Source: Candidatus Hadarchaeota archaeon (GTDB taxonomy: Archaea > CAYQAE01 > CAYVLA01). From it: 64,000 nt of DNA. The translations under genes and the position numbers were made by a program. Within the stretch, counting starts at the first letter, position 1. Every line of letters starts with the position of its first letter. The notes under the pieces are model-generated. The model had not been told where the DNA came from, ran no database searches, and saw only the letters and a list, made by a program, of their open reading frames with translations. Of this stretch, positions 1-64,000 are shown piece by piece. The stretch covers positions 96,001-160,000 of the forward strand of contig CAZUNO010000003.1 in the NCBI GenBank assembly GCA_964621445.1. The letters run 5' to 3'.

Positions 1-2
1 AC

Positions 3-866
3 ACCAACTCCCACTCCATCTTCCCGTGGACCTGGATCGCATCCCTTTTGGAGAGGACACAGAGGACTATGGCCGGTACCGCCTGCACCACTCCAACTAT
101 AAGATACCATCCAGGCATAGTGGCCCAGGCATTTGCCAGCATGGCTTCCATGTATCCAGGGCGATTGTTTCTCAGCGTGGGCACCGGGGAGAGGTTGAAT
201 GAACAACCCTTAGGTTTTGAATGGCCCAAGTTCAAGCAGAGAAAGGCCAAGTTGGAGGAGGCCATCGAGATAATCAGGAGCCTGTGGACTGGTGAATTCG
301 TGGATTTCGATGGAAATCATTACACCCTTAACCAGGCCAAGCTCTATGATGTTCCGGAAGATGAGATACCACTCATAATCGCGGCAAGCGGCAAGAAGAT
401 GATACGAACGGCGGGCAGGCTAGGCGATGGAATACTGACCGTGGCCTCCATTCCGGATTTTAAGTCCTTTGTACTGCCAAATCTTGCCAAGGGGGCCAAG
501 AAGGCCGGAAAAAGCCCCAAAGATCTAATCAAAATGGTGGAGTTGAAGGTTTCCTACGACCAGGACTTTGATCGCGCTCTCGATAAATGTCGTTTCTGGT
601 CAACTACCGCAATTCATGGTCATATCGGTCGCTCCTCCGATCCCAGAGAATTCGAGGAGGTTGCCAAGGAAGAGGTCACGGATGAGAGACTGCAGGAGAT
701 CTGGTTCATCTCAACGGAGATGGACGAAATCAGCAACAGGGTCAACGACTATGTACAGGCGGGATATGACTGGATCCTAGTTCATAGCTGCAGCCCGGAT
801 GAGGAGAACTTTATATCCCGCTTTGGTGAGGAGGTTCTTCCCCGGGTAGAGGAGATGTCTTCGTAG
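3..866 (+). CDS. LLM-class F420-dependent oxidoreductase (G6PDH-like family), 5' end outside window
   Basis: Frame is open from the window edge (TNSHSIFPWTWIASLLER). Motifs RYHPGIVAQAFAS, GRLFLSVGTGERLNE, W.GEFVDFDG.HY and GRLGDG are typical of F420-dependent luciferase-like enzymes. Confidence 0.85.
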   Translation, partial: TNSHSIFPWTWIASLLERTQRTMAGTACTTPTIRYHPGIVAQAFASMASMYPGRLFLSVGTGERLNEQPLGFEWPKFKQRKAKLEEAIEIIRSLWTGEFVDFDGNHYTLNQAKLYDVPEDEIPLIIAASGKKMIRTAGRLGDGILTVASIPDFKSFVLPNLAKGAKKAGKSPKDLIKMVELKVSYDQDFDRALDKCRFWSTTAIHGHIGRSSDPREFEEVAKEEVTDERLQEIWFISTEMDEISNRVNDYVQAGYDWILVHSCSPDEENFISRFGEEVLPRVEEMSS

Positions 867-877
867 GTGTTGAGGAT

Positions 878-1957
878 TTGGCCACCAGCAGGGAACGCTT
901 CATTAAAGCCATCAGCCTGGAGGAACCAGACCGGGTACCCATATCCGATGTTGGTGTATCCCCCTCCGTGGTAGAACAGGCCCTAGGGACCAAACTTAGT
1001 TCCGAATATGAATGGGCGAAGGCGCTAGGTGACCTTGGCTTTGATATGGTTGTTTCCAGGCATCGCCTCCAAGGACATGGTCAGAACATACTGGGAGGCA
1101 CGCCACCCCAATGGGAGCCAGAATGGATCGACGACACCACCTACATGGGCGAATGGGGAGAGGTGAGGAAGGTCACCTCCGATATGGAATCCCCAGTGGA
1201 CGGCGTGATCGAGAGCCCAGAGGACCTCGAGGATTTTGAGATACCGGATCCCTACAAGGAAGGAAGGATCGACCCCGTTCTAGAGGCGGTGGAGGCACTG
1301 GGTGAGGACATCCCGGTCTTCGCCCTGTTACATGACGCCTTCGAACTTCCCTGGATGATGAGAGGAAGGATAGAGAAATTGGTATTGGATTATCACCGAA
1401 GGCCCCGTTTTGCCAAGAAAATGACCGAGATAGCAATCGATTTCAACATCGAAATGGCCAATATTCTCCTGGATGAGGGTGTAACCGGTATCGTCACCGG
1501 CGATGATTACGCCTTTGCCTCCGGACCCTTCATGACTCCCAAACATTTCAGGAAATTCATCTATCCCGGTCTTAGAAAATTGATCAGGGCCGTTCATTCC
1601 AAGGATGCTCCCTTTTTGAAGCATACCGATGGAAAAATATGGCCCATACTGGATGATATACTAGATGCCAAACCGGATATCCTGAATCCCATAGAAACCG
1701 AGGCAGGGATGGACCTAGCCCGGGTAAAGCAAGCCCACGGCCACCAGGTTGCACTGATGGGTAACGTTGACTGCGGCCCAATACTGCATTACGGGTCCAT
1801 CACCGATGTGGTGCATGATGTACGTAGATGCCTTAGGGATGGAGCACCCGGAGGCGGTTACATCCTAAGTTCGAGCAACACCATATACAGCGGCACCAAA
1901 CCCAAAAATATGATGACCATGATCGAAACCGCTAGAAAGATGGGCAAATACCGCTAA
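878..1957 (+). CDS. Uroporphyrinogen decarboxylase / MtaA-CmuA methyltransferase family protein
   Basis: PDRVP N-terminus, GDDYA, HTDG, LMGNVD and GGGYILSSSNTI motifs of the URO-D/MtaA TIM barrel. Confidence 0.85.
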   Translation: MATSRERFIKAISLEEPDRVPISDVGVSPSVVEQALGTKLSSEYEWAKALGDLGFDMVVSRHRLQGHGQNILGGTPPQWEPEWIDDTTYMGEWGEVRKVTSDMESPVDGVIESPEDLEDFEIPDPYKEGRIDPVLEAVEALGEDIPVFALLHDAFELPWMMRGRIEKLVLDYHRRPRFAKKMTEIAIDFNIEMANILLDEGVTGIVTGDDYAFASGPFMTPKHFRKFIYPGLRKLIRAVHSKDAPFLKHTDGKIWPILDDILDAKPDILNPIETEAGMDLARVKQAHGHQVALMGNVDCGPILHYGSITDVVHDVRRCLRDGAPGGGYILSSSNTIYSGTKPKNMMTMIETARKMGKYR

Positions 1958-1977
1958 TGCTTCATATGAGAAGACCC

Positions 1978-3312
1978 TCACCGTGGGGGCCACTGGTCAA
2001 AATCCGGTCTGGCCGAATCCCCGTCCTTTTCGTGCTCACGGGCCACCTCATCCAATAGCTCCTCTACCAATTCCGGTCTCCTGTCGGCCACATCAATGGT
2101 CTCATAGGGATCAGCCCTGAGGTTGTAAAGCTCGCAGGCCTCCGGCACCAGGCCTTTCTTTGCCACCATCTTCCAGTCCCCCCTTCTCAGCGCGAATCTC
2201 TCGTCCTTCAAGTTCCAGTACAGCGAGCGATCCTCCAACTCGACGACATCGCCCTCGAGAAGGGGCAATATGTTAATGCCGTCCCAATTTGGATCATCCT
2301 GAGGCTCTCCCAAGGCAAGGCGGGTCAGAGTGGGCATCCAGTCGGTTATACTTAAGGGGTAATCACACCTTCTGGGCTCCAGGTGGCCAGGCCAGGCAAC
2401 TAGGGTGGGAGTTCGTACGCCACCCTCGTAAAGCTGTCCTTTTTCCCCTCTTAGCGGGGAATTGTTACCAAGGCCTGGGGTCTCCCAGGCCCATCCCGGG
2501 TATCTATCCACCTCGCCATTATAGTAGTTAGTCCCCGCAGCCCCGTTATCTCCGCAGAATATGATTATAGTCCTTTCGAACTGTGAATTTTGTTTTAGGG
2601 TGTCAATTAGCCTCCCTACGCCACTATCCATATGACTTGCATACGCCGCATAGCGCTTCCAGGACCTGTCCATGGATTTGTCCTTACTGTAGCGATCATA
2701 CTCGTATTCGTTGAGCCAGCTAGCCGGGGCATCAACCGGCACGTGGACCGCTGTAAAGGGAACGTAACAGAACCAGGGCCCCTCCCGCCCATCAATCCAT
2801 CTGCATGCCTCCCGGACTATAAGGTCAGTCACGTGGCCCCTTTCCTCTATTCGTTCCCCGTCCCTATGCCAGGTATGGGAGTAATGTCCTCTCTTGTAGC
2901 GGTGATTATAAGGGTCCACCCCTCCAGCTAGGCTTCCATAAGAGGTATCAAATCCGTACTCGTTAGGGCAGAATCGTGGGTCCGATCCCAGGTGCCACTT
3001 GCCGAAAAGCCCGGTGTCATATCCAGCCTCCTTTAAGGAGCTGGCCAGAGTCGGATATTTATCGGGAAGTATGGGTCGATTTGACGGAACGGTGGCATGT
3101 GTACCAAAGCGGCCTGGATATCTCCCGGTCAGAAGGGAGACACGGGTTGGCGTACACACCGGGGCAACGTAGTGCTGGTCCAGCTCCACGCCGAAGGAGG
3201 CCAGACGGTCAATACTCGGGGTCCTGTTGATGGATCCATGGTAACCAACATCCCCCCAGCCCAGGTCGTCGGCCAAAATAAACAAAACGTTAGGTCTAAA
3301 TTCCCCATCCAT
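1978..3312 (-). CDS. Arylsulfatase (Cys-type, formylglycine-dependent)
   Basis: PNVLFILADDLG, CTPTR (CxPxR) signature, GKWHLG, GDNG and YEGGVRTP. Confidence 0.9.
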   Translation of the reverse strand: MDGEFRPNVLFILADDLGWGDVGYHGSINRTPSIDRLASFGVELDQHYVAPVCTPTRVSLLTGRYPGRFGTHATVPSNRPILPDKYPTLASSLKEAGYDTGLFGKWHLGSDPRFCPNEYGFDTSYGSLAGGVDPYNHRYKRGHYSHTWHRDGERIEERGHVTDLIVREACRWIDGREGPWFCYVPFTAVHVPVDAPASWLNEYEYDRYSKDKSMDRSWKRYAAYASHMDSGVGRLIDTLKQNSQFERTIIIFCGDNGAAGTNYYNGEVDRYPGWAWETPGLGNNSPLRGEKGQLYEGGVRTPTLVAWPGHLEPRRCDYPLSITDWMPTLTRLALGEPQDDPNWDGINILPLLEGDVVELEDRSLYWNLKDERFALRRGDWKMVAKKGLVPEACELYNLRADPYETIDVADRRPELVEELLDEVAREHEKDGDSARPDFDQWPPR

Positions 3313-3433
3313 GGTCTCTCATCTCCGCCTTCTGATCCTGCAGGACACGCATCCATAAATACTTCCCAGCGGAGGACGCTAACAATTCCCGAACAGAACA
3401 TATAAGCGTCTGAAATAGACCCATATCCCAGTC

Positions 3434-4471
3434 ATGGGCGTTCAATTAGGTACACTGGTACCAAAAAAGGATATGGCTCTCAAGGACATGAGGGCAAAAA
3501 CTCTTGCCGTTGATGCCAGCAGCATCATACACCAGTTTCTAGCCTTGGTAAGGTATCCTAGCGGAGTACCCCTGATGGACTCCGAGGGAAATATCACCTC
3601 AGGGCTTGCAGGCCTTTTCTACAGGTCCACGAAACTGATATACAGATATGGAATGGAGCTAATATTCATCTTTGATGGCAAGCCTCCCCAGCTCAAACTC
3701 TCGTGGCTCACGGAACGGGAAAGAAAGGAAAGAAGGGACAAATTTGAGAAAAGACTCAGGGAGTGGCGAACTGCCCTCCAGGAGGGAGACCTGAGCTCCG
3801 CATATTCAAAGGCGGTGACCACGGGCATGATCGACTCGGATATAATCGATGATGCCAAGAGACTGCTGTTTCTCCTTGGCATACCAGTGGTCCAGGCACC
3901 AGCAGAAGCCGAAGCCCAGGCATGCCACATATCCAGGACCAGTCGCGCATGGGCCGTCAATAGCCGGGACTTCGACTGCTTATTATTCAAGGCTCCAAGA
4001 ATGGCCAGATATGTGTCAATTGCCGGGGTTTACCGGGGCGTTGGAATGCCGAGCCGTCCCCAGCTAATTGAGTTGAAGCCTGTTCTCCGAAAATTTCGCA
4101 TAACCCATCCTCAACTTATCGATATGGCCATCCTGATGGGCACTGACTATAATCGAGGTTTAGAGGGCATCGGCCCCAGGAAATCTCTCCGTCTTATCCG
4201 GACATACGGAAGACTGGAGAACTTGCCCGATGAAATCTCAAAGGACCTTCCGCCCAACCTCCATCATATAAGAAACTCATTCCAAAAGCCAGAGATCGAC
4301 AGGGATTACTCCCTGGTTAGCGGAGAGTTTGACCCCCAGGGAATAGTCGATTTCCTATGTGATGAGAGAGATTTTAGCCCTAGGAGCGTTCGCTCCGCGC
4401 TCAAGAGGATATCAAGGGCCAGGACCGAGGGACATCAGGCCACCTTGGAACACTTCAGCGGTTTTGATTGA
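3434..4471 (+). CDS. fen: Flap endonuclease 1
   Basis: MGVQLG start, AVDA, FDGKPP, AP.EAEAQ, GTDYN.G.GIGP and a C-terminal PIP box QATLEHF. Confidence 0.95.
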   Translation: MGVQLGTLVPKKDMALKDMRAKTLAVDASSIIHQFLALVRYPSGVPLMDSEGNITSGLAGLFYRSTKLIYRYGMELIFIFDGKPPQLKLSWLTERERKERRDKFEKRLREWRTALQEGDLSSAYSKAVTTGMIDSDIIDDAKRLLFLLGIPVVQAPAEAEAQACHISRTSRAWAVNSRDFDCLLFKAPRMARYVSIAGVYRGVGMPSRPQLIELKPVLRKFRITHPQLIDMAILMGTDYNRGLEGIGPRKSLRLIRTYGRLENLPDEISKDLPPNLHHIRNSFQKPEIDRDYSLVSGEFDPQGIVDFLCDERDFSPRSVRSALKRISRARTEGHQATLEHFSGFD

Positions 4472-7155
4472 CTAATGACCGATGGACTGGGTAATGGCCG
4501 GGTTCAAACCCTTGAACTTGGAGAGCCATTGAACCCTTTCCTCGGTTAGCTCCCTTACCAGTCGATCCGCCTGCTCCTCGGTATAGAAACGGTCCAGGTC
4601 ATACCTAGAGATATCGGTATCCGGGACCTCCTCGGGAACCAGGACGTTGAAGTACTTGCCCTCCTTCCAGTTGATCTCCCCACGGGCTATGGCCCTAATT
4701 ATGGCTGCCGACTCCGGAATCCCGATATCCTCGGCCTCCTGGTGGATTATCCTTCTACCATCCGAGGTCACTTTGGCAATCTCTCCCACCCCGCCGGTAT
4801 TGAATAGGTATAGCTGTAGCTTGTCCTGATGCCTCTTAGCGAAATCGTAAACGAAGTTGCCTTCCTGAGAAAAATCACCGACTATGAAGGGGTTCATCCC
4901 AACCACCCTAACCGACTGGCCGGCCTTGGTGGGGTCGCTTCCCGAGGTCTCGATCGATTCGCCAAGCATGAAAGCGGCCGCTGCCTGTTCTGGGGTTAGC
5001 TTGGAAACCGGGGGCACAACCGTGTTCCGTCTGGTGACGAACAGGATTATCATACCGTCTAGTTCATTCAGAGGAGGAATGTCCATGCTCTCGCTACAGT
5101 GCTCCTTGAAATCTTCTCTCTGCATTATTCCCCGCCCATTTCCGGTCAGGGTCTGATCGCCGAAGGAAACATTTCCCCGGTAATCAACCAGTACGTTCTC
5201 GAATATGGCCCGGGGCTTGGTAACCGCCTCGTATATTAGGGGCAGGATGCCGGGGTCGACGCCCTCCGTCTTGAGGTAGAAACCTGTTTCCGGCCCGTAG
5301 GCCTGACCGTTTGGCCTCAGAAATACCACATCATCCTGCACTATCTCGATGCCCTCCCCCTTGCCGTGGAGTCCATGATCATGGCATGTATGGGTGGTCT
5401 TCCCGGTTGCGGTGAGGCCAAAAATCAACATGCTATATCTCTTAAGGTCGCCGCTTTTCCTACTTCTGGCTCGCAGGATCTTTGACCCCGCGTGAAGGCC
5501 CAGCATGCCTCTCTGTTTGGCCTCCCACATGGCCATCCGTAGAAATCCCTTCTTATCCTCGCCGTAGTAATCGGTTCCCAGGATATAGGTGATGCCTATC
5601 TCCGGGAATACCAGGACCTGTCGGTCCTTTTCCTGCCACTCGGGTATGTGCAGAAGCTGGAGAACCGTATCACCCTCGCCCTTTTTGGGAGGAAGTCCCT
5701 GGCTCACCATGTAAGCCAGCCTTATCATCTCCCTTCTCTGGGTTGAAATGTAGAGCCTGCAGGTGGGAGTAAAGGAATCATTATCCCCCATATCGCGCTC
5801 CACGCAGACGAAAGGAGCCTTTTTCACGTAATCATGGACGTCTTTCAGGGTCTTGGGCAGGTTTCTGAGTATTCGTTTCTGCTTATCGTTGAGCTTGGTA
5901 CTCATGACCTCCTTGCTTCCGATGGAAACGGTGAGGGGTGCACTTCTATTCTTGACCGTGGAAACGAAACTGTAATTGTCGAATTTCGTCTTGGTTCCGT
6001 GTTCGTAGGCCATCGACCTCAGCTCATCGATCTCTGGCCGCATGACGTTCCTGCTGCCCTCCAGCTGCTCCATGGTATCCTTCACGAAGCCAAGGTCCGC
6101 GCTCTTAATCATCTGCTCAACCTCGGGGACCTCCTCTCCCTCCTGGACCTGGGTGAGGTACTCCCCGGACTCGATTATCTCTCTGATCCTCTTTTGGACC
6201 TCAAGGACCGGCTGGGCGGTGTTAACCTTGTAGCAGGAGGCAAACTGCAGGATGTCCTTGTAGAAACTGGTCTGAAGAGCCATTCTGTCCTCGGTCCTCA
6301 CCAGCCAGTGAGGGTTGAAGAAGGGGTCATCGGCCTTCCTCATAGCATCAATAGCGTCCTTCTGGCTCAGCCTGGAACAGACCCATCCCTCATTAGGATG
6401 TCTCTCCGTGATGAAGATAAGCTTGATACGGGTGGTGTCCAGGAACTTCTCCTGGCCACCTATCCACCAGGGATCAAGAATGAAATAGCCATCGGCTCTT
6501 TTGCAATCGTCAATGAGCTCCTTCATACTGGGATTTATCTTGGTGACCTCTTCCTTGACTAGGAACTTTCTCTCCGATACCAGCGTGGATATTCTACCGT
6601 GTTCTCCTCCCAATCTTTCAACATAGATCCAGTCATTGGAATGTATCCTTGCATTATCCAGCTCAAGTAGGAGATAGGTGTGGGTAGACTTTCCTACCCC
6701 CCTTTCTCCGGTGATCACCACGCCCTCCCCATTCACGTCCAGGAGGGAGCCGCGGATGAAGTGCATGTCCTTTTGTTCCTCTGAAACGTATATAGCCAGG
6801 CCCAGGGCTATTGACCTGATATCCTGATAGCTTGTCTTGTTAATGGTGACAGCGGTCTTTGTCTCTCCGTGGAAGGCGGCGGATGGTTCGGTGTCCGGGA
6901 CCCCGGTGACGGCGTAAACGACACCGTGGGGCCTCGTGGTATGCTCGTGTTCCAACCCGGGAGCTGCAAACCAGTTCTCACGCCAGAAATCGTCCAGATG
7001 TCTGTCATTGGTCCTTAGCTGTATGTATATGCCGTTAATATTGCATTCCAGACGTAGATCTCCCTGCCCATATACATCTCTGCTTGTCTTACCAACTCAT
7101 TTCTCTCGGCGAGGGAGATACCCGTCTCAACCAAATCATTGTGACCAACGGGCAT
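4472..7155 (-). CDS. pckA: ATP-dependent PEP carboxykinase fused to an N-terminal HPr-kinase/PCK-like P-loop domain; apparent 1-nt frameshift near 7041
   Basis: C-terminal half has GTDYYGEDKKG, LHAG, FGLTATGKTT, DDVV and NPF; N-terminal half has GERGVGKST and HSNDW. ATG at 7155 follows GAGGAG but is in a different frame from the main ORF, which stays open upstream of the track start (NINGIYIQLRTNDRHLDDFWRENWF). Confidence 0.8.
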
Positions 7156-7203
7156 CTTGCATACTCCTCTGGGTCAAGGCCTATAGAGGGCTAAAAAATA
7201 TAC

Positions 7204-8523
7204 TCATGATGAACGGCTCAACTCCACCTCAATCAGATTTCTAGTCTTTTCCTCTTCAGGGACAATCACCCGGCCCTTGATCAGGAATTGATCTATATCC
7301 TGGAATTCTCCCTTGAGCCAGGGGTGAAGGACGGCGGACATGTTGAAACCGTATTTTAAATCCGGTTTCAGATTTTGGAATTCTAACCGGCCGAAATCGA
7401 TAAGTTCCTCGTAGGGCCTGGAACTGTTTATTACCCCGTTTCCGTCCATTTTGGTTCCGTTATGAAAATCCATGAAGGGTATACCCGGCGTACCGACCCA
7501 AACTCCCCTCAGCTTCTTGTCCCGCTTGTCCCATTTTACTATGAACTTGCTCGGTATGAGAAGATGTGAAGTCCGGTTACTATACAAGCCGAGGTGCTCA
7601 TAGGCCTCCGAGAAGTCCAGGGAAACCTGTTTCTCGTTCTCGGCCAGGCCACTGTCCTCTTCGACGGTAATCATGTCTCCCGGCGCTTCTGATGCCCTTT
7701 GATACGCCTTTTCAACTATGGGCAGGGTTTTGGCTAGCTCCAACAGGTCCTCTCCCGAATAATTTGTGAAAGCGGGATATCGGAAATAGCCCGTGAATTC
7801 TATATCGACCCGTTCCACCTCCCTTGGTACGTCGTTTACCAGCATTACCGAGAATGGCTTTGCCTCGCCCGGTGATAGCTCCCTGGGGTATTGATAGTCC
7901 GTTATGCGGTCAGGCCTCTTTACATAATAATAACGGAAGGCAAGTATGGCTCCAGAGAAAATCAGGCCTAGGATAATAAGAACCGCGGTCCTCTTGTCCA
8001 GGATTAACGGCTCCCCTTTGGTCATACGATTTATGGTGGATATCTCCTTCACATCACGTTTGATATTTCTCTTAAGTCCGGAAAGTCCATGGTTCCTGGC
8101 CACGTTAACCACCCCGGCCAGGGCGATAATGCCAGCCCAGATTATGCCGTAGAAGTTAATCATGTACACAATCCCACTGATACCTCTCCAACCTACGTCG
8201 AGGAACTCCAGTACTACCAGTATTCGGAGGAAAAGGTAAAAACCTACCAGCGAGCCTATGGTGGCTATCCACCAACCTATCCTCCTCGACAATTTTGCCA
8301 CTAGATTCTGAATAAAAATTGGAAAGAAAATTCCCGAATAACCAATAGTCAAGCCCGCCTGAATGAAGAGGAAGATTATCTCCCCTGCATCGAACCCCCG
8401 GGTCTGCAGAAAGGAATAGATGAATACAAGGAGGATTATGGCGATATATAGAAAGAATAGCCTATAGTATCCCGGTAGGTAGCTCAGCCCTTCGAACCAT
8501 CTCTTGATCCTACTCAAAAACAC
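7204..8523 (-). CDS. Multi-pass membrane protein with soluble C-terminal domain, unknown function
   Basis: About 5 hydrophobic segments followed by a ~240 aa beta-rich domain; last gene of the ABC operon. Confidence 0.7.
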   Translation of the reverse strand: MFLSRIKRWFEGLSYLPGYYRLFFLYIAIILLVFIYSFLQTRGFDAGEIIFLFIQAGLTIGYSGIFFPIFIQNLVAKLSRRIGWWIATIGSLVGFYLFLRILVVLEFLDVGWRGISGIVYMINFYGIIWAGIIALAGVVNVARNHGLSGLKRNIKRDVKEISTINRMTKGEPLILDKRTAVLIILGLIFSGAILAFRYYYVKRPDRITDYQYPRELSPGEAKPFSVMLVNDVPREVERVDIEFTGYFRYPAFTNYSGEDLLELAKTLPIVEKAYQRASEAPGDMITVEEDSGLAENEKQVSLDFSEAYEHLGLYSNRTSHLLIPSKFIVKWDKRDKKLRGVWVGTPGIPFMDFHNGTKMDGNGVINSSRPYEELIDFGRLEFQNLKPDLKYGFNMSAVLHPWLKGEFQDIDQFLIKGRVIVPEEEKTRNLIEVELSRSS

Positions 8524-8535
8524 ACCAGATTGGTG

Positions 8536-9360
8536 TCAATCTTCTATTCTAACCCGGGTGCCATCACGCATTACCACGTGACTGCTCGGAGATGCCCCAA
8601 CTAGACGGAACTCCGTACCAAGTGAGGGATATGACTCGCCAAGTACCAGATCCTCGCCCATGAGGTCGTTCTTTACCTTGTCAGCGATCTTCCTCACCAG
8701 CGCCGATGGCAAGCCAAATGGAGATTTTAGGACAACGACCGTGGCGTCCTTCTTCTCCTCGTCTGTACTGACTTCCTCCTCGCCCCTGGCGATTTGTAGC
8801 TTTCCACCGCACTCTATGCAGTACCTCTCGCTCTCATCTAGACACTCGAAGCAGACCCTTCTTCCGCATTTTAGGCACTGGAACCCCTTGGTTGGTTGAC
8901 CACAGATAGAACAGGTGGTACAGTCGATGCACCTGGTGTCATCAGACCGGAGTTCGCCGTTATTATCGTAATACTTACCCTCGCACTTTGGTCCAAACCA
9001 TCTTCCGCAGCTGAAGCACTGTCTCAGAGCCAGCTCCACGTTGCACAGCTCACATATCTGTGCTGCCCCAAAACTTCCAACTATCTTTTTGGACCTGAAC
9101 TTGAAAATCTGGCCCCCTAAAGCTATCCCCACGCCGAAAACCATGGGTAGCCATATCCGCGGAGACCATACCTTGACCATACTGAACATGAATAGGCCGG
9201 TTGCTATGAGAGCCCCGCCTAGGAATAATAGAACACCAGGTATAGTCGTATTTAGTAGGCCCATGGGGCCGCCCTCGCCACCTTCAGCACCGCCTTCGCC
9301 TCCAGCTCCGCCGCCTCCGATGCCGCCCATGCCACCTGCCATTCCTCCTCCGCCCATCAA
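8536..9360 (-). CDS. Gly-rich, 2-TM, multi-CxxC Zn-finger protein with C-terminal CDC48 subdomain-2-like module
   Basis: Gly/Met-rich N-terminus, two TM helices, repeated CxxC (B-box-like) motifs; C-terminus ATVVVL..VKNDLMG..LGE..FRLVGASPSSHVVMRDGTRVRI. Confidence 0.75.
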   Translation of the reverse strand: MMGGGGMAGGMGGIGGGGAGGEGGAEGGEGGPMGLLNTTIPGVLLFLGGALIATGLFMFSMVKVWSPRIWLPMVFGVGIALGGQIFKFRSKKIVGSFGAAQICELCNVELALRQCFSCGRWFGPKCEGKYYDNNGELRSDDTRCIDCTTCSICGQPTKGFQCLKCGRRVCFECLDESERYCIECGGKLQIARGEEEVSTDEEKKDATVVVLKSPFGLPSALVRKIADKVKNDLMGEDLVLGESYPSLGTEFRLVGASPSSHVVMRDGTRVRIED

Positions 9361-9426
9361 TCATATCACCAATGACGGTATAACTTCACCGAACTTTACT
9401 CAATAATGTAATCGAATTAAACGAGA

Positions 9427-10446
9427 TTACTCCGCAACCATCAACCTCGTATCACGCATAACTCTCACCAAGCCCGATGGCTCGGTCTCAGCTATTTCAA
9501 AATCCGCATCCAGCAGAGATATCTTGTCGCCCACCCTCAACTTCCTGGCATACAGAGCATCCAGAAGGTCATCCTGAATCTGATCCAAAATTTCCTGGGT
9601 CATCTCTGTACTAGATGTAATACTGATCTGCTCGGCCTCGCTGAGGTCCTCCCTCTGAACCGACTCGCCGATCACCGCGCCGTCTCTTAGGTAGGTGATT
9701 ATATCAACCACATCAGCGACCTTCGGGTCGTGGGTAGCAACGATAACCGTCGTGCCCTCCTCCTCCTGTAGACTCTTCATTAGATCGATGATCTCCAATC
9801 CGGTCTTGGTATCCAGGTTACCGGTCGGCTCATCTGCCAGGACCAGATCCGGGCTGTTTACAAGTGCCCTAGCGATTGCCACTCTCTGCTGCTCCCCTCC
9901 GCTTAGCTCCGTGGGCCTGTGATCAATTCGATCTCCCAGACCAACTCGGTCGAGAAGCTCCTTAGCCCGATCACGCCTCTCCTCTTCACCAGCACCGGCG
10001 AAAACCATAGGAAGCTCCACATTCTCAATAGCAGTCAGAACAGGTATCAGGTTGTAAATCTGGAATATGAAGCCGACGTTCTCCTGTCTCAGCTTCGAAA
10101 GGTGGGCCTGGTCCATGCCGGTTATCTCTCTACCGGACATGAGTACTTTACCGCTAGTCGGGGTGTCCAGGCCGGATATCATATTAAGGAAGGTGGTTTT
10201 TCCGCTACCGGATGGTCCCATATAGGCCACGAACTCTCCCCTCGATATCCTCGCATTCACGCTATCCAGGGCCTTAACCTCTAGTGTCTCATGGCCCATG
10301 TCAAAAATCTTGCTAAGGTCCCTGGTTTCTATTACGAACTGCTCTACCCCTTTCTTCTCTTCTGCGGGGGCGATCGCCTTCTTCTTCTTTGGGGATTTAT
10401 CCTTTCCCTCCTCTTCTTCAAGGTCTTCTTCCTTTTTACCACTCAT
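9427..10446 (-). CDS. ABC transporter ATP-binding protein (LolD/MacB-type) with C-terminal CDC48 subdomain-2-like extension
   Basis: [33 protein letters not shown] and ATHD motifs; extra tail RKLRVGDKISLLDADFEIAETEPSGLVRVMRDTRLMV. Start placed at ATG 10446, overlapping the permease end. Confidence 0.9.
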   Translation of the reverse strand: MSGKKEEDLEEEEGKDKSPKKKKAIAPAEEKKGVEQFVIETRDLSKIFDMGHETLEVKALDSVNARISRGEFVAYMGPSGSGKTTFLNMISGLDTPTSGKVLMSGREITGMDQAHLSKLRQENVGFIFQIYNLIPVLTAIENVELPMVFAGAGEEERRDRAKELLDRVGLGDRIDHRPTELSGGEQQRVAIARALVNSPDLVLADEPTGNLDTKTGLEIIDLMKSLQEEEGTTVIVATHDPKVADVVDIITYLRDGAVIGESVQREDLSEAEQISITSSTEMTQEILDQIQDDLLDALYARKLRVGDKISLLDADFEIAETEPSGLVRVMRDTRLMVAE

Positions 10447-12808
10447 ACATGAACGCCTCCACGGGCTCCATTTGCGCTGCCCGTCTTGAAGGATAGATTC
10501 CTGCAATAACCGCAACTAACACAGCGAGTCCAATTCCGGATATCCATCCGAGTACCATCGTAGGCATAGGCAGAGTTAGTCCCTGCCTCGTGAAGAAGAA
10601 TGCTAATGAAGTAACCGTTCCTAGGATGCACCCCAGCATACCTCCAAGTGCGCCAATTATCCCGGCCTCGGAAAGAAAGACCTTCATTACCTCTCCAGGT
10701 GTCGCTCCCACGGCCACCATTATCCCGATCTCCTTGGTCCTCTCCAGAACCGATGTCAGCATGGCGTTAGTTATTCCCAGAGCGCCGACGACTATGGCGA
10801 ATACAACGACCTGAAGTTGATATGATGCTATATCATATCCTGGCGAAAGTTGTCTCTGGAAAGCCGAAATCACCAGCAAATTCACTAGCATTCCAATACC
10901 AACGGTGATCCCCAGCGATGTCAGAAGACTCCTAAGCTTCCTCTTCCCCAAGTTCCTCGCCGCCATAGAGGCGTAATACGAACTCTTCACCATCCGGGAA
11001 ATAGATCCGAATACCCGGCCCTCGTTGGGACTTATTGCCCACTCTCCCGCGATCGCCTTTCTAGGCTCCAGTGACCCCGCCAACCTGGCTGGGAAAACGC
11101 CTGCTGCTACACTGACAAAGGTACCGATTGAAACCGATGCCATAATCCATAATGGGTTTATCTTTAGAGCGATGTCGGGAATGAAGGAGATAAACTGGGT
11201 CCCGGCTGAAAGCAGCAGACCGGTGAGATATCCTCCAATTCCCCCAATGAGCCCTATGATCAGCAGTTCGAATATATACATATCCATAATATGCCAGACC
11301 TCGGCGCCCATGGCACCCATGATGCCCACCTCTCGAACCCGTTCATAAATTGACAGCACGGTCGCATTCATCACCACGATGACTGCCACGGCCAGGGTAA
11401 TTAGAACGGACTGCATATGGGCGAGTTCCGTGGTCTTCACCTGGGCGGCCACGATCCTCTTTCCACCCTCGGTGGTGACCACCATTTTGGGTATCTCGGT
11501 GTTCATATCAGCCTTGCTGGCCACGTTCTCCGCTAGTTCGGCCGTATTCTTAACCCGGGCTATGTTATCGTCATCCGGGAAATTGACCTGAACCACCGCT
11601 TCCTGAACAACTTCCTTTGGGAAGGAGATTATCTCCTTCGCCGCCCTGTAATGGACATATATGTTCTTATTATCCTTTTTTCTGGGCGAGGCAAAAACTC
11701 CGACAACTCTCAGAAACGAATCTCTCACCACTGCTCCTCCCAGACCTCCCTCGGTTCCCCGGGAAAGTAGAATGAGATCACCGTCATCAGGTCCCACCTC
11801 GCCAATCCTCAGGTCGTTTGCAATCTCGACTCCTATGATGGCCGGATATACCGGTATATCGTTATAATCATCCTGTTTCCATTCCTCTTGGTCCAAGTAC
11901 TCCCCATTATCAATTACTAGCTCAATCTTTTGTCCACTGACCTCAGGAGAATAGCTGAACCAGAGGCGATACTGCAAAGTAACCTCTTCGGTTTCCTCAT
12001 CATATTCCTTGACCTTGACCTCAAGGTTGTATTGTCTATATTCCCTGTATTTCAGGTTGGGTATCTGTGTAAAACTATCATCCGTTATCTTGAACTCCTC
12101 GATATCCATAGATTTCAGTGGTGCTCCGGCCTCTCCATAAACACGTAGGCCGAACTCCCCCTCCGGCTCCGAGGGGATTACCATAAAGCTTAGTTCCGCA
12201 TTAAAACCATGAGTTACCTTCTCTTCAAGCCCGCCCGTGACCTCCAGAAGGCGGTCCTTTCCTCTAATTATGGAGCGGTTTAGGTTCTCCAAGGGGTCCC
12301 AGTAGGGAATTCCCGTGGTCTGGTTTACTCTCGGAGACCTTATCTTAGCCTCTGCCTCAGGGTCTATGCCTATTAGATTGATGAAACCGGGATAATCAGT
12401 TACCGGCATATTACTAATCGAGGGATGCTGAATTGTAAACCTCTCCCCGAACTTTCTAAGCAGGAGTTGTTCCCCGTTATCATCCGGGGTACCTATCCTA
12501 ACCGCCACTACATCGACCCTATCGTCGGCCTTTAAATCCTCAACCAGTTCTAGGGGCACCCGCCCAAGCCTAATACCTGACCTAACCCACTTGTTTGCTT
12601 CCACTACCAGGAAATCTCCGAAAAAGGGAAATGGCTGTCTTCCTGAGTGAAAACTCGTAATCTGAGCACTTATGGTGTCCTCGACGGAGACGATCACCAC
12701 AAAGCAGGCTATTGCTAAAATGACGCTCAGTATGGTAATTACGGAGCGGATACGCCTTCGTCTAAAGTTCTTCCAGGCTATTCGAAACATTGGGTTTTCT
12801 AGAACCAC
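10436..12808 (-). CDS. FtsX/MacB-type ABC permease with two permease units and one large extracellular domain
   Basis: AWKNFRRRRIRS and ARNLGKRKLRS amphipathic starts, two ER.(R/K)E(V/I)GIM.A.GA motifs, two P(A/S)R.A..(L/M)EP ends. Confidence 0.9.
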   Translation of the reverse strand: MVLENPMFRIAWKNFRRRRIRSVITILSVILAIACFVVIVSVEDTISAQITSFHSGRQPFPFFGDFLVVEANKWVRSGIRLGRVPLELVEDLKADDRVDVVAVRIGTPDDNGEQLLLRKFGERFTIQHPSISNMPVTDYPGFINLIGIDPEAEAKIRSPRVNQTTGIPYWDPLENLNRSIIRGKDRLLEVTGGLEEKVTHGFNAELSFMVIPSEPEGEFGLRVYGEAGAPLKSMDIEEFKITDDSFTQIPNLKYREYRQYNLEVKVKEYDEETEEVTLQYRLWFSYSPEVSGQKIELVIDNGEYLDQEEWKQDDYNDIPVYPAIIGVEIANDLRIGEVGPDDGDLILLSRGTEGGLGGAVVRDSFLRVVGVFASPRKKDNKNIYVHYRAAKEIISFPKEVVQEAVVQVNFPDDDNIARVKNTAELAENVASKADMNTEIPKMVVTTEGGKRIVAAQVKTTELAHMQSVLITLAVAVIVVMNATVLSIYERVREVGIMGAMGAEVWHIMDMYIFELLIIGLIGGIGGYLTGLLLSAGTQFISFIPDIALKINPLWIMASVSIGTFVSVAAGVFPARLAGSLEPRKAIAGEWAISPNEGRVFGSISRMVKSSYYASMAARNLGKRKLRSLLTSLGITVGIGMLVNLLVISAFQRQLSPGYDIASYQLQVVVFAIVVGALGITNAMLTSVLERTKEIGIMVAVGATPGEVMKVFLSEAGIIGALGGMLGCILGTVTSLAFFFTRQGLTLPMPTMVLGWISGIGLAVLVAVIAGIYPSRRAAQMEPVEAFMYEW

Positions 12809-12832
12809 GAGCTCCCACTCCTTTTTAGGAGT

Positions 12833-12934
12833 CTAACCTCTAACGTAGGCCAGATAACCGATGACCAGGATTATCAATACCCATATTATTATCAGGATGG
12901 TATTGAAGCCGGAAACCATTTGTGTAAGTACCAA
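12833..12934 (-). CDS. 33-aa single-TM microprotein (not in ORF track)
   Basis: TTG start after GGAGGG; MVLTQMVSGFNTILIIIWVLIILVIGYLAYVRG*; fills an operon gap. Confidence 0.55.
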   Translation of the reverse strand: MVLTQMVSGFNTILIIIWVLIILVIGYLAYVRG

Positions 12935-12946
12935 TTCATTGCCCTC

Positions 12947-13078
12947 CTATTCTCCCCAAAGATAGCCCCAGAGTATGATGTACAGGTGAAAGAACCCATA
13001 TGACAAAAGCAAGATGAAGAATATCTTGGAGGCGACTTTAATCTCGGCCGGACCACCGACTTGTGTTAACGGTATCAT
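12947..13078 (-). CDS. 43-aa single-TM microprotein (not in ORF track)
   Basis: ATG after GAGGAG; MIPLTQVGGPAEIKVASKIFFILLLSYGFFHLYIILWGYLWGE*. Confidence 0.65.
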   Translation of the reverse strand: MIPLTQVGGPAEIKVASKIFFILLLSYGFFHLYIILWGYLWGE

Positions 13079-13091
13079 TATGACACTCCTC

Positions 13092-13295
13092 CTACTCTTC
13101 CTCCAAGCTTTCTCGTACCTTTTGTTCGTAATACCGCTGCTTCATCCTCCGCTCATCATACCAGAAGATGAGCACTCCCACTAGGGCGAGTACCACCACC
13201 GCAAGCATCAACAAAAGGTCCATCCATAGGAAACGGGTCCCAGTAAAGATGGGCTTGCGCATCGCGGGCAATAATCGCGTGATGACGCTTATCAT
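13092..13295 (-). CDS. Small single-TM membrane protein
   Basis: One long hydrophobic helix and a charged tail; co-oriented within the operon. Confidence 0.65.
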   Translation of the reverse strand: MISVITRLLPAMRKPIFTGTRFLWMDLLLMLAVVVLALVGVLIFWYDERRMKQRYYEQKVRESLEEE

Positions 13296-13308
13296 ATTCT
13301 ATCGCCTC

Positions 13309-14109
13309 TTACCACAATTCTCCTCTCTCTGCCTTTTCTTTCAACCGGTTCATCATATCAACGGTCAGGTAAAGGAATACCACGACCAGAACTCCAATGA
13401 CCAGGAACGCAGTTACACCCCAACCTGGCTTACCAAAAAGAACCGAAAACTCCCCTTGTTCCGGGATATTAGATGTTATGTGCCATAGAATTGCTACTCT
13501 ACCCGTTGCGGGGTCATATGACTTTCGGCCGTTGAGCGTCGGGTCCCAGTCCTTTGGTACATAATCCAGGGGCGGGAAGACCTTTACCATAAGCTCCACA
13601 ACATTGGCCTCGAATATGGGTGTGTCGAAATCAATCCGGGTATTATCGCCCGTTCTTCCCAAAACCTGGTCTCCAAGGGTCTTTTCCCCGACCCTGGAAA
13701 TACCCTCTTCGGCCGGAAGGTCATAGATGTAGTACTTCATTATTATGACGAAGTCGTCTCCAGCGTAAATCTTCTCGGGCAGGGTGATCTCGATTATCGT
13801 CTCGTTATCGCTCTGAATAATTCTCTTCGGTATTACCTTGGCAGCCGTGGTCTGAACCTGGGTATCGTTGGCATTGGGCATTTCGACCTCCCCGTAGGGC
13901 AGGGTTACGTTGATCTTTTCAACAAACCCCTCGAAGGCGTAAAGGGTTATCGCCTGAGAAACGAAAACTTGCCCTCCTCCCTCGTAGACCGTAATCTCAA
14001 AAGACTGAGTCGGATAGTAATAACTAACGGCTGACGCATTCTGAATCAGGAAAACGCTGACCAGAACTATGAAGATACACCCTGAAAGCTTTGAACCCTT
14101 GCCCATCAT
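13309..14109 (-). CDS. Secreted, C-terminally membrane-anchored beta-rich protein; first gene of the ABC operon
   Basis: Signal peptide ending in ASA, beta-strand-rich body with N-x-T sequons, C-terminal TM plus basic tail; AGGAGG SD. Confidence 0.75.
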   Translation of the reverse strand: MMGKGSKLSGCIFIVLVSVFLIQNASAVSYYYPTQSFEITVYEGGGQVFVSQAITLYAFEGFVEKINVTLPYGEVEMPNANDTQVQTTAAKVIPKRIIQSDNETIIEITLPEKIYAGDDFVIIMKYYIYDLPAEEGISRVGEKTLGDQVLGRTGDNTRIDFDTPIFEANVVELMVKVFPPLDYVPKDWDPTLNGRKSYDPATGRVAILWHITSNIPEQGEFSVLFGKPGWGVTAFLVIGVLVVVFLYLTVDMMNRLKEKAERGELW

Positions 14110-14288
14110 AGGAACCTCCTCAAGAATACACCCGGTTCCGGGCTACAGTTAGATGGCCGCGCATCCTGCTGAATCTATATAAATGTTTTGTGATAGCTAA
14201 AAACGGGCCGTATTAACGTTCTATAACCTAACAAGACATTAATAAGATCCTAAACGGCTAAAGATGAGCCCTTCGGAGGTTTTAGCCT

Positions 14289-15806
14289 TTGGGAAAGCCT
14301 TTCGTCGGTATTCTAATTCATCCTTGGGATGTAAAGGAGGAGGGAATCGGCAGCGTAACGGAAACGCTCTCTGGTTTTGGGATCTCGTCCGTTTTCCTGG
14401 GAGTAAATGCATCCGCCGAGGACCATCCACCGCAGCCCATCGATGCCCGGCTAACCCATAACCCTAAGAGAAAGAGGTATGTTTCGGAGGAAGGCAGGTT
14501 CTATTATGAGATTGACCCCTCCTATCACCCGAACTCAGTGGCCATGCCCAAGAGAACCTCCGATTCCGATCTAATCGGTTTCGATGTTCTGAGGGATACC
14601 GAGGATTTCTCGGAGGCCGGTCTCTCGAGATTCGCCTGGCTCACATCGCTTCACAACGGGCAGATGCTAGATGATGGACAGGAGCTTGCCCTGGTGAATA
14701 TAATAGGTGAGGCAGATAGAAACTGGATGTGCCCCAACAACCCCAACGTTGCCATAGAGCTTCTTGAACTGATAAACGAGATGCAGGGACGATACGATCT
14801 AGAAGGTGTCCTATTGGATAATTTCTGGTGGAAATACCCCCATACATTCATGCACTCGCTAGAATCGGGTATGAGTTGTTTCTGCGAGCATTGTCGCCAC
14901 AGGATGGAGATTGAGGGAATCGGCGTACGGGATGTCAAGAGGGCGCTATCACAGATATGTCGGAGGGCCAGGAGCCTTGATCAGGGGGATATCGCCAGGA
15001 TTGGAGGAGCTAAGACCGACCAATTGCTGAAAATAGTTGAACTTCCAGTGGTAGAGGGAGGCGGCTACTCGGATATATTGAACGTTCTTTTCGAGGACCC
15101 CAAGATGAGGGACCGGCTCCCGGAGCTTGCTGAAAACGATCCCCTCGGCATATTCCAGTGGTTGATGGATCATCCCGTCATACTGGATTGGCTGGAATTC
15201 AAGTCAGACGCGCTTTATAGGTTACTGGAGTCGGTTTACTCCCTTGCTAAAAGCAATGACCCCGATTTCCAAGTAGGTCTTGGTATGTGGTCTCCCCGAT
15301 CCTCGTGGAGCGTTGGCCAGAAGTATGTAAAGCTAAAGGATGCCTGCGATTGGATGATGCCCATGTTCTATCACCGGATCTGGGGATGGTATTCCACCTG
15401 TGTGGCCGAGGAGCTCTTCGAGATAATTCACCCAAAAACACCTAGCATCTTCGCTTCCTACAAGGATATCCTAACGGCCTGGTTCAAGCTTGCGGGATAC
15501 GCTGGTAGCAATCTAAGGTCAAAGATCGTTAATGGCCTTTCCTCGGATCAGATGAAAAAGGAGATAGATAGGTCGCGAGAACTGGTAGGCCCGGGGTTTC
15601 CGCTTTACGCTGGTATACAACTCTGGGAACCCGGAAGCAAGATACCTCATCCCCAGGAAGCGGCCGAGACCACGCAATTGGTTCTGGAGTCCGATGTACA
15701 GGGAATCATAGTCCAGGCCTACGGCTGGATATTCATGCCCAACCTACAGGCTTCCTCAAAGGTTCTCAAGCGATTTATCCAAACTCCGCCATCGCCTTCT
15801 CCCTGA
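14289..15806 (+). CDS. Putative glycoside-hydrolase-like TIM barrel (DUF187/GHL10-like)
   Basis: WMCPNNP, YDLEGVLLD, SCFCEHC and DWMMPMFY patterns. Confidence 0.6.
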   Translation: MGKPFVGILIHPWDVKEEGIGSVTETLSGFGISSVFLGVNASAEDHPPQPIDARLTHNPKRKRYVSEEGRFYYEIDPSYHPNSVAMPKRTSDSDLIGFDVLRDTEDFSEAGLSRFAWLTSLHNGQMLDDGQELALVNIIGEADRNWMCPNNPNVAIELLELINEMQGRYDLEGVLLDNFWWKYPHTFMHSLESGMSCFCEHCRHRMEIEGIGVRDVKRALSQICRRARSLDQGDIARIGGAKTDQLLKIVELPVVEGGGYSDILNVLFEDPKMRDRLPELAENDPLGIFQWLMDHPVILDWLEFKSDALYRLLESVYSLAKSNDPDFQVGLGMWSPRSSWSVGQKYVKLKDACDWMMPMFYHRIWGWYSTCVAEELFEIIHPKTPSIFASYKDILTAWFKLAGYAGSNLRSKIVNGLSSDQMKKEIDRSRELVGPGFPLYAGIQLWEPGSKIPHPQEAAETTQLVLESDVQGIIVQAYGWIFMPNLQASSKVLKRFIQTPPSPSP

Positions 15807-16500
15807 CGTCAGGGGGAACCTCTTCGATTTTGTCTACCTTTCCATCCTTAAGGTAGACCATTCTCTCTGAGAGATGGGCCAGGCGGGGATCGTGGGTGGT
15901 TATCACAAATGTCTGTTCCTCATCCTGATTCAGTTGTTGCATCAGGGTCACGATGGACTTCCCGGTGTTGGTGTCCAGGTTACCAGTTGGCTCATCGGCA
16001 AGAACGATAGACGGGCTGTTGGCCAGGGCCCTGGCGATTGCAACTCTCTGCTGCTCCCCTCCGCTTAGCTCGGCGGGTCGGTGATTAATCCTGTGCCCGA
16101 GCCCAACCCTTTCCAGGAGCTGACTGGCCCTATCCTTTCTCTCGTCCTCCGGCTTACCAATCAGTTCCATGGGGAGTTCAACGTTCTCCATGGCGGTGAG
16201 GGCAGGGATGAGATTGAAGAACTGGAAAATGAATCCGACTTTCTCACGTCTTATAAGGTAACTCTCATCGAAGTTGGCCGTGATGTCCTCATCATCAACA
16301 ACCACCCGGCCCTTGGACGGCCTCCCTATACCACCCATCATGTTGAGCAAGGTGGTCTTGCCGGAACCGGAGGGGCCAATTAGGCTGATCATCTCGGAAC
16401 GGTTGATTTCGATATTAACGTCGTTGAGGGCGTGCACCTCCACTTCACCAAGCATGTAGGTCTTCCATAGATTTTCGGTCCTCACCACGGCATCGGCCAA
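15775..16500 (-). CDS. ABC transporter ATP-binding protein (LolD/MacB-type)
   Basis: [34 protein letters not shown]. Confidence 0.92.
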
Positions 16501-16829
16501 TAGTAGTCCTCCGCATCTACATTAGGTTTTTCCCACATATAAATGAATTTCCAGGAAAACCGCCCGAATCAGGTTCTGGCACCCATATAACTTGAAACTA
16601 GAGGGAGCATTCAGAGAATAGCCGGAAAAGATGGCCTCAAAATACATTTGGGACTACCATCATGCCAGGATAATCCAACAAAAGGAAATCATGGTAATAC
16701 CGTTTCTCCCCCTTAGCTTGATCCCGGGTGCCGAATAGGAGTTTGACATTGGTCTCTCGGGAATAAGTCAGAAAACATTAAAAGGTCAAGGCCAAGCTCT
16801 CTTGCCATATAAGTAGAGGAGGCTAGAAC

Positions 16830-17684
16830 TTGCCGGGGCAAAAACTCATAGTGGGTATCGTAGCTATAGTCGTTTTAATGGTCGCCGCCATCTTCCTCAC
16901 TCCCATGAGGTGGTCGATACTGGGAATGAAGGGAGAGGTTGGACTGATTGGAGCTCATACAAAAGCCAGTTTTGAGGACTCATCCGAAGTTGGACTGATG
17001 AAACTACGGGACTACCTCGAGGATAACGGGTATGAAGCAAGGCAGATTCAAGCCCCAAGCGTGGTATTGGCTGATCTACAGCAGTATGATGCCGTTCTAT
17101 TCTTCTCCCCGGAATCCGAACTGGACCAAGGCGAGATAGACGCTATCCATACATACGTACAGAACGGCGGCAGTTTCCTGATAACCGGGACCGGATGGGG
17201 GGCCGGAAGAAGGAAACACGCCAACAATATAACCGAGTCATGGGGATTCCAGTTCATGAACACGAAGTGCTATGAGCCGGAGCAGGCGTATACGGATTAC
17301 GGCGTTTCGGTCAGCCAGTACACGGTGGCTGCTGATGGCCTGGTGGAAGGTAACCCAATTGCGGAAAGGATCACCTACCCCTATGTTGTTAGGAACCATT
17401 GCACTATTGAGATAACGGATCCCAGCAAGGTTAACAAGGCCCTTACCCTCTCAGGATATGCCTTTGGGGAGCACTACAGCTACCAGGACCTAATGCCCAA
17501 CGAGGACCATGGTGAACCTGTTGCCGAGGATGCCATCGTTATGGTCAATGGTGAAATCAGTAGCGGTAGAGTTGTGGGCATGGGCGGCTATGAGATGTAC
17601 ATGAACAAGTGGATAGATCAATCAGAGCCCGCCGAAAACGCAAAGTCCATGCTGTTCGTCCTGGACTGGCTGACCAACCAATAG
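16830..17684 (+). CDS. Membrane-anchored GldG/IFT52 (GIFT, DUF4350-like) domain protein
   Basis: N-terminal TM; L.QYDAVLFFSP..EIDAIHTYVQNGGSFLI, GRVVGMG and LDWL patterns. Confidence 0.65.
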   Translation: MPGQKLIVGIVAIVVLMVAAIFLTPMRWSILGMKGEVGLIGAHTKASFEDSSEVGLMKLRDYLEDNGYEARQIQAPSVVLADLQQYDAVLFFSPESELDQGEIDAIHTYVQNGGSFLITGTGWGAGRRKHANNITESWGFQFMNTKCYEPEQAYTDYGVSVSQYTVAADGLVEGNPIAERITYPYVVRNHCTIEITDPSKVNKALTLSGYAFGEHYSYQDLMPNEDHGEPVAEDAIVMVNGEISSGRVVGMGGYEMYMNKWIDQSEPAENAKSMLFVLDWLTNQ

Positions 17685-18296
17685 ATGGCCAATCCCTCTA
17701 GCGAAGGAATGTCGGTGGATAGGGTCAAGAAATACTACGACGATTCCGCAAGAAGCCTGGAGCGAAAGAAGACTAGGTGCCGATTGGATGAGCAGGAAAC
17801 CCGCTCGATACGGGACTCCCTTCCAAAAGAGGCAAACTCCCTCCTTGACGTTGGCTGCGGAAGCGGCCATCTTCTAACCGAAGCAGAAAGCGGGTTTAAG
17901 CTGGGCATAGACCTTTCAGAAGGGATGCTAAAGGTGGCACGTGAAAGAGGATGCCGATGTCCGCTGGTCCTCGCCAATGCCCGTCGCCTCCCGATAAAGA
18001 GCTCGGAATTCGAGGTCGTCGTTTGTCAGGATGTTATGGGGCACTTTTCAGAGGTAGAGGAACCGCTTCTGGAACTGGCCCGTGTCTGCAAGAGTAATGG
18101 CCTTATGGCGATAACCGTGCCCAAAAAGGGCATTATATCCAGGCTTACATCCCTTTACTGCAGGTTCTATCTTGGTGTTTACACAAGAACGTTTGGCCGG
18201 GAGGAACTCGAAAAGATATTTGAGAACGCCGGGGTTCATATAATATCAACGGAAGTCATCGGTGGTTCGATGTTCAAGGTCATCGCTACCCCGTGA
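17685..18296 (+). CDS. Class I SAM-dependent methyltransferase
   Basis: LLDVGCGSG, GIDLSEGML, LP and ARVCK.G motifs. Confidence 0.88.
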   Translation: MANPSSEGMSVDRVKKYYDDSARSLERKKTRCRLDEQETRSIRDSLPKEANSLLDVGCGSGHLLTEAESGFKLGIDLSEGMLKVARERGCRCPLVLANARRLPIKSSEFEVVVCQDVMGHFSEVEEPLLELARVCKSNGLMAITVPKKGIISRLTSLYCRFYLGVYTRTFGREELEKIFENAGVHIISTEVIGGSMFKVIATP

Positions 18297-18317
18297 GGCT
18301 CCGTAAAGGGATTACAG

Positions 18318-18944
18318 TTGAAGTTCGTACATGGCATCAATCCAAGAACCCTGAAAGGAGAGGCCCTGGCCGAGGCAAATGAACTAAAGGAGGGGTTTTT
18401 CGAACTTTGGAAGTTTCACCTTTCCCCCCGAAAGGAATTCGTGGAGGATCTAATTCTCGTTTATTATCCATTTTACCTGGTTCCGTACCAGATAAAGTGG
18501 GGGAAGGCTCCTTTCGCACCGGGAATGATGGTTGATGCCAGGTTCCGTGAGTTTTCGGTTCTTGCGGGGGTTCCACCGCGTAGCAGGATCGAAACCGACA
18601 AACTGGTCATTAAACCTACCATAGAGGAGGGAAACGCCATCAGATTCGCCGAAAGCAAGCTGAGGCAGGCCATGAAGAGGAAGAGAGCCAAGGAGATGAA
18701 GGAGAAGAAGAAGCTCTCCTCCTATGAGATAGAGGAGCTTGAACTCATCCACTGGCCCTTCTGGGTGAATAGGCTACAGGACATGTGGGGGAACTTCAGG
18801 TTCATAGCCGTGGACGGCGTTCTTAACTTCAGAGGTTACAATCGAGCCTATAGTCGTTTCTTCTCCGGCCCCCTGTACTCCATGATAGATGAACAGTTCG
18901 AAAAGGAAGGGGCCGAGATCGAGGCTGAACCCAACGCCGGGTGA
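18318..18944 (+). CDS. Hypothetical protein with an internal duplication
   Basis: Two similar segments, LVYYPFYLV..VDA and LIHWPFWV..VDG. Confidence 0.65.
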   Translation: MKFVHGINPRTLKGEALAEANELKEGFFELWKFHLSPRKEFVEDLILVYYPFYLVPYQIKWGKAPFAPGMMVDARFREFSVLAGVPPRSRIETDKLVIKPTIEEGNAIRFAESKLRQAMKRKRAKEMKEKKKLSSYEIEELELIHWPFWVNRLQDMWGNFRFIAVDGVLNFRGYNRAYSRFFSGPLYSMIDEQFEKEGAEIEAEPNAG

Positions 18945-18948
18945 AATA

Positions 18949-21021
18949 GTGAACAACGACTCCACCCTGATCATAGCCGAGAAGCCAAGCACGGCCAAGA
19001 GCCTCGCTCGGGCACTGGGAACCCTATCGAAAAACAAAATGGAGACCAAGAAGAAAAGGGACATTAACTACTACGAGGTTACCGTCGATGACCAGCGGCA
19101 CGTGATATGCCCCGCTGCCGGACATCTATACGGAATATCCCAGAAAGGCTCAGGCTGGAAATATCCGGTATTTGATATAGAGTGGAAACCGACTTCGGAG
19201 ATCAAAAAAAGCAACAGCTACTCCAAGCCCTATCTTGATAACTTCATAGAGCTCTCAAAAAAATGCTCATCCTTCATTTCGGCCACGGATTATGACCGGG
19301 AAGGTTCCGTAATCGCCTATAATATACTACGCCTGGCATGCGGAACTGAAAGGGCCAAGAGAATGAAATTCTCGACCCTCACCGTTTCGGATCTAGTTGA
19401 ATCCTTCAAGTCGGCCAGCCAGGACCTGGATAGGGGGCAGATCAATTCCGGGCTGGCCAGGCACGTCCTGGACTGGTACTGGGGGGTAAATATTACCAGG
19501 GCGCTTACCCTCTCGGTTAAACCCCATATCAAAGGCTTCGACGTCATATCCTCTGGTAGGGTTCAGGGACCAACTCTCAAAATATTGACCGAACGGGAAA
19601 AGGAGATTCAGAATTTCGAGCCCCGGAAGTACTGGACCCTTGAACTGGACTGCGTTCACCAAGGGATCGAAGTCACGGCCGTCAGTCAGCCTAAAAGAAT
19701 ATGGGATGAGGATAAAGCAAAAGAGATTTTCGAGCGCTGCCAGGGGAAGCCTGCCCTAATCAAGGAGGTCAGTAGGAGGGTATCAAATGTTCCGCCTCCC
19801 ACCCCCTTCGATCTCACCACCCTACAGTCCGAAGCATATAGACATTTCAGATTCTCGCCCAGAAAGACGAATACGCTGGCCCAAAGACTATACGAATCGG
19901 CCCTCATATCATATCCTCGTACCAGCTCACAGAAGATTCCCCCCTCCATCGGCTACAAGGAGATTCTCAAGCAGCTCTCGAAACAGAAGTCATTCCAGGA
20001 ACACTGCCAGGAACTGCTATCCAGATCCAAGATCAGCCCCAGACAGGGAAAGAAGACCGACCCAGCTCATCCGGCCATCTATCCCACGGGGTCGAGGCCC
20101 GGGAAACTGGCCAAGGACCAATGGAAGTTGTACGACCTGGTTTGTAGAAGATTTTTCTCTACCTTCGGCAAGCCCGCCAAACGGGAATCCATGCGAATCC
20201 GGATATTGGTCGAAAAGCAGCCGTTCCGGTGTAGCGGCAGCCGTACCACGGAAGAGAATTGGATGAGATTTTACGGACCCTACGCAAAATACAAGGAAAA
20301 TGTGATGCCCGATCTAAAAGAGGGCATGGAGGTCAAGGTTCTCAAACTAAGGAATAAGGGAAAAAAGACCAAGCCTCCCAGGAGGTTCACCCAGGCATCC
20401 TTGATCCGGGAAATGGAAAAAAGGCAGCTGGGGACCAAGGCCACACGGGCATCGATTGTACAGACATTATATGATAGGGGTTACGTGAGGGGAAAAAGCC
20501 TGGAGGCCACCAAGCTGGGGATGTCCGTGGTAGATACACTATCCAAGCACTGTCCCGGGGTGGTCTCTGAGAAACTCACCGCGCAGTTCGAGAAAGAGAT
20601 GGAATCCATAGAGAAGGAGGACACGGACAGGGAAGAGGTTCTAGTAAAGGCAAAGGAGACCCTGACCGAGATACTGGAGAATTTCAAGGAAAAGGAGCAG
20701 GCCATTGGAAAGGCCCTGGCAGAGGCTTCAAAGGAAACCAAGGCCAGAAACAAGCAAGTGGCCCCTTGTCCGGAATGCGGGAAGATGCTTAAGTTCGTTA
20801 CATCCAAGAGGACGGGCAAGAGATTTATTGGCTGTAATGGCTACTCGGATGGTTGTAGATATTCCGCACCCTTACCTCAGAGGGGAAAGCTTTCGGTTAC
20901 CCGAAGGGAGTGTAAGGCCTGTGGAATGCCCATGATAAAGGTATATAGAAAAGGCAAGAGGCCCTGGACCTTCTGCTTCAACTTGGAATGCCCCAAAAAG
21001 AAAGAGGAGGAAGAAGAGTGA
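18949..21021 (+). CDS. topA: DNA topoisomerase I (type IA, archaeal)
   Basis: IIAEKP, ATDYDREG, SSGRVQGP, ISYPRT (catalytic Tyr), LGTKATR and C-terminal Zn ribbons; GTG 18949 taken as start. Confidence 0.95.
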   Translation: MNNDSTLIIAEKPSTAKSLARALGTLSKNKMETKKKRDINYYEVTVDDQRHVICPAAGHLYGISQKGSGWKYPVFDIEWKPTSEIKKSNSYSKPYLDNFIELSKKCSSFISATDYDREGSVIAYNILRLACGTERAKRMKFSTLTVSDLVESFKSASQDLDRGQINSGLARHVLDWYWGVNITRALTLSVKPHIKGFDVISSGRVQGPTLKILTEREKEIQNFEPRKYWTLELDCVHQGIEVTAVSQPKRIWDEDKAKEIFERCQGKPALIKEVSRRVSNVPPPTPFDLTTLQSEAYRHFRFSPRKTNTLAQRLYESALISYPRTSSQKIPPSIGYKEILKQLSKQKSFQEHCQELLSRSKISPRQGKKTDPAHPAIYPTGSRPGKLAKDQWKLYDLVCRRFFSTFGKPAKRESMRIRILVEKQPFRCSGSRTTEENWMRFYGPYAKYKENVMPDLKEGMEVKVLKLRNKGKKTKPPRRFTQASLIREMEKRQLGTKATRASIVQTLYDRGYVRGKSLEATKLGMSVVDTLSKHCPGVVSEKLTAQFEKEMESIEKEDTDREEVLVKAKETLTEILENFKEKEQAIGKALAEASKETKARNKQVAPCPECGKMLKFVTSKRTGKRFIGCNGYSDGCRYSAPLPQRGKLSVTRRECKACGMPMIKVYRKGKRPWTFCFNLECPKKKEEEEE

Positions 21022-21251
21022 CCAACGGAAAGAAATCAACAGATAGGGAGAAGCCAGAGCAACCCCTTGATGTGCTGGGTTCCATGACCGACAAGGAGAT
21101 ATTCATCAGGCTTATGGATAGGACCGAGGTTGTTGGCAGGCTGCGGGACTTCGATTCCTACATGAACCTTAAGATACATCTGGAGGAGCGGGACCTCTTA
21201 ATCCGGGGTAATAACATAGCCCTCATAGCCACCGAATGGCAAGACAAGTAA
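21018..21251 (+). CDS. Sm-like (Lsm) archaeal protein
   Basis: PLDVL, GRLRDFDSYMNL (Sm1) and LIRGNNI (Sm2); GTGA overlap with the topA stop. Confidence 0.85.
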   Translation: MTNGKKSTDREKPEQPLDVLGSMTDKEIFIRLMDRTEVVGRLRDFDSYMNLKIHLEERDLLIRGNNIALIATEWQDK

Positions 21252-21267
21252 TTTCTGGGGTTTTCTC

Positions 21268-21984
21268 GTGGTCCGAGCAGTCTGTTTCGACCTAGATGAT
21301 ACACTCTATGACTACCGAGGGGTCATGTCAGGATGTGAGGAGTACCTATCTCGGGTGGTAGGTGAACGCGTAGGGATGGCCGCCGAGAGATGCAAGTCCC
21401 AATACTTCAGAATGAAAAAGGACCTTTACCAGAACGATCCTACCAATCCAGAGATATTCAGCTTTAAAAAAAGGATTTCGCTTCTATTTTCCCGTCTTGA
21501 TTATGAGGTCAGCCCTCCTACTGTTGACAGGTTGTTCTCCGATTTATGGCAGAAATTCCTGGTCAAGATCGAGCCCTATCCCGGCGTGGAGTCGGTGCTA
21601 AAGACGGCCCGAGCCCGGGAGATGTCGATAGCCATAGTTTCCAACGGTACCAGGGAGCAACAGACCTCCAAACTACAGGCGCTAGGGCTACTGGGAATGG
21701 CGAATGTAGAGGTTTTCTCCGAAGATGTTGGCACAAATAAGCCCGAACTTCCCATCTTCAGGAGAACCATCCGGGAATTGATCCTCCCGCCCGGGGAATG
21801 CTTGATGGTCGGGGATCATTGCAGGGTCGATGTTAAGGGTGGAAACCGGGCTGGTATGATTACCTGTTGGTTGAAAATGGGAGCCCACTCCAATATAGAA
21901 CCCGAGGGAAAGGAGGACATCCCGGATTTCACCATTCATCAAATCGCAAACCTAACCGGCGTCTTTCAAGCACTTCAGTCCTGA
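21268..21984 (+). CDS. HAD-superfamily hydrolase
   Basis: FDLDDTL, VSNG, KP and MVGD..DV.G motifs. Confidence 0.9.
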   Translation: MVRAVCFDLDDTLYDYRGVMSGCEEYLSRVVGERVGMAAERCKSQYFRMKKDLYQNDPTNPEIFSFKKRISLLFSRLDYEVSPPTVDRLFSDLWQKFLVKIEPYPGVESVLKTARAREMSIAIVSNGTREQQTSKLQALGLLGMANVEVFSEDVGTNKPELPIFRRTIRELILPPGECLMVGDHCRVDVKGGNRAGMITCWLKMGAHSNIEPEGKEDIPDFTIHQIANLTGVFQALQS

Positions 21985-22367
21985 AAATCGGTCTTCCAGG
22001 CCTTGCCCTTCTTTCTGCGGCCCGGAGTTCGCCAATGGACTACCACTGCGGCGATGAAGCAGAGAAAGGATACCAGGAGTAACCACATGAGGTCCCCTCT
22101 TCTCAATCTCCAGAAAAGCAGCAACAGAAAGATACTCAATGAGGAAAGGATGAGAGCGTAGTCGGATACCAGGCTCAAAACTATCGATCCCGTCCCCAGC
22201 AGCGCGCCGGCCGTGATCAGGCTGAGAACGAAATTCTCGACGCTGGTCTGGGGAAAAATGATGAAAAGGCCCATTATTATCAGGGAAAGGCTGGTGAGAG
22301 ATATGCCGATTACCGATGATCCCCATCCTCCCTCCAAAGGAACCTCTTTTTCCGGCAGATCCGACAT
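21975..22367 (-). CDS. Small multi-TM membrane protein
   Basis: About four hydrophobic helices; ATG 22367 taken as start. Confidence 0.55.
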   Translation of the reverse strand: MSDLPEKEVPLEGGWGSSVIGISLTSLSLIIMGLFIIFPQTSVENFVLSLITAGALLGTGSIVLSLVSDYALILSSLSIFLLLLFWRLRRGDLMWLLLVSFLCFIAAVVVHWRTPGRRKKGKAWKTDFQD

Positions 22368-22461
22368 GCTTGAATCTTTGAACCGGGTTATATAACTGGA
22401 ACTACTTACCCAGATTTTGGCGTATTTCTGAAACACTTAATACCCGGCTATTCTGCCTAAT

Positions 22462-22668
22462 ATGTGGGTTTGGCTTTTGGTTGAGGATCATAGGCACTGC
22501 CTATCATGCGGTCGAGCAATATCTAGAAAGGAACAGTTCTGCAGCGCTGAATGCGAAGAGAATTTCATGACCCAAACGCAGAAGGAAAGAAGAAGGAACA
22601 TAATATTCCTCATAGTCCTGGCAATGTTCATTTCACTCGTATTCATAATTCAGATTTTCTACGGTTGA
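22462..22668 (+). CDS. DUF2116-family Zn-ribbon membrane protein
   Basis: HRHCLSCGRAI..FCSAEC followed by a C-terminal TM. Confidence 0.8.
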   Translation: MWVWLLVEDHRHCLSCGRAISRKEQFCSAECEENFMTQTQKERRRNIIFLIVLAMFISLVFIIQIFYG

Positions 22669-23798
22669 CCAGTTTGGCGGAGAACGACAATCATATTCTT
22701 TCCCTGATCAAGCGAATTACGAAGCTAGGGCCGAGGACCCCTGGTTCGGAAGCCGAGATCTCCTGTCACCGGCTTGTGGAGCAGGAGCTGAAAGGCATCG
22801 ATGGTGGAGACATAAACATCGATGAATTTTCCTTCGATAGATGGGTCCCTGAAAAACAAAGTTTAAGGGACCGCAGGGGGAAAGATATTCCGATTCGCCA
22901 GCTCGGCTATTCCGGGTCGGGAGAAGTGGGAGCGCCTTTACGTTTCTGTGAAAACGGAACCAAGGAGGATTGCCAAGGCGCCGAGGGCTGCATTGCGGTA
23001 TGCTCCTCTGGGCCGGGTCGTTACAAATTTCTACACCGGATAAAGAAATACAACAATTCATTACAAGCCGGGGCCTCGGGATTCATTCTAGTGGGAAACC
23101 TGGGACACGGAGCTCCCATGGGAATTATCAGGAAGAGGAAGGCCGGGAAGTTACCCGCGGTTTCAATCTCCTATGATGAATCCCGGAAACTACGATACGA
23201 TCTAGCCGAGGAGTATTCGCTCAGCGTAGAGAACCGGATTATAAAATCCCGGACGAGAAATACCAGCTGGATCCTAGATGGACGGGAGCCCGGCATCATA
23301 CTTTCAGCCCATTGCGACAGCTGGGGACCAGGCGCCTGGGACAATGCCTCCGGTGTGGCCCTTCTGCTCAGTGTGGCAACGAGGTTGCTGAGCGTGGAGA
23401 TCGAACACCAGGTCCATATCGTATTCACCGGCGGCGAGGAATTCGGTTTGTGGGGCTCGCGGCGTCTGGCCCAACTTGCCCCACAGGATTACGTATTTGC
23501 CATCAACGTGGACGGGGTTGGATTATCCGGAAGTAGCTTACAGGTGAGGTGCAGTGATACCGATCTTTCCAGTATTCCTCCGCTTCGGAATATCTATTCC
23601 AGGCTTCCACTTACCACTTCAGGCGACCACTGGTCCTTCCATAAAGCGGGCATCCGAACCCTGTTTGTTACCTGCAATGGAACCAATACCGTCCAACATA
23701 CGGACCAAGACCGGCCGCATTGCCTCAATGCAGATAAATTACAGTCTTCTCTATCTCTTATTATCGAAATGGTTGCCTATCTGGACTCCATTGCCTAA
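22665..23798 (+). CDS. M28-family metallopeptidase with PA domain
   Basis: GPR.PGS.AE, SAHCDS, GAWDNASG, GEEFGL.GS, INVDG and SGDH. Confidence 0.88.
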   Translation: MTSLAENDNHILSLIKRITKLGPRTPGSEAEISCHRLVEQELKGIDGGDINIDEFSFDRWVPEKQSLRDRRGKDIPIRQLGYSGSGEVGAPLRFCENGTKEDCQGAEGCIAVCSSGPGRYKFLHRIKKYNNSLQAGASGFILVGNLGHGAPMGIIRKRKAGKLPAVSISYDESRKLRYDLAEEYSLSVENRIIKSRTRNTSWILDGREPGIILSAHCDSWGPGAWDNASGVALLLSVATRLLSVEIEHQVHIVFTGGEEFGLWGSRRLAQLAPQDYVFAINVDGVGLSGSSLQVRCSDTDLSSIPPLRNIYSRLPLTTSGDHWSFHKAGIRTLFVTCNGTNTVQHTDQDRPHCLNADKLQSSLSLIIEMVAYLDSIA

Positions 23799-23954
23799 AA
23801 TTAAGGATTTGGGCAGGTTCTGGACCAAAAAAGAGCCACTGCAAAACATTTATATAGAAAACACCGGACTCCGCCCCAACTCTAGCTACTGGCTGTAGCG
23901 GAGTGTAATATTCCCTGAGGTGGGCTTTTGTTTCAAGGCGTGATTGTCTGGCAG

Positions 23955-25487
23955 ATGAGCGCACTGGACATAATTCTTGCCGCTCTTTGGCTCGTTATCA
24001 TCCTGTTCGTTGCGTTCTACGGTAGTCGGTACTCAAGAGGAACGTGGATGGAATATATCATCGGAGGGAAAAGATTCCCCTGGTGGTACGTGAGCATAGC
24101 TAGTGTCGCTCAGGTCAAGCCCACCACGCCAATTACTACAATTGCTAAGATCTCCCAGTATGGTCTTCTCAGCGTTTTCACGGTTGGCTACCCGTACGGG
24201 GTAGCCCAGATGTATTTCAATACCCGTGTTTACTACCGTACTGGTGCTATCACCAGCAACCAGTGGCTGGATCTCAGGTTCGGGGGAAAGCCGGGTGCAT
24301 TCCTCCGGGGCTACAATGCCCTTCATGCAATGTTTGTCAGCGGACCGATAACTCTTGGAATGACCGCCAAGCTGGTGGGTGAAGCAATGTACCAGCTGGC
24401 CGGAATTAACGACATGGTCTGGTCCGGAATACAACTTTATATTGGTGCCTGGCTCCTTCCGGTTCTAGCCGGTATATGGGGAATCACTTGGACAAGTCTT
24501 CTTCTCTATCCTCTAATTATGGTGATGTACGGTCTTCTGACCTACTTCGCATGGACCACCGCAGGTGGATATCAGGGGATTATGTCATCCTTCCAGGCGT
24601 GGGGTAACCCGTATAACCTACGTATCCTGGGTTTCACCGAGGACTGGCCACTTGGTATGTGGCTAGGAGGATGGGCCTTTGCCCTGATCGGTGGAACTGG
24701 TGCCTACGGCCGTTGGGGTCCCATGAGAGGTTGGGGAGTCCTGGGCGCTAAGAGTGAAGACGACGCGTTGGTCGGTAATACGTTTGGTAAGAGAATACTA
24801 GCCTGGCCAGCTACGCTTATAACAATACCCATGGCATTAGCTACCATGGTTCACTTCCCGGAGATCGCCTTCGAGGAGCTAGCATTTGGTAAGTTAGTCC
24901 GTATCCTGTTGCCATCAGGTCTAATGGGGCTCTTCGTTGGAGTTTGGCTGACTCCGGTACTTATCACCGCTCAAGTAGGTAGAATTTGGCAGGGAGGAAC
25001 CTTCTCTAACGACTTCTATAGAAGGCTGGTTGCTCCTGGAAAATCCGATAGACACTATATCTGGATCACTAGGATATCCCTTCTGGGTTCCAGTGCTCTA
25101 GCTATGATGTATGCCTACTACACCTACCAGGTGGTTCCGGTCATGTTCTGGTGGGCCACTTTGAATGCAGGCCACGCCATAAGCGGGCTAGCCACATGGT
25201 ACTGGTGGAGATGGGGTGGATGGATCGCACTTCTTACCAGTTTGGTCCATTACCCGATCAATATAGTTATCATGAACGTGTTCGAAGGAGCATATCCTGT
25301 ATACACCCTGCAGTGGATCATAATGGTCCTTGCATGGTTCCCAGCGATGCTGCTGGTATGGATACTGCCGCCTTCATCCCCGGATGTATTGATGGATTAC
25401 TACAGGAGGACCCGGCCACCGGGCTTCTGGGGACACATCAAGCTGCAAGTGGAGGAGCTGGAGAGAGCGGCAACCAGCGGACTGTGA
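23955..25487 (+). CDS. Sodium:solute symporter family protein (main body)
   Basis: Y.IGGKRFPWW, LDLRFGG, LP.GLMGL, NDFYRR and YYRRTRPPGFWG; many TM helices. Confidence 0.85.
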   Translation: MSALDIILAALWLVIILFVAFYGSRYSRGTWMEYIIGGKRFPWWYVSIASVAQVKPTTPITTIAKISQYGLLSVFTVGYPYGVAQMYFNTRVYYRTGAITSNQWLDLRFGGKPGAFLRGYNALHAMFVSGPITLGMTAKLVGEAMYQLAGINDMVWSGIQLYIGAWLLPVLAGIWGITWTSLLLYPLIMVMYGLLTYFAWTTAGGYQGIMSSFQAWGNPYNLRILGFTEDWPLGMWLGGWAFALIGGTGAYGRWGPMRGWGVLGAKSEDDALVGNTFGKRILAWPATLITIPMALATMVHFPEIAFEELAFGKLVRILLPSGLMGLFVGVWLTPVLITAQVGRIWQGGTFSNDFYRRLVAPGKSDRHYIWITRISLLGSSALAMMYAYYTYQVVPVMFWWATLNAGHAISGLATWYWWRWGGWIALLTSLVHYPINIVIMNVFEGAYPVYTLQWIIMVLAWFPAMLLVWILPPSSPDVLMDYYRRTRPPGFWGHIKLQVEELERAATSGL

Positions 25488-25498
25488 GGTGACGAAGG

Positions 25499-25708
25499 AT
25501 GCAGAAATGGATTGCCAGAGATATGGTCTTCGCCCATCTGATCGGGTTTGCAGGGTACTTCCTGGGAACGGGGATCGTCCTATGGCTGGTTACACCGTAT
25601 AAGGCCGTCGGTCAGCTCATGATCCCCTCCAGCTTGATCTTTTTCATCCTTTACGTATGGGATGTCAAGAAGCACGGGATGTGGCCCAGCGCCGAGATTA
25701 TGGGCTAG
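25499..25708 (+). CDS. 2-TM protein, probably the separately encoded C-terminal hairpin of the symporter
   Basis: GAGGTGA SD before ATG; two hydrophobic helices; directly follows the SSS gene. Confidence 0.6.
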   Translation: MQKWIARDMVFAHLIGFAGYFLGTGIVLWLVTPYKAVGQLMIPSSLIFFILYVWDVKKHGMWPSAEIMG

Positions 25709-25769
25709 CCCGTGCCCACCAAATCTTTTTATGGTCGGATAAGACATACGAATGTTCAGGTGAGGACCC

Positions 25770-26069
25770 ATGGCAGCCTTGGAAGTATACGCAATTGAGA
25801 ATATGGAGGACCTGTACATTGTCCAGGTCAAGAACACATTGGCTAGGGCGGTCACCCTCCCTAGGGGCAGTGTAATCAGATTCAGAGCCTTCCACTGGGA
25901 CGGTACGGTAACCGTGGACGAGCTGGAGATCGAGGATGACATCATCATCGGTGCCAGAGACATACACCGGTTCGAGGTCGAAGGAGAAGGCACCTGGGCC
26001 GGTGACAGGGCCGAGATGATCTACGAGACCAAGGAGTTCGGAAAGCAACAGACGGTCTACAGAGTATGA
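25770..26069 (+). CDS. Hypothetical beta-rich protein
   Basis: AGGTGAGG SD, ATG start, plausible composition. Confidence 0.6.
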   Translation: MAALEVYAIENMEDLYIVQVKNTLARAVTLPRGSVIRFRAFHWDGTVTVDELEIEDDIIIGARDIHRFEVEGEGTWAGDRAEMIYETKEFGKQQTVYRV

Positions 26070-26143
26070 AGCCAGCGCCAGAGACCCAACCCGGGGAGAG
26101 CATTAGCTCTGAATATCCAGCACCCATTACTTGACCAGCTGGT

Positions 26144-27247
26144 ATGTCTATGGCTTCCAAGGTGTATAGGTCCGGCGTGGAAAACCTCATTTCCAATCTA
26201 CCCCAGCACCTGGAGACATCCTTTTCCGGTAAACTGGAAAAATCCGATGCCGTAGCTGTGAAGCTACATATGGGCGAACAGGGAAACGCTCGATACATAA
26301 GGCCCTCCATTGTAAGGACCATTACCGATTGGTTGAAATCAAGGGGTGCTGAACCCTTTTTAACCGATTCCACCACCCTCTATCGGCGTGAGAGAGGAAC
26401 TCTTTTCGATTACCTCCGTACGGCGGCTACACACGGCTTCACATCGGAAACAATGGGCTGTCCGGTGCTCATAGCCGATGGCATAAAGAGCACCGGCCGG
26501 GTGGTCAAGGTCGATAGCTCATTAAAGATGGAGAACGTTCCAGTATCCTCAATTATATTCCAGGCCGACGCCATGATATCACTTAGTCACGTCACCCTAC
26601 ACCCCGATGTTATCCCCGCGGCAAGCCTGAAGAACATGGCCATGGGGTGCACCACCAAGGAGGCCAAGATGAAGATGCACGCCTCCGACGCCAAGCCCCA
26701 GTTTATCACCCAGAACTGCACCGGGTGTGGAACCTGCGTCAGGCACTGCCCCGCAGATGCGATCACGCTGGTGGATGGCAAGGCACGCTTCGATCCCGAA
26801 CTCTGTGTTTCCTGTGCCGAGTGCATAGCATTTTGCAACTACGGGGCCATAAAGGTGAACTGGAGCGCCCTGTCCAGGGACGTGTGTCGGGGAGTCCTCG
26901 ATGCCGCGCGCGCCGTTCTTTCAACCTTCCAGCCGGGCAAGGTGGTCTCCATTAACCTTGGTTATGATATAACAGAGGAATGCGATTGCGGCGGGCGGAG
27001 CAGTCCGCCGGTGGTAACGGATTTCGGCGTGCTCTCGGGGTCGGATCCCGTGGCCGTGGACAGGGCCACTGCCGATATGCTAAATACCCAGCCCCTTTAC
27101 CCCGGGGGAGCCATGGAGAAATTCGCCAAGGTGGAAGATAGGATATCCGCCCTCAAGCCCCAGGTAAAATGGATGGATTTCCTGGATCAGGCGGAGGCCT
27201 CCGGACTGGGTTCCCAGGAATACGAGCTTGAATCTCTTTCTCAATAG
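26144..27247 (+). CDS. DUF362 protein with 2x[4Fe-4S] ferredoxin domain
   Basis: KLHMGE.GN, TDSTTLY, CxxCxxCxxxCP and CxxCxxCxxxC, DPVAVD. Confidence 0.88.
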   Translation: MSMASKVYRSGVENLISNLPQHLETSFSGKLEKSDAVAVKLHMGEQGNARYIRPSIVRTITDWLKSRGAEPFLTDSTTLYRRERGTLFDYLRTAATHGFTSETMGCPVLIADGIKSTGRVVKVDSSLKMENVPVSSIIFQADAMISLSHVTLHPDVIPAASLKNMAMGCTTKEAKMKMHASDAKPQFITQNCTGCGTCVRHCPADAITLVDGKARFDPELCVSCAECIAFCNYGAIKVNWSALSRDVCRGVLDAARAVLSTFQPGKVVSINLGYDITEECDCGGRSSPPVVTDFGVLSGSDPVAVDRATADMLNTQPLYPGGAMEKFAKVEDRISALKPQVKWMDFLDQAEASGLGSQEYELESLSQ

Positions 27248-27310
27248 ATGACAAACGGACTTGCCGTGCTCGTGCATGGCAGTTATTAGTACCATAGTCC
27301 ATCGTTTTCC

Positions 27311-28804
27311 ATGAACGTAATAGTTGTGATGCTGGACAGCCTGAGAAGGGATCACTTAGGCTGTTTCGGAAACGAATGGATTAACACCCCTTCCTTGGAC
27401 CGGTTCAGTGCCAAGGCTACCATCTTTGACATGGCCTATTCCGAGGGGCTTCCCACGATTCCAGTGAGAACCTCCATGTTCACCGGCCGATATACCCTTC
27501 CCTTTAGAAGGTGGCAGCCTCTGGAAAAGGGGGATGTTGTACTTGCAGAGTACCTCTGGAACAAGGGTTACCGCTCTGGACTGGTTGCCGATACCTATCA
27601 CATGCACAAACCTGAAATGTCATTCGGACGGGGTTTCGATAACGTCCTGTGGGTCCGGGGGCAGGAGACCGACCCCTACATCACGGATGACACCATAGAT
27701 ACCAACGTCGAGAAATTCAGCCCTAAGGACTGGCAGGCAGCATATTCGGGCCAGTCGGACGAGGAGGCCAGGGCAAAACTCGAGCAGTACCTCCGGAACA
27801 CCGCCCACTGGCAGGGTGAGGAGGATCATTTCGTGGCCCAGGTCATGACCACTGCCGGCGACTGGCTGGAGACCCAGGTTGAATCGGGGAGAGACGATGA
27901 GCTCTTCCTATGGGTTGACAGCTTCGATCCCCATGAGCCCTGGGATCCACCCAGTCCCTATGATGGGATGTACCCGGTGGACGAATACGACGGTCGGCCA
28001 ATAATCTGGGCAGGTGGAACCTGCGATGACTGGACTAGGGAGGAACTCAGACACTACAGGGCCCAGTACGCTGGAGAGGTATCCCTGGTCGATACCTGGG
28101 TAGGAAGATTCATGGAAAAGGTGGATTCCCTTGGACTCCTGGACGACACAATGATCGTGGTGCTCTCCGATCATGGAGAGCCACTCGGGGAACACGGGAT
28201 CGTCAAGAAGGTCAGGCCATGGCCCTATGAGGAGCTTTCTCACTTTCCACTGATGATTAGAACCCCCGATGGGGCCGGAATGGAGCCGGAGAGAATTGAC
28301 AAGTTCGTGGGGATGCCCGATATAATGCCCACAATTCTCGACTTCCTTGGTCTCGAGATCCCAGACACGGTGCAGGGAAGGAGCCTCTTCAAGGTGGTTG
28401 ACGGAGAAGCCGAGGACCCAGGGTTCGGCATTAGCGGTCACTACGGACGTTCCTGGAGTGTAAGGGATCTTGAGTGGAGTTTCTACCTCTGGCCGGGTGG
28501 AGAGGCCCCTTACACCTGGGGTATAGGATACCCGGAGCCCACGGAGGGGAAGAAAAGCCCCGAACTCTATAGGATAGACCGGGATTTCGTGCCTTCAGAG
28601 CCCAGGAAATGGGAGCTTGAGGAGGTGGCCGAGGAGGATAATGTGATTGGCCAGAATCTGGAAAGGGCCAGGTCCATGGAACTGGACCTGCGGAGATTTA
28701 TCCAATCCCTTAGGCCGTCCAAAGGTGATGTAATGGCCCAGGAAACCATGAAGACCGAATTGAGGCAGCCCTGGCTTTATGGATTGGTCAAGAAGCAGGA
28801 CTAG
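27311..28804 (+). CDS. Sulfatase/alkaline-phosphatase superfamily hydrolase with Thr at the nucleophile position
   Basis: MLDSLRRDH, PTIPVR, FDPHEPWDPP, SDHGE and HFPLMIR. Confidence 0.85.
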   Translation: MNVIVVMLDSLRRDHLGCFGNEWINTPSLDRFSAKATIFDMAYSEGLPTIPVRTSMFTGRYTLPFRRWQPLEKGDVVLAEYLWNKGYRSGLVADTYHMHKPEMSFGRGFDNVLWVRGQETDPYITDDTIDTNVEKFSPKDWQAAYSGQSDEEARAKLEQYLRNTAHWQGEEDHFVAQVMTTAGDWLETQVESGRDDELFLWVDSFDPHEPWDPPSPYDGMYPVDEYDGRPIIWAGGTCDDWTREELRHYRAQYAGEVSLVDTWVGRFMEKVDSLGLLDDTMIVVLSDHGEPLGEHGIVKKVRPWPYEELSHFPLMIRTPDGAGMEPERIDKFVGMPDIMPTILDFLGLEIPDTVQGRSLFKVVDGEAEDPGFGISGHYGRSWSVRDLEWSFYLWPGGEAPYTWGIGYPEPTEGKKSPELYRIDRDFVPSEPRKWELEEVAEEDNVIGQNLERARSMELDLRRFIQSLRPSKGDVMAQETMKTELRQPWLYGLVKKQD

Positions 28805-29622
28805 GGAGCTCTAAAATCCCTCTTAACCTCTTCCAGGCTATCCCCGGCTATCTCGTAATCCCATCCACCTAGGCCGGCCTCTACTGCCATTGATATATGC
28901 TTGATCTTCCGGGGGTCAAAGCCCATTGCCCTGGACCCCACTATATCGGTGGCCACCACATCCCTTCCGGCCAAAACCAGGCCCATGTCCACCGGGGTGC
29001 CGTCGGCTGGTCCCTCTCCCTCCATGGCCACCAGGCCATCAATAACTACCAGTGAGGGAGAGATCGCGCTATTGATGTCCAGAATGACATTTTCTATTCC
29101 CCTCATGTGATACCTGAACTTCCACTTGTTGGGCATCAGGCCGAACAGGTTCTTCATGCCCAGGGTGACCAGGGTCGTCTTGTGGGTTTTCAGTTTGGCG
29201 GCGTCCACTATATGGCTCTCGGCGACTATTCTGGGTATGCTTACGGATTCGAAAGTGTTATTGGTCGGGCACTCCAGCTCCACCCTTTCCTTTTCCCTCT
29301 TCAGATTCTTGAAAGGCACATCATGCCTCTCACATACCTCTAGCATGCCGGTCACCTCCGCCGCCTCGTCGGCATCGGTCATGTTGGCATCGCTCTCAAT
29401 TACCGCTATATCGCGATTTACCTCCCCTATCATTTCTATCAGGGTCTCGACAACCAGGGGGTCGGTCGTGGCTCCCGTCTCCCAGGTTTCCGTTGCAATG
29501 AAATTTACCTTGATTAGAACCGGTTTTTCGGTTAGATGCCCCACGCCACCGGAAAGGTCCACTGCACGCCGGACCGTGTCACCACATCTCTCACCCTTAC
29601 TTATACCCACCTTGGGAATCAT
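28801..29622 (-). CDS. DUF362 family protein
   Basis: VLIKVN, TTDP, KLKTH, TLGMKNLFG, EGEGP and DVVATD. Confidence 0.88.
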   Translation of the reverse strand: MIPKVGISKGERCGDTVRRAVDLSGGVGHLTEKPVLIKVNFIATETWETGATTDPLVVETLIEMIGEVNRDIAVIESDANMTDADEAAEVTGMLEVCERHDVPFKNLKREKERVELECPTNNTFESVSIPRIVAESHIVDAAKLKTHKTTLVTLGMKNLFGLMPNKWKFRYHMRGIENVILDINSAISPSLVVIDGLVAMEGEGPADGTPVDMGLVLAGRDVVATDIVGSRAMGFDPRKIKHISMAVEAGLGGWDYEIAGDSLEEVKRDFRAP

Positions 29623-29739
29623 CGGATGAAGTTAGGTTACCCGGTCTTATATTGGATTCCAGGAGGAACTTCCAGCGTCACCCAGCCGTCAACGGGGGCA
29701 GGAGAACATAATTATGCACATCCCATCACCCTGGAGATA

Positions 29740-32700
29740 ATGGGACTGCTACATCTATACCGGCAACCCGGCCTTAGCCCGTCCCAGGAGGAAAGCCTCC
29801 TGGACCAGATCAACCAAGAACTCGACCGGGATGTACCATCCCTAGAGACGGAATATTGCTACAATATAGAGCTACAGGACCGTTTATCAGAAGATCAGCA
29901 GCAGGCCTTGAACTGGTTGCTTGCCGAGACATTCAATCCAGGTGGGCTGAGGCGAACTAGCCTCCTGGAGGATGAGGAAAATGTGATAGAGGTGGGACCG
30001 CGAATGAACTTCACGACTGCCTGGTCCACCAACGCTGTGTCCATCTGCCATGCCTGCGGGATCAAAGATATCCAGAGGATCGAGCGCTCGAGACGATATC
30101 TGCTTGAGCTTGATCCACCACTACGAAGAGAGGAGAAGGAAACGATCCTTCCACTTCTCCACGACCGGATGACCGAATGCCACTACCCGCAACCGCTGGA
30201 GACCTTTGAGACCGGCGTTTCACCTAAACCGGTCAGGAGGGTTCCGGTTATTCAGGAGGGGAAGGAAGCGCTTCGACGGATCAACCAGGAGCTCGGGTTG
30301 GCCTTCGACGACTGGGATATCGACTACTATTACCGCCTATTCGCCAAGTACATGGGACGTAACCCCACCGATGTGGAGTGCTTCGACGTAGCCCAATCCA
30401 ACAGCGAGCACTCCCGACACTGGTTCTTCAAGGGAAGGCTGAGTATCGATGGCCAGGAAATGGATAAATCGCTCCTCGATCTAGTCAGGCGAACCCTGAA
30501 GGAAAATCCTTCTAACAGCCTCATAGCCTACCAGGACAACTCCAGTGCCATATCGGGCTTCAAGGTAAGGACCCTTACCCCTAGGGAGCCCGGCCTTCCC
30601 AGCCCCTTTTCGGAGTGCACACCGGAATACAATCCCATATTCACGGCTGAAACCCATAACTTCCCCAGCGGGGTGGCCCCCTTCCCGGGAGCGGAGACCG
30701 GGACCGGGGGGAGAATTCGCGACGTGCACGCAACGGGAAAGGGAGCCCTGGTGGTGGCGGGGACGGCGGCCTACTGCGTTGGAAACCTCCGGGTGCCTGG
30801 CCATCATTTGCCCTGGGAGGACCTGAACTACGATTATCCAGGGGACCTTGCCCAGCCCCTTGAAATAGAGATCGAGGCCAGCAATGGTGCATCGGACTAT
30901 GGGAACAAGTTCGGGGAACCGATAATACAGGGTTATACCAGGTCCTTCGGCCTCACCCTACCAGATGGGAGTCGAAGGGAATGGATAAAACCCATCATGT
31001 TCACCGGAGGGGTAGGACAGCTTGAATCCGGACACGTGGATAAGGGGGACCCGGAGGGCGGGATGCTGATAGTCAAGATCGGGGGACCTGCCTACCGTAT
31101 AGGGATGGGTGGAGGAGCGGCATCTAGCATGATTCACGGCGAGAACGTGGCAGCGCTAGATTTCAACGCCGTTCAGAGGGGGGATGCCGAGATGGAACAA
31201 AAAGTTAACCGGGTAATCCGTGCCTGCGTCGAGCTGGGCCAGGAAAACCCCATCATCAGCATTCATGACCAGGGGGCAGGCGGGAACTGTAATGTGGTGA
31301 AGGAGATAGTTCACCCCGCCGGGGGTAGGGTCGAGATAAGGGACATACTGGTCGGCGATGACACCCTTTCGGTTCTTGAGATATGGGGAGCGGAATACCA
31401 GGAAAACGATGCCATACTCCTTGACCCCCATCAGCTGGAGTTCTTTTCGGAGCTGTGTTCCAGGGAAAAGGTCCCATTCAGCGTTATCGGAAGGGTGACC
31501 GACGATGGAAGGATGGTGGTTCATGATAGAGTAAATCAAACCACCCCCGTCGACCTGGACCTGGAGAAGGTTCTGGGCGAGATGCCGAGAAAGGAATTCC
31601 GTCTAAGATCGCATGAGGAGGATCGGGAAGCCCTGCAACTACCCCCGGATCTGTCGGTCAGGAATGCCCTGAGAAGGGTTCTTAGAGTGCTATCCGTGGG
31701 ATCTAAACGCTTTCTGACCAACAAGGTTGATAGAAGCGTCACCGGGCTCATAGCCCAGCAGCAGTGCGCCGGTCCCTTGCACCTGACGGTCTCCGATGTG
31801 GCGGTAGTTGCCCAGAGCCATTTTGGCCACACGGGAACGGCCATCTCCATCGGGGAACAGCCGATAAAGGGACTGATCGACCCCCCTGCCATGGCCCGTT
31901 TATCCCTGGGGGAGGCCCTGACAAATATCGTCTGGGCCCAGACCACGGGGCTCGAGGACGTTAAGTGCTCTGCCAACTGGATGTGGGCGCCCAAGCTGGA
32001 GGGGGAGGGGGCTAAGATGGTGGAGGCGGCCCGGGCCCTTAGCGACATCATGGTCAAACTTGGTGTAGCCGTGGACGGCGGAAAGGACAGTCTTTCCATG
32101 GCCGCCAACCTCCCAACCGGTGAACGGACGGAGACGGTGATATCTCCCGGATCGCTAACCATCTCCGCATACGTAACATGCAAGGATATCAGGGCGACCA
32201 TAACTCCGGATATCAAGAATCCTGGTCGCAGCGTGCTGATCCTGGTCGACCTGGGGTCGGGTAACGCCAGGCTCGGAGGGTCCGCGCTGGCCCATGCATA
32301 TGGCCAGATAGGCAAGACCTCTCCTGATGTGGAAGACCCCGGTACCCTGGAAAGGGCCTTCCGGGTGACCCAGTCCCTGATCTCCCGACGGATTATCGAG
32401 GCCGGGCATGACCTTAGCGATGGTGGTCTCATTACCACATTACTGGAGATGGCCTTTTCGGGGAACTGTGGATTCACGGTCCATTTGGAGGAGGAAAGGG
32501 AGTCCTGCATCCCCAGGCTTTTTTCCGAGGAGCTCGGTCTGGTGATCGAGGTCCTGTCAAGTAATCAGCAGGAAGTACTGAACGCGTTCCGGAATGCCGA
32601 GGTGCCCTGCAAGGTTCTGGGGACCACAGAAACAAACCGCGAGGTGAGAATCGAGTTTAACGGGGAGGTCGTGCTCTCCGAGAGCATGGAGGTACTCAGG

Positions 32701-33657
32701 GATATCTGGGAGGAAACCAGCTACCAGCTTGAGAGGCTCCAGGCCAACCCCCGATGCGCGGATAGCGAGAGAAGGGCCACCTCCAAACAGGAGCCCCCGC
32801 CCTACAAGGTCAGCTTTGACCCCCGGAGGACGCCATCAAGGGCCTTGTCGAGCCAGCAAAAGCCACGGGTGGCAATCCTGAGGGAGGAGGGCAGCAACGG
32901 GGACAGGGAAATGGCCTCTGCTTTCCACAGCGCTGGATTCGAATCCTGGGACGTTACCATGACCGACCTGCTTGAAGGGAGAATTAACCTGGATATCTTC
33001 CAGGGAATCGCCTTTGTGGGAGGATTCAGCTACGCCGACGTTTTGGACTCAGCCAAAGGCTGGGCGGGCCTCATCAGGTTTAATGAGGACTTATGGGGCC
33101 AGTTCACGGGATTTTACGAGAGAGAAGATACCTTCAGTCTCGGGGTCTGCAACGGCTGTCAGCTAATGGCCCTTCTGGGATGGGTCCCCTGGGCGGGAAT
33201 AGAAAGTGGTAATCAACCCCGGTTCATTAGCAATGAATCGGGAAGGTTCGAGTCCAGGTTTAGCACGGTCAGGATACTCCCCAGTGAATCCATAATGCTC
33301 AGGGGCATGGAAAACTCCGTATTGGGAATATGGGTGGCCCATGGGGAGGGCCGGGCCTACTTTCCTGAACAGGGTATCGAAAAGAGGGTCCTGAAGCGGA
33401 AGCTAGCACCACTGCGATATGTGGACCGGAATGGAGAGATGACCGGGGAGTACCCCTTCAACCCCAATGGATCACCAGAAGGCATTGCCGCCTTGTGCTC
33501 CCCAGATGGCCGGCACCTGACCATGATGCCCCACCCGGAGAGAACATTCCTTAAATGGCAATGGCCCTGGATGCCCCCAGAACTCAAAAAAATGGAAGCC
33601 TCTCCATGGCTTCGTCTCTTCCAAAATGCCATGACCTGGGTTGATGATCACCGATAA
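29740..33657 (+). CDS. purL: Phosphoribosylformylglycinamidine synthase, large single-chain type
   Basis: EVGPR, QSNSEHSRHWFF, ETHNFP, IHDQGAGG, GGKDSLSM, GGFSYAD, LGVCNGCQL and MPHPER in one ~1305 aa chain; ATG 29740 after GGAG. Confidence 0.95.
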   Translation: MGLLHLYRQPGLSPSQEESLLDQINQELDRDVPSLETEYCYNIELQDRLSEDQQQALNWLLAETFNPGGLRRTSLLEDEENVIEVGPRMNFTTAWSTNAVSICHACGIKDIQRIERSRRYLLELDPPLRREEKETILPLLHDRMTECHYPQPLETFETGVSPKPVRRVPVIQEGKEALRRINQELGLAFDDWDIDYYYRLFAKYMGRNPTDVECFDVAQSNSEHSRHWFFKGRLSIDGQEMDKSLLDLVRRTLKENPSNSLIAYQDNSSAISGFKVRTLTPREPGLPSPFSECTPEYNPIFTAETHNFPSGVAPFPGAETGTGGRIRDVHATGKGALVVAGTAAYCVGNLRVPGHHLPWEDLNYDYPGDLAQPLEIEIEASNGASDYGNKFGEPIIQGYTRSFGLTLPDGSRREWIKPIMFTGGVGQLESGHVDKGDPEGGMLIVKIGGPAYRIGMGGGAASSMIHGENVAALDFNAVQRGDAEMEQKVNRVIRACVELGQENPIISIHDQGAGGNCNVVKEIVHPAGGRVEIRDILVGDDTLSVLEIWGAEYQENDAILLDPHQLEFFSELCSREKVPFSVIGRVTDDGRMVVHDRVNQTTPVDLDLEKVLGEMPRKEFRLRSHEEDREALQLPPDLSVRNALRRVLRVLSVGSKRFLTNKVDRSVTGLIAQQQCAGPLHLTVSDVAVVAQSHFGHTGTAISIGEQPIKGLIDPPAMARLSLGEALTNIVWAQTTGLEDVKCSANWMWAPKLEGEGAKMVEAARALSDIMVKLGVAVDGGKDSLSMAANLPTGERTETVISPGSLTISAYVTCKDIRATITPDIKNPGRSVLILVDLGSGNARLGGSALAHAYGQIGKTSPDVEDPGTLERAFRVTQSLISRRIIEAGHDLSDGGLITTLLEMAFSGNCGFTVHLEEERESCIPRLFSEELGLVIEVLSSNQQEVLNAFRNAEVPCKVLGTTETNREVRIEFNGEVVLSESMEVLRDIWEETSYQLERLQANPRCADSERRATSKQEPPPYKVSFDPRRTPSRALSSQQKPRVAILREEGSNGDREMASAFHSAGFESWDVTMTDLLEGRINLDIFQGIAFVGGFSYADVLDSAKGWAGLIRFNEDLWGQFTGFYEREDTFSLGVCNGCQLMALLGWVPWAGIESGNQPRFISNESGRFESRFSTVRILPSESIMLRGMENSVLGIWVAHGEGRAYFPEQGIEKRVLKRKLAPLRYVDRNGEMTGEYPFNPNGSPEGIAALCSPDGRHLTMMPHPERTFLKWQWPWMPPELKKMEASPWLRLFQNAMTWVDDHR

Positions 33658-33668
33658 ATTTCATGCAC

Positions 33669-33863
33669 CTATATCCAGGAGCCCCTCGCCTTTCTTAGTC
33701 CCTCACGCCTGGACCTGAGTCTGAGGGCCCCGGCGATACGAAGCATCTCGCCACAGGAGGTACATGACCAGTCCGGCGTTGGTTCCGTAAACGTCCTTCC
33801 GCACCGAGGACAGGCATACCTCAGATCCTCATCCTCCCCCTCGGACGGCATATTGAAATCCAT
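33669..33863 (-). CDS. Small Zn-ribbon protein
   Basis: YACPRCG..WSCTSCG; GGGGGTGAG SD before ATG 33863. Confidence 0.6.
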   Translation of the reverse strand: MDFNMPSEGEDEDLRYACPRCGRTFTEPTPDWSCTSCGEMLRIAGALRLRSRREGLRKARGSWI

Positions 33864-34078
33864 TTGGCTACTCACCCCCCTTTGCCCTTCTTTCTGTAAA
33901 GGTAAGCAGGCATTCAATGTCAGTGAACTCGGTTGCCTCTTTTCTCAAACAACCGGCGTATAAGACCATGTCATCTTCGCTGATATGCCATTATTTATTA
34001 ATATTGCGTTTATTATTTGAAAATAATGTAAATATTACTTGAATATGGACTACTTTTTCCGGTTGCTACGTATAGATT

Positions 34079-34387
34079 TCAGCCCTTGCGGAAACCGAGG
34101 TAGGCCCCGGCCCCGAATGCCCCAAAAACCGAAAGCGAGACCACGGCCGTGGACCAGTAGGATTCGACCTGCTGGAAGAGCAGGGCCACTATCTCGTCCG
34201 CAGAACGTCCCAGATCCCGGTTAATCTCTACAAACCCCTGTTGCTGGAGGTAGATTAGGGAAGCACAATAAATGCCCATCACTATCAGTAAGTATTTCAT
34301 AAGCTTCTTGGCCACGAATCCAGTGGCGAAACCGATAATGCCCCAACCCCCAATGCTGGGGAGATGGGAGAACATTTCGCTGGACAT
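34079..34387 (-). CDS. FUN14 family membrane protein
   Basis: GIIGFATGFVAKK..YLQQQGFVEIN..FGAGAYLGF. Confidence 0.85.
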   Translation of the reverse strand: MSSEMFSHLPSIGGWGIIGFATGFVAKKLMKYLLIVMGIYCASLIYLQQQGFVEINRDLGRSADEIVALLFQQVESYWSTAVVSLSVFGAFGAGAYLGFRKG

Positions 34388-34564
34388 GATCTGTAAATTA
34401 GACTCCCATATTAATAATGTTTACTGTTAATTGCAATATTTAGACCCCAGGGGTGAATTTTTTGCATATATAATGATAAATACCCCGCGGTTTTCCGAAT
34501 GTTTTCCTTTTAGAAAGGGGGATCAAATATATCTTTGACCCTTCTCAACATATGGGGAGACCAA

Positions 34565-35230
34565 TTGAAAATCGCTATCAAGATCGGGGGCTCCATTTCC
34601 ATCAACGGGGAGGGTCCTCGGAAGGATTTTGTATCAAAATTTGCAGAGGTCGTCCGTGACATATCCTTCGATACTCTATGCGTTGGAATTGGAGGGGGGA
34701 AGTTGGCCAGAAACTACCTGCAGGCAATTGAACCCTTCCTCAACGACCAGGAATCGGAATTGGTCGTCCTGGACATTCTCAGGGCAAATACCAGGTTCAT
34801 GGCCTCGGTTCTTGGAGGACGGGCCGTTCTGGATGAATCCTCTCTAAACCTGCTTTCCAGAGGCCAGGACGGCATTCTGGTCATCGGAGGAATCAAGCCA
34901 GGAAGAAGCACAGATGCAAATACCGCTCTCCTGGGCGAGAAGGTCGGCGTTGACCTATTTGTAAAGATGACCAACGTGCGGGGGGTCTTCGATGCGGACC
35001 CCGCGTCCGACCCCGGCGCCCAGCTCATCAGGAGGATGACCTACGACCAGCTATACGAGCTTTCCATCGAGGGGAGCCCCGGTAGTTATGGAATACTGGA
35101 CCGTCTAGCAATTGATGTACTCAAGCGGTCGGGAATACCCACCCGTATCATCGATGGTCGGCGACCGAAGGGGCTAAAGATGGTCCTGGAAGGCAAGGAC
35201 CTAGGAACCCTGGTGCTCCCCGAGGATTAG
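34565..35230 (+). CDS. pyrH: UMP kinase
   Basis: IKIGGS, GGGKLARNY, PGRSTDA, TNV.GVFDADP and ILD.LA. Confidence 0.9.
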   Translation: MKIAIKIGGSISINGEGPRKDFVSKFAEVVRDISFDTLCVGIGGGKLARNYLQAIEPFLNDQESELVVLDILRANTRFMASVLGGRAVLDESSLNLLSRGQDGILVIGGIKPGRSTDANTALLGEKVGVDLFVKMTNVRGVFDADPASDPGAQLIRRMTYDQLYELSIEGSPGSYGILDRLAIDVLKRSGIPTRIIDGRRPKGLKMVLEGKDLGTLVLPED

Positions 35231-35240
35231 GGCCCCTGTC

Positions 35241-36242
35241 TTACTTCTCGGAGGCTGCCCGGTTTATGGCGACCTCCGCTATATCGGTCCCATAATCCCC
35301 TATTCTCTCCAGGCTCTCAATTACCGAATTCAGGGTTACGCTGATGTTCGGCTCTAGCTTGGACAGCATCTGCTTGAACCGTTCGCTTCGCTCCCCCAGG
35401 TCCTTTCTGAGGTTCAGTGATTTATTGGCTAGTTCTAAATCACCATCCAAGAGCGCCCTCACGGCCCCCTCATGAATTTCTCGTGCCGATTCGTTTAGAA
35501 GCCTCAATTCCGCCTTTTCCCTTCCATCCAATTTTCCGATAAGCTTAAGGACATTCCTGGCCATTTTCTCCCCGTGATCCGCGATATGCTCAATTCTCCT
35601 GGCAACTGACTGTAAATCAAGGCACTCTATAGGCTTAAGGCGCAGGGAGGCCGAGGTGGCAGGATTGGATGCAGCCTTTCGCAACTGGCGTAGATTCAGG
35701 AAATGGAGGCGATCCACATCATCGTCCCGGTCAATTGCCTCTTTTGCCAGGTCGGGATTATCCGTAACCAGGGCCTCCATCGCATCCTCCTGCATCTTAG
35801 CGGCGACATTGTGGGTTCTGGCGATTCCACGCCAGACATCTACATCCCTCATGTCGATCAGGCCCTCCAACAGGTACCTGTCCCCGGACTTCTCGATTAT
35901 CTCCAGGCCAACCAACTTCCTTTGAACGCCCTCAATGGCCTCCTTCTGGCCGGAGGAAAAGCCCGAGTCCGAAATTAAGGTAATGGCGTCGCAACCATTC
36001 AGGTAGCTGGAAATTATCCCTCTAGCTAGCGAGCGCTCCGGGGTTCTGCTCGAAACCTCTATAGTCCTCTTCCTAACGGGGTCCAAATCTCCAGCGTGGG
36101 GCACGATGACAATGGTCCCGTCCATTTGAGCGATCAGGCTTACCGGTACCTGCTTCTTCAAGCCTACTCGCCTGGCCCAATCCTTCGGCAGGGAAATGGC
36201 GTAGGTTGAACCGCCTATAAGTTGAACCCTTCTTTTATCCAA
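35241..36242 (-). CDS. phoU: Phosphate-uptake regulator (AbrB + PhoU domains)
   Basis: RRVQLIGGSTYAISLPKDW, DDDVDRL, IEHIADH and LERIGDY. Confidence 0.9.
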   Translation of the reverse strand: MDKRRVQLIGGSTYAISLPKDWARRVGLKKQVPVSLIAQMDGTIVIVPHAGDLDPVRKRTIEVSSRTPERSLARGIISSYLNGCDAITLISDSGFSSGQKEAIEGVQRKLVGLEIIEKSGDRYLLEGLIDMRDVDVWRGIARTHNVAAKMQEDAMEALVTDNPDLAKEAIDRDDDVDRLHFLNLRQLRKAASNPATSASLRLKPIECLDLQSVARRIEHIADHGEKMARNVLKLIGKLDGREKAELRLLNESAREIHEGAVRALLDGDLELANKSLNLRKDLGERSERFKQMLSKLEPNISVTLNSVIESLERIGDYGTDIAEVAINRAASEK

Positions 36243-36270
36243 TAAAATATACTCCTATATTGATCTATAA

Positions 36271-37287
36271 TTAATAGTGATAGTAAAAACTTTTCGTCCA
36301 TCTACCCCTGCAATCACATTCAAGGGCTTTTAGCTGGGAGGGGTCCTGGCTCAATGAAAAGTCCCGAACCATCTGCTTTCCCTTGCTGCTGCACTTTCGA
36401 CAGTTGTGTGGGCCCCTTCTGGTCCCGAATGCTACGGTGTCGCATATCAGGTTCTTGCTGGGATCGAGGGCATCCCGGGCGGAGCGCAAGATTCTCAAGA
36501 CCGTCCAGATCCAGGGAGGTCGATAGTTACCTCTCTTATAAAGACTCTCCACCAAGGTCCCCTTCTGGACGTTGCATGCGTTTATGGAGATTGAATCCGA
36601 ATACTCCGCCGATTCTTCAACGCTTTTTACCGTGTCGTAGGCCGCGTCGAATTCGCTCAGAAATGGCGGTTTGACTAAAAGATAGGTTTTAACCCGGGCT
36701 CCCGAGTTTCTTACCACAATGGACTTTTTTCTAAATCTCTCGAATGTGAATCCCTTCCCTATGCAGTTCTTTCTGACCCAATCACTCGAAGATTCCAGGC
36801 CCATAGCCACCTCGATCTCCAGGTCAGGGAGCCCCGAGACCAGTCCAGAAACCAGGGAGGACTCTATAAATTCGGGTCTTGATTCCACGGTGAGTTCGGA
36901 AAGCCCACTGACCCCCCTTAGCTCCTGGATCAGGTAATCCCTGGCCTCCCCCCTCACCTCTCGGGTATCAAAGAAGCTACCAGAGGTGAAAATCTTGAGT
37001 CCAAATGGCCCCTTAGATGCCGGTAAGATTGCCAGCATCTCGTCCACCTGGGCCTTTAGCTCCTCTACCTCGACCTCTCGACCGCAGGTATCCGCTATAT
37101 ATCCACACATCGAACAGCCGCCGGTTTCACGTGCCCATCGACAACCGCCCGTATCAAGTATGGCGTAATAGATGACCCCGGGGCCGTGAAACATCCTGTC
37201 CCGTGCGGACCAGAAGCTAGGGTTGATCTCGTCCCTGGTTCTCACCTCTCTAATCCTGCTGATGCGTTCCCTGATATTACTCGACAG
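36271..37287 (-). CDS. Archaeosine biosynthesis radical SAM protein RaSEA (TIGR01210-like)
   Basis: GCRW..GGCSMCGY, FTSGSFFD, ESRPEF, YRPPW.W and GPHNC. Start uncertain: GTG 37245 or CTG 37287 after GAGGAG. Confidence 0.85.
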   Translation of the reverse strand: MSSNIRERISRIREVRTRDEINPSFWSARDRMFHGPGVIYYAILDTGGCRWARETGGCSMCGYIADTCGREVEVEELKAQVDEMLAILPASKGPFGLKIFTSGSFFDTREVRGEARDYLIQELRGVSGLSELTVESRPEFIESSLVSGLVSGLPDLEIEVAMGLESSSDWVRKNCIGKGFTFERFRKKSIVVRNSGARVKTYLLVKPPFLSEFDAAYDTVKSVEESAEYSDSISINACNVQKGTLVESLYKRGNYRPPWIWTVLRILRSARDALDPSKNLICDTVAFGTRRGPHNCRKCSSKGKQMVRDFSLSQDPSQLKALECDCRGRWTKSFYYHY

Positions 37288-37374
37288 GTGTTTCTCCTCT
37301 GATCCGAATGGATGCGGTCCTCCAGTTCTGAAGGTGAGAGTTAAAGGAGTTATATCTTTTCAAGTAACGTACCC

Positions 37375-38664
37375 ATGCCCAGCATTTTCCACTTCGAACT
37401 CAACCGACCTTCGAGAATGGACAAGCTTCTAGGTCAAGTTATATCCTCAGCCCAGACACCAGCTTCCCTTGAAGTATCGGGTTTCGTGGGGAAGGAATCC
37501 TTCTCCGGAACCGTGGACTGCCCTTCCATCCCCCGTGGGAGATGGGGAACAGGCGCCATCCAGCTCGGCAGCCCCCTGGAAACCGGTTTTCTGTTACATG
37601 ACCAGGCCGGACCTGGTGAGGGGCATGGCGATTTACCTTCCCTGGTCGAGTCCCGTGCCATCTACGGCCCGGAATCCCCGTTATTTGGCACCTTTATCCT
37701 CAGAAGCTCCGATGGTAATTATATAGGGAGGGATGTATTGGGAACCCGTCCCCTTTTCTCCGGCAAGGGTAAGGGAACTGCATTTGGAAGTGAACCACGG
37801 GTTCTAAAAGAACTGGGATTTGGGGACATACGGAACTTTCCCCCGGGAAAGATACTTGATAGTTCGGGCAGGAGACGTGAACTGTCCTCGCAAATACAGA
37901 TACCTGACCATAGATCGGTCAATCTAAAAGGGCTAATCGATAGACTCTACTGGTTTCTCGAATCCACGCCCTCCCCCCGAGCCATCTTTTTTTCAGGAGG
38001 GATTGACAGCCTTATCCTGGCGAAGATCTCGGAGGAAACCGGGGAAACAATCCTGATCACTGCAGGGGTGCCTGGTTGTAAGGACTTCTCCGGAGCCAGA
38101 GCAGCCTCAAAAATACTCTCCAGCGACCTACAACTGGTCAAAATCGATCCGTGTGATATTCCAAATGATGTGGATGATATGGTCCCAATTATCCATGACC
38201 AGAATAAAATGAACCTGGCAATATGCCTTCCCATTTTACATGCCGCGGGGGCCTGCTCGAATCAGGGGATCGAGCATGCCATTACCGGTCAGGGTGCCGA
38301 TGAACTGTTTGGAGGATATCACAAGTATCTCTCCAAACCGAAATACGAGAGATCGATGTTCACTGACCTGTTCAACCTGCACGAGAGGGGGATGGATGCA
38401 TGCGATCTAGCTTCCCGGGCGAGGGGTGTAAGGCTGTTCCTTCCCTACCTTGACCGGGAATTCATCAAGACCACCCTCCATTTACCTCCCGGGATGAAGA
38501 TAGATAATGATAAGAGAAAGGTCGCTCTCAGAAAGATAGCTAAGAAGCTAGACATTCCCCAGGCCCTTTCTTCAACCAAAAAACGGGCCATGCAGTACGG
38601 TTCAGGGGTAAACAAGTATGTGAAAAAATATCTCAGGAGGAATGGAACTGGAAAGCGACCTTGA
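37375..38664 (+). CDS. Asparagine-synthetase-like protein with degenerate glutaminase domain
   Basis: GRDVLGTRPLF, FSGGIDS, TGQGADELFGGY and KKRAMQYGSG; no N-terminal Cys; start uncertain. Confidence 0.75.
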   Translation: MPSIFHFELNRPSRMDKLLGQVISSAQTPASLEVSGFVGKESFSGTVDCPSIPRGRWGTGAIQLGSPLETGFLLHDQAGPGEGHGDLPSLVESRAIYGPESPLFGTFILRSSDGNYIGRDVLGTRPLFSGKGKGTAFGSEPRVLKELGFGDIRNFPPGKILDSSGRRRELSSQIQIPDHRSVNLKGLIDRLYWFLESTPSPRAIFFSGGIDSLILAKISEETGETILITAGVPGCKDFSGARAASKILSSDLQLVKIDPCDIPNDVDDMVPIIHDQNKMNLAICLPILHAAGACSNQGIEHAITGQGADELFGGYHKYLSKPKYERSMFTDLFNLHERGMDACDLASRARGVRLFLPYLDREFIKTTLHLPPGMKIDNDKRKVALRKIAKKLDIPQALSSTKKRAMQYGSGVNKYVKKYLRRNGTGKRP

Positions 38665-39214
38665 CGATTCACAAAAGAAAATCCTGGCCCTGAGCCGGGA
38701 GCACGGACTTTCAGCTATACAAAGGATACTGCTTGGGCATGATGGATCAATGACCCGGCTTCTTGAACTGGCCAGCGGCCACCAGGTCTTTTTACATACC
38801 CTGAAGCAGGTGGTTATACCCTGTCCGGCCGACATATCAAAGATCCTACAGATTTCTCCTCAAGAGAGGGTTAACGAGAGAGAGATAGTAATGAAACGAG
38901 ATGCTGATGACCGCCCGCTACTTCATGCCATATCCTATACACCCCTTTCAAGACTTGAAAAGAGGTTCAGGTCCGACCTCATGAAGGCCGACATCCCCAT
39001 AGGACGCCTAATGCAGAGATATAACATGGAAGCGAGGAGAGAAATCACCGAGGTCGGTCTGGAGAGGGAGAATGAACGTCTATCCCATATTTTGGACTGT
39101 GAGGGCCCCTTTCTCTGGAGGTCGTACATCATATTCAAAGACGAGATACCCCTGATAACCATTCATGAATCCTTCTCGACCGATGTCATCTCCAGTGCCC
39201 GCGAAAGCACTTAA
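38642..39214 (+). CDS. Chorismate pyruvate-lyase family (DUF98/UbiC-like)
   Basis: RILL.HDGSMTRLLE, L.KADIPIG.L..EARREI, WRSY and I.E.F. Confidence 0.8.
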   Translation: MELESDLDDSQKKILALSREHGLSAIQRILLGHDGSMTRLLELASGHQVFLHTLKQVVIPCPADISKILQISPQERVNEREIVMKRDADDRPLLHAISYTPLSRLEKRFRSDLMKADIPIGRLMQRYNMEARREITEVGLERENERLSHILDCEGPFLWRSYIIFKDEIPLITIHESFSTDVISSAREST

Positions 39215-39249
39215 ATCGGCCAGATATGGCTTGGATGTGAGGAATCTAT

Positions 39250-39933
39250 TTGGATATTGGAAGGAGAAGGGACCTCCACATGCACACCATCCTTAGCGAT
39301 GGAGGTATGATCGCCTCTGAGGTCGCTCGCAGGGCCGAGAACCTCGACCACGCATTGATAGCCATTACCGATCACGTTGACAAGTCCAATATCGATATCT
39401 GTCTCTCGGGACTACTGGACGCTTTGGCCGACATCAATTCCCTATCTGAAATATCCGTGCTGGCCGGGGTGGAAATCACCCACGTTCCACCAGCGACCAT
39501 AGATGAAATCGCCAGGCAGGCCAAGTATAAAGGGGCAAATATAGTGGTCGTGCACGGCGAAACCGTGGCCGAGCCGGTCCAGCCGGGAACCAACGCCGCG
39601 GCCGTAAACTCCCCCTATGTGGATATCCTTGCCCACCCCGGCTTGATCTCTCCCGAAGTGGCTCAAACGGCCAGGGAAAACGAGGTTTACATCGAACTGA
39701 CGGCTAAGGCAGGGCACGACAAGACCAACCCGCACGTAGCCAAGGTATGCCGCGAATGCGGTGCCAAGATGGTGGTAAATACCGACCTCCATTCTCCAGA
39801 TGATTTCATCTCTCAAACGGAGGCACTGGAAATTGCGCTAGCGGCGGGCCTGGACAGAAAACAAGCCATTCAAACGGTAAGGGAAAATCCCATTGAGCTA
39901 TCTAGTCGTGCTGCCCTTCATTTCCGTCGATAG
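39250..39933 (+). CDS. PHP-domain phosphoesterase (histidinol phosphate phosphatase-like)
   Basis: DLHMHT..SDG, ITDH, GVEITHVPP, VHGET, LAHPG and TDLH. Confidence 0.88.
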   Translation: MDIGRRRDLHMHTILSDGGMIASEVARRAENLDHALIAITDHVDKSNIDICLSGLLDALADINSLSEISVLAGVEITHVPPATIDEIARQAKYKGANIVVVHGETVAEPVQPGTNAAAVNSPYVDILAHPGLISPEVAQTARENEVYIELTAKAGHDKTNPHVAKVCRECGAKMVVNTDLHSPDDFISQTEALEIALAAGLDRKQAIQTVRENPIELSSRAALHFRR

Positions 39934-41275
39934 ACCGTAATAACCTCTTAACGATCCTACCTTTTTTAAGATCCGCCTTTTCCGCGCTTGTCCATAGGCT
40001 ACTTCGCCTATTCTCTCTATCCCCGGCATCCACATCCACCACCCTCTTCACCTCGGTGTACGGGCTCTCCCTGAACCGGGGCAATAAACGCTTCTCCCCG
40101 GCAGGGCCTTGGATAAATACCTGGTCTCCCTCCACTTCTCCTATTCTTTTCGATTTAACCCCCACTTCTTCTAGCTTAGCAATCAACGAGGCTGAAATGG
40201 AGGGTTTACAGAAGACGAGGAGGGAATCCAATGAAACCCCAAGAACGTCAACGCCCCGGTCCTCCAGTAGCTTCTTGACCCTCGGGTCTGGCAGGGAAAG
40301 TATTTTCGACTCATTTACCCTGGCCCCGTGACCGCATTCCTTGGCTATCTCGTGGAGATCGGCTCGAATACCTCCGTTGGTTACATCGGCCATGCAGTGG
40401 ATTCCATCAACTAGTTCGCTATTCAAGATGGCCCTCGCGGCCACCAAAAAATCCACGTTTATCGTTTCCTGGACCACTTCCGGTTGGCCCGAATAAATTG
40501 CCGTGGTGCATATGGTTCCTCCTCCGGCACCCTCGGTCATTATTATGTCGTCCCCCCTTCGCACATCCCTACGTGGGAAAAGACGTTCTGCACTTCCAAA
40601 AGCACTGACCCCTCCCGTTAGCCGGGAACCTATTACCATGTCCCCGCCGATTCTAAGAGTGCTTCCCCCCAGTACTGGGCAACCGATAACTTCACAGACC
40701 GAGCTAACCCCTGCCATGAACTCGAATAGCTTGGCTACATCCCCATCATCCGCGAGATGGAGGTCTACTAACAAGCCGCCGGGGGATGCCCCCTTCACAT
40801 ATAAATCCCGAAATGCGGCCCGGGTCACGTGGAATCCGGCCAGGAAGGGGAAATCGCTAAGCCTTGAATGCATTCCTTCCATCTTGACCACCAGATACCG
40901 GCCCTTATCGGTATGTATCGCCCCCGCATCGTCCATGTCCTGGGGGGAGAGAACGGCCGCGCCTCCGGTGTAGGAGAGGTCGCTTAAAATCTCATGAACG
41001 AAGAAATCACCGGTTCCCCTGCAGCCCACGCCCTGCTCACCCATGGTCACCCCTGATCTAGAATAACCAATAACGCTCTCCTCCTGGTCCCCGGCAACAA
41101 GGCTGGCCTTGACCTCGGAGACGATTGCCCGGGCAATCCCTCGGGCCCTTTCCCGGTCAGTATCCTTAAAATCCAGTATCTCACCGGTTAACCTGGTTAT
41201 GATATCCTCTTCCCCAGTCTCCTTCGCCAACAGGTTACGAGCCAACCCTTCAAGATCCGCCATTTTCATCACCAA
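39902..41275 (-). CDS. AIR-synthase-related protein (PurM/HypE/ThiL superfamily)
   Basis: GVGCRG.GDFFVH, DDAG, HSRLSDFPFLAGFH, GSTLRIGGD and DVTNGG. Confidence 0.85.
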   Translation of the reverse strand: MVMKMADLEGLARNLLAKETGEEDIITRLTGEILDFKDTDRERARGIARAIVSEVKASLVAGDQEESVIGYSRSGVTMGEQGVGCRGTGDFFVHEILSDLSYTGGAAVLSPQDMDDAGAIHTDKGRYLVVKMEGMHSRLSDFPFLAGFHVTRAAFRDLYVKGASPGGLLVDLHLADDGDVAKLFEFMAGVSSVCEVIGCPVLGGSTLRIGGDMVIGSRLTGGVSAFGSAERLFPRRDVRRGDDIIMTEGAGGGTICTTAIYSGQPEVVQETINVDFLVAARAILNSELVDGIHCMADVTNGGIRADLHEIAKECGHGARVNESKILSLPDPRVKKLLEDRGVDVLGVSLDSLLVFCKPSISASLIAKLEEVGVKSKRIGEVEGDQVFIQGPAGEKRLLPRFRESPYTEVKRVVDVDAGDRENRRSSLWTSAEKADLKKGRIVKRLLRSIDGNEGQHD

Positions 41276-41355
41276 GGCCCTACAGGTCCCGCGAGCATCA
41301 TTCCTTTCCTCTGGAAGGTAATTTCGCTACTTCTCGAGATATTTATCAGCCTTAC

Positions 41356-42231
41356 TTGGGCCTAAACTACCGGGAGGCAGCTTTGATAGATATTAGCAAT
41401 TGCCGACCTGATCCTGATTTCAACGGTAAAACCTATGAGAGAATCGCGAGAACACTAAACCTAGATACCTATGCTGATCACGAAGCCACTCAAATTCTCC
41501 ATTCCCTTATGATGGGCAGGGCAGAGGAATCCAGAAATGCCTTGGACCGGCTTGAAGAACTTGTAAACTCTAGACCTGCCTTCGTATTTGGGTGTGGACC
41601 TTCCCTGGATAACCATATCGCGGGATGCATTTCCTATCTGAGATCCGCAAAGGTGGTGACAATAGCCGCCGATGGTGCAGCATCTGCCCTCATTGACAGG
41701 GAGGTCCTGCCAGATATCGTGGTTACCGACCTGGATGGAATACCGTCCGATATTTCCCTGGCATCAAATAGGGGAACCATAGTACTACTACATGCACATG
41801 GTGATAACCTGAACTCGGTTCGGAGATGGCTGCCAAGAATCAACAACGTTATACCTGTGACCCAGACCGAACCGACGGACCTTGTTCACAACTTCGGAGG
41901 TTTCACGGATGGAGACAAATCAGTACATGTAGCCTGCCTGTTCGGTTGCTCGGCCTTGCTGCTTGCTGGAATGGACTTTGGAAACGAGGTGGGCCGATGG
42001 TCGTCTCCACAAGGCCCTCATGATGACCTTGGAATGAAACTGAAAAAGCTGGAAATTGGTAGTGAACTAACAGCCAGATGCATATCAGAATGTGGTGCAC
42101 CTGTGTATTCACTCCCACCCAGCCCATTCGACTGGGTTCCTGAAATTGAGTGCCAGAGACTTCCCAAAATTTTGGGCGCTAGGAGAACGAGAGATGAAAG
42201 ACAAGATGCTAATCGAAAAAATGATGCCTGA
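41356..42231 (+). CDS. mptE: 6-hydroxymethyl-7,8-dihydropterin pyrophosphokinase (DUF115)
   Basis: G.GPSL, IAADGA, VVTDLDG, HAHGDN, NFGGFTDGD and GMDFG. Confidence 0.88.
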   Translation: MGLNYREAALIDISNCRPDPDFNGKTYERIARTLNLDTYADHEATQILHSLMMGRAEESRNALDRLEELVNSRPAFVFGCGPSLDNHIAGCISYLRSAKVVTIAADGAASALIDREVLPDIVVTDLDGIPSDISLASNRGTIVLLHAHGDNLNSVRRWLPRINNVIPVTQTEPTDLVHNFGGFTDGDKSVHVACLFGCSALLLAGMDFGNEVGRWSSPQGPHDDLGMKLKKLEIGSELTARCISECGAPVYSLPPSPFDWVPEIECQRLPKILGARRTRDERQDANRKNDA

Positions 42232-42838
42232 AGGTTCGTTACAGGAGCTAATCCTGGTCTCAATATCACAGGCTGGGAAAACCAACCTAGCACCAATAGG
42301 CGTTTGGAGCGATGATAAAGGGCTCTTGGCAAGGATTGGCCGCGAAACCCAGAGCATGCGTAACTTGCTCAGCCGTCCTCAAGCCCGTTTTTGTGTGACC
42401 CTGAACCCGCTATTGATAGCCAAATCGGCGTTTAATCTTGATTGCCATGAATTTATCCTGGATGATAGCAGAGGACTCCCCCAGATATCCGGTTCCGAAG
42501 CCGATATTCTGGTGGAGATGAAGAGCCATAGGGATTTCGTGAAGAGGGACCTGCTTGGGAATTCGCCCTTTGTAGAGGTGCTCTTCGAGGTAAAGGAGGT
42601 CAAGGTAAAAGGATTGCCTCGTCCCCCATCTCGTTCTCTTTGTGCGACCATCGACTCCATCATAGGAATAACTAGGGCTAGGCTGGCTCTTGAAAGGGAA
42701 CTGGAAATATATGAACAGCTGGCTAGGCAGGTAAGAGAAAATATTTCAAAAGCAAGGAGGTTAGGAACAAACCAGGAAGAGGAGGAGGCCCTCCAGCTGT
42801 GCGAGGAAGAGCTGAAAGATATGACTAGAGAGGAGTGA
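42194..42838 (+). CDS. DUF447 family protein (H4MPT-cluster associated, FMN split barrel)
   Basis: NLAPIGV and S.RNL motifs; position between mptE and the DHPS-like gene; ATG 42194 after AGGAG. Confidence 0.65.
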   Translation: MKDKMLIEKMMPEGSLQELILVSISQAGKTNLAPIGVWSDDKGLLARIGRETQSMRNLLSRPQARFCVTLNPLLIAKSAFNLDCHEFILDDSRGLPQISGSEADILVEMKSHRDFVKRDLLGNSPFVEVLFEVKEVKVKGLPRPPSRSLCATIDSIIGITRARLALERELEIYEQLARQVRENISKARRLGTNQEEEEALQLCEEELKDMTREE

Positions 42839-44400
42839 GCATGAACATGCTCACTGATGAGGGGGGGAAACCGCTCATAATAACCGGAAGGATCTGCTAT
42901 CCAAGTATAAGTAAACTCACGCGCGAATTTGAAATCTCCATTTATGAGGTACCGATCGACGTCGCGGCCTTACTCACGGCAAATGATGTCATCGATGCCA
43001 TGAAGGATATTGACCTGGAGGAGATAAGCTACGTCATGCTACCGGGTATGTTCAGAGGAGACATAGACGCCCTCCAGGAGCGCTTTCAGATACCGTTCTT
43101 TCTAGGTCCTACTAACTTCGTTGATATACCTCTAGTAGTAAGCGAAACCTCGATCGCCGAGCTATCAAAGACGGTCCCCGCCGATAGGCAAATAGCAGAC
43201 CATAAGCGGAAAGAGGTTCTTGGCTTCTACAGAGATGCACGCCGCAGGGAAAACCAATGGCAAGGGGAACCTCTCATTATTGGTCATGATGATAATGGGG
43301 TATCCATAGGGAGAGGGTGCCCACCTGCACTGGTTGCCGAGGTCGTTGATGCACCAAGGAAGGATGTCAAGGACATCCTAAAGGAATGCAGGCACTACCT
43401 TGAATCCGGAGCAGATATCATAGATATGGGGATGATTCCTCGGGAGGATAACTCGAAATGGATCACATCAACAATACCCGAGATTAAGGCCGAAATCCAG
43501 GCGGCCATCAGTATAGACACAATGTCAGAGAAAGAGATCTTGGCTGCGAACGATCACCAAGCGGATCTTATTCTAAGTATCTGTGGAAGCACCATTGATT
43601 TAGTCCCCAGCATCGACCTGCCCTTTGTGCTAGTTCCCGTTGATGATCCCCAAAGCAAACCCCCTGATTCCAGCCAAGCCAGAGTAGAGAAGCTAAAATC
43701 CTACCTAAAACTCATCGGTAACCGGAATGTAATCCTTGACCCTTTACTGGCACCAATAGGAACTGGATTCTATTCATCCATTAAATCGTATTTAAAACTG
43801 GAGGAGGAACTCCCGAAATTTCCATCATTAATGGGGATAGGAAATGTTACCGAATTAATCGATGTTGATTCCATTGGCATCAACGCAGTGCTCGCTGCTT
43901 TGGCGCTCAAGGCAAACACGTCATTGATCTTAACAACGGAAAACAGCCAAAAATGTAGAAACTCGTTATCGGAGCTCAGCACAGCTTTAGCGATGATCTA
44001 TTACTCACAACAGAAAAAAATAGTCCCAAAAAACATGGGCCTTAACCTCCTTCGCTACAAGGAAAAGAGGAAAAGGATTGATCCCACACCTCTAGCAAAA
44101 CCTGAAATCAAGGCAGGAAAAGGAAAGCAAAAAACGGATATTGATAGGAATATAAAGTTCCACATTTTACTAAGGAACAAAAGAATTCATGTACTGAGGG
44201 AGGGAGAGGGAGATAAGATCCATCTTTCGGGGAATTCCGCCATGGACATCTGCTTTGAGCTGGATAGGCAAGAACTATTGCCGGGACCAGCCCATTCCGT
44301 GTATTTAGGAAGGGAGCTGGCAAAGGCAGAGACCGCGCTAAAGACCGGCCGTAGCTACATCCAGGACCAGAACCTATTCACTGAGGTTGATGAGTCTTGA
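42835..44400 (+). CDS. Dihydropteroate-synthase-like protein (TIGR00284-like, methanopterin pathway)
   Basis: ITGR, PIDVAALL, AEVVDA, GADIIDMG, ISIDT, GNVTELIDVDS.GIN and HSVYLGRELAKAE..YIQD. Confidence 0.88.
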   Translation: MSMNMLTDEGGKPLIITGRICYPSISKLTREFEISIYEVPIDVAALLTANDVIDAMKDIDLEEISYVMLPGMFRGDIDALQERFQIPFFLGPTNFVDIPLVVSETSIAELSKTVPADRQIADHKRKEVLGFYRDARRRENQWQGEPLIIGHDDNGVSIGRGCPPALVAEVVDAPRKDVKDILKECRHYLESGADIIDMGMIPREDNSKWITSTIPEIKAEIQAAISIDTMSEKEILAANDHQADLILSICGSTIDLVPSIDLPFVLVPVDDPQSKPPDSSQARVEKLKSYLKLIGNRNVILDPLLAPIGTGFYSSIKSYLKLEEELPKFPSLMGIGNVTELIDVDSIGINAVLAALALKANTSLILTTENSQKCRNSLSELSTALAMIYYSQQKKIVPKNMGLNLLRYKEKRKRIDPTPLAKPEIKAGKGKQKTDIDRNIKFHILLRNKRIHVLREGEGDKIHLSGNSAMDICFELDRQELLPGPAHSVYLGRELAKAETALKTGRSYIQDQNLFTEVDES

Positions 44401-45392
44401 AAACTGGAGTTCGGGTTAAAACCGGTCCAAGACTCCATTTCGGCTTGTTAGACCTATCCGGTGACATGGGCAGGGTGGACGGTGGAATCGGCATGGCCCT
44501 TCAGGAACCTTCTCTGGTCATCCAGGGTAGGAGATCGAGTTCCACGAAAAGCAACAAGTTCTCTAAACTGGTTGAGTATGCGGTTGACGCTCTAAACAAG
44601 CATTATGATAAAAATTACAGCCTCGATATCCAGGTAGATCGATCTTACCCCCAGCACGTGGGACTGGGATCCACCACCCAGATCCTCCTCTCAATCTCAT
44701 ACATCTACAACTTAATTTTCGGACGAACACATAACTCGCGAGAAATGGCCAATTTGCTAGGGCGAGGTGGAACATCCGGGATTGGGGTAGCATCCTTTCG
44801 ATCAGGAGGCTTCATACTTGATGCAGGTCATACCTTTGGTCATAACGGTGAAAAGAATACATTCCTGCCGTCGAGGGTTTCTAATTGTCCTCCTGCACCC
44901 GTTCTCTTTAGGCATCGCATTGCATCTGACTGGGTCGTTGATCTACTCGTACCCCTTGATTCCCCAGGCCTCTCCGGTAGACCTGAAGCCGAATTCTTTC
45001 AGAAAAAATGCCCAATTCCTCGGCCAGAAACCGATAGGATATCTAGAATAGTATTATCAATTATCCTTCCAAGCGTTATTTCATCTGATATTAAACGCTT
45101 TTCTAAAGGCATTAACCTACTTACAACGTTGGGATTCAAGTATCTAGAGATACAAAACCAATCTGAATACGTAAGGAATCTAATTTCCGATATTAAACTG
45201 GTTACTAAAAATCAAGCAGCAGTTGGTTTAAGTTCATTTGGTCCAACCGTTTTTGTTATAAGTAAAAATAATTTAAGAATGAAATTCATTGATAAATTAA
45301 AGGATCACATATCGTATATACAATCACAACATGGAGTTACTTACTACGTAACAAGGTGTAGAAATATTGGGGCTACTGTAAATGTATGGTAG
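44397..45392 (+). CDS. mptG: Beta-ribofuranosylaminobenzene 5'-phosphate (RFAP) synthase
   Basis: RLHFGLLDL.G..GRVDGGIG, HVGLGSTTQ, GRGGTSGIG, GGFILDAGH and GLSSFGP. Confidence 0.92.
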   Translation: MKTGVRVKTGPRLHFGLLDLSGDMGRVDGGIGMALQEPSLVIQGRRSSSTKSNKFSKLVEYAVDALNKHYDKNYSLDIQVDRSYPQHVGLGSTTQILLSISYIYNLIFGRTHNSREMANLLGRGGTSGIGVASFRSGGFILDAGHTFGHNGEKNTFLPSRVSNCPPAPVLFRHRIASDWVVDLLVPLDSPGLSGRPEAEFFQKKCPIPRPETDRISRIVLSIILPSVISSDIKRFSKGINLLTTLGFKYLEIQNQSEYVRNLISDIKLVTKNQAAVGLSSFGPTVFVISKNNLRMKFIDKLKDHISYIQSQHGVTYYVTRCRNIGATVNVW

Positions 45393-45401
45393 TTATCTTC
45401 A

Positions 45402-45475
45402 TTGTTTGATTGTTTGACAAAGGAAACAGAACAACCTGAAAGAGGGGTACTATTGAGTTTTGTTTGATCGTTTGA
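45402..45475 (+). repeat. Two copies of the 16-mer TTGTTTGATYGTTTGA (45402-45417, 45460-45475)
   Basis: Read directly from the sequence in the intergenic gap between convergent mptG and the AAA+ gene. Confidence 0.75.
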
Positions 45476-45580
45476 ATGATTATAGTTGTAGCTCCGATGG
45501 ATATCTTGGAAAAGAGCATTTTCCCACCTGGTTTAGTTTTTTGTTTGTGTATGTTTGTTCAAATGTTCAAATGGATTGGG

Positions 45581-46681
45581 TTATCCCTTTTTGAAGGCTC
45601 TGGTAATATCTTTGGAGAGAGTGTACTTGTTTTTTCTCCCGACTTTTTCCACTTGAACTGCTCCCATGTTACGTAACCTGTTTAGTTGGGTGTTTATGCT
45701 ACCGTAGTTGTCAACGTCGAGTTCATCTAGCACATCCTTTATGAAGGCACCGTCGGGATAGTCAACAAGGGCCTGGATTATCTCACTTTGTTGTGGTGAG
45801 TATCTTTCTAGGATCTGTTCTCTCATTGGGCCCGTGTCCTTCTTCTTTCCTAGGTAATCAGCGACCAGATCGGCATCTATAACATCTTTCCCTGACCTAA
45901 TAGTCTGGAAGACTAATTGAGCTGCTATGGTTAGAGTATCCCTGGGTACCCCGTTTGAGTGTGCATGGATCTGTTCTATCGCCTCGTCTGTGAAGGGAAG
46001 GCCATCCTCTACTTCCTTCTCACCCCTGGCCCATGCTATTCTCCTGTAGATAAGTTCCTTTGTTTCTTCTAGGTCGAATGCCTCGAGGTAGATACGCATC
46101 TTTATTCGATCCTCGAGCGGAGGAACTTTCTTCCTGATGGTGTCTAGAGCATCTTCAGTTCCCGCGAACACTATGGACCCGCCGGCATCGTGTAGGGTTC
46201 TCACCCATCGGGCAGCTGGTTCGGATATTTCCTGGAATTCGTCGATTAAGATAACGATGTTTTCTTGTTGTAGGTGTTGTGTTATGTTTGTTGCAATTCT
46301 GTCTAGCTCTAGGGCCCTGTTTCTGGAAAAGATGGAGGATAGTCTTTCCAGGATGGAGGGTGAGTGAACGTTTTGATGTATGTGCCGGAGCATTTCGTCG
46401 TGGGTAAGGGGTTTTTCTATTAGGATTACCTTTCCGCCATTTTCCTTGCGAAGCATGTAGTGAAGCTTCTTTAGAAATGCGCTTTTACCATATCCTATGG
46501 GGGAAAGAATGGATACCATGCCCTGGTTATGTTGAAGCATGAAGGTTGCTTGGTTAAGTTCCTCTTCGTATCTGGGAACATAAACGAATTCATTGGGTAA
46601 AGGAGTATTCAGAATAAAGGGTTCTCTTCCGTGAGTCCAGCCTTGTTTGTTATAGAACTCCTCTGTTATGTTGGTGTTCAA
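45581..46681 (-). CDS. AAA+ ATPase (ExeA/Cdc6-like) with C-terminal winged-helix domain
   Basis: Walker A SPIGYGKS, Walker B ILIDEFQ, IVFAG, EDR finger, FTDEAIEQI..SNGVPR lid; C-terminal QSEIIQAL..QLNRLRNMGAV..GRKNKYTL. Confidence 0.85.
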   Translation of the reverse strand: MNTNITEEFYNKQGWTHGREPFILNTPLPNEFVYVPRYEEELNQATFMLQHNQGMVSILSPIGYGKSAFLKKLHYMLRKENGGKVILIEKPLTHDEMLRHIHQNVHSPSILERLSSIFSRNRALELDRIATNITQHLQQENIVILIDEFQEISEPAARWVRTLHDAGGSIVFAGTEDALDTIRKKVPPLEDRIKMRIYLEAFDLEETKELIYRRIAWARGEKEVEDGLPFTDEAIEQIHAHSNGVPRDTLTIAAQLVFQTIRSGKDVIDADLVADYLGKKKDTGPMREQILERYSPQQSEIIQALVDYPDGAFIKDVLDELDVDNYGSINTQLNRLRNMGAVQVEKVGRKNKYTLSKDITRAFKKG

Positions 46682-46699
46682 TTTCTACCACTGAGGTGC

Positions 46700-47220
46700 G
46701 TGCCTTAAGGATCGTCTTGTGCGGGTAAACCTAAACATCACTCTAACGTTTGCTGAACATAGATAACGTACGGCTTCCAATAATTGATAGGCAAATCTCG
46801 TTCTAATAAAGCTTTTTGTTTTATTTGTTGGCCCATGTTTTAGTTGTTGTTGCGCTCTGATCAGAAGTTGTATGAATAGTTGGGTTTGTTGTTATTGTTG
46901 GGGTGCTTTGGTAGGCAATTTTGATAGGCCTGGATATATCCAAAAGCAGATGATAATGATTTCGTTTGGTTTGTTGGTCTATTGTGTTCCTTCCGTTATG
47001 CTTGAATGTTTGGTGGGGTTTAACTCAGAGACCGTTGTTGGTCTTGTTGGAGTTAGTTATTGCTTACGTTAGGAGTTTGTATATGTTTGTTATTGATACG
47101 TTTACCTGTTAGCTGAACCGTTTATTGATGCGGTATAGTTGTTAGGCAGGTTTGAATTTGTTTGTTTTGGTGTTATTGGCGGTGGATAATGGCTGTTTAA
47201 TTTGTTGATTTGTTATTAAG
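46700..47220. other. Non-coding G/T-rich, C-depleted low-complexity tract with many TGTT/TGTTTG motifs
   Basis: For example, 47161-47220 has 17 G and 2 C; no credible ORF. Confidence 0.7.
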
Positions 47221-47226
47221 CGTATG

Positions 47227-48156
47227 TTATGCTTTAGCTCGACCTATTAAATGGCGGGAAATTGCGCCAGTTACGTCAACTCCGGATGCCCTAGCGGTTG
47301 CTTCAAATGATGGAGAAGGGTTAACTTCAAGTAGCTTATGCCCTTCGGAAGTATCAAGAATGTCTACGCCGGCAATATCTAGATTAAGTACTTCTGAAGC
47401 CTTAATAGCGTCTTCAGCCATCTCAGCGGGTATATATTGTTTATCCAGCGCCTCTGCGGTGGCACCAAGGGATATATTATGCTTGTATATGGAGCCCTGT
47501 CGCTTTATTGCAGCGATGATTTCATTACCAACAAGCAGTATTCTAATATCATATGAGGAAGGAATGTAGGGCTGGATCATGGCGGGTTGTTTGTTCATAT
47601 GAAAGAGGGAAAGGGTGTCTCCTAAACAAACATCATCCTTAGCTAACATAACACCAATCCCACCAGCGCTTTGAAGGGCCTTGATTACACAGGGGGAATG
47701 GATAGTTGAGTTTGTTATATGTATGTTACGTATGGGGTTTGGTGATACGAAAAAGGGAACTATTGGTAAATCATTTTTAGATAGAATGGAGAGACAAAGA
47801 TGCTTCCTGGCGCTTAGATATATGGAACGCGGATGGTTAATAACGGGGACTTGTTGAGAGGCAATCCACATGGTCTCAAAAAAGAATTGGAAACATCTAG
47901 GACCGTATTCCTCAAGCCATGAAGATATGGGCCTTTGGAAAATTAGATCAAAGGAGGAAAATGACATGTTTTCAACTTGGCCGTAAGCTAGGTCATTTAG
48001 GTCTGGAGAAGGGCCTGAACCGGTTTGAGGATGATTGATTAGGGAGAGCCAGGTGTCATTTGGACTGAAAACATCAAATTCGATGCCCAGGGAATTGAAT
48101 TTTGGGGCAAAAAGGGATACTTCCTTTTTGTTTTTTGGAAAGTAGGCTATCCTCAT
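47227..48156 (-). CDS. RimK-family ATP-grasp glutamate ligase (MptN/CofF-like)
   Basis: VIN, VIK..GGIGV, IQPYI, DIRILLVG, NISLGA, AGVDIL and LEVNPSP; cofactor-cluster context. Confidence 0.85.
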   Translation of the reverse strand: MRIAYFPKNKKEVSLFAPKFNSLGIEFDVFSPNDTWLSLINHPQTGSGPSPDLNDLAYGQVENMSFSSFDLIFQRPISSWLEEYGPRCFQFFFETMWIASQQVPVINHPRSIYLSARKHLCLSILSKNDLPIVPFFVSPNPIRNIHITNSTIHSPCVIKALQSAGGIGVMLAKDDVCLGDTLSLFHMNKQPAMIQPYIPSSYDIRILLVGNEIIAAIKRQGSIYKHNISLGATAEALDKQYIPAEMAEDAIKASEVLNLDIAGVDILDTSEGHKLLEVNPSPSFEATARASGVDVTGAISRHLIGRAKA

Positions 48157-48159
48157 TGG

Positions 48160-48745
48160 AATTCCCTTTGATTTTATGTTATGACTTGTAGCATAACAAG
48201 AAGGGGGGGAAAAGTTATATGTGTTGTTATGATTAGAATAATGGAGTAAGAAAGGGGTTGGCTGATAACGGCAAGGTTAGAGATTTGGGTTAATAACAAT
48301 AGGGGGTAAATGGGGAAATTACAAATAAATATTAATAAGATTGATTCCAAAAGTTATTAATCATTTTATTCAGCATTGGAATTAGAAGCCAGAAATGCGT
48401 TCATGAAGATATGAGATGACATTAATCCTGTATCTGGGACGTTGGAGATTATCATTTGCTAAATAAAGAAATCTAAGGGCCTGGCCTGCCGGTTACGGGC
48501 ATTAATTGTAAATCATAATAAGTCTCAAAAAGGGGGGTGGAAACGGAAAAAAAGAAAGAGGCATCTCGAAAAGGGGCAAAAGGGGGGTGCTAGTGTAACT
48601 ATATATGAATTAGGGCTGCAATAAGGTTTAATTAAAAAAATGGACAGCTATGGGGGCATAAGAGGAGTAATGGGAAGCAAAAAGGGGTTTGATGGGTAAT
48701 AAGATGGGTGTTAGGAGGGGGTCAAGGATGCAGGATTATTTCTAA
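48160..48745. other. Non-coding AT-rich, purine-rich tract with G-strings and a direct repeat CAAAA(A)GGGGGGTG
   Basis: 48661-48720 has 27 G and 1 C; repeat copies at about 48526 and 48577; no ORF of 60 aa or more. Confidence 0.7.
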
Positions 48746-48748
48746 TAC

Positions 48749-49456
48749 TCAAATTAGGGTTTCTTTGAAACGATCAACCCTATGTGCCGTTATTTTACCG
48801 TTACGCCGGTCGTTAGATTGACAGGCAGCACCTCTGATACCTATAACATCTGGTGATAATGTTTTGAGTTGTTTAGAGTGATTCAGATTTAGGGAGCCGG
48901 CCAGGGCGGAGATCATATCCATTTCCTGGAGGTGGGAGATAAATGAACAGAGTTCATCATAAGCCATGAAGTCAAACAAACATCTACCATCTTTGTTTAT
49001 TGTGTCGATAAGGACCCCATCAGCTCCAGATTGGGATGCCGCCTGGAGTAGGACCAGGGGGGAAATGGACCCAACAAGTTCCCAGTCGGCGTAGCCACAG
49101 GCTATTACCTTAATCGAGGGATCGATTGATTTAACGATATCAACGGAGGGGGTGAGTAGGGCTTGGGCCTCGGATTGGGTTTTTGTACCAAAGAGACCAA
49201 GCTTAACGTAATCCGGTGAAAGATATGCCGCCCCGGCGGCTGCCAAGCTGACGGTTCCGGGAAGATTTGGGAGATCACCTATAGCACAACTGGTTTCACT
49301 TGTTCCGTTTACGGCATCGATAATCCTAGAGGCCTTCTGGGGAGTTGGGGCTCCAAGAGAGCCCTCCGCGGGATTCTTTATGTCAACAATGTCGGCGCCA
49401 CCCGAGATGGCTTCTGGCACCTCTTCCTCGTCTACAACGCTGACTAGTAACCTCAT
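48749..49456 (-). CDS. mfnB: (5-formylfuran-3-yl)methyl phosphate synthase
   Basis: LLVSV..EA..GGADIVDIKNPAEGSLGA, S.AIGD, YVKLG, LIDT..KDG, LAGSL and IGIRGAAC. Confidence 0.93.
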   Translation of the reverse strand: MRLLVSVVDEEEVPEAISGGADIVDIKNPAEGSLGAPTPQKASRIIDAVNGTSETSCAIGDLPNLPGTVSLAAAGAAYLSPDYVKLGLFGTKTQSEAQALLTPSVDIVKSIDPSIKVIACGYADWELVGSISPLVLLQAASQSGADGVLIDTINKDGRCLFDFMAYDELCSFISHLQEMDMISALAGSLNLNHSKQLKTLSPDVIGIRGAACQSNDRRNGKITAHRVDRFKETLI

Positions 49457-50127
49457 GATGTGATGGTAGAGGATTCGCTATAAATATGAGTTCCATACGT
49501 TCGGCCGTTAACCAAAAGCTGATGAATTCGTTTTGGGTGGTGACCATTTACAATCCATGCCTCAAGTCCATGTTTCCTAAGAATAATCGGGAGATATTCG
49601 TCTACCAGGGATTGACGGTGACCGGAGAGGTCCTTTGCTGTGAGGGATTTGATGATCTCTTTGGATTTTTGATTCGTCAGCCCATCAACAGATTTTAATA
49701 GAAGCAATTTGGAGTTTAGGGTATTGGCTAAATAAGCGGAGATTGTATCGGAGGTCACTTCCCAGCTTTGGGGAAGATCTGATTCCTTGATAGGCGAGTA
49801 GGGAAGAAAAATGGGGATCGGTTTGCCGGGTTCCGGCTTTGGCTGCGTCGATAGGCTAAAGTAATTCGGCCAGCTAGATTCAATACAATAAGCGTTGAGG
49901 TGCATGGCAAGGATTGCCAGCCAGTGAGAACCTCTATTCCCAATACTGTAGTTATGCCCCAGTTTTCTGATTAGATCTGCATAGGAGCCCCCACCCGCTA
50001 CAGCCGCAATATCTTTTATCTTATGGACATTCCAAAGCTCGCCGACTATTTCTTCCAGTATCTCACTTGCGTCATTTATGAGACTTCCACCGATCTTCAC
50101 GACCCACATTACTTGGCCATCCTCCAT
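49453..50127 (-). CDS. mfnE: Amino-acid-kinase-family protein, [5-(aminomethyl)furan-3-yl]methyl phosphate kinase
   Basis: VVKIGGSL, GGG.YADLIR, HWLAILAM, LPQSWEVTSDTI and KSVDG; lies between mfnF and mfnB. Confidence 0.85.
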   Translation of the reverse strand: MEDGQVMWVVKIGGSLINDASEILEEIVGELWNVHKIKDIAAVAGGGSYADLIRKLGHNYSIGNRGSHWLAILAMHLNAYCIESSWPNYFSLSTQPKPEPGKPIPIFLPYSPIKESDLPQSWEVTSDTISAYLANTLNSKLLLLKSVDGLTNQKSKEIIKSLTAKDLSGHRQSLVDEYLPIILRKHGLEAWIVNGHHPKRIHQLLVNGRTYGTHIYSESSTITS

Positions 50128-51170
50128 GCCTCAATCGAAAGTGAAACCGCTGGAGCTGTAGTGCAAACCTCCTTTTCCAGGCCGGCAACATCCATGTTGA
50201 GTTCCTGGTTCACGAAATTTTGGAAGGGGATAGGTGTTTTTAATCCGGTCTTTAGGGCGGCTGGTTTGGCAAGACATTCAGAGCCGCTTCCCGCGATAAT
50301 ACAGGGAATCTCTGTCCCGAGTTTGGCTCTGTTGAGAACAAAGCCGATGGACTTCTCCACCCTTTCAATCTGTCTATTGCGAACCGAGACGGCGATTTCT
50401 CGGATCTGGTTCCCATTAAGCTCTTGAAGGTCCGAGCACACGACTCTGGCCAGTCTTCTCATGCAGGCGGTAAGGTTTGTTCCCTTGCCATCAGCTGTAG
50501 GTCCGCCGTAATCACCTGGACCTAACAGACCGAGAATTATGTTGACATCGCCCATAGTTGCAAATTCCTCTGAAGCGCAGGGGATTTCACTACCACCCAA
50601 ATTCACCGAGTCCACTACTGTGGCTACGTTGGTCCTAGTCGAACCGGTGTATACCAGTTCCCGATTCTTGAGTCTACCTCTGTCCGTTGGGTCATTGACA
50701 GCTGGACGTCCAGATAGGATGGGGATTATATCGGTGGTGGTTGATCCCGAATCTATTAGCAAGGACTGGGAGTGAGCTCTCCCTATCAGCAAGGATGTTG
50801 GGACCCAATTTGCTGCGGCGACTTCCAATGGGCGGGATATTGCTGTTTTGCCCTTAACCACCGATCCCGAGTTTAGGATGATTCTGGTTTCTGGCTCCTG
50901 TTCTAGGAGACTAGAAAGAACGAATTCTACTCCCTGCTTTTTTGATTGGAAGCAATCCGCGAGCTCCGCCGTCATGGTGGCCAAGGTTAGATGTGGGACA
51001 GCCTGGTAGGGCTCCAATAGCTTCTGAACTAATTTGGGGAAAGAGCGGTAGTTCTTCCAAAATGGATGGTAGATTGATTTTAGGTCACGGATTTCGAGCC
51101 CCTCTCCCCCATTTGAGGTTACTGCAATTTTGGTGTTTGCACCGCCAATATCTAACCCGATTGCTAGCAT
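50109..51170 (-). CDS. mfnF: Hydantoinase-A-family H4MPT-linked C1 protein (methanofuran APMF-Glu synthase)
   Basis: GLDIGGANTK, TMTAELADCF, VAAANW, DSGSTTTDIIP, ELVYTG.RT and E.FAT.GD. Confidence 0.88.
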   Translation of the reverse strand: MLAIGLDIGGANTKIAVTSNGGEGLEIRDLKSIYHPFWKNYRSFPKLVQKLLEPYQAVPHLTLATMTAELADCFQSKKQGVEFVLSSLLEQEPETRIILNSGSVVKGKTAISRPLEVAAANWVPTSLLIGRAHSQSLLIDSGSTTTDIIPILSGRPAVNDPTDRGRLKNRELVYTGSTRTNVATVVDSVNLGGSEIPCASEEFATMGDVNIILGLLGPGDYGGPTADGKGTNLTACMRRLARVVCSDLQELNGNQIREIAVSVRNRQIERVEKSIGFVLNRAKLGTEIPCIIAGSGSECLAKPAALKTGLKTPIPFQNFVNQELNMDVAGLEKEVCTTAPAVSLSIEAWRMAK

Positions 51171-52348
51171 TTGATGTGCCTCTCTGATAGCCATTTCTTT
51201 ACACGGGCAAATCGTTGAGGTATCTCCATGGAGTCCTTGGCCCAAACACAGGTCAATACCTTGCTTTTTCCCTTCATATAGTAGGGACCCACAGGAAATG
51301 GTGGGGAAACTATCATCTTACTTTGAAACATCTTCTGGTGGATTGATTGGTCAAATGGGACGGTCCGGATTAAGGGTAGTATGGACCATTTTGAAAAGCC
51401 CTCAGTATCAACAGCGGTTTTCTCCCCGGTGATGATCGATGCCAATCCTTTCTGGATTATCTTTTCTATACCTATACATGATGTGGTCATCCTGGGATTT
51501 ATCTCCATAAAATGAGCCTTGCCCTGACTATATACAAAGTCTAGGGTCATCAGGCCCTTAAGCTTGCTCTTTGTTACCATGGAGGAGATATCATCCCAAA
51601 GCCCACGAACGGGAAGGGGGAATGGGCTGGAACCACCCAGGTATTCAAGCTCTTGAGAAGCCTGGATGGCTTGGGTGTTAATTGCAAGAGGAATTACCTC
51701 GCTTTCCATGGCCATGAAGGTCGCACTGAGGTGGCGTCCCTGCTTGAATTCCTGAATAATGGCAGAATTCCACCCGGAGCTCCTTAATTTTGCAGCTGCG
51801 CGTCTGCAATCGCTATTGCTTCTAACTATGGTTGTGCCCTCGCATCCAGCCCCGTCAGGGGGTTTTATAACCAGGGGTAAACCCATTTTGGGGATTGCCC
51901 TGGATATTTCCTTGGTAGTAGATTCAGTGGTTAAGGTTCTGGGCACGGACAGGAAATTGCATTGCTGGTCGACTAATTCAAATGAAGAGGGCTTATTCGC
52001 CAACCGGGAAACCGTTCCCGAGGGGCAGCTCAACAATTCCGTTTCCTGCTCAATGGCACGAGTGAGCTCGAGGAGTTTTCCGCCTGATTCTGGAGCAATT
52101 ATGAAAGCGGCGTCGAAGCTAGATGAAGTCTCTGGGAGCTCTTCCATTGGGTTTTCCCGGGGAAATACCAGATCATAGATCGGTAAAAAACCGGCCTCTC
52201 TCTTTAAACTCTTATTAACTGCGGCGGTAACCTCGTGACCATCCTTTTTGAAGGATTCACATAACGTCCGGAGCATGCCGAACCCCTGTGGCAGAATGCT
52301 TCTCGGCCCGCCCTTGAGTGATGTCCATTCCGACAGGAGGAGCTTCAT
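51164..52348 (-). CDS. mfnD: Tyramine--L-glutamate ligase (ATP-grasp)
   Basis: G.GML..L, IIAPESGG.L, KP.DGAGCEG and EINPR.TTS; first gene of the mfn operon. Confidence 0.82.
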   Translation of the reverse strand: MKLLLSEWTSLKGGPRSILPQGFGMLRTLCESFKKDGHEVTAAVNKSLKREAGFLPIYDLVFPRENPMEELPETSSSFDAAFIIAPESGGKLLELTRAIEQETELLSCPSGTVSRLANKPSSFELVDQQCNFLSVPRTLTTESTTKEISRAIPKMGLPLVIKPPDGAGCEGTTIVRSNSDCRRAAAKLRSSGWNSAIIQEFKQGRHLSATFMAMESEVIPLAINTQAIQASQELEYLGGSSPFPLPVRGLWDDISSMVTKSKLKGLMTLDFVYSQGKAHFMEINPRMTTSCIGIEKIIQKGLASIITGEKTAVDTEGFSKWSILPLIRTVPFDQSIHQKMFQSKMIVSPPFPVGPYYMKGKSKVLTCVWAKDSMEIPQRFARVKKWLSERHIKC

Positions 52349-52397
52349 GGCTACGCATTTAATAGCGGACTTCTTTTAAATCTGGTGAGCTGGGACC

Positions 52398-53111
52398 TTG
52401 AGAATCATTCCCGTTCTGGATATTCTTGATGGAAAAGTTGTAAGGGGTGTTGCTGGTAATCGGAAGAGGTACAAGCCGGTCACCAGTTCCATAACCGATT
52501 CAGTTCATCCGGTGCAGGTTGCCCGGGATCTCCTTGACATTCACACCTTCCGGGAAATCTACATAGCCGACCTCGACGCTATCGAGGGCAGGCCCGACAA
52601 CAGGGAGCTTGTGAAAGAAGTATCTGAATTGGGCTGCCAGGTTTACCTCGACTCCGGAATTACGGGTCCGGGGGACATTGACCCGGATTACGAAATCAAC
52701 CACCTGGTAGCTGGAACCGAGACCCTGGATTCATTGGAGGTCTTGGCAGAGATCTGTCAGATGCACCCGTCTGTAGTTTCCAGCTTGGATTACAAGGGAG
52801 ATGACCTGCTTTGCCGAGAGGAAAGCCTGAAACATATGAAACCCCGAGAGCTCGTCGCCAGCGTATGCGCTGCAGGCGTTTCGGAGATCATCTACCTGGA
52901 CCTGGCTCGGGTTGGAACCGGTTCCGGTGTAGTATGCGAGAGAGTTGAGATGGTCATAGAAGCGTCCGAGGTACCGGTGATCGTGGGAGGCGGGATTAGG
53001 AATGCATCCGATATTCGATCCCTTGATGAGGCTGGGGCGGATGGTGTTTTGGTTGCGAGCTGCGTTCACTCAGGTGAGTTGGATGAAGGGGACCTAGAGG
53101 GTTTGACCTGA
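52398..53111 (+). CDS. HisA/HisF-related TIM-barrel protein (H4MPT-cluster associated)
   Basis: IIPVLDI.DG.VVRGVAG.R..Y.P, YIADLDAI, GTETL, LDLARVGTG.G and GGGIR. Confidence 0.85.
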   Translation: MRIIPVLDILDGKVVRGVAGNRKRYKPVTSSITDSVHPVQVARDLLDIHTFREIYIADLDAIEGRPDNRELVKEVSELGCQVYLDSGITGPGDIDPDYEINHLVAGTETLDSLEVLAEICQMHPSVVSSLDYKGDDLLCREESLKHMKPRELVASVCAAGVSEIIYLDLARVGTGSGVVCERVEMVIEASEVPVIVGGGIRNASDIRSLDEAGADGVLVASCVHSGELDEGDLEGLT

Positions 53112-54088
53112 TGATATCTAAGGCTCTTTATGAACTCATTAGGGGCCTCTCTGCTGGACCCTACCAGGATTCTGTGGTATGAGCGGTTTCCGGAGACCCT
53201 TTCCAATATACCTTTACATTGAACCATTTCGCCACTGCGTGCCTGCCCAACGTAGGTATGGGTATAGGACACGATTTCCGATATCTCAAATCCCGAATAT
53301 TCACATTTCTCAACCTTGTATATCGCCGGGTAATCATAGGCCCTATTAGCATCTCTCACCATGCATTCAGCTCGGGCCTGTTCAATCCTCTGGTATCTTA
53401 AGTCTCCGAAGGATCCGGAGATCTCATGGGGCTTCCGGCAGGAGAGCAGGTCAAACCTTACATCGCCCAGCTTAGCCCGATTGAATTTTCTGGTCTCGTG
53501 CCAGACGAATTCCGCGAAGGAATAATCCCCATTTGCTTCAATACCTCTTTTGGAATAGATATCCTTCCAATCGGTTCTGCCCAGTGCTGCGATTCTGTCC
53601 TCGGTAATGGCTCTCTTTACCGAGTTAACTGTCTTGGAAAGGTTATCTAGCCCGTACACGACCAGGTCAACATCCGAGCTGGTATTCTGGGCGCCGATAA
53701 GGTAGGACCCGGTAATTCCCATGTCATCCAGCGACAGATTAGATTCGGAAATGATTATTGATACGATATCCGATACTATAGGAGCCGTCCCCCGTTCAAG
53801 CAAGTCCTTTAAGGCAGGACCGGGCATGTAATGCCTCTTGATCGAGGATCTTGGAACGATCGTAAGTTTTCGGTCAAATTCCGGCCGAAAATGGACGTAG
53901 TTAGGGGCATGTTTTTGTAGATACAGGCGTGATTCCTCGCTCGATTCAAACTTATGAATATCCCCACACTCTCTTCTGTAACGAAGCTGGGATACAACGC
54001 CGGAAATTGGATGGTTGAATAGGAGAACGGAGAAAATCAGACCATCCTTGGTTTCAATGAAGTCCCTTACCCGGTACATGCGATTCAC
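53066..54088 (-). CDS. Predicted nucleotidyltransferase (COG1665-like)
   Basis: RDFIET.DGLIFSV, GITGS.LIG..SDVDLVVYG and Y.GQA..GE. Confidence 0.8.
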   Translation of the reverse strand: MNRMYRVRDFIETKDGLIFSVLLFNHPISGVVSQLRYRRECGDIHKFESSEESRLYLQKHAPNYVHFRPEFDRKLTIVPRSSIKRHYMPGPALKDLLERGTAPIVSDIVSIIISESNLSLDDMGITGSYLIGAQNTSSDVDLVVYGLDNLSKTVNSVKRAITEDRIAALGRTDWKDIYSKRGIEANGDYSFAEFVWHETRKFNRAKLGDVRFDLLSCRKPHEISGSFGDLRYQRIEQARAECMVRDANRAYDYPAIYKVEKCEYSGFEISEIVSYTHTYVGQARSGEMVQCKGILERVSGNRSYHRILVGSSREAPNEFIKSLRYHQVKPSRSPSSNSPE

Positions 54089-54142
54089 AAATATATCGCC
54101 GATGAGTAATATCTTTAGTTGGCCTAGTATTAGGATCAGACA

Positions 54143-54823
54143 GTGATTGCTGGAATTGTGCCCTGCAAGGGACTGAAAAATGGGAAAACTAGGCTTGATC
54201 TTCCACCTGAACTTGGGAGAGAAAAGAGGGAGCTAATAATATCAATGTTTGATCGGGTTCTAAAAGCGATGGTGGAAAGCAGGCTGGAGACGGTCTATGT
54301 AGTGAGCCCTGACGAAGGCATCCTTGAGCATGGTTCCGCTTTGGGAGCGCGGACAATTCTTGAATACAATCCCTCGGGGGCCAATTCCGCTGTTGAGCTG
54401 GCTAATAAAAAAGCGATTAAAGACGGCTTTGAGGCAACGCTCGTTGCTTTTTCGGACATTCCTCTTATCTCGAAGCGGGACCTAAACGGAATACTGGACT
54501 TGATTATTGAGTCTAACAGATGCGTGGCCGCGCTCCGTTCAAGGAGGGGGGGAACGAACCTTCTATTGCGGAAACCTCCTTCGGCAATACCATCTCGATA
54601 CGGGAAAAACAGTTTTATCAAGCATCGCGATGAGACAATGCAGAATAGAATTCCCTTCTTTGAGTATGTGAGCAACCCGGCGTCCCTCGATGTAGATACG
54701 ATATCCGATTTGAGGCTCTTGTTTCGGGGTGAGAGGTCGGCAGGGAATGAGTTGGAAAAAGAAGAACAATTTCGAATCTCACAAAGGATCACGGAGGCAT
54801 TAGATTGGCGAAGTCGAGAATAG
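54143..54823 (+). CDS. cofC: 2-phospho-L-lactate/PEP guanylyltransferase (F420 biosynthesis)
   Basis: VP.K....KTRL, SDIPL, GGTN.L, YG..SF.KH and DVDT..DL. Confidence 0.88.
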   Translation: MIAGIVPCKGLKNGKTRLDLPPELGREKRELIISMFDRVLKAMVESRLETVYVVSPDEGILEHGSALGARTILEYNPSGANSAVELANKKAIKDGFEATLVAFSDIPLISKRDLNGILDLIIESNRCVAALRSRRGGTNLLLRKPPSAIPSRYGKNSFIKHRDETMQNRIPFFEYVSNPASLDVDTISDLRLLFRGERSAGNELEKEEQFRISQRITEALDWRSRE

Positions 54824-55005
54824 TTGTCGTGGAAGGTCTTAGTTATCTGGTTCCAAGAAAGAAGTACAAGGTGGCAAGGAAGGAATGTCCTCCAGCAGTC
54901 GATACCTGGGATTATATTATGGATCACATAGAGGATTATGGTAGACTGTTGGATGAGGAAGAGGAACTAGAGGAAGAAGAGGAAGAAGAGGAAGAAGAGG
55001 AATAA
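54805..55005 (+). CDS. Small hypothetical protein with poly-Glu tail
   Basis: TTG start after GGAGG; ends LDEEEELEEEEEEEEEEE. Confidence 0.55.
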   Translation: MAKSRIVVVEGLSYLVPRKKYKVARKECPPAVDTWDYIMDHIEDYGRLLDEEEELEEEEEEEEEEE

Positions 55006-55010
55006 CCTAT

Positions 55011-55484
55011 TCAATGAAAAATTTTCACAAAGGCCATCAGGGAAAATGTCAGTACTAGCAATAGTGATAAAACGAGGCTCATCTCTCCCATGCCCAGTAG
55101 GGGGGTTAGGCATATTCCAGCAACCATGAGAGGCACGAGGCTAAAAGCCAATTTACTCGCACTGTATCTCCCCAGCCATTGCGAGACGTGTTTGAATTCG
55201 TGTTGGATAACATATGGATCATCGACGGAGAGGATTCCCCAACCGACGAAAGAGTAGCCTGAGATCTCGATCGATTTCTGGCCAAGGAAATCCCTGTTTT
55301 TCTTTCTCTCGAGTTTATTTATCTCAATATCCCTGCTGCAAATGTAATTTCCCTGGCCTGTTCTGGGTTTCATTATCAGGGCAGTTGGTTTCCCATATAT
55401 AATCGATAGAAGGCAAGCAAGGCAGAGAAAGGGGAAATATACGGCATGGGCAATTGCCCAGGAAACGGTCCTGGGAAAGGTCAT
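55011..55484 (-). CDS. Small membrane protein with HExxH motif (putative zincin)
   Basis: IQHEFKHVSQW between hydrophobic helices. Confidence 0.5.
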   Translation of the reverse strand: MTFPRTVSWAIAHAVYFPFLCLACLLSIIYGKPTALIMKPRTGQGNYICSRDIEINKLERKKNRDFLGQKSIEISGYSFVGWGILSVDDPYVIQHEFKHVSQWLGRYSASKLAFSLVPLMVAGICLTPLLGMGEMSLVLSLLLVLTFSLMAFVKIFH

Positions 55485-55565
55485 AAGAAGCGGTTGGAAT
55501 GGAAGGTGTACTAATTTGGGAGTAAATTCAAGATTTTGCTTTGCCGCGGAGTTGGTTTTGCTCAG

Positions 55566-55862
55566 TTACTTCTCTTCCTCCAGCGGTGCACCTGCATAGC
55601 TTGCTGCGGACAGCCTTTCTCCCTTTCGAATGCCGAAAAGCTTCATCGTCCGTTCATCGATGCCAATGGAGTTGGCGGGGAGGTAATCATCCTCAACGGC
55701 CTTGACCAATAGGGTTCCTCTCTTACCGATAATCTCTATGGTACCGCCGGGCATGATCTGTAGCCTCTCCAGGTCCTCTCCTCTCATCTTCACCGTGTTG
55801 ATCCAATCCACCGGCTGGGCTTCGATGTTGATTACGCCTTTCTTTTCCTCCTCCTCAGACAT
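55566..55862 (-). CDS. Stand-alone CDC48/VAT N-terminal double-psi beta-barrel subdomain
   Basis: VKMRGEDLERLQIMPGGTIEIIGKRGT..IGIDERTMKLFGIRKGERL follows the duplicated psi-barrel pattern of CDC48 N-termini. Confidence 0.72.
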   Translation of the reverse strand: MSEEEEKKGVINIEAQPVDWINTVKMRGEDLERLQIMPGGTIEIIGKRGTLLVKAVEDDYLPANSIGIDERTMKLFGIRKGERLSAASYAGAPLEEEK

Positions 55863-55936
55863 TTCCATCTCCCGGTAAATGTGGGCGCTTCTCATATATA
55901 GATATGAGGGATTCCCTCCCCGGGTGAAGGAAAACG

Positions 55937-57124
55937 TTACTGCAATGCGGACTCGATGGTGGAGAGTGCCAGCTCCATTTGCTCCTGGCCTATAATCAGC
56001 GGGGGTACCATTCGAATTACGTTACCGGCCGTTCTATTGATCAATATCTTCTCGGAAAGACAATGTTCGAATACTCTCTTGGCTACCCCTTCCGAGCACA
56101 TTTCCATGCCCAGCATGAGCCCAAGGCCCCTTACCTCCTTGATCTTTTCCGGGTAATTCCCCTTGATCTGCTTCATGCGGTTCAGACACCAATTGCCGAG
56201 CTTACTAGCCCTTGTCGGTAGATCCTCCTCCACAAGGACCTCCAACGCAGCTTTGGCGGCGGCACAGGCCAGGGGGTTTCCACCGAAGGTTGACGCGTGG
56301 TCTCCTGGTTTGAACTTTGCCATGACCTCGTCCCTGGCAGCCATGGCCCCGATGGGGAACCCTCCTCCCAGCCCCTTGGCCATTGAGACTATATCGGGAG
56401 TCACTCCAATGGTTTGGCAGGCAAGGAAGCTCCCCGTTCTGCCCATTCCCGTCTGAACCTCGTCGAATGCCAGGTAGAGTCCTTGATCATCACATAGCTC
56501 CCGGACCCTTGAGAGATAATCCCTTTTAACGGTTCTAACTCCTCCCTCACCCTGGATGGGCTCCAGTATCACCCCACCCACGTCCGTGCCCACCGCGGAT
56601 TCAAGGCTCTGGAAGTCTCCGTAGGGAACGAATTTTACGCCGGGAACCAAGGGGCGAAAGGGTTTTCGGTACTTTTCCTGCCCAGTTACGGAGAGAGCGC
56701 CAAAAGTTCTTCCGTGAAAGGATCTATCTGCAGCGATTATTCCACTCTTTCCCGAAGCCCTTCGAATGAGCTTCAGGGCCGATTCCACGGCCTCCGCTCC
56801 GCTGTTACAAAGGAAGACCTTGCCGATAGGGCCCGGCAAGATATCGACTAGCGTTCGGCAGAGACGGGCCTGGGGCTCGATATAGTAGAGGTTCGAACAA
56901 TGCATCAGCTTACCTGCTTGCTCCCTTATCGCCTCTACAACGCGAGGATGACAGTGCCCGACATTATTCACGGCGATGCCGGCGAGACAATCGAGATATT
57001 CATTTCCCTCGGAATCCCAGACCTTTACACCTTCGCCCTTGACTAGGCATATGTCAAGTCGGCCGTAAAGGCCTGCGTGATACTCCGAATCTAGGTGGAA
57101 GATCTCGGAGGTTAAGGAATTCAT
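55937..57124 (-). CDS. argD: Acetylornithine aminotransferase family (class III PLP)
   Basis: YLDCLAGIAV, CNSGAEA, FHGRT, EPIQGEGG, DEVQTG.GRTG, AKGLGGG and STFGGNPLA. Confidence 0.9.
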   Translation of the reverse strand: MNSLTSEIFHLDSEYHAGLYGRLDICLVKGEGVKVWDSEGNEYLDCLAGIAVNNVGHCHPRVVEAIREQAGKLMHCSNLYYIEPQARLCRTLVDILPGPIGKVFLCNSGAEAVESALKLIRRASGKSGIIAADRSFHGRTFGALSVTGQEKYRKPFRPLVPGVKFVPYGDFQSLESAVGTDVGGVILEPIQGEGGVRTVKRDYLSRVRELCDDQGLYLAFDEVQTGMGRTGSFLACQTIGVTPDIVSMAKGLGGGFPIGAMAARDEVMAKFKPGDHASTFGGNPLACAAAKAALEVLVEEDLPTRASKLGNWCLNRMKQIKGNYPEKIKEVRGLGLMLGMEMCSEGVAKRVFEHCLSEKILINRTAGNVIRMVPPLIIGQEQMELALSTIESALQ

Positions 57125-57155
57125 GGCTTGGAGTTGTAGCGAGTTCTCAAAAAGG

Positions 57156-57734
57156 TTACCGGGCTATCTTTATCAAAGAAATGGCCATGTCCTCATCGCA
57201 GTTCAGCTTCCGGATGAGCTGGAGGTCCTTTCCGCACGCACTGGAAAGATCCATTCCGGTTGATCGGGGGTAGGTAATTACGGCCTGCCCCCCGGGCTTC
57301 AGAACCCTTGCAACCTCCTTCAGTCCTAGGTCGGGACGAGGCAGGTTTTGGATAACCGTTGCCCCTATCACCACGTCGAAGTAACCCGACCGGAAGGGTA
57401 TTTTTTCACAGTCGCCAATTACCACCTCGCATTCCGGATGACGTTTCTTCAAAAGGGAGACCATGCCTGTCGAGAAGTCCAATCCGAGGTATGATAGAGT
57501 CTCAGTTTTCAGGGAATCTATAAGCAGTCCGGTCCCACAGCCCCAATCGAGAAGAACATCACCCGGGGATAGGGAGAGCATGCTCAGGATGATCGGGTAC
57601 TTGACCTTCTGTATTTCGGTATAACGTCTCTGGTAGTGGGATGGCGTGGCATCGTATCTTCGCCTTGTGTTGTTTTTGCGGGTATTTTTCCTGCGGTTCA
57701 TTTCCACCATTTTCTCTTCTGGGATGGAGAGCAA
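57156..57734 (-). CDS. Class I SAM-dependent methyltransferase
   Basis: LLDWGCGTG, GLDFS.GM, PF and RVLKPGG; start uncertain. Confidence 0.85.
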   Translation of the reverse strand: MLSIPEEKMVEMNRRKNTRKNNTRRRYDATPSHYQRRYTEIQKVKYPIILSMLSLSPGDVLLDWGCGTGLLIDSLKTETLSYLGLDFSTGMVSLLKKRHPECEVVIGDCEKIPFRSGYFDVVIGATVIQNLPRPDLGLKEVARVLKPGGQAVITYPRSTGMDLSSACGKDLQLIRKLNCDEDMAISLIKIAR

Positions 57735-57910
57735 ACCCGGGAATCAGGGCTAGCGTCTCTAGAAAAAGAAGCAATTAATTTCTTTCCTTATTTTTAGAAA
57801 ATTATCTCAGATATTCATTAATAATAGAAATACAAATGGCCTTTTCTTCCGTTTCTCGCGTTTTTGTAAACATTTATAAGGGAAATTGCGGGGTTTCGGC
57901 CTGATCGAGC

Positions 57911-59299
57911 TTGGACTCTCTAAACTTAGCCATACGTAACCTCAACCGGCGAAAATTGCGGACCGGTTTGATGATAGCCGTGATGGCTATTGTTTGTACT
58001 AACTTCATTCAACAGGTTAACTTCACCATTGGACTTCAGGTTACGGGAGATGTCGAGGAAGCACAGTCGGAGTGGGAAAAGAGATCCTCTCACCTGGCCT
58101 TCTTTGATGCGGAGATATATCCACAGGGCAAGCCCGATGACAAAATCCAGAAGGTGAACCCGCGGGACCTGGCGAAGATTCCAAATGGACTTTATGAAAA
58201 GGCTTTTCTGGCATCCGATGACGTGGATGGGAAGGTGGCGAGGGAAGTTGCGTTGAATTATGTCAAGGTGGAGATAACTCAGCCCGGCGAGTTCGAGACG
58301 GTACGAATTCCTTCGGGCGATCAATATATGGAGGTGCTGGGTGTTGGTTCGCCGTATATATCCATGTTCCTCAACAACACGCCCAGGCTGGAGCTCGCGG
58401 ATTGCCCCTACTGTAATGGTGACGGGTGCGAGAAGTGCGACTTCACAGGAAAGTGGGGAGAGTACCCGCCTCCCAGAGGAGGTGGCCTGGTAATCTCCCA
58501 GTACTACATGAACAGGGAGGACATGAATCTCACCCTGTTTTATGACAGCGAACGGGAGAAATGGGTGGGAACAAATGTAACCGCTTTCTACGATCTGGAG
58601 GGGGCAGGAGTTCAGGGGGAGTACGCCCTGTATAGCCCGGGTTATATGCCTCCTGCTGATGGTGTACAGCTTCAAATCATCGGGGTTCTTAGAACGTTCG
58701 ATCCATCTTTTGGTCTGGTGGCCCTTGACGATGCCTGGACCTTGAAGGGAATGGAGGATGATAGGTTCTCAAGCTTCCTGTACGTGAGGATTCCAAGCGT
58801 TCTTGATTTCGGTGAGGTAAATCAGAAGCTATCGCCTTTCTACCCGCAGTTCAATGTCTTCGTTCTTTATCCCCAGATCAAAAATGTGCAGGCGGTTATT
58901 AACATCCTGCAGTGGGAGTTGCCCACTGTGGCAGGGCTGGTGGCCCTGTTGATCTTCCTGAATATGATGCAGATGTCGGTGTATGAGAGGCTGAAGGAGG
59001 TAGGAACCATGAGGGCCCTGGGTGCGGAGACCACAACCGCCATAATGATCTTCGCCTTTGAAGGTATAGCAATTGGCGGGCTTGGAGGGCTAATTGGGTA
59101 CGCCGCGGCCTCGATAATAAGCCTGGCTACCAAGTTCGGAGGACTGAATCCGGACCTCAACCTGGTTGCCCAGATAGGTCCGGGCAAACTCATAATGGGT
59201 CTAGCTTTTGGCCTGATGATTGCGTTTATCGGGTCGGTATTGCCCGCCTTCTTCGCAATTGCCAAATCACCGGATGACTGCCTGAGAGGGGCTAGGTAA
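57911..59299 (+). CDS. FtsX/MacB-type ABC permease with Cys-rich insert in the extracellular domain
   Basis: AIRNLNRRKLRT, SVYERLKEVGTMRALGA and LPA..A..SP; insert CPYCNGDGCEKCDFTG. Confidence 0.88.
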   Translation: MDSLNLAIRNLNRRKLRTGLMIAVMAIVCTNFIQQVNFTIGLQVTGDVEEAQSEWEKRSSHLAFFDAEIYPQGKPDDKIQKVNPRDLAKIPNGLYEKAFLASDDVDGKVAREVALNYVKVEITQPGEFETVRIPSGDQYMEVLGVGSPYISMFLNNTPRLELADCPYCNGDGCEKCDFTGKWGEYPPPRGGGLVISQYYMNREDMNLTLFYDSEREKWVGTNVTAFYDLEGAGVQGEYALYSPGYMPPADGVQLQIIGVLRTFDPSFGLVALDDAWTLKGMEDDRFSSFLYVRIPSVLDFGEVNQKLSPFYPQFNVFVLYPQIKNVQAVINILQWELPTVAGLVALLIFLNMMQMSVYERLKEVGTMRALGAETTTAIMIFAFEGIAIGGLGGLIGYAAASIISLATKFGGLNPDLNLVAQIGPGKLIMGLAFGLMIAFIGSVLPAFFAIAKSPDDCLRGAR

Positions 59300-59326
59300 A
59301 CGGTTTTTGGGCAGGGCTCCAGCAAT

Positions 59327-59698
59327 CTAGTGTAGCCTGGATTCCTCTTCGACCTTGCGTATGATACCGGGATCAATCCTGCCCTCTTCCAAAGGTCGGT
59401 CTTTTCTCAACAGAAAGGTGGTTACTTTAGCGTTTTCACCGGCTATGATTGCATTTACTACCTCTTTACGGTAATTTTCCCCATAGTAATCGTCGAGAGC
59501 CTGAAGGTATTTTGCTGAGGCCTCGATAACTAAACCCTCGGTTTTAGCCCTCTCCTTGTATTTGATATTGGGTAGACCGCTTGGTGACCGCTTTCTTTCG
59601 TAATCAATAAGGTATGATGGCCTGGATTTCGCATGTATCCTGGTTATCAGAAAAAGGATCTCGTTATCCGCCAGTCGACCATAGACGAAGACCTTCGT
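59327..59698 (-). CDS. Gamma-glutamylcyclotransferase (AIG2/GGCT)-like protein; no canonical start (ACG), absent from ORF track
   Basis: 124-codon frame including the stop: (T/M)KVFVYGRL..SYLIDYERK..GLPNI..TEGLVIE..LQALDDYYGENYRKEVV; AGGAG 8 nt before ACG. Confidence 0.7.
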   Translation of the reverse strand, partial: TKVFVYGRLADNEILFLITRIHAKSRPSYLIDYERKRSPSGLPNIKYKERAKTEGLVIEASAKYLQALDDYYGENYRKEVVNAIIAGENAKVTTFLLRKDRPLEEGRIDPGIIRKVEEESRLH

Positions 59699-59713
59699 AG
59701 CCTCATCTCCTTC

Positions 59714-60208
59714 CTACTCTATCTCGGAATTCCATAGTTGGTCACCGACGTGATGAATATTCTCGGCAACCTTGCCCTTCTCCTCGGGGTCGATATCGAT
59801 GGAATCTACGAGCATCTCGGCGACACATATTGGCTTGTTATGCCTTTCCTCGGTCACCACGCACAACTCACCCTGGCTTAGCTCGTGATCCCATTGAACG
59901 ATGCCCGGTGCCATGACATCGGCACCGTTAATGAGATAGGGAACGGCTCCCGAGTCAACCGTCAGATAGCTGTTGTCGATATCGATGCGGAGGAATCCCT
60001 TAAGGGTTGGAAACATGCCACCTCTGGTGGTGAACACCACAGGTTCGCGGTCGGAAAGAATTAGCTCATGCTCGTCACCAGCGGCATGTTCCAGTGGTTG
60101 ACGGAGAATGGAGTCTATCGCTTCCGGGGAGAGAAAGTTTGATAATTCCTGTCTTACCTTTTCGATCTCCTTTGAGGAAATGGGGTGCCGCCTTCGAATT
60201 CTCATCAA
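59714..60208 (-). CDS. PUA-domain RNA-binding protein (Tma20/MCT-1-like)
   Basis: FPTL, VDSGAVPYLINGADVMAPGI and GKVAENIHHVGD.LW. Confidence 0.9.
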   Translation of the reverse strand: MMRIRRRHPISSKEIEKVRQELSNFLSPEAIDSILRQPLEHAAGDEHELILSDREPVVFTTRGGMFPTLKGFLRIDIDNSYLTVDSGAVPYLINGADVMAPGIVQWDHELSQGELCVVTEERHNKPICVAEMLVDSIDIDPEEKGKVAENIHHVGDQLWNSEIE

Positions 60209-60270
60209 CCTAAACCTCCGCTCGAATAGATTTAAATATCGCTTGAGGGATCAAGCGCTGGGACTTGACC

Positions 60271-60498
60271 ATGGTTCAGAAACCAATGGATATACTTGAT
60301 TCATCACTGGACCAGGTAGTGCTCATAAAGCTTAGGGGTGGCAGAGAGTTCAGGGGCCTCCTCCGCGGCTATGATGTACACATGAATATAATCCTGGACG
60401 AGGCGCAGGAGCTAGACGGACCGGATGCCCTGAACTTCGAGACCGCCATAATTAGGGGCGATAATGTTGTATTCATATCGCCGACCGATAAGAGGTGA
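60271..60498 (+). CDS. Sm-like archaeal protein (SmAP1/Lsm)
   Basis: [20 protein letters not shown] and [12 protein letters not shown]; conserved linkage upstream of L37e. Confidence 0.92.
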
Positions 60499-60503
60499 TC
60501 AGA

Positions 60504-60671
60504 GTGACAAAGGGAACGACATCTTTTGGCAAGAGGAACAAGGTTACTCACGTTATATGTCGCAGGTGCGGCAATCATTCCTATCACGTAAGGAAGAAGA
60601 GGTGCGCTGCCTGCGGTTTTGGGCAGAGTTCAAAGAGAAGGACCTATAACTGGCATAAGTGGTCAACGTAA
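60504..60671 (+). CDS. rpl37e: 50S ribosomal protein L37e (not in ORF track)
   Basis: GTG after GAGGTGA; [55 protein letters not shown]. Confidence 0.95.
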
Positions 60672-60705
60672 GGGATACGGATAACCGTCCTTGAATCCGA
60701 GAACA

Positions 60706-60713
60706 TTTTAAAG
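60706..60713 (+). promoter_or_regulatory. TATA box of the tRNA gene
   Basis: TTTTAAAG about 25 nt upstream of the tRNA 5' end. Confidence 0.6.
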
Positions 60714-60737
60714 CAAATCCAACTAGTGATCTGCGGT

Positions 60738-60861
60738 GGGCCGGTAGATCAGTCGGTAGATCGTCGTCTTGGCATGGCGTTTAACGCCCCAAGCTGGCGG
60801 AGGCCGCGGGACAGGGTCTGGGTTTCCAGGCCTTGCGCGAATTCAAATCCCGCCCGGTCCA
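60738..60861 (+). tRNA. tRNA-Ala(GGC) with two introns (60775-60794 at 37/38; 60811-60841 at 53/54); CCA not encoded
   Basis: Acceptor stem GGGCCGG/CCGGTCC with G3:U70, anticodon loop TTGGCA^T, T-arm GCGGG^TTCAAATCCCGC; both inserts fold into bulge-helix-bulge motifs. Confidence 0.92.
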
Positions 60862-60997
60862 CTTTCGGGTTAACCCATTTAACCAATTAGGAATATAAAA
60901 TAGGCCTTTTTGGATTTTTTTATGGGGAATATTGCCAATTACGGGGAAATCCGTTTCGATTTACGTGCAAAATGTCTTATTATAGACCCGATGTCAC

Positions 60998-61011
60998 AAA
61001 AACTTTATAAG
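60998..61011 (+). promoter_or_regulatory. BRE/TATA promoter
   Basis: AAAAACTTTATAAG, with the TATA about 24 nt before the start of the structured element at 61034. Confidence 0.65.
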
Positions 61012-61033
61012 CAGGCCCGTCCTTTACAGGAAT

Positions 61034-61129
61034 GGGTCGCCTGAGCGGTAACTCAACCCCCTAAACCCCGAAAAGAAAGAACCCCCTATTTCCCCGAATT
61101 GTGTGTTTCTTTTCTCGCTGAGGCGGCCC
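61034..61129 (+). ncRNA. Putative ~96 nt structured RNA (sRNA or leader) of unknown class
   Basis: Terminal stem GGGTCGCCTgAGCG/CGCTgAGGCGGCCC, inner stem GAAAAGAAA/TTTCTTTTC, upstream TATA at the correct spacing. Confidence 0.55.
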
Positions 61130-61181
61130 CTTTGGGTAAAGACCAATAAGCCTCTAGTATACACCATATTATCGTGGTCGA

Positions 61182-63602
61182 GTGAGGGGTCCGGAAGTCG
61201 GCATATCCAGCCTTGGCGGGGAGTGCATTTCAGTCGCGCTTCTATCCCTGGCCTCGCTTACCCTGGAGATCAGCCTTACCAGGGTTTTATCATTGGTTGC
61301 CTGGTATCATTTCGCGTTTATGGTGGTTAGCATAGCCCTTTTTGGTTATGGGGCTGCTGGAGCTGTTCTTTCCGTGTTCCCTGGGCTCAGGAAGGATGGG
61401 CGGGTCCTCATTGTCTCATCCTGGATATGTTCCATCGCCGTAGTTCTCTGCCTGGTATTCCCGGTGGTATTTCATTTCGACCCCATGCTGGCAGACACCG
61501 AGCCATTCCACCTGGTAATGATAGTTTTACAGTATCTTAGCCTTGGTATTCCCTTCTTTCTCAGCGGAATATGCCTGGCTTCCGTGATATCCAGGCATTC
61601 GGAGAGGTCCAGTATAGTCTACTTCTCAGATCTAACCGGAGCCGGGTTGGGGTGCATAGCCGCTTTGCTGCTGCTTCCACTGGGGGGACCAAAAATCCCC
61701 GTCTTCTTCGCCGCGGTGGCGGCGGCCCTTGCATCCGCCATCTTTTCATATGTCCACGGTGGAAGACGTCTTATTTTCCTGGGATTGGCTACTGGATTGG
61801 CATTGCTATTGGTGGGGGGAGTGGTAGAATACGATCCGGAGATCTCCGAGTACAAGGCCATGAGCGCGGTTTTGCGGCAGCCCGGCGCTGAAAGGGAGTG
61901 GAGTTCATGGAATGAGGTGTCGCGGGTTGACGTGCTGAATAGCAGCATGATAAGGTATGCCCCCGGCATGCCCTTCGAGAAGTACTATCCGATTCCCGAA
62001 CAGCTTGGCCTTACCGTGGATGGGGACAACCTGGAACCGATAACCAGGTTTAGCGGTAATCTTTCCGATCTATCGTTCATGAGGACTTTGCCCTCCTCGG
62101 TTCCTTACCAGATGTCCTCCAGATCCAGAGTCCTGGTAATCCGGTCCGGTGCCGGTTTCGATGTGCTCAAGGCCCTGGTGAATGGGGCCGAAAGAGTTTC
62201 CGGGACCGAGAGGAATCCTGGAATTGTCGAGGTGGTTGGTAAGGAGTTCGAGCGGTTCTCGGGGGATATATACTCCCGTGAGGATGTTGACCTGGCGCGG
62301 AGGGGTGTAAGGTCATATCTAGGCGAGGTTGAGGGCAATTTTGACCTGATGGAGATATCGCTTAAACAGGACCCCGTAACCTCGGCTGTGGGGATGTACA
62401 GCCTCTCCGAGAACTACCTTTTCACCACCGAATCCTTTGGTGAGATGTTTGAGCATCTATCCCCGGAGGGAGTCCTGACCGTTACCAGGTGGCTATCCCC
62501 TCCACCAAGACAGGGGGCCAGGGTGGTGAGCCTAATGGTCGATTGCCTGGAGAGGGAGGGAGTGGATAGAGTTGGAGAGCATATCGCTTGTTTCCGTACA
62601 TATCTAACGATTACTGCGATGATTAAGAAGACGCCTTTCACCGTTGCTGAGATTGATGATCTCAGGAGGATTTGTGAGGAGAGATCGTTTGACCTCGTGT
62701 ATGTGCCAAATATCACCAGATCGGATGTCAATCGTTTCAACCTGTTTGATCGGCCATACTACTTCAACGCGATAAGCAAGATCGTGAACGACACTGAAAG
62801 GGAGAGCTTTCTGTCGGATTATATCTTCGATCTTTCCCCTCCCACGGATGATAGTCCCTTCTTCTTCGATTTTCTAAAGCTGGGTAGACTGGGTGATATC
62901 GCCGGGGCTCTGGGCCCGGCCTGGAATCCCTTCCTGGAGGGAGGCCTCCTGATCCTGGCGGTTTCGGCGCAGTCATTGGTTGCCTCCTTCCTGTTCATAA
63001 TGGGTCCTATTTGGCTATCATCCAAGTTGGGACATGAATTGGAGATGGAGTGGAGGTGGATATCCTACTTCCTCTGTCTGGGCGGGGGCTATATGCTGGT
63101 GGAGGTGTCCTTCTTGCAGAGATTGATACTGTTCCTGGGACAGCCATCACACGCCATGGGGGTGACTCTGTTCTGCATGTTGGTCTTTTCCGGCCTGGGT
63201 AGTCTCTGGAGCGGACGTTTTAGGCCGAGTTCCAGGCTCGTAGGGCTCTGTGTTCTAGGTATCGTGTTTATGGTCCTTGCTCACGTTTTCCTTTTCAGTT
63301 TTCTAATAGGGAATTTCATGGGGCTGGGAATATGGATGAAATCTCTGGTGGCCGTGTCAATACTAGCCCCGGTAGCCTTCCTAATGGGAATTCCCTTTCC
63401 CACGGGATTGAGGGTTCTGGGAAAGAATTCCCCGGATTCAGTTCCCCTGGCCTACGGTTCGAATTCATGTGCCTCGGTTGTGGCCTCGGCTGGTGCCATG
63501 GTTCTGGCCGGGTGGGGTGGGTTTTCCGGTGTTTTGCTGTTGGCTATTGTACTCTATTTGATAGGTTTCCTTTCCCTAAAAGGTGTTGGGAAAAGCGGAT
63601 AA
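61182..63602 (+). CDS. Membrane-embedded spermidine-synthase-like SAM-dependent protein
   Basis: LEISLTRVLS..YHFAFMVVSIALFG.G, YFSDL.GAG.G, W...SRVDV, ENYLFT.E, TDDSPFFF and N/C-terminal TM bundles; start uncertain. Confidence 0.85.
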   Translation: MRGPEVGISSLGGECISVALLSLASLTLEISLTRVLSLVAWYHFAFMVVSIALFGYGAAGAVLSVFPGLRKDGRVLIVSSWICSIAVVLCLVFPVVFHFDPMLADTEPFHLVMIVLQYLSLGIPFFLSGICLASVISRHSERSSIVYFSDLTGAGLGCIAALLLLPLGGPKIPVFFAAVAAALASAIFSYVHGGRRLIFLGLATGLALLLVGGVVEYDPEISEYKAMSAVLRQPGAEREWSSWNEVSRVDVLNSSMIRYAPGMPFEKYYPIPEQLGLTVDGDNLEPITRFSGNLSDLSFMRTLPSSVPYQMSSRSRVLVIRSGAGFDVLKALVNGAERVSGTERNPGIVEVVGKEFERFSGDIYSREDVDLARRGVRSYLGEVEGNFDLMEISLKQDPVTSAVGMYSLSENYLFTTESFGEMFEHLSPEGVLTVTRWLSPPPRQGARVVSLMVDCLEREGVDRVGEHIACFRTYLTITAMIKKTPFTVAEIDDLRRICEERSFDLVYVPNITRSDVNRFNLFDRPYYFNAISKIVNDTERESFLSDYIFDLSPPTDDSPFFFDFLKLGRLGDIAGALGPAWNPFLEGGLLILAVSAQSLVASFLFIMGPIWLSSKLGHELEMEWRWISYFLCLGGGYMLVEVSFLQRLILFLGQPSHAMGVTLFCMLVFSGLGSLWSGRFRPSSRLVGLCVLGIVFMVLAHVFLFSFLIGNFMGLGIWMKSLVAVSILAPVAFLMGIPFPTGLRVLGKNSPDSVPLAYGSNSCASVVASAGAMVLAGWGGFSGVLLLAIVLYLIGFLSLKGVGKSG

Positions 63603-63603
63603 C

Positions 63604-63999
63604 TCACGACTCCTTTATGTGACCGGTCATGGGCACGAAACGAACGTCAATAAGGTGGTGGACCGTCCTCTGGCCATCCTTCCTGGTGACAAGATCCAGA
63701 GTCTGGATGCCATGGGAAGGGCCCACCGGCATTATGAGCCTTCCGCCATCCTTCAGCTGTTGGAAAAGGGGTGCCGGTATGTGGCTTCCGGCACAGGTAA
63801 CGATTATGGCATCGAAGGGGGCGTACTCCTCCCAACCAAAATAACCATCACCGTTCCTAACCTCGACGTTGTCGTAGCCCAGGCGATCCAGGGTCTTTGA
63901 TGCTCTTTCTGCCAGCTCGGGCACTATCTCTATGCTGTAGACCTGTTCGCATATCTCGGCCAGAACAGCCGCCTGATATCCCGAGCCGGTGCCTATCTC
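63604..63999 (-). CDS. pcm: Protein-L-isoaspartate O-methyltransferase, 5' part outside window
   Basis: [44 protein letters not shown] and VRFVPM. Confidence 0.93.
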
Positions 64000-64000
64000 A

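Follow-up and report, generated by a model that had tools for sequence, protein, structure and literature searches.

As judged from its sequence, the eight-gene locus described here encodes a type VII (MacB/FtsEX-like) ABC machine that is specific to its lineage and has one additional, dedicated subunit, a zinc-finger (Zn-finger) membrane protein. Both this protein and the ABC ATPase carry a C-terminal beta-clam module related to that of the CDC48 N-domain. The combination of such clams with a type VII ABC system appears to be undescribed: in agreement with the first-pass annotation, which did not recognize it from known systems, no description was found in the literature searched. We propose a model, to which we give about an even chance, in which the Zn-finger protein would be a dedicated cofactor of the ATPase and the paired clams would serve as docking or regulatory modules.

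Operon layout and the ABC transporter core

Within the window, i.e., the whole 64,000-nt stretch of DNA analyzed, the eight genes previously read as one co-oriented operon are all found on the minus strand, tightly packed between positions 7204 and 14109, with the following features from 5' to 3' on that strand.

14176..14183, minus strand: TTTATATA, TATA-box-like box, 67-74 nt 5' of the operon's first ATG
13309..14109, minus strand: 266-aa surface-anchored protein (Kyte-Doolittle scan and sequence features)
13092..13295, minus strand: 67-aa protein with one transmembrane segment (TM) (Kyte-Doolittle scan)
12947..13078, minus strand: 43-aa protein with one TM (Kyte-Doolittle scan)
12833..12934, minus strand: 33-aa protein with one TM (Kyte-Doolittle scan)
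10436..12808, minus strand: 790-aa permease, two FtsX units in one chain (Pfam and TM scan)
9427..10446, minus strand: 339-aa ABC ATPase of MacB/LolD/FtsE type (Pfam ABC_tran, 6.3e-35)
8536..9360, minus strand: 274-aa Zn-finger membrane protein (sequence features and hydropathy)
7204..8523, minus strand: 439-aa protein, 5 predicted TMs followed by a 248-aa tail (Kyte-Doolittle)
7193..7198, minus strand: T6 run just past the last stop codon of the operon

The intergenic gaps measure 13 nt (266-aa/67-aa), 13 nt (67-aa/43-aa), 12 nt (43-aa/33-aa), 24 nt (33-aa/permease), -11 nt (permease/ATPase, the ATPase start overlapping the permease stop), 66 nt (ATPase/Zn-finger), and 12 nt (Zn-finger/439-aa). 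GGAGG-like sites lie upstream of most starts, none being evident before the 439-aa gene. The TTTATATA box would act as a promoter element and the T6 run is a possible archaeal terminator; no RNA run holding the locus was found.

The assignment to a MacB/FtsX-type ABC operon made in the first-pass annotation is backed by Pfam matches of the permease to FtsX (E 5.3e-36, in two stretches) and to MacB_PCD (26.7 bits, cut-off 27), together with the ABC_tran match of the ATPase. The permease has 8 predicted TMs (Kyte-Doolittle), with one extracytoplasmic domain of ~430 aa (residues 41-468) in unit 1 and a short loop only in unit 2. Its closest solved sequences are MacB (5nik, 5lil), 5xu1, YtrF, LolC, and LolF, and each of its NCBIfam matches lies below the respective cut-off. 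Two hallmarks of type VII systems are present, namely, an extracytoplasmic domain inserted between TM1 and TM2 of an FtsX 4-TM unit and a MacB/LolD/FtsE-type ATPase with intact catalytic motifs, the Walker A, signature, Walker B, and H-loop residues being invariant in 18 ATPase sequences. MacB, LolCDE, FtsEX, BceAB, and YbbAP share these FtsX-type 4-TM units with a large outside domain after TM1, as well as the separate ATPase, whereas the permease here has 8 predicted TMs, not ten. According to a MacB review, BceB and YbbP also consist of two fused permease units with the ATPase encoded separately, as here (PMC5985334). LolCDE, FtsEX, and MacB proper were nevertheless rejected as identities: the ATPase falls below the NCBIfam equivalog cut-offs of LolD (240.5 versus 307.75) and FtsE (211.3 versus 264.85), and the MacB and LolCE permease equivalogs are missed as well (246.8 versus 966 and 64.8 versus 362.45, respectively).

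The ATPase, whose length is counted from an ATG while the listed open reading frame begins at an upstream TTG, has MacB, LolD, YbbA, DevA, and FtsE as its best NCBIfam matches and bears a charged N-terminal extension in addition to its C-terminal clam. The tail is an addition to the common core, because the 221-position LolD model stops at residue 258; the LolD, FtsE, DevA, and YbbA models all lack this C-terminal domain.

Around this core, the 266-aa protein combines a signal peptide, a ~200-aa ectodomain with 4 N-x-S/T sequons, a C-terminal TM, and a short charged tail; the homologues found are all close ones, 15 proteins of 65-97% identity, and in genome G004 a 301-aa protein is its positional equivalent (BLASTP E 0.004). 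The copies of the 67-aa protein in genomes G001-G003 are 81-94% identical, the G004 match being weak, and a 42-aa protein occupies the position of the 33-aa gene in G004. The 439-aa protein has 46-47% identical copies in G001-G003, and a 162-aa multi-TM protein without detectable similarity stands at its position in G004; its 248-aa domain carries 5 N-x-S/T sequons and is probably outside the cell. Neither the 266-aa nor the 439-aa protein matched any Pfam or NCBIfam family.

The beta-clam modules and their relation to CDC48

Both tails had been noted to follow the pattern of the second subdomain of the CDC48/VAT N-domain, and this is borne out by profile comparison and, for the ATPase tail, also by the predicted fold.

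9430..9636, minus strand: beta-clam (CDC48_2-like) module of the ATPase (hhalign and AlphaFold/Foldseek)
8539..8751, minus strand: beta-clam (CDC48_2-like) module of the Zn-finger protein (hhalign)

The range first given for the Zn-finger tail was right, whereas that for the ATPase tail was too short because it left out the first strand and helix; the module starts ~50 nt further upstream, at 9636 and not at 9585.

The ATPase and Zn-finger tails are homologous ~70-residue modules (hhalign 98.6%, E 4.8e-16, 71 columns), and the two window tails match each other by BLASTP (29%, E 2e-5). Compared with true archaeal CDC48/VAT CDC48_2 regions, the ATPase tails and their relatives reached 97.0% (hhalign, E 9.4e-11, 67 columns) and the Zn-finger tails and theirs 94.2% (E 1.1e-7, 50 columns). 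Single window tails also matched a profile of 15 true CDC48_2 regions (ATPase, 79.5%, E 1.5e-5; Zn-finger, 68.7%, E 4.5e-5), and the control comparison with the CDC48_N barrel gave 0.4%. PF02933 was matched at E<=10 by 13 of 20 family members (best, 6.6e-5), none of the other Pfam families being matched by more than one of them; the paralogous ATPase tail scored 21.8 bits, or 22.5 with its neighbours, the gathering score being 22.4. PH1500-N is the best PDB match both by sequence profile (E 0.008) and by fold: the AlphaFold model of the ATPase tail (pLDDT 83.3) has PH1500-N, p97-N (TM 0.74-0.79), PEX1-N, and VAT-N as its top Foldseek matches. The CDC48/p97/VAT Nc beta-clam (PF02933) and the stand-alone clam of Pyrococcus horikoshii PH1500 are homologous ~70-residue modules with the same predicted fold, which, by homology to the ATPase clams, the Zn-finger tail would share.

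A chance pattern in unstructured tails could account for the lack of any Pfam CDC48_2 match at E<=10 for each window tail alone and for single-tail PDB sequence searches returning nothing relevant. This reading is refuted, and we leave it practically no probability, given the mutual match of the tails, their CDC48_2 profile matches, the PF02933 matches, the fold, and the barrel control; moreover, the family profile also recovers the full-length clam of CDC48/VAT-length proteins in 61 further archaeal genomes.

The two clam families are closer to each other than either is to CDC48 clams (hhalign), and a short-alignment tree sets both apart from the latter (split support 99/94). Unlike those of CDC48, the clams here have neither a preceding double-psi barrel nor a following AAA+ ATPase and sit at the C terminus of an ABC ATPase and within a zinc-finger membrane protein. 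A whole CDC48/VAT N-domain was rejected, since the ABC nucleotide-binding domain (NBD) or the zinc region precedes the clams; Pfam found no CDC48_N or AAA match in the clam-bearing proteins.

It had been suggested that, in envelope-protein quality control, the clams provide a link between the transporter and CDC48/VAT, or that they make up a CDC48-N-like domain with the stand-alone barrel at 55566-55895. The clams are indeed homologous to the CDC48 N-domain, and the barrel gene has weak double-psi-barrel signals and is present in the 3 family relatives. However, this genome has its three CDC48/VAT genes elsewhere (contigs C9, C42, and C17, the window being on C3), with no genomic link to the ABC system found in this genome, and the clams cluster apart from those of CDC48. 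The barrel gene, for its part, lies at a distance of 42 kb, resembles a barrel only weakly (Pfam CDC48_N, 20.3 bits versus a cut-off of 35.1; hhalign, 12.8%), and was not found with this query in G004, which has both clam operons. Neither partnership is supported, and we consider such coupling very unlikely; we infer that the clams were borrowed as domains and do not tie the system to CDC48.

The Zn-finger protein, its relatives, and a natural fusion

From its N terminus, the Zn-finger protein comprises a Gly-rich segment, a TM hairpin (one strong and one weaker hydrophobic segment by Kyte-Doolittle), a Cys-rich zinc region, a charged linker, and the C-terminal clam.

8809..9054, minus strand: Cys-rich region, 15 Cys at residues 103-184, mostly CxxC pairs in two tandem units

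The units hold 7 and 8 Cys, 12 of the 15 being invariant across 16 sequences. Tandem CxxC pairs with similar spacing occur in LIM, RING, and other binuclear zinc fingers (Prok-RING_2, DZR), but the matches of the Cys-rich region are below threshold or Cys-biased (Pfam Prok-RING_2, 20 bits versus a cut-off of 22.4; DZR, E 0.11; best PDB profile match, the FHL2 LIM domain, E 2.6e-4 with a strong Cys bias of 15.4) and the first unit has only 7 Cys, one fewer than the eight ligands per unit of such fingers. Zinc-Cys domains are, as a rule, cytoplasmic, and so is the ATPase; therefore, the Cys-rich region and the two clams must all lie in the cytoplasm.

Relatives retain both the clam fusions and the gene order, with the full 8-gene order in all three family genomes and an equivalent 8-gene layout in the one other genome of the class. 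A second permease-ATPase-Zn-finger operon lies on another contig of the same genome, and both operons were found in all five genomes of the phylum. Across these 10 loci (two paralogous operons in five genomes), the ATPase gene always follows the permease gene and always adjoins the Zn-finger gene; permease and ATPase genes overlap in the window and in G004, and the ATPase-Zn-finger spacing is 66 nt in the window and 11 nt in the paralogue, with a 4-nt overlap in G004. A stray Zn-finger-clam gene without an adjoining ATPase occurs in one genome (G002, contig 55). No ABC-linked or zinc-finger-linked clam was seen with this profile in 396 other archaeal genomes sampled, five short-frame matches being left aside, and 33 of 1.84 billion cluster representatives match the family at E<=0.001, six of which look spurious.

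Metagenomes hold a natural ATPase::Zn-finger fusion of 711 aa, recorded as two sequences differing by one residue on 4 contigs from two sources. Its residues 16-289 match the window ATPase (36%, E 2e-55), and residues 338-638 align with the type-2 Zn-finger protein over its whole length (27%, E 1e-40). The fused protein has four TMs of its own, and no FtsX permease was detected in the 14-kb stretch around it (tblastn best E 0.58); therefore, the ATPase-Zn-finger pair may work without this permease. The fusion gene lies between two integrase (tyrosine-recombinase) genes, near a Prim-Pol/helicase gene. Such a setting would suit a self-contained membrane module independent of the FtsX permease, which might be a conflict or exclusion function borne by a mobile element and, in this lineage, attached to MacB-type permeases. 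We regard this as improbable, because the permease gene precedes the ATPase gene in every operon, the NBD is of the MacB/LolD/FtsE type, PADLOC returned generic ABC and LolE-TM matches only, a search of the viral contig collection did not recover the fused gene, and the fusion context was seen once, on a contig ending 4 kb upstream of the fusion gene.

Proposed mechanism and significance

In the docking model proposed above, the Zn-finger protein would face the cytoplasm and serve the ATPase as a stoichiometric cofactor. Docking of its clam and of those carried by the two ATPase copies would hold it under the nucleotide-binding dimer, and this docking, by clam-clam or clam-NBD contact, would gate or report the ATP cycle. 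The FtsX helices would relay that cycle to the permease's outside domain, whose targets would be the surface-anchored proteins encoded in the operon (the 266-aa protein, the 439-aa protein by its own outside domain, and the three small TM proteins); these roles of the outside proteins are proposed from gene order.

Known systems offer partial parallels. In MalK, MetN, ModC, and GlcV, an extra domain after the NBD lies under the NBD dimer and binds regulators or ligands; these are TOBE/OB or ACT-like domains on importer ATPases, whereas here a beta-clam is found on a type VII ATPase. We know of no precedent for clam-clam pairing, the p97 and PH1500 clams not being described as pairing. No report of a zinc-finger subunit in a type VII ABC system was found in the literature searched. 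SweD and SweC are FtsEX membrane cofactors whose intracellular domains are functionally important, with suppressors mapping beside the FtsE ATPase domain (PMC6705773); BceS contacts BceB directly and its response requires an active BceA ATPase, according to the MacB review (PMC5985334). SweD/SweC with FtsEX may be the closest functional parallel to the Zn-finger protein, as a functional analogy only: SweD/SweC of B. subtilis, like the FtsEX cofactors SteA/SteB of C. glutamicum, are bacterial, carry HTH and LysM-like domains, act with peptidoglycan hydrolases, and have no sequence or domain relation to it.

Instead of docking to each other, the clams could bind clients or adaptors, as in the CDC48/p97 N-domain, both recognizing the same short linear motif in a third partner or in a substrate. 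Candidate ligands would be the Gly-rich N terminus of the Zn-finger protein itself and the tails that the other membrane proteins of the operon expose to the cytoplasm, and the ABC motor would extract, insert, or remodel these proteins. The SHP motif binds the clam lobe, and the fold is that of a known peptide- or adaptor-binding domain. The Foldseek matches include p97-N and CDC48A-N with SHP-motif partners (5b6c, 5glf, and 9uw1, by their titles). Type-1 Zn-finger proteins of family f1 begin with [F/M]GG repeats, the operon encodes four proteins with one TM in the mature form and charged tails, and the same clam subfamily is fused elsewhere to VWA and Usp domains, as would suit a general binding module. 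However, the Gly-rich N terminus is missing in G004 and in all type-2 Zn-finger proteins, and the type-2 operon has no small TM genes. The invariant clam residues (A, G, F, P, V, and T) belong to the structural core that the module has in common with CDC48 and therefore do not point to a binding site. Client binding is thus possible but, in our view, unlikely.

A bolder and still less probable extension, which we offer as speculation, would have the system do with an ABC motor what the eukaryotic machinery for extracting membrane proteins does, its clams capturing clients or cofactors by short linear motifs. CDC48-N-type clams would be presented both by the ATPase and by a membrane protein with RING/LIM-like zinc modules, one of their ligands would be the [F/M]GG repeats at the N terminus of the Zn-finger protein, and surface-anchored proteins would be pulled or remodelled by the motor. 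If true, archaea once solved extraction with an ABC engine using the CDC48 recognition domain.

To our knowledge, almost all type VII ABC systems described so far are bacterial, and the cytoplasmic control of their ATPases is an open question for which SweDC, SteAB, and BceS are the few handles we know of. The family is very small and mostly confined to one poorly known phylum, and its immediate reach is therefore limited, but the paired small soluble domains are easy to test in vitro. The locus would represent an archaeal version of these machines whose control or adaptor parts can be recognized from sequence, i.e., the clam of the ATPase, the matching clam of the zinc-finger subunit, and their natural fusion. 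It also extends the known range of the CDC48 beta-clam, which in this subfamily is joined not to AAA+ proteins but to ABC ATPases, zinc-finger membrane proteins, and VWA and Usp domains.

Layout and transporter class of the operon

Eight consecutive genes lie on the minus strand at 7204-14109, separated in operon order by 13, 13, 12, 24, -11, 66 and 12 nt. A GGAGG-like site precedes most of their starts, none being evident before that of the 439-aa gene, and the eight genes probably form one transcription unit.

Features of the operon, including the ~70-residue beta-clam modules ("clams")
14176-14183, minus: TTTATATA box, upstream of the first operon gene
13309-14109, minus: 266-aa protein with signal peptide and C-terminal membrane anchor
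between the 266-aa and permease genes, minus: three single-TM proteins of 67, 43 and 33 aa
10436-12808, minus: permease, 790 aa
9427-10446, minus: ATPase, 339 aa, counted from the ATG downstream of a GGAGG site
9430-9636, minus: clam module of the ATPase
8536-9360, minus: Cys-rich membrane (Zn-finger) protein, 274 aa
8539-8751, minus: clam module of the Zn-finger protein
7204-8523, minus: multi-TM protein, 439 aa
7193-7198, minus: T6 run, after the last operon stop

The permease carries two FtsX units (Pfam FtsX, E 5.3e-36, two stretches) and eight TMs by hydropathy scan, with an extramembrane domain of ~430 residues after TM1 in the first unit and a short loop at the equivalent place in the second. 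Its near-threshold Pfam match to the MacB periplasmic core reached 26.7 bits for a cut-off of 27, and among solved sequences it comes nearest to MacB, a pneumococcal MacB-like permease, YtrF, LolC and LolF. By NCBIfam, the ATPase belongs to the MacB/LolD/YbbA/DevA/FtsE type, and its catalytic motifs are invariant across 18 aligned relatives; since the LolD model (221 positions) stops at residue 258, the last ~80 residues represent an addition. Pfam, NCBIfam and PDB sequence comparison thus bear out the MacB/LolCDE-type ABC operon read in the first-pass annotation. Given these FtsX- and MacB-type matches, and with the scores of both proteins under the cut-off of every NCBIfam equivalog, the system belongs, by its sequence, to the type VII ABC superfamily, yet is none of the named systems. 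PADLOC returned generic ABC and LolE matches and nothing more specific, precomputed Pfam annotation of the relatives holds ABC domains only, and the 266-aa protein is absent from the ESM Atlas. Double permeases in one chain whose ATPase has a gene of its own, e.g., BceB and YbbP, are described in a MacB review (PMC5985334), and the window system shares both features with these two.

Next to the operon, 4472-6955 (minus) encodes an 827-aa protein whose N-terminal P-loop region resembles the HPr kinase C-terminal domain (E 9.5e-6) and which also matches the PEP carboxykinase (ATP) domain (E 1.7e-48); this gene adjoins the operon in three relatives too. A divergent gene at 14289-15806 (plus), which also adjoins the operon and keeps this position in three relatives, encodes a protein of 505 aa that weakly matches glycosyl-hydrolase-like 10 (E 2e-4). 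It stands between the operon and the gene of a tail-less MacB-type ABC ATPase (15775-16500, minus; 241 aa), which is 56% identical to the nucleotide-binding domain of the clam-bearing ATPase, adjoins no permease gene and lies close to the operon in relatives as well. This tail-less protein could serve the asymmetric double permease as a second ATPase.

CDC48_2-type modules in the two tails

Both the ATPase and the Zn-finger protein had been proposed to end in the pattern of CDC48_2 (PF02933), the second half of the CDC48/VAT N-domain. Neither bare window tail matches Pfam CDC48_2, and no relevant PDB sequence was retrieved with either tail by itself; the two tails align with each other by BLASTP (29% over 59 residues, E 2e-5). 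Searching the window's genome with PF02933 uncovered, on a different contig, a second such ATPase (343 aa), whose tail scored 21.8 bits, or 22.5 with neighbouring stretches, for a cut-off of 22.4, and whose gene is followed by that of a second Zn-finger membrane protein carrying a clam module. We refer to this paralogous operon as type 2 and to that of the window as type 1.

Twenty modules from both operons of the window's genome and four other genomes of the phylum were aligned without internal gaps across 72 columns and compared by hhalign with 15 CDC48_2 regions taken from genuine CDC48/VAT proteins in 13 archaeal genomes. The joint profile gave 96.5% (E 7.8e-10, 67 columns), the ATPase tails alone 97.0% (E 9.4e-11), the Zn-finger modules alone 94.2% (E 1.1e-7, 50 columns), and the single window sequences 79.5% (ATPase tail) and 68.7% (Zn-finger tail), against 0.4% in the control comparison of the clam profile with double-psi barrels, which make up the rest of the CDC48 N-domain. 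Individually, 13 of the 20 modules matched PF02933, and no second Pfam family was matched by more than one of them. In the PDB, the profile found the PH1500 N-domain best (E 0.008) and p97 N-domains next (E ~0.6). Moreover, an AlphaFold model of the window ATPase tail, built with the 20-module alignment, reached a pLDDT of 83.3, and its Foldseek matches in the PDB include PH1500, many p97 N-domains (TM-score 0.74-0.79 on query), PEX1-N and VAT-N. Run over 401 archaeal genomes, the profile also recovered full-length clams in CDC48/VAT-length frames of 61 further genomes (E 2e-9 to 9e-6).

Altogether, the profile matches, the barrel control and the predicted fold of the ATPase tail confirmed the resemblance of both tails to CDC48_2, by profile comparison in each case and for the ATPase tail also by fold. 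The first-pass range held for the Zn-finger tail and proved too short for the ATPase tail, where it omitted the first strand and helix of a module spanning 9430-9636.

Distribution of the clam operons and of the module

Both clam operons are present in 5/5 genomes of the phylum, the type-2 operon consisting of permease, ATPase and Zn-finger protein only. The fusions and gene order read in the window recur in related genomes, the eight-gene order being kept in all three family relatives and the same layout being found in G004, the sole genome from another family of the class. There, the first gene product (301 aa) has a signal peptide, is anchored at its C-terminus and shows weak similarity to the 266-aa protein (E 0.004). 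Genes for three single-TM proteins come next, then those for the permease and for the clam-bearing ATPase and Zn-finger proteins; the last gene encodes a 162-aa multi-TM protein in which similarity to the 439-aa protein was not detectable.

Among 396 other archaeal genomes, the clam profile had no strong match (E<=1e-20), and five of its weaker matches lay in short frames of 254-502 aa; a weak match in G019, another of the genomes (548-aa frame, E 4.9e-4), was unrelated on frame inspection. Against 1.84 billion cluster representatives, the profile matched 33 proteins at E<=0.001, which were sorted by Pfam and inspection.

Cluster representatives matched by the clam profile
ABC ATPases with clam tail: 3
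ATPase::Zn-finger fusion: 1
Zn-finger-clam proteins: 8
short pieces: 3
VWA-clam proteins: 2
Usp-clam proteins: 3
short CDC48_N+CDC48_2 or CDC48_2-only proteins: 7
long repetitive proteins, taken as spurious: 6

The last group (P0028, P0030, P0037, P0038, P0046 and P0048) comprises long, repetitive sequences matched in many partial stretches. P0029, P0031, P0035, P0043 and P0047 are distant ATPase-clam or Zn-finger-clam proteins. A clam tree on 78 columns, too short for fine detail, split the CDC48 clams from all others (support 99/94) and grouped the Zn-finger clams together (86/94).

Some representatives (P0039, P0050, P0042, P0045 and P0049) carry the same clam subfamily fused to VWA (N-terminus) or Usp (C-terminus) proteins, the VWA-clam proteins being named Thermoplasmatota or Thermoplasmatales in NCBI records. 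Short CDC48_N+CDC48_2 proteins (P0033, P0034, P0044 and P0051) also occur among the metagenome matches. In G004, a locus on contig 11 (L024, ~14903-15127) has a strong CDC48_2 match of 62 bits in an open frame of just 349 aa, possibly encoding a CDC48 N-domain protein that lacks the AAA+ portion.

The Zn-finger protein and its proposed role as cofactor

The Zn-finger protein has a Gly-rich N-terminus, one strong and one weaker hydrophobic segment (two clear TMs in its relatives), and a Cys region (residues 103-184) whose 15 Cys form mostly CxxC pairs in two similar units; across 16 sequences, 12 of these Cys are invariant. The Cys region is followed by a charged linker and then by the clam, and the type-2 paralogue has an extra third Cys unit after its clam. 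Because its Pfam matches were sub-threshold (Prok-RING_2, 20 bits; DZR) and the profile search of the PDB, headed by LIM domains (E 2.6e-4), had heavy Cys bias, we call this region a putative binuclear-type zinc module. The ~30 N-terminal residues of [F/M/I]GG repeats in the type-1 Zn-finger protein (9262-9360, minus) and the ~35 N-terminal, K/E-rich, low-complexity residues of the type-1 ATPase (10342-10446, minus) were found in family f1, that of the window, only; both are absent in G004 and in type-2 proteins. A stray third type-1 Zn-finger-clam gene in a family relative (L082, G002 contig 55, 3435-4274; 279 aa, 73% identical) has no ATPase or permease nearby and adjoins the gene of a divergent, Cys-rich protein of 177 aa.

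In the natural fusion P0027 (711 aa), residues 16-289 match the window ATPase into the clam (36%, E 2e-55) and residues 338-638 match the type-2 Zn-finger protein end to end (27%, E 1e-40). It is on record as two sequences, one residue apart, on four contigs from two sources. This fusion is good evidence that the ATPase and the Zn-finger protein work together. The P0027 gene (metagenome locus L118, 4036-6183), whose product has four TMs of its own, has no FtsX gene in the 14-kb stretch that is its sole retrievable context (tblastn best E 0.58), the contig ending 4 kb upstream. On account of this context, we give some weight to an ATPase-Zn-finger module that would be self-contained and independent of the permease, a reading we hold to be improbable. 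Two integrase (tyrosine-recombinase) genes flank the P0027 gene and a Prim-Pol/helicase gene is near, a setting that looks like an integrated mobile element; no relative of P0027 or of P0031, another of the metagenome proteins, was found in a viral contig collection.

Clam domain and transporter class are both already known. The combination of ATPase-clam and Zn-finger-clam subunits had not been recognised from described systems, and no description was found in the papers searched.

The coupling to CDC48 and the partnership with a barrel protein put forward in the first-pass annotation were not borne out. The CDC48 genes sit on other contigs, and the barrel gene is 42 kb away from the operon, encodes a weakly barrel-like protein and was not found in G004 with the 55566-55895 query; for these reasons, we regard a direct link of the clams to either as very improbable. 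The barrel protein itself (55566-55895, minus; 109 aa) weakly resembles double-psi barrels (CDC48_N, E 6.5e-4; Molydop_binding, E 3.4e-4), has a 38%-identical paralogue in the same genome (L087, G000 contig 7) and was found in family f1 only in searches with this query.

In the main rival to a cofactor role, the clams would recognise a linear motif in some third partner or client, as the p97 N-domain does. The SHP motif binds the clam lobe, and the Foldseek matches of the ATPase clam include, by their PDB titles, p97-N and CDC48A-N bound to SHP-motif partners; we consider this explanation unlikely, if the most serious of the alternatives. By analogy, SweD/SweC with FtsEX would be the nearest functional precedent for the cofactor role, and BceS with BceAB, in the MacB review (PMC5985334), a second one. 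We propose a model, to which we give an even chance, in which the Zn-finger protein would be a dedicated cofactor of the ATPase, facing the cytoplasm, and the clams, of which the ATPase dimer has two and each cofactor one, would be docking or regulatory modules beneath the nucleotide-binding dimer. Via the FtsX helices, the motor would then act on the large outside domain and the co-encoded surface proteins.

Follow-up and report, generated by a model that had tools for sequence, protein, structure and literature searches.

A candidate replication origin beside an Orc-fold AAA+/winged-helix ATPase gene in a Hadarchaeota genome

Introduction

Computational searches for archaeal replication origins lean on the adjacency of nearly all mapped origins to orc1/cdc6 genes. 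We analyzed a 64,000-nt stretch of a Candidatus Hadarchaeota genome (the window; positions 96,001 to 160,000 of contig CAZUNO010000003.1, here C3) at which this rule would mislead. A strand-skew switch, unique conserved repeats and low-stability DNA adjoin the gene of another AAA+/winged-helix protein, which belongs to an uncharacterized archaeal family. Is this AT-rich island a chromosomal origin, and does the ATPase encoded within it act there?

Results

Layout and base composition of the island

The island consists of three ORF-free blocks of 188, 545 and 592 nt, 1325 nt in total, set around two genes. In window coordinates, the features are:

44901..45392, plus strand: AT-rich 3' half of an mptG-like (beta-RFA-P synthase) gene (NF040726/TIGR00144), where the skew minima and one of the two 60-mers of lowest stability fall
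45393..45580, no strand: block 1, bounded by the stop codons of the mptG-like and ATPase genes, which converge here; carries three conserved boxes
45581..46681, minus strand: gene for a 366-aa AAA_22 plus winged-helix ATPase with an Orc1/Cdc6-like fold, a candidate origin-binding protein
46682..47226, no strand: block 2, a G+T-rich, C-poor spacer (keto skew 0.34)
46802..46816, minus strand: conserved 15-mer in block 2, about 120 nt upstream of the ATPase start
47227..48156, minus strand: RimK/MptN-like ATP-grasp gene enclosed in the island (Pfam RimK, 1.9e-28)
48157..48748, no strand: block 3, a purine-rich (64% A+G), C-poor spacer with many G-runs (GC skew 0.49)

The GC contents of blocks 1 to 3 are 34.6%, 38.2% and 37.3%. 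The four 1-kb bins over 45-49 kb contain 38-43% GC, compared to 46-59% in the remaining 60 bins of the window, and the GC content of the mptG-like gene falls from 48.8% in its 5' half to 36.2% in its 3' half. The first-pass annotation had described about 1.3 kb of non-coding DNA in three blocks, a rise in AT within the 3' half of mptG and an extreme depletion of C; each of these descriptions holds, the last to the exact base counts (17 G:2 C at 47161-47220 and 27 G:1 C at 48661-48720). Only six segments of the whole 3.21-Mb genome reach an absolute GC skew of at least 0.6 in 200-nt windows, where the 99.9th percentile is 0.47, and two of the six lie inside block 3. Of the 12 ORF-free gaps that are at least 450 nt long and below 42% GC, none exceeds block 2 in keto skew (0.343) or block 3 in GC skew (0.491).

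The least stable 60-mer is at 45252-45311, in the 3' end of the mptG-like gene, and the second least stable is in block 3. The mptG 3' end and the block 3 core hold the least stable 60-mers in G000 and metagenome contig L029. In the higher-GC relative G002, the stability minima are shallower and partly elsewhere, and no strongly AT-rich unwinding element is clearly conserved. The 3' half of the mptG-like gene is a candidate unwinding zone. Block 3 contains conserved AT-rich boxes, and its purine-rich, C-poor sequence surrounds a conserved AT-rich core at about 48316-48375. The 15-mer of block 2 is kept in all three genomes that include that part, and we take it to be a BRE/TATA-like minus-strand promoter element, going by the archaeal consensus. 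The RimK/MptN-like gene scores 103 bits against the NF040720 MptN model, under the cut-off of 350.

Conserved boxes in block 1

Block 1 carries three related 24-nt boxes:

45404..45427, plus strand: box A1, core GTTTGAnnGTTTGA; one relaxed pattern finds it in all four genomes compared
45462..45485, plus strand: box A2, a direct repeat of A1; its core is unique to block 1
45549..45572, minus strand: box A3, an inverted copy that ends 8 nt before the ATPase stop codon; inverted in all four genomes

Each of the four genomes has three boxes, two direct and one inverted, with A1-A2 start-to-start spacings of 58, 59, 58 and 60 nt. Counted on both strands, the 3.21-Mb genome has two exact copies of the core GTTTGAnnGTTTGA, both in block 1 (A1 and A2), and three of the 12 genome-wide TTTGAnnnTTTGA sites fall inside this block. 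The uniqueness and conservation of the boxes are directly supported by these counts. We take the boxes to be unlike either ORB or mini-ORB, which weighs against an origin. In block 2, TTGTT occurs 16, 11 and 11 times in three genomes, compared to 4.0, 1.8 and 2.1 expected from mononucleotide shuffles, and the excess is oriented in the same way as boxes A1 and A2. Block 2 otherwise aligns poorly between relatives.

A conserved strand-skew switch at the island

The genome, a MAG, is split into 89 contigs and contains 4.2% contamination; skew curves were therefore calculated contig by contig. Keto skew (G+T-A-C), cumulated along the 202-kb contig C3, has its global minimum at C3:141354 (window 45354), 39 nt before the island, and masking the island leaves this minimum in place. 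An extremum near here was the check that the first-pass annotation had set beforehand. The cumulative T-A minimum of C3 is at window 45364 and the minimum from third codon positions only at window 45173. In 20-kb bins, all seven to the left are negative and all three to the right are positive. None of the other contigs among the 25 that reach 40 kb has so strong a sign switch: the change-point statistic is 20.4 at C3:141500, followed by 9.9 on contig C22 and at most 6.0 on the remaining 23. The switch on C22, at 21.5 kb, is a weaker second one of origin type that lacks the features of the island, and we count it against the origin reading.

With the plus strand as reference, the third-codon keto skew to the left is -0.052 in plus genes and -0.038 in minus genes; to the right it is +0.107 and +0.132, respectively. 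Plus and minus genes also agree in the sign of this skew on all 14 other large contigs tested. Since 50.4% of genes genome-wide lie on the keto-rich strand, gene orientation fails to explain the skew. The same flip is found at the syntenic locus of four related assemblies. On L029, the left 1-kb bins are negative (10 of 10) and the minimum is 380 nt before the ATPase stop; on contig C27 of G002 the change of sign falls at the ATPase; G001 shows the expected signs both on its left contig C104 (122 kb) and on its right contig C38 (10 of 11 bins); and the two contigs of G003 show them weakly. Both the switch and its conservation are directly supported by these measurements.

Could the switch and the island have no connection to replication? 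The island might be an expression island, producing long UTRs or non-coding RNAs that lack structure, or low-GC foreign DNA inserted long ago, and the switch might stem from something else, for instance the breakpoint of an old inversion or chimeric assembly of the contig. The GC content of the island is under that of the genome, blocks 2 and 3 diverge quickly in a related strain (4.8% and 8-10%, compared to 2% for the ATPase gene), and the assemblies of two relatives end inside the island. However, no tRNA genes were found in the window and no Rfam family reached threshold there. The gene order across the junction is identical in three independent assemblies, which indicates that the contig is not chimeric. 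The switch also persists where the neighboring proteins are only 42-63% identical, by which time the third-codon skew would probably have re-equilibrated after an inversion. We regard this explanation as very unlikely.

Origin or terminus

The reading of the switch as an origin rather than a terminus would follow from the usual skew polarity, under which a minimum of this kind marks an origin. This polarity is not universal in archaea: the available part of PMC12999951 describes a mapped Haloferax volcanii origin where the GC skew of third codon positions and of non-coding DNA peaks locally, the reverse polarity, so that the same switch could be a terminus. The leading strand of this lineage would then be G+T-poor, forks would converge at the island, perhaps at a dif-like or fork-arrest site, and the boxes would bind a termination, resolution or segregation protein, for instance the ATPase. 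A fixed terminus fits a sharp, conserved sign switch equally well, the genes on both sides converge on block 1, and the genes of C3 slightly favor the strand that would be leading at a terminus (71 of 123 genes left of the switch and 26 of 41 right of it). Against this, gene orientation is neutral genome-wide, and the keto-rich strand carries four of four large translation and transcription loci (the uL2 cluster, the rpoB/EF cluster, an IF gene pair and the uL11 cluster), as hints of polarity. Of the three thermosome genes, one is on the keto-rich and two are on the keto-poor strand, and the relation of the uS2 and 16S loci to keto skew is ambiguous; these we count against the origin reading. 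Three 24-nt boxes over 170 nt are unlike dif, which is a single 28-bp recombinase site, and an Orc-fold ATPase next to low-stability DNA is an origin-type feature. A terminus at the island seems to us quite unlikely.

The ATPase has an Orc1/Cdc6-like fold outside the Orc1/Cdc6 family

The ATPase matches Pfam AAA_22 (42.1 bits, cut-off 27) and, in its C-terminal winged helix, Penicillinase_R (residues 295-354, 25.1 bits, cut-off 22.6). Its best NCBIfam match is the ExeA-like TIGR03015 (46.6 bits, 2.8e-12), whose cut-off of 324.5 is not reached, and it matches PHROG 296, 'DNA transposition protein', at 3.7e-12. By sequence, the protein belongs to the AAA_22 clade and is no equivalog of the ExeA/PEP-CTERM ATPases. 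The Orc1/Cdc6 model TIGR02928 is absent from its NCBIfam matches; a genome-wide search with this model (E <=0.001) gave five matches, of which the one on contig C13 alone is above the cut-off and none lies at C3:141584-142681. Membership of the ATPase in the Orc1/Cdc6 family was rejected on this basis.

The predicted structure (pLDDT 83.8) has the order AAA+ base, lid and C-terminal winged helix, and aligns over its full length to 1w5s, 2v1u and 2qby. The best 17 Foldseek matches listed are all archaeal Orc1/Cdc6 or eukaryotic ORC/Cdc6 proteins (E ~1e-11), and four archaeal Orc chains of full length, aligned with VIA-align over 315-326 residues, gave Z scores of 20.4, 19.6, 19.5 and 18.8, making archaeal Orc1/Cdc6 the closest full-length solved folds. 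A profile comparison with canonical Orc1/Cdc6, as the first-pass annotation had asked, returned a probability of 92.4% (hhalign, E 5e-7), collinear over 289 columns. The description given there, an Orc1/Cdc6 architecture of AAA+ plus wHTH with an ExeA-like sequence, agrees with the AAA_22, Penicillinase_R and TIGR03015 matches. Walker A, Walker B and GxPR residues (G63/G65/K66, D147/E148 and P246/R247) are invariant in 15 sequences. An initiator-specific helical insert between AAA+ core strands 2 and 3 is a feature of the Orc1/Cdc6 family; the model has helices at 94-105, 110-118 and 122-139 between strands 84-88 and 142-146, a region in which pLDDT dips to 58.

The ATPase is 72-83% identical between genomes, compared to 42-63% for its neighbors mptG, mptN and mfnB and 84-85% for canonical Cdc6, and it keeps its exact position in every relative with assembled sequence of the locus. 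Its fold and its conservation are directly supported by these comparisons.

The canonical cdc6 gene and relatives of the ATPase in other archaea

The sole canonical Orc1/Cdc6 gene of the genome is on another contig than the island (C13:38000-39247). No skew switch was found at this gene on C13, and the neighboring gaps, of about 0 and 67 nt, are not long; the gaps upstream of the canonical cdc6 are 188 nt in G001 and 62 nt in G002. The first-pass annotation had named a canonical cdc6 elsewhere that explains all skew among the grounds for giving up the origin; no such case arose, as the C13 gene is at no switch. The absence of an adjacent canonical cdc6 counts against an origin at the island, because nearly all mapped archaeal origins adjoin one according to the part of PMC4010727 available.

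Of the 42 genomes examined from one small-genome archaeal phylum, 33 carry a single copy of the ATPase family, as do 9 of the 10 high-quality ones. In the six genomes with both genes on one contig, the homolog is 8-32 kb from the main cdc6. Its place in the small-genome archaea, kilobases from cdc6 and off the origin, with no long gap on its flanks, counts against our reading of the island. In the distant archaeon G009, the homolog is 18 kb from cdc6, and the cumulative keto and GC minima lie beside the canonical cdc6 and a stretch of 27.6% GC. A canonical cdc6 region at a skew minimum, like the island, argues against the terminus reading. In G020 cdc6 coincides with no clear skew switch, and this polarity control therefore worked in one of two genomes.

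These relatives bear on a further alternative, in which the origin is run by canonical Orc1/Cdc6 alone, the ATPase is a bystander (for example a regulator of cofactor genes or a chromosome-organization protein), and mutation bias near the origin has shaped blocks 2 and 3, which serve as promoter or UTR spacers. The position of the small-genome homologs away from the skew minimum is consistent with this, as are the placement of the ATPase outside the Orc1/Cdc6 family, the conserved TATA-like elements in blocks 2 and 3 upstream of the minus-strand genes, and the possibility of haloarchaeal ARS activity without a cis-linked cdc6 reported in the available part of PMC4010727. However, the boxes lie at the 3' ends of converging genes, which is no promoter position, the ATPase is conserved far above its neighbors at an exact position kept in every relative assembled here, and the origins characterized up to 2014 all depend on an adjacent initiator gene in the same part of that source. 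A bystander role appears rather doubtful.

Discussion

The island is probably a chromosomal replication origin. This part of the first-pass proposal is supported because the skew minimum at 45354 coincides with the strongest switch of 25 contigs and the canonical cdc6 has neither a switch nor a long gap. The other part, that the locus is served by this ATPase as a non-canonical initiator, did not stand at the same strength: adjacency, fold, conservation and the unique conserved boxes suggest such a role. That the ATPase acts at the candidate origin is possible, and we put it forward tentatively.

In our model, the island would be the main chromosomal origin of this archaeal family. Forks would depart in both directions from about 45.2-45.6 kb of the window, which over evolution would have left the plus strand G+T-poor leftward and G+T-rich rightward. 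The three 24-nt boxes of block 1 would be the recognition sites of the initiator, and the duplex would open at the adjoining AT-rich DNA of the mptG-like 3' end and block 1. The ATPase would most likely bind the boxes via its winged helix and may then spread in one direction across block 2, which is rich in TTGTT and strand-asymmetric. It would serve this origin specifically, whether as initiator, loader or regulator, either by itself or jointly with the canonical Orc1/Cdc6 from the other contig. Box binding by the ATPase, and any role of blocks 2 and 3, we infer. In its strongest form, an AAA_22-clade, Orc-fold ATPase rather than Orc1/Cdc6 would be the cognate initiator, which recognizes the GTTTGAnnGTTTGA boxes, polymerizes directionally along the C-depleted, TTGTT-rich tract, and opens the DNA or recruits MCM; this we consider rather doubtful.

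If the ATPase acts at the origin, the locus would represent a new replicator-initiator pairing, and would assign a function to a gene present once in most genomes of at least one phylum of small-genome archaea. In that phylum, where the family is near-universal and lies 8-32 kb from the main cdc6, it could then be an overlooked replication factor. Although the organism is uncultured, these claims are open to test with recombinant proteins and synthetic DNA. The genome is also an uncommon archaeal case of a clear skew that is independent of gene orientation, and is useful for the question, raised in the available part of PMC12999951, of why most archaea lack such skews.

Comparison with known systems

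The canonical oriC-cdc6 units (Pyrococcus oriC, Sulfolobus oriC1 and haloarchaeal oriC1) resemble the island in their low-GC non-coding DNA, direct and inverted repeats, skew extremum and neighboring AAA+/winged-helix gene. The island differs in that its canonical Orc1/Cdc6 is on another contig, its repeats have a different core, GTTTGAnnGTTTGA, and its conserved layout includes two strand-asymmetric, C-depleted spacers of 0.5-0.6 kb. Archaeal Orc1/Cdc6 proteins (PDB 1w5s, 1w5t, 2v1u, 2qby and 1fnn) are the best full-length structural matches of the ATPase, at a structure-based identity of 12-17%, whereas its core scores best with AAA_22/ExeA-type models.

The best sequence-family matches of the ATPase are in the AAA_22 clade (ExeA TIGR03015, MuB, TnsC and TniB; PDB 8xvc and 7plh). 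TnsC and MuB match the ATPase part of the protein at Z 17-18, and the matched entries are DNA-bound filaments, which by analogy suggests how the ATPase could spread over block 2. In contrast to these proteins, the ATPase has no nearby transposase or secretion genes, is single-copy and syntenic in all relatives, and ends in a winged helix that is absent from them in that form. Bacterial oriC contains DnaA boxes and DnaA-trios. By analogy, the island would share with it a few specific boxes beside a long array of a short motif in the same orientation on one strand, at a skew switch; the protein family and the motifs are unrelated.

A close precedent for the gene arrangement may be Sulfolobus oriC3-WhiP, as described in the available part of PMC4010727. 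There, as would hold at the island, the neighboring gene of the cognate initiator is not cdc6, neither ORB nor mini-ORB is seen, and the initiator has winged-helix domains, like the ATPase; for oriC3, capture from an extrachromosomal element has been proposed. WhiP is Cdt1-related and lacks an AAA+ module, whereas the island protein combines an AAA+ ATPase with one winged helix. oriC3 was mapped by experiment and the origin at the island is predicted; Sulfolobus has three origins, and here one skew switch dominates. If the ATPase is the cognate initiator, archaeal initiators would include a third kind besides Orc1/Cdc6 and WhiP.

An AT-rich island in a cofactor gene cluster

The archaeal MAG G000 (3.21 Mb in 89 contigs, 96% complete, 4.2% contaminated) carries on contig C3, of which the window covers positions 96001-160000, an AT-rich island, 45393-48748 in window positions, made up of three non-coding blocks and two enclosed minus-strand genes. 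Plus-strand methanopterin-type biosynthesis genes, ending with a beta-RFA-P synthase, lie to its left, and minus-strand methanofuran-type biosynthesis genes, starting with MfnB, to its right.

Features of the island and its edges (window positions)
44397-45392, plus strand: mptG-like gene (beta-RFA-P synthase), left edge of the island
45252-45311: 60-mer in the 3' end of mptG, among the two least stable in the region
45393-45580: block 1, non-coding, between two converging stop codons
45581-46681, minus strand: ATPase gene, 366 aa
46682-47226: block 2, non-coding, G+T-rich, keto skew 0.34
46802-46816: 15-mer in block 2, conserved in the cross-genome alignment; we take it to be a putative minus-strand BRE/TATA promoter of the ATPase gene
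47227-48156, minus strand: RimK/MptN-like ATP-grasp gene
48157-48748: block 3, non-coding, purine-rich (64% A+G), GC skew 0.49
About 48316-48375: conserved AT-rich core of block 3, the other least stable 60-mer
48749-49456, minus strand: MfnB gene, right edge of the island

The first-pass annotation had drawn attention to AT-rich blocks with a lopsided strand composition, and all that it reported was confirmed in the sequence. Both of its spot counts were exact on recount, the GC content of the blocks is 35-38% compared to about 51% genome-wide, and the rise in AT that it placed within the mptG-like gene is seen as a drop in GC from 48.8% to 36.2%. The strand bias is rare, since just six segments in the whole genome reach an absolute GC skew of at least 0.6 in a 200-nt window, two of them inside block 3. 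One G-quadruplex motif (loops of up to 12 nt) was found in the island against about 0.8 expected, with two and four in relatives, on the plus strand throughout; from these counts, an enrichment is unconvincing. An Rfam scan of 44500-49500 gave no family at threshold and two chance-level matches, and the whole window contains no tRNA genes. The cofactor enzymes encoded at 41356-52348 mostly score far under the methanogen equivalog cut-offs (MptN 103 against 350, MfnE 117 against 300, MfnD 72 against 400) and are divergent versions of the methanopterin and methanofuran pathway enzymes.

A switch of strand asymmetry at the island

The first-pass annotation had named a contig-wide cumulative skew as a check on its proposal of a replication origin. 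Along the 202-kb contig C3, cumulative keto skew (G+T-A-C) falls steadily from the first base to a minimum at C3:141354 (window 45354), then rises to the contig end. All seven 20-kb bins to the left are negative and all three to the right are positive. The minimum did not move when the island was masked, lay at 45173 when third codon positions alone were used, and at 45364 for T-A skew. GC skew alone was noisier: it reached its global minimum at C3:110255 and dipped again near 138 kb. Both left and right of the switch, plus- and minus-strand genes agree in the sign of their third-codon keto skew (plus-strand reference), as they do on all 14 other large contigs tested, and the keto-rich and keto-poor strands carry 50.4% and 49.6% of the genes, respectively. 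Thus, the skew is not due to gene orientation. Most of the 25 contigs with a length of 40 kb or more are single-signed throughout, and C3 has by far the strongest switch among them (statistic 20.4, compared to 9.9 for C22 and at most 6.0 for all others). Taken together, the strand-independent skew and the C3 switch indicate that the genome carries a replication-type strand asymmetry, which a 2026 survey describes as uncommon in archaea (PMC12999951).

The weaker origin-type switch on C22, a 47-kb contig of about 56% GC, sits at about 21.5 kb in a 118-nt gap between diverging genes (C22:21401-21520). This site, where neither an AT-rich island nor an Orc-like gene was seen, could be a second origin, part of a contaminant contig or a chance result. 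Weak terminus-type (positive-to-negative) switches on C5 (about 9-10 kb) and C15 (about 62-65 kb) are candidate termination zones; the latter is close to a low-GC stretch at 55-61 kb.

Conservation of the locus in relatives

A locus search with a single protein query returned one close locus per collection. The order mptG, ATPase, mptN-like gene, mfnB is kept in G002 (contig C27), the genome of a relative, and in the 99.7-kb metagenome contig L029. As three assemblies agree in gene order, a chimeric join in C3 is ruled out. In L029, all ten 1-kb bins to the left are negative and the skew minimum falls 380 nt ahead of the ATPase stop codon, after which keto skew is 0.14-0.28 over the next 4 kb and then about +0.05 for 4 kb. 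In G002, four left bins range from -0.05 to -0.13 and the sign changes at the ATPase. The assembly of a second relative, G001, is broken within the island. Its 122-kb contig C104, which begins 171 nt upstream of the ATPase, has the predicted sign in 21 of 24 5-kb bins, and contig C38, which begins 174 nt before mfnB, has the opposite sign, as predicted, in 10 of 11 bins. In the third relative, G003, both contigs end at the island and the predicted signs are weakly present (-0.01, +0.03); the ATPase gene appears to be missing from this genome because the assembly breaks inside the island. The breaks in these two short-read assemblies (the starts of G001:C104, G001:C38 and G003:C203 and the end of G003:C105) fall in blocks 2 and 3 and the mptG 3' end, a region that seems hard to assemble from short reads.

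Repeated boxes in block 1

Cross-genome alignment revealed three boxes (A1-A3) in block 1; a repeat search and TRF run on the sequence gave short families only. Each box is about 24 nt long and consists of a core, GTTTGAnnGTTTGA, and, four bases further on, a GGATA-like tail. In each of four genomes, block 1 contains exactly three matches to one relaxed pattern, two of them direct copies with a start-to-start distance of 58-60 nt and the third an inverted copy just past the ATPase stop codon. We assessed the uniqueness of the boxes by counting exact and relaxed cores. The exact core GTTTGAnnGTTTGA occurs twice in G000, counting both strands, both times within block 1, and three of the 12 TTTGAnnnTTTGA sites in the genome lie there. 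The sole other place with adjacent TTTGAnnnTTTGA matches is C2:165239-165259, a tandem triple of an 8-nt unit starting TTTGACTA. In a related strain from another study, block 1 differs at at least eight positions and by two indels, and none of the differences listed falls in conserved core positions. We presume that the boxes are not recognisable as ORBs.

Alignment of blocks 2 and 3 across genomes is poor (mean column identity 48% and 62%). In block 2, all three genomes compared are enriched in TTGTT, the start of the box core: mononucleotide shuffles predict 4.0, 1.8 and 2.1 copies, and 16, 11 and 11 are present.

The ATPase is predicted to have an Orc-type fold

The first-pass annotation had assigned the ATPase an Orc1/Cdc6-like architecture and an ExeA-like sequence, and both parts of this description are borne out. 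By sequence, the protein belongs to the AAA_22 clade (Pfam AAA_22, with a match to the MuB-like PHROG 296 and an ExeA-like TIGR03015 match far under cut-off) and is not a member of the Orc1/Cdc6 family. BLASTP against the genome's own Cdc6 gave an E-value of 0.025, and a sequence search of solved structures gave nothing significant (best E 0.079). Profile-profile comparison, which had been proposed as a check, aligned the ATPase collinearly with canonical Orc1/Cdc6 over 289 columns (probability 92.4%, E 5e-7). We also compared an AlphaFold model (15-sequence alignment, pLDDT 83.8) with known structures. The best 17 Foldseek matches listed were all archaeal Orc1/Cdc6 or eukaryotic ORC/Cdc6. Superimposed with VIA-align, the model matched four full-length archaeal Orc chains with Z scores of 20.4, 19.6, 19.5 and 18.8 over 315-326 residues. 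For the ATPase part alone, the scores were 18.9 for 1fnn, 18.3 for TnsC and 17.2 for MuB, and RFC and RuvB scored about 15.8. Since the margin is modest, the modeled fold shows the protein to be an initiator/loader-type AAA+ ATPase with a winged helix and does not speak for its function.

The nucleotide-binding motifs are invariant. The ATPase shares 72-83% identity with its counterparts in relatives, compared to 42-63% for mptG, mptN and mfnB and 84-85% for canonical Cdc6; in the related strain, its gene diverges by 2.0-3.5% versus 4.5-10% for other pieces. Close homologues (at least 65% identity) form 14 clusters besides the window's own, and a profile search yielded 109 clusters at E <=1e-30, about 45 of them full-length (roughly 350-390 aa). 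Look-alike clusters in a protein atlas are mainly archaeal, for example from Aenigmatarchaeota and Woesearchaeota. We rejected a reading as a defence ATPase, as defence-system models gave weak partial matches (best 8.6e-6). A mobile-element reading, for which the MuB-like match speaks, was also rejected; the locus is syntenic in all relatives, and neither a transposase nor a tRNA gene was noted next to it. Elsewhere in G000, C1:165124-166401 (minus strand) encodes a paralogue-like AAA+ protein of 425 aa that combines a MarR-type winged helix with a weak Pfam match of the ORC-CDC6-like kind. It shows 28% identity to the island ATPase over residues 169-358 of the latter, and G001, G002 and G003 have similar genes.

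Canonical Orc1/Cdc6 and the ATPase family in other archaea

A search of G000 for DnaA found none in the genome. A single gene, C13:38000-39247, encodes canonical Orc1/Cdc6 and is the sole TIGR02928-positive gene. Contig C13 has a uniform skew sign along its length, and cdc6 overlaps its neighbour on one flank and is separated by 67 nt from that on the other. The gap upstream of cdc6 is 188 nt in G001 and 62 nt in G002. Nothing origin-like adjoins cdc6 in the family of G000.

In a phylum of small-genome archaea, a homologue of the ATPase is present as a single copy in 33 of 42 genomes, including 9 of the 10 high-quality ones. In three distant genomes compared, it has both domains and 28-31% identity to the window ATPase. 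The homologue and a high-scoring cdc6 share a contig in 6 of the 33 genomes, at distances of 8.3, 9.0, 9.2, 10.3, 14.1 and 31.8 kb; in the remaining 27, the genes sit on separate contigs or one of them is absent, an uninformative result for assemblies of 30-310 contigs. In G009, a small-genome archaeon of another family, the homologue lies 17.7 kb from cdc6, and it is cdc6 and a 27.6%-GC stretch, rather than the homologue, that adjoin the cumulative keto and GC minima. Thus, in these archaea the ATPase family is found close to cdc6 without being located at the origin itself, a linkage that may in part reflect shared ancestry. In two of three small-genome archaea viewed (L009 and L010, from G020 and G032), the homologue is followed directly by the gene for a DUF92 integral membrane protein, and in the third by an adenylate-kinase-like gene.

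Origin or terminus

By the usual convention, the leading strand is rich in G and T and a negative-to-positive switch marks an origin. The uL2 cluster, the rpoB/EF cluster, an IF gene pair and the uL11 cluster are all on the keto-rich strand (4/4), against just one of three thermosome genes; the uS2 and 16S loci are on contigs with near-zero skew. As polarity controls, G009 has the same polarity at its cdc6-adjacent site, and no clear switch was seen in G020. The gene-strand and G009 comparisons lend modest support to origin polarity. This argument is weakened by H. volcanii, whose mapped origin lies, according to the survey, where third-codon and non-coding GC skew reaches a maximum (PMC12999951). 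What tips the prediction towards an origin rather than a terminus is the combination of an inverted repeat arrangement, low-stability DNA, an Orc-fold neighbour and a sharp switch.

At such an origin, an initiator protein would bind all three boxes, A1, A2 and A3 in its inverted orientation, the strands would separate in the adjoining AT-rich DNA, and forks would depart both ways. Three traits make the ATPase the best candidate for the putative box-binding protein: its gene lies in cis, its AAA+ core of the initiator/loader type bears a DNA-binding winged helix, and its sequence is strongly constrained. With its copies in one orientation, the TTGTT array might, together with the nearly C-free strand of blocks 2 and 3, form a directional track without secondary structure, which could serve a protein filament, by analogy with the matched TnsC and MuB filament structures, or single-strand exposure. 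The strand asymmetry of these blocks could be either selected or a mutational footprint.

Comparison with known replicators

The island matches the layout of the archaeal replicator-initiator unit in the general definition given in PMC4010727, but differs from it in that a gene other than cdc6 lies next door and the repeats do not look like ORBs. We found no description of this ATPase family at an archaeal origin in the openly accessible literature searched. The island and its ATPase are predicted to be a variant of the archaeal replicator-initiator unit, with Sulfolobus oriC3-WhiP as the nearest precedent.
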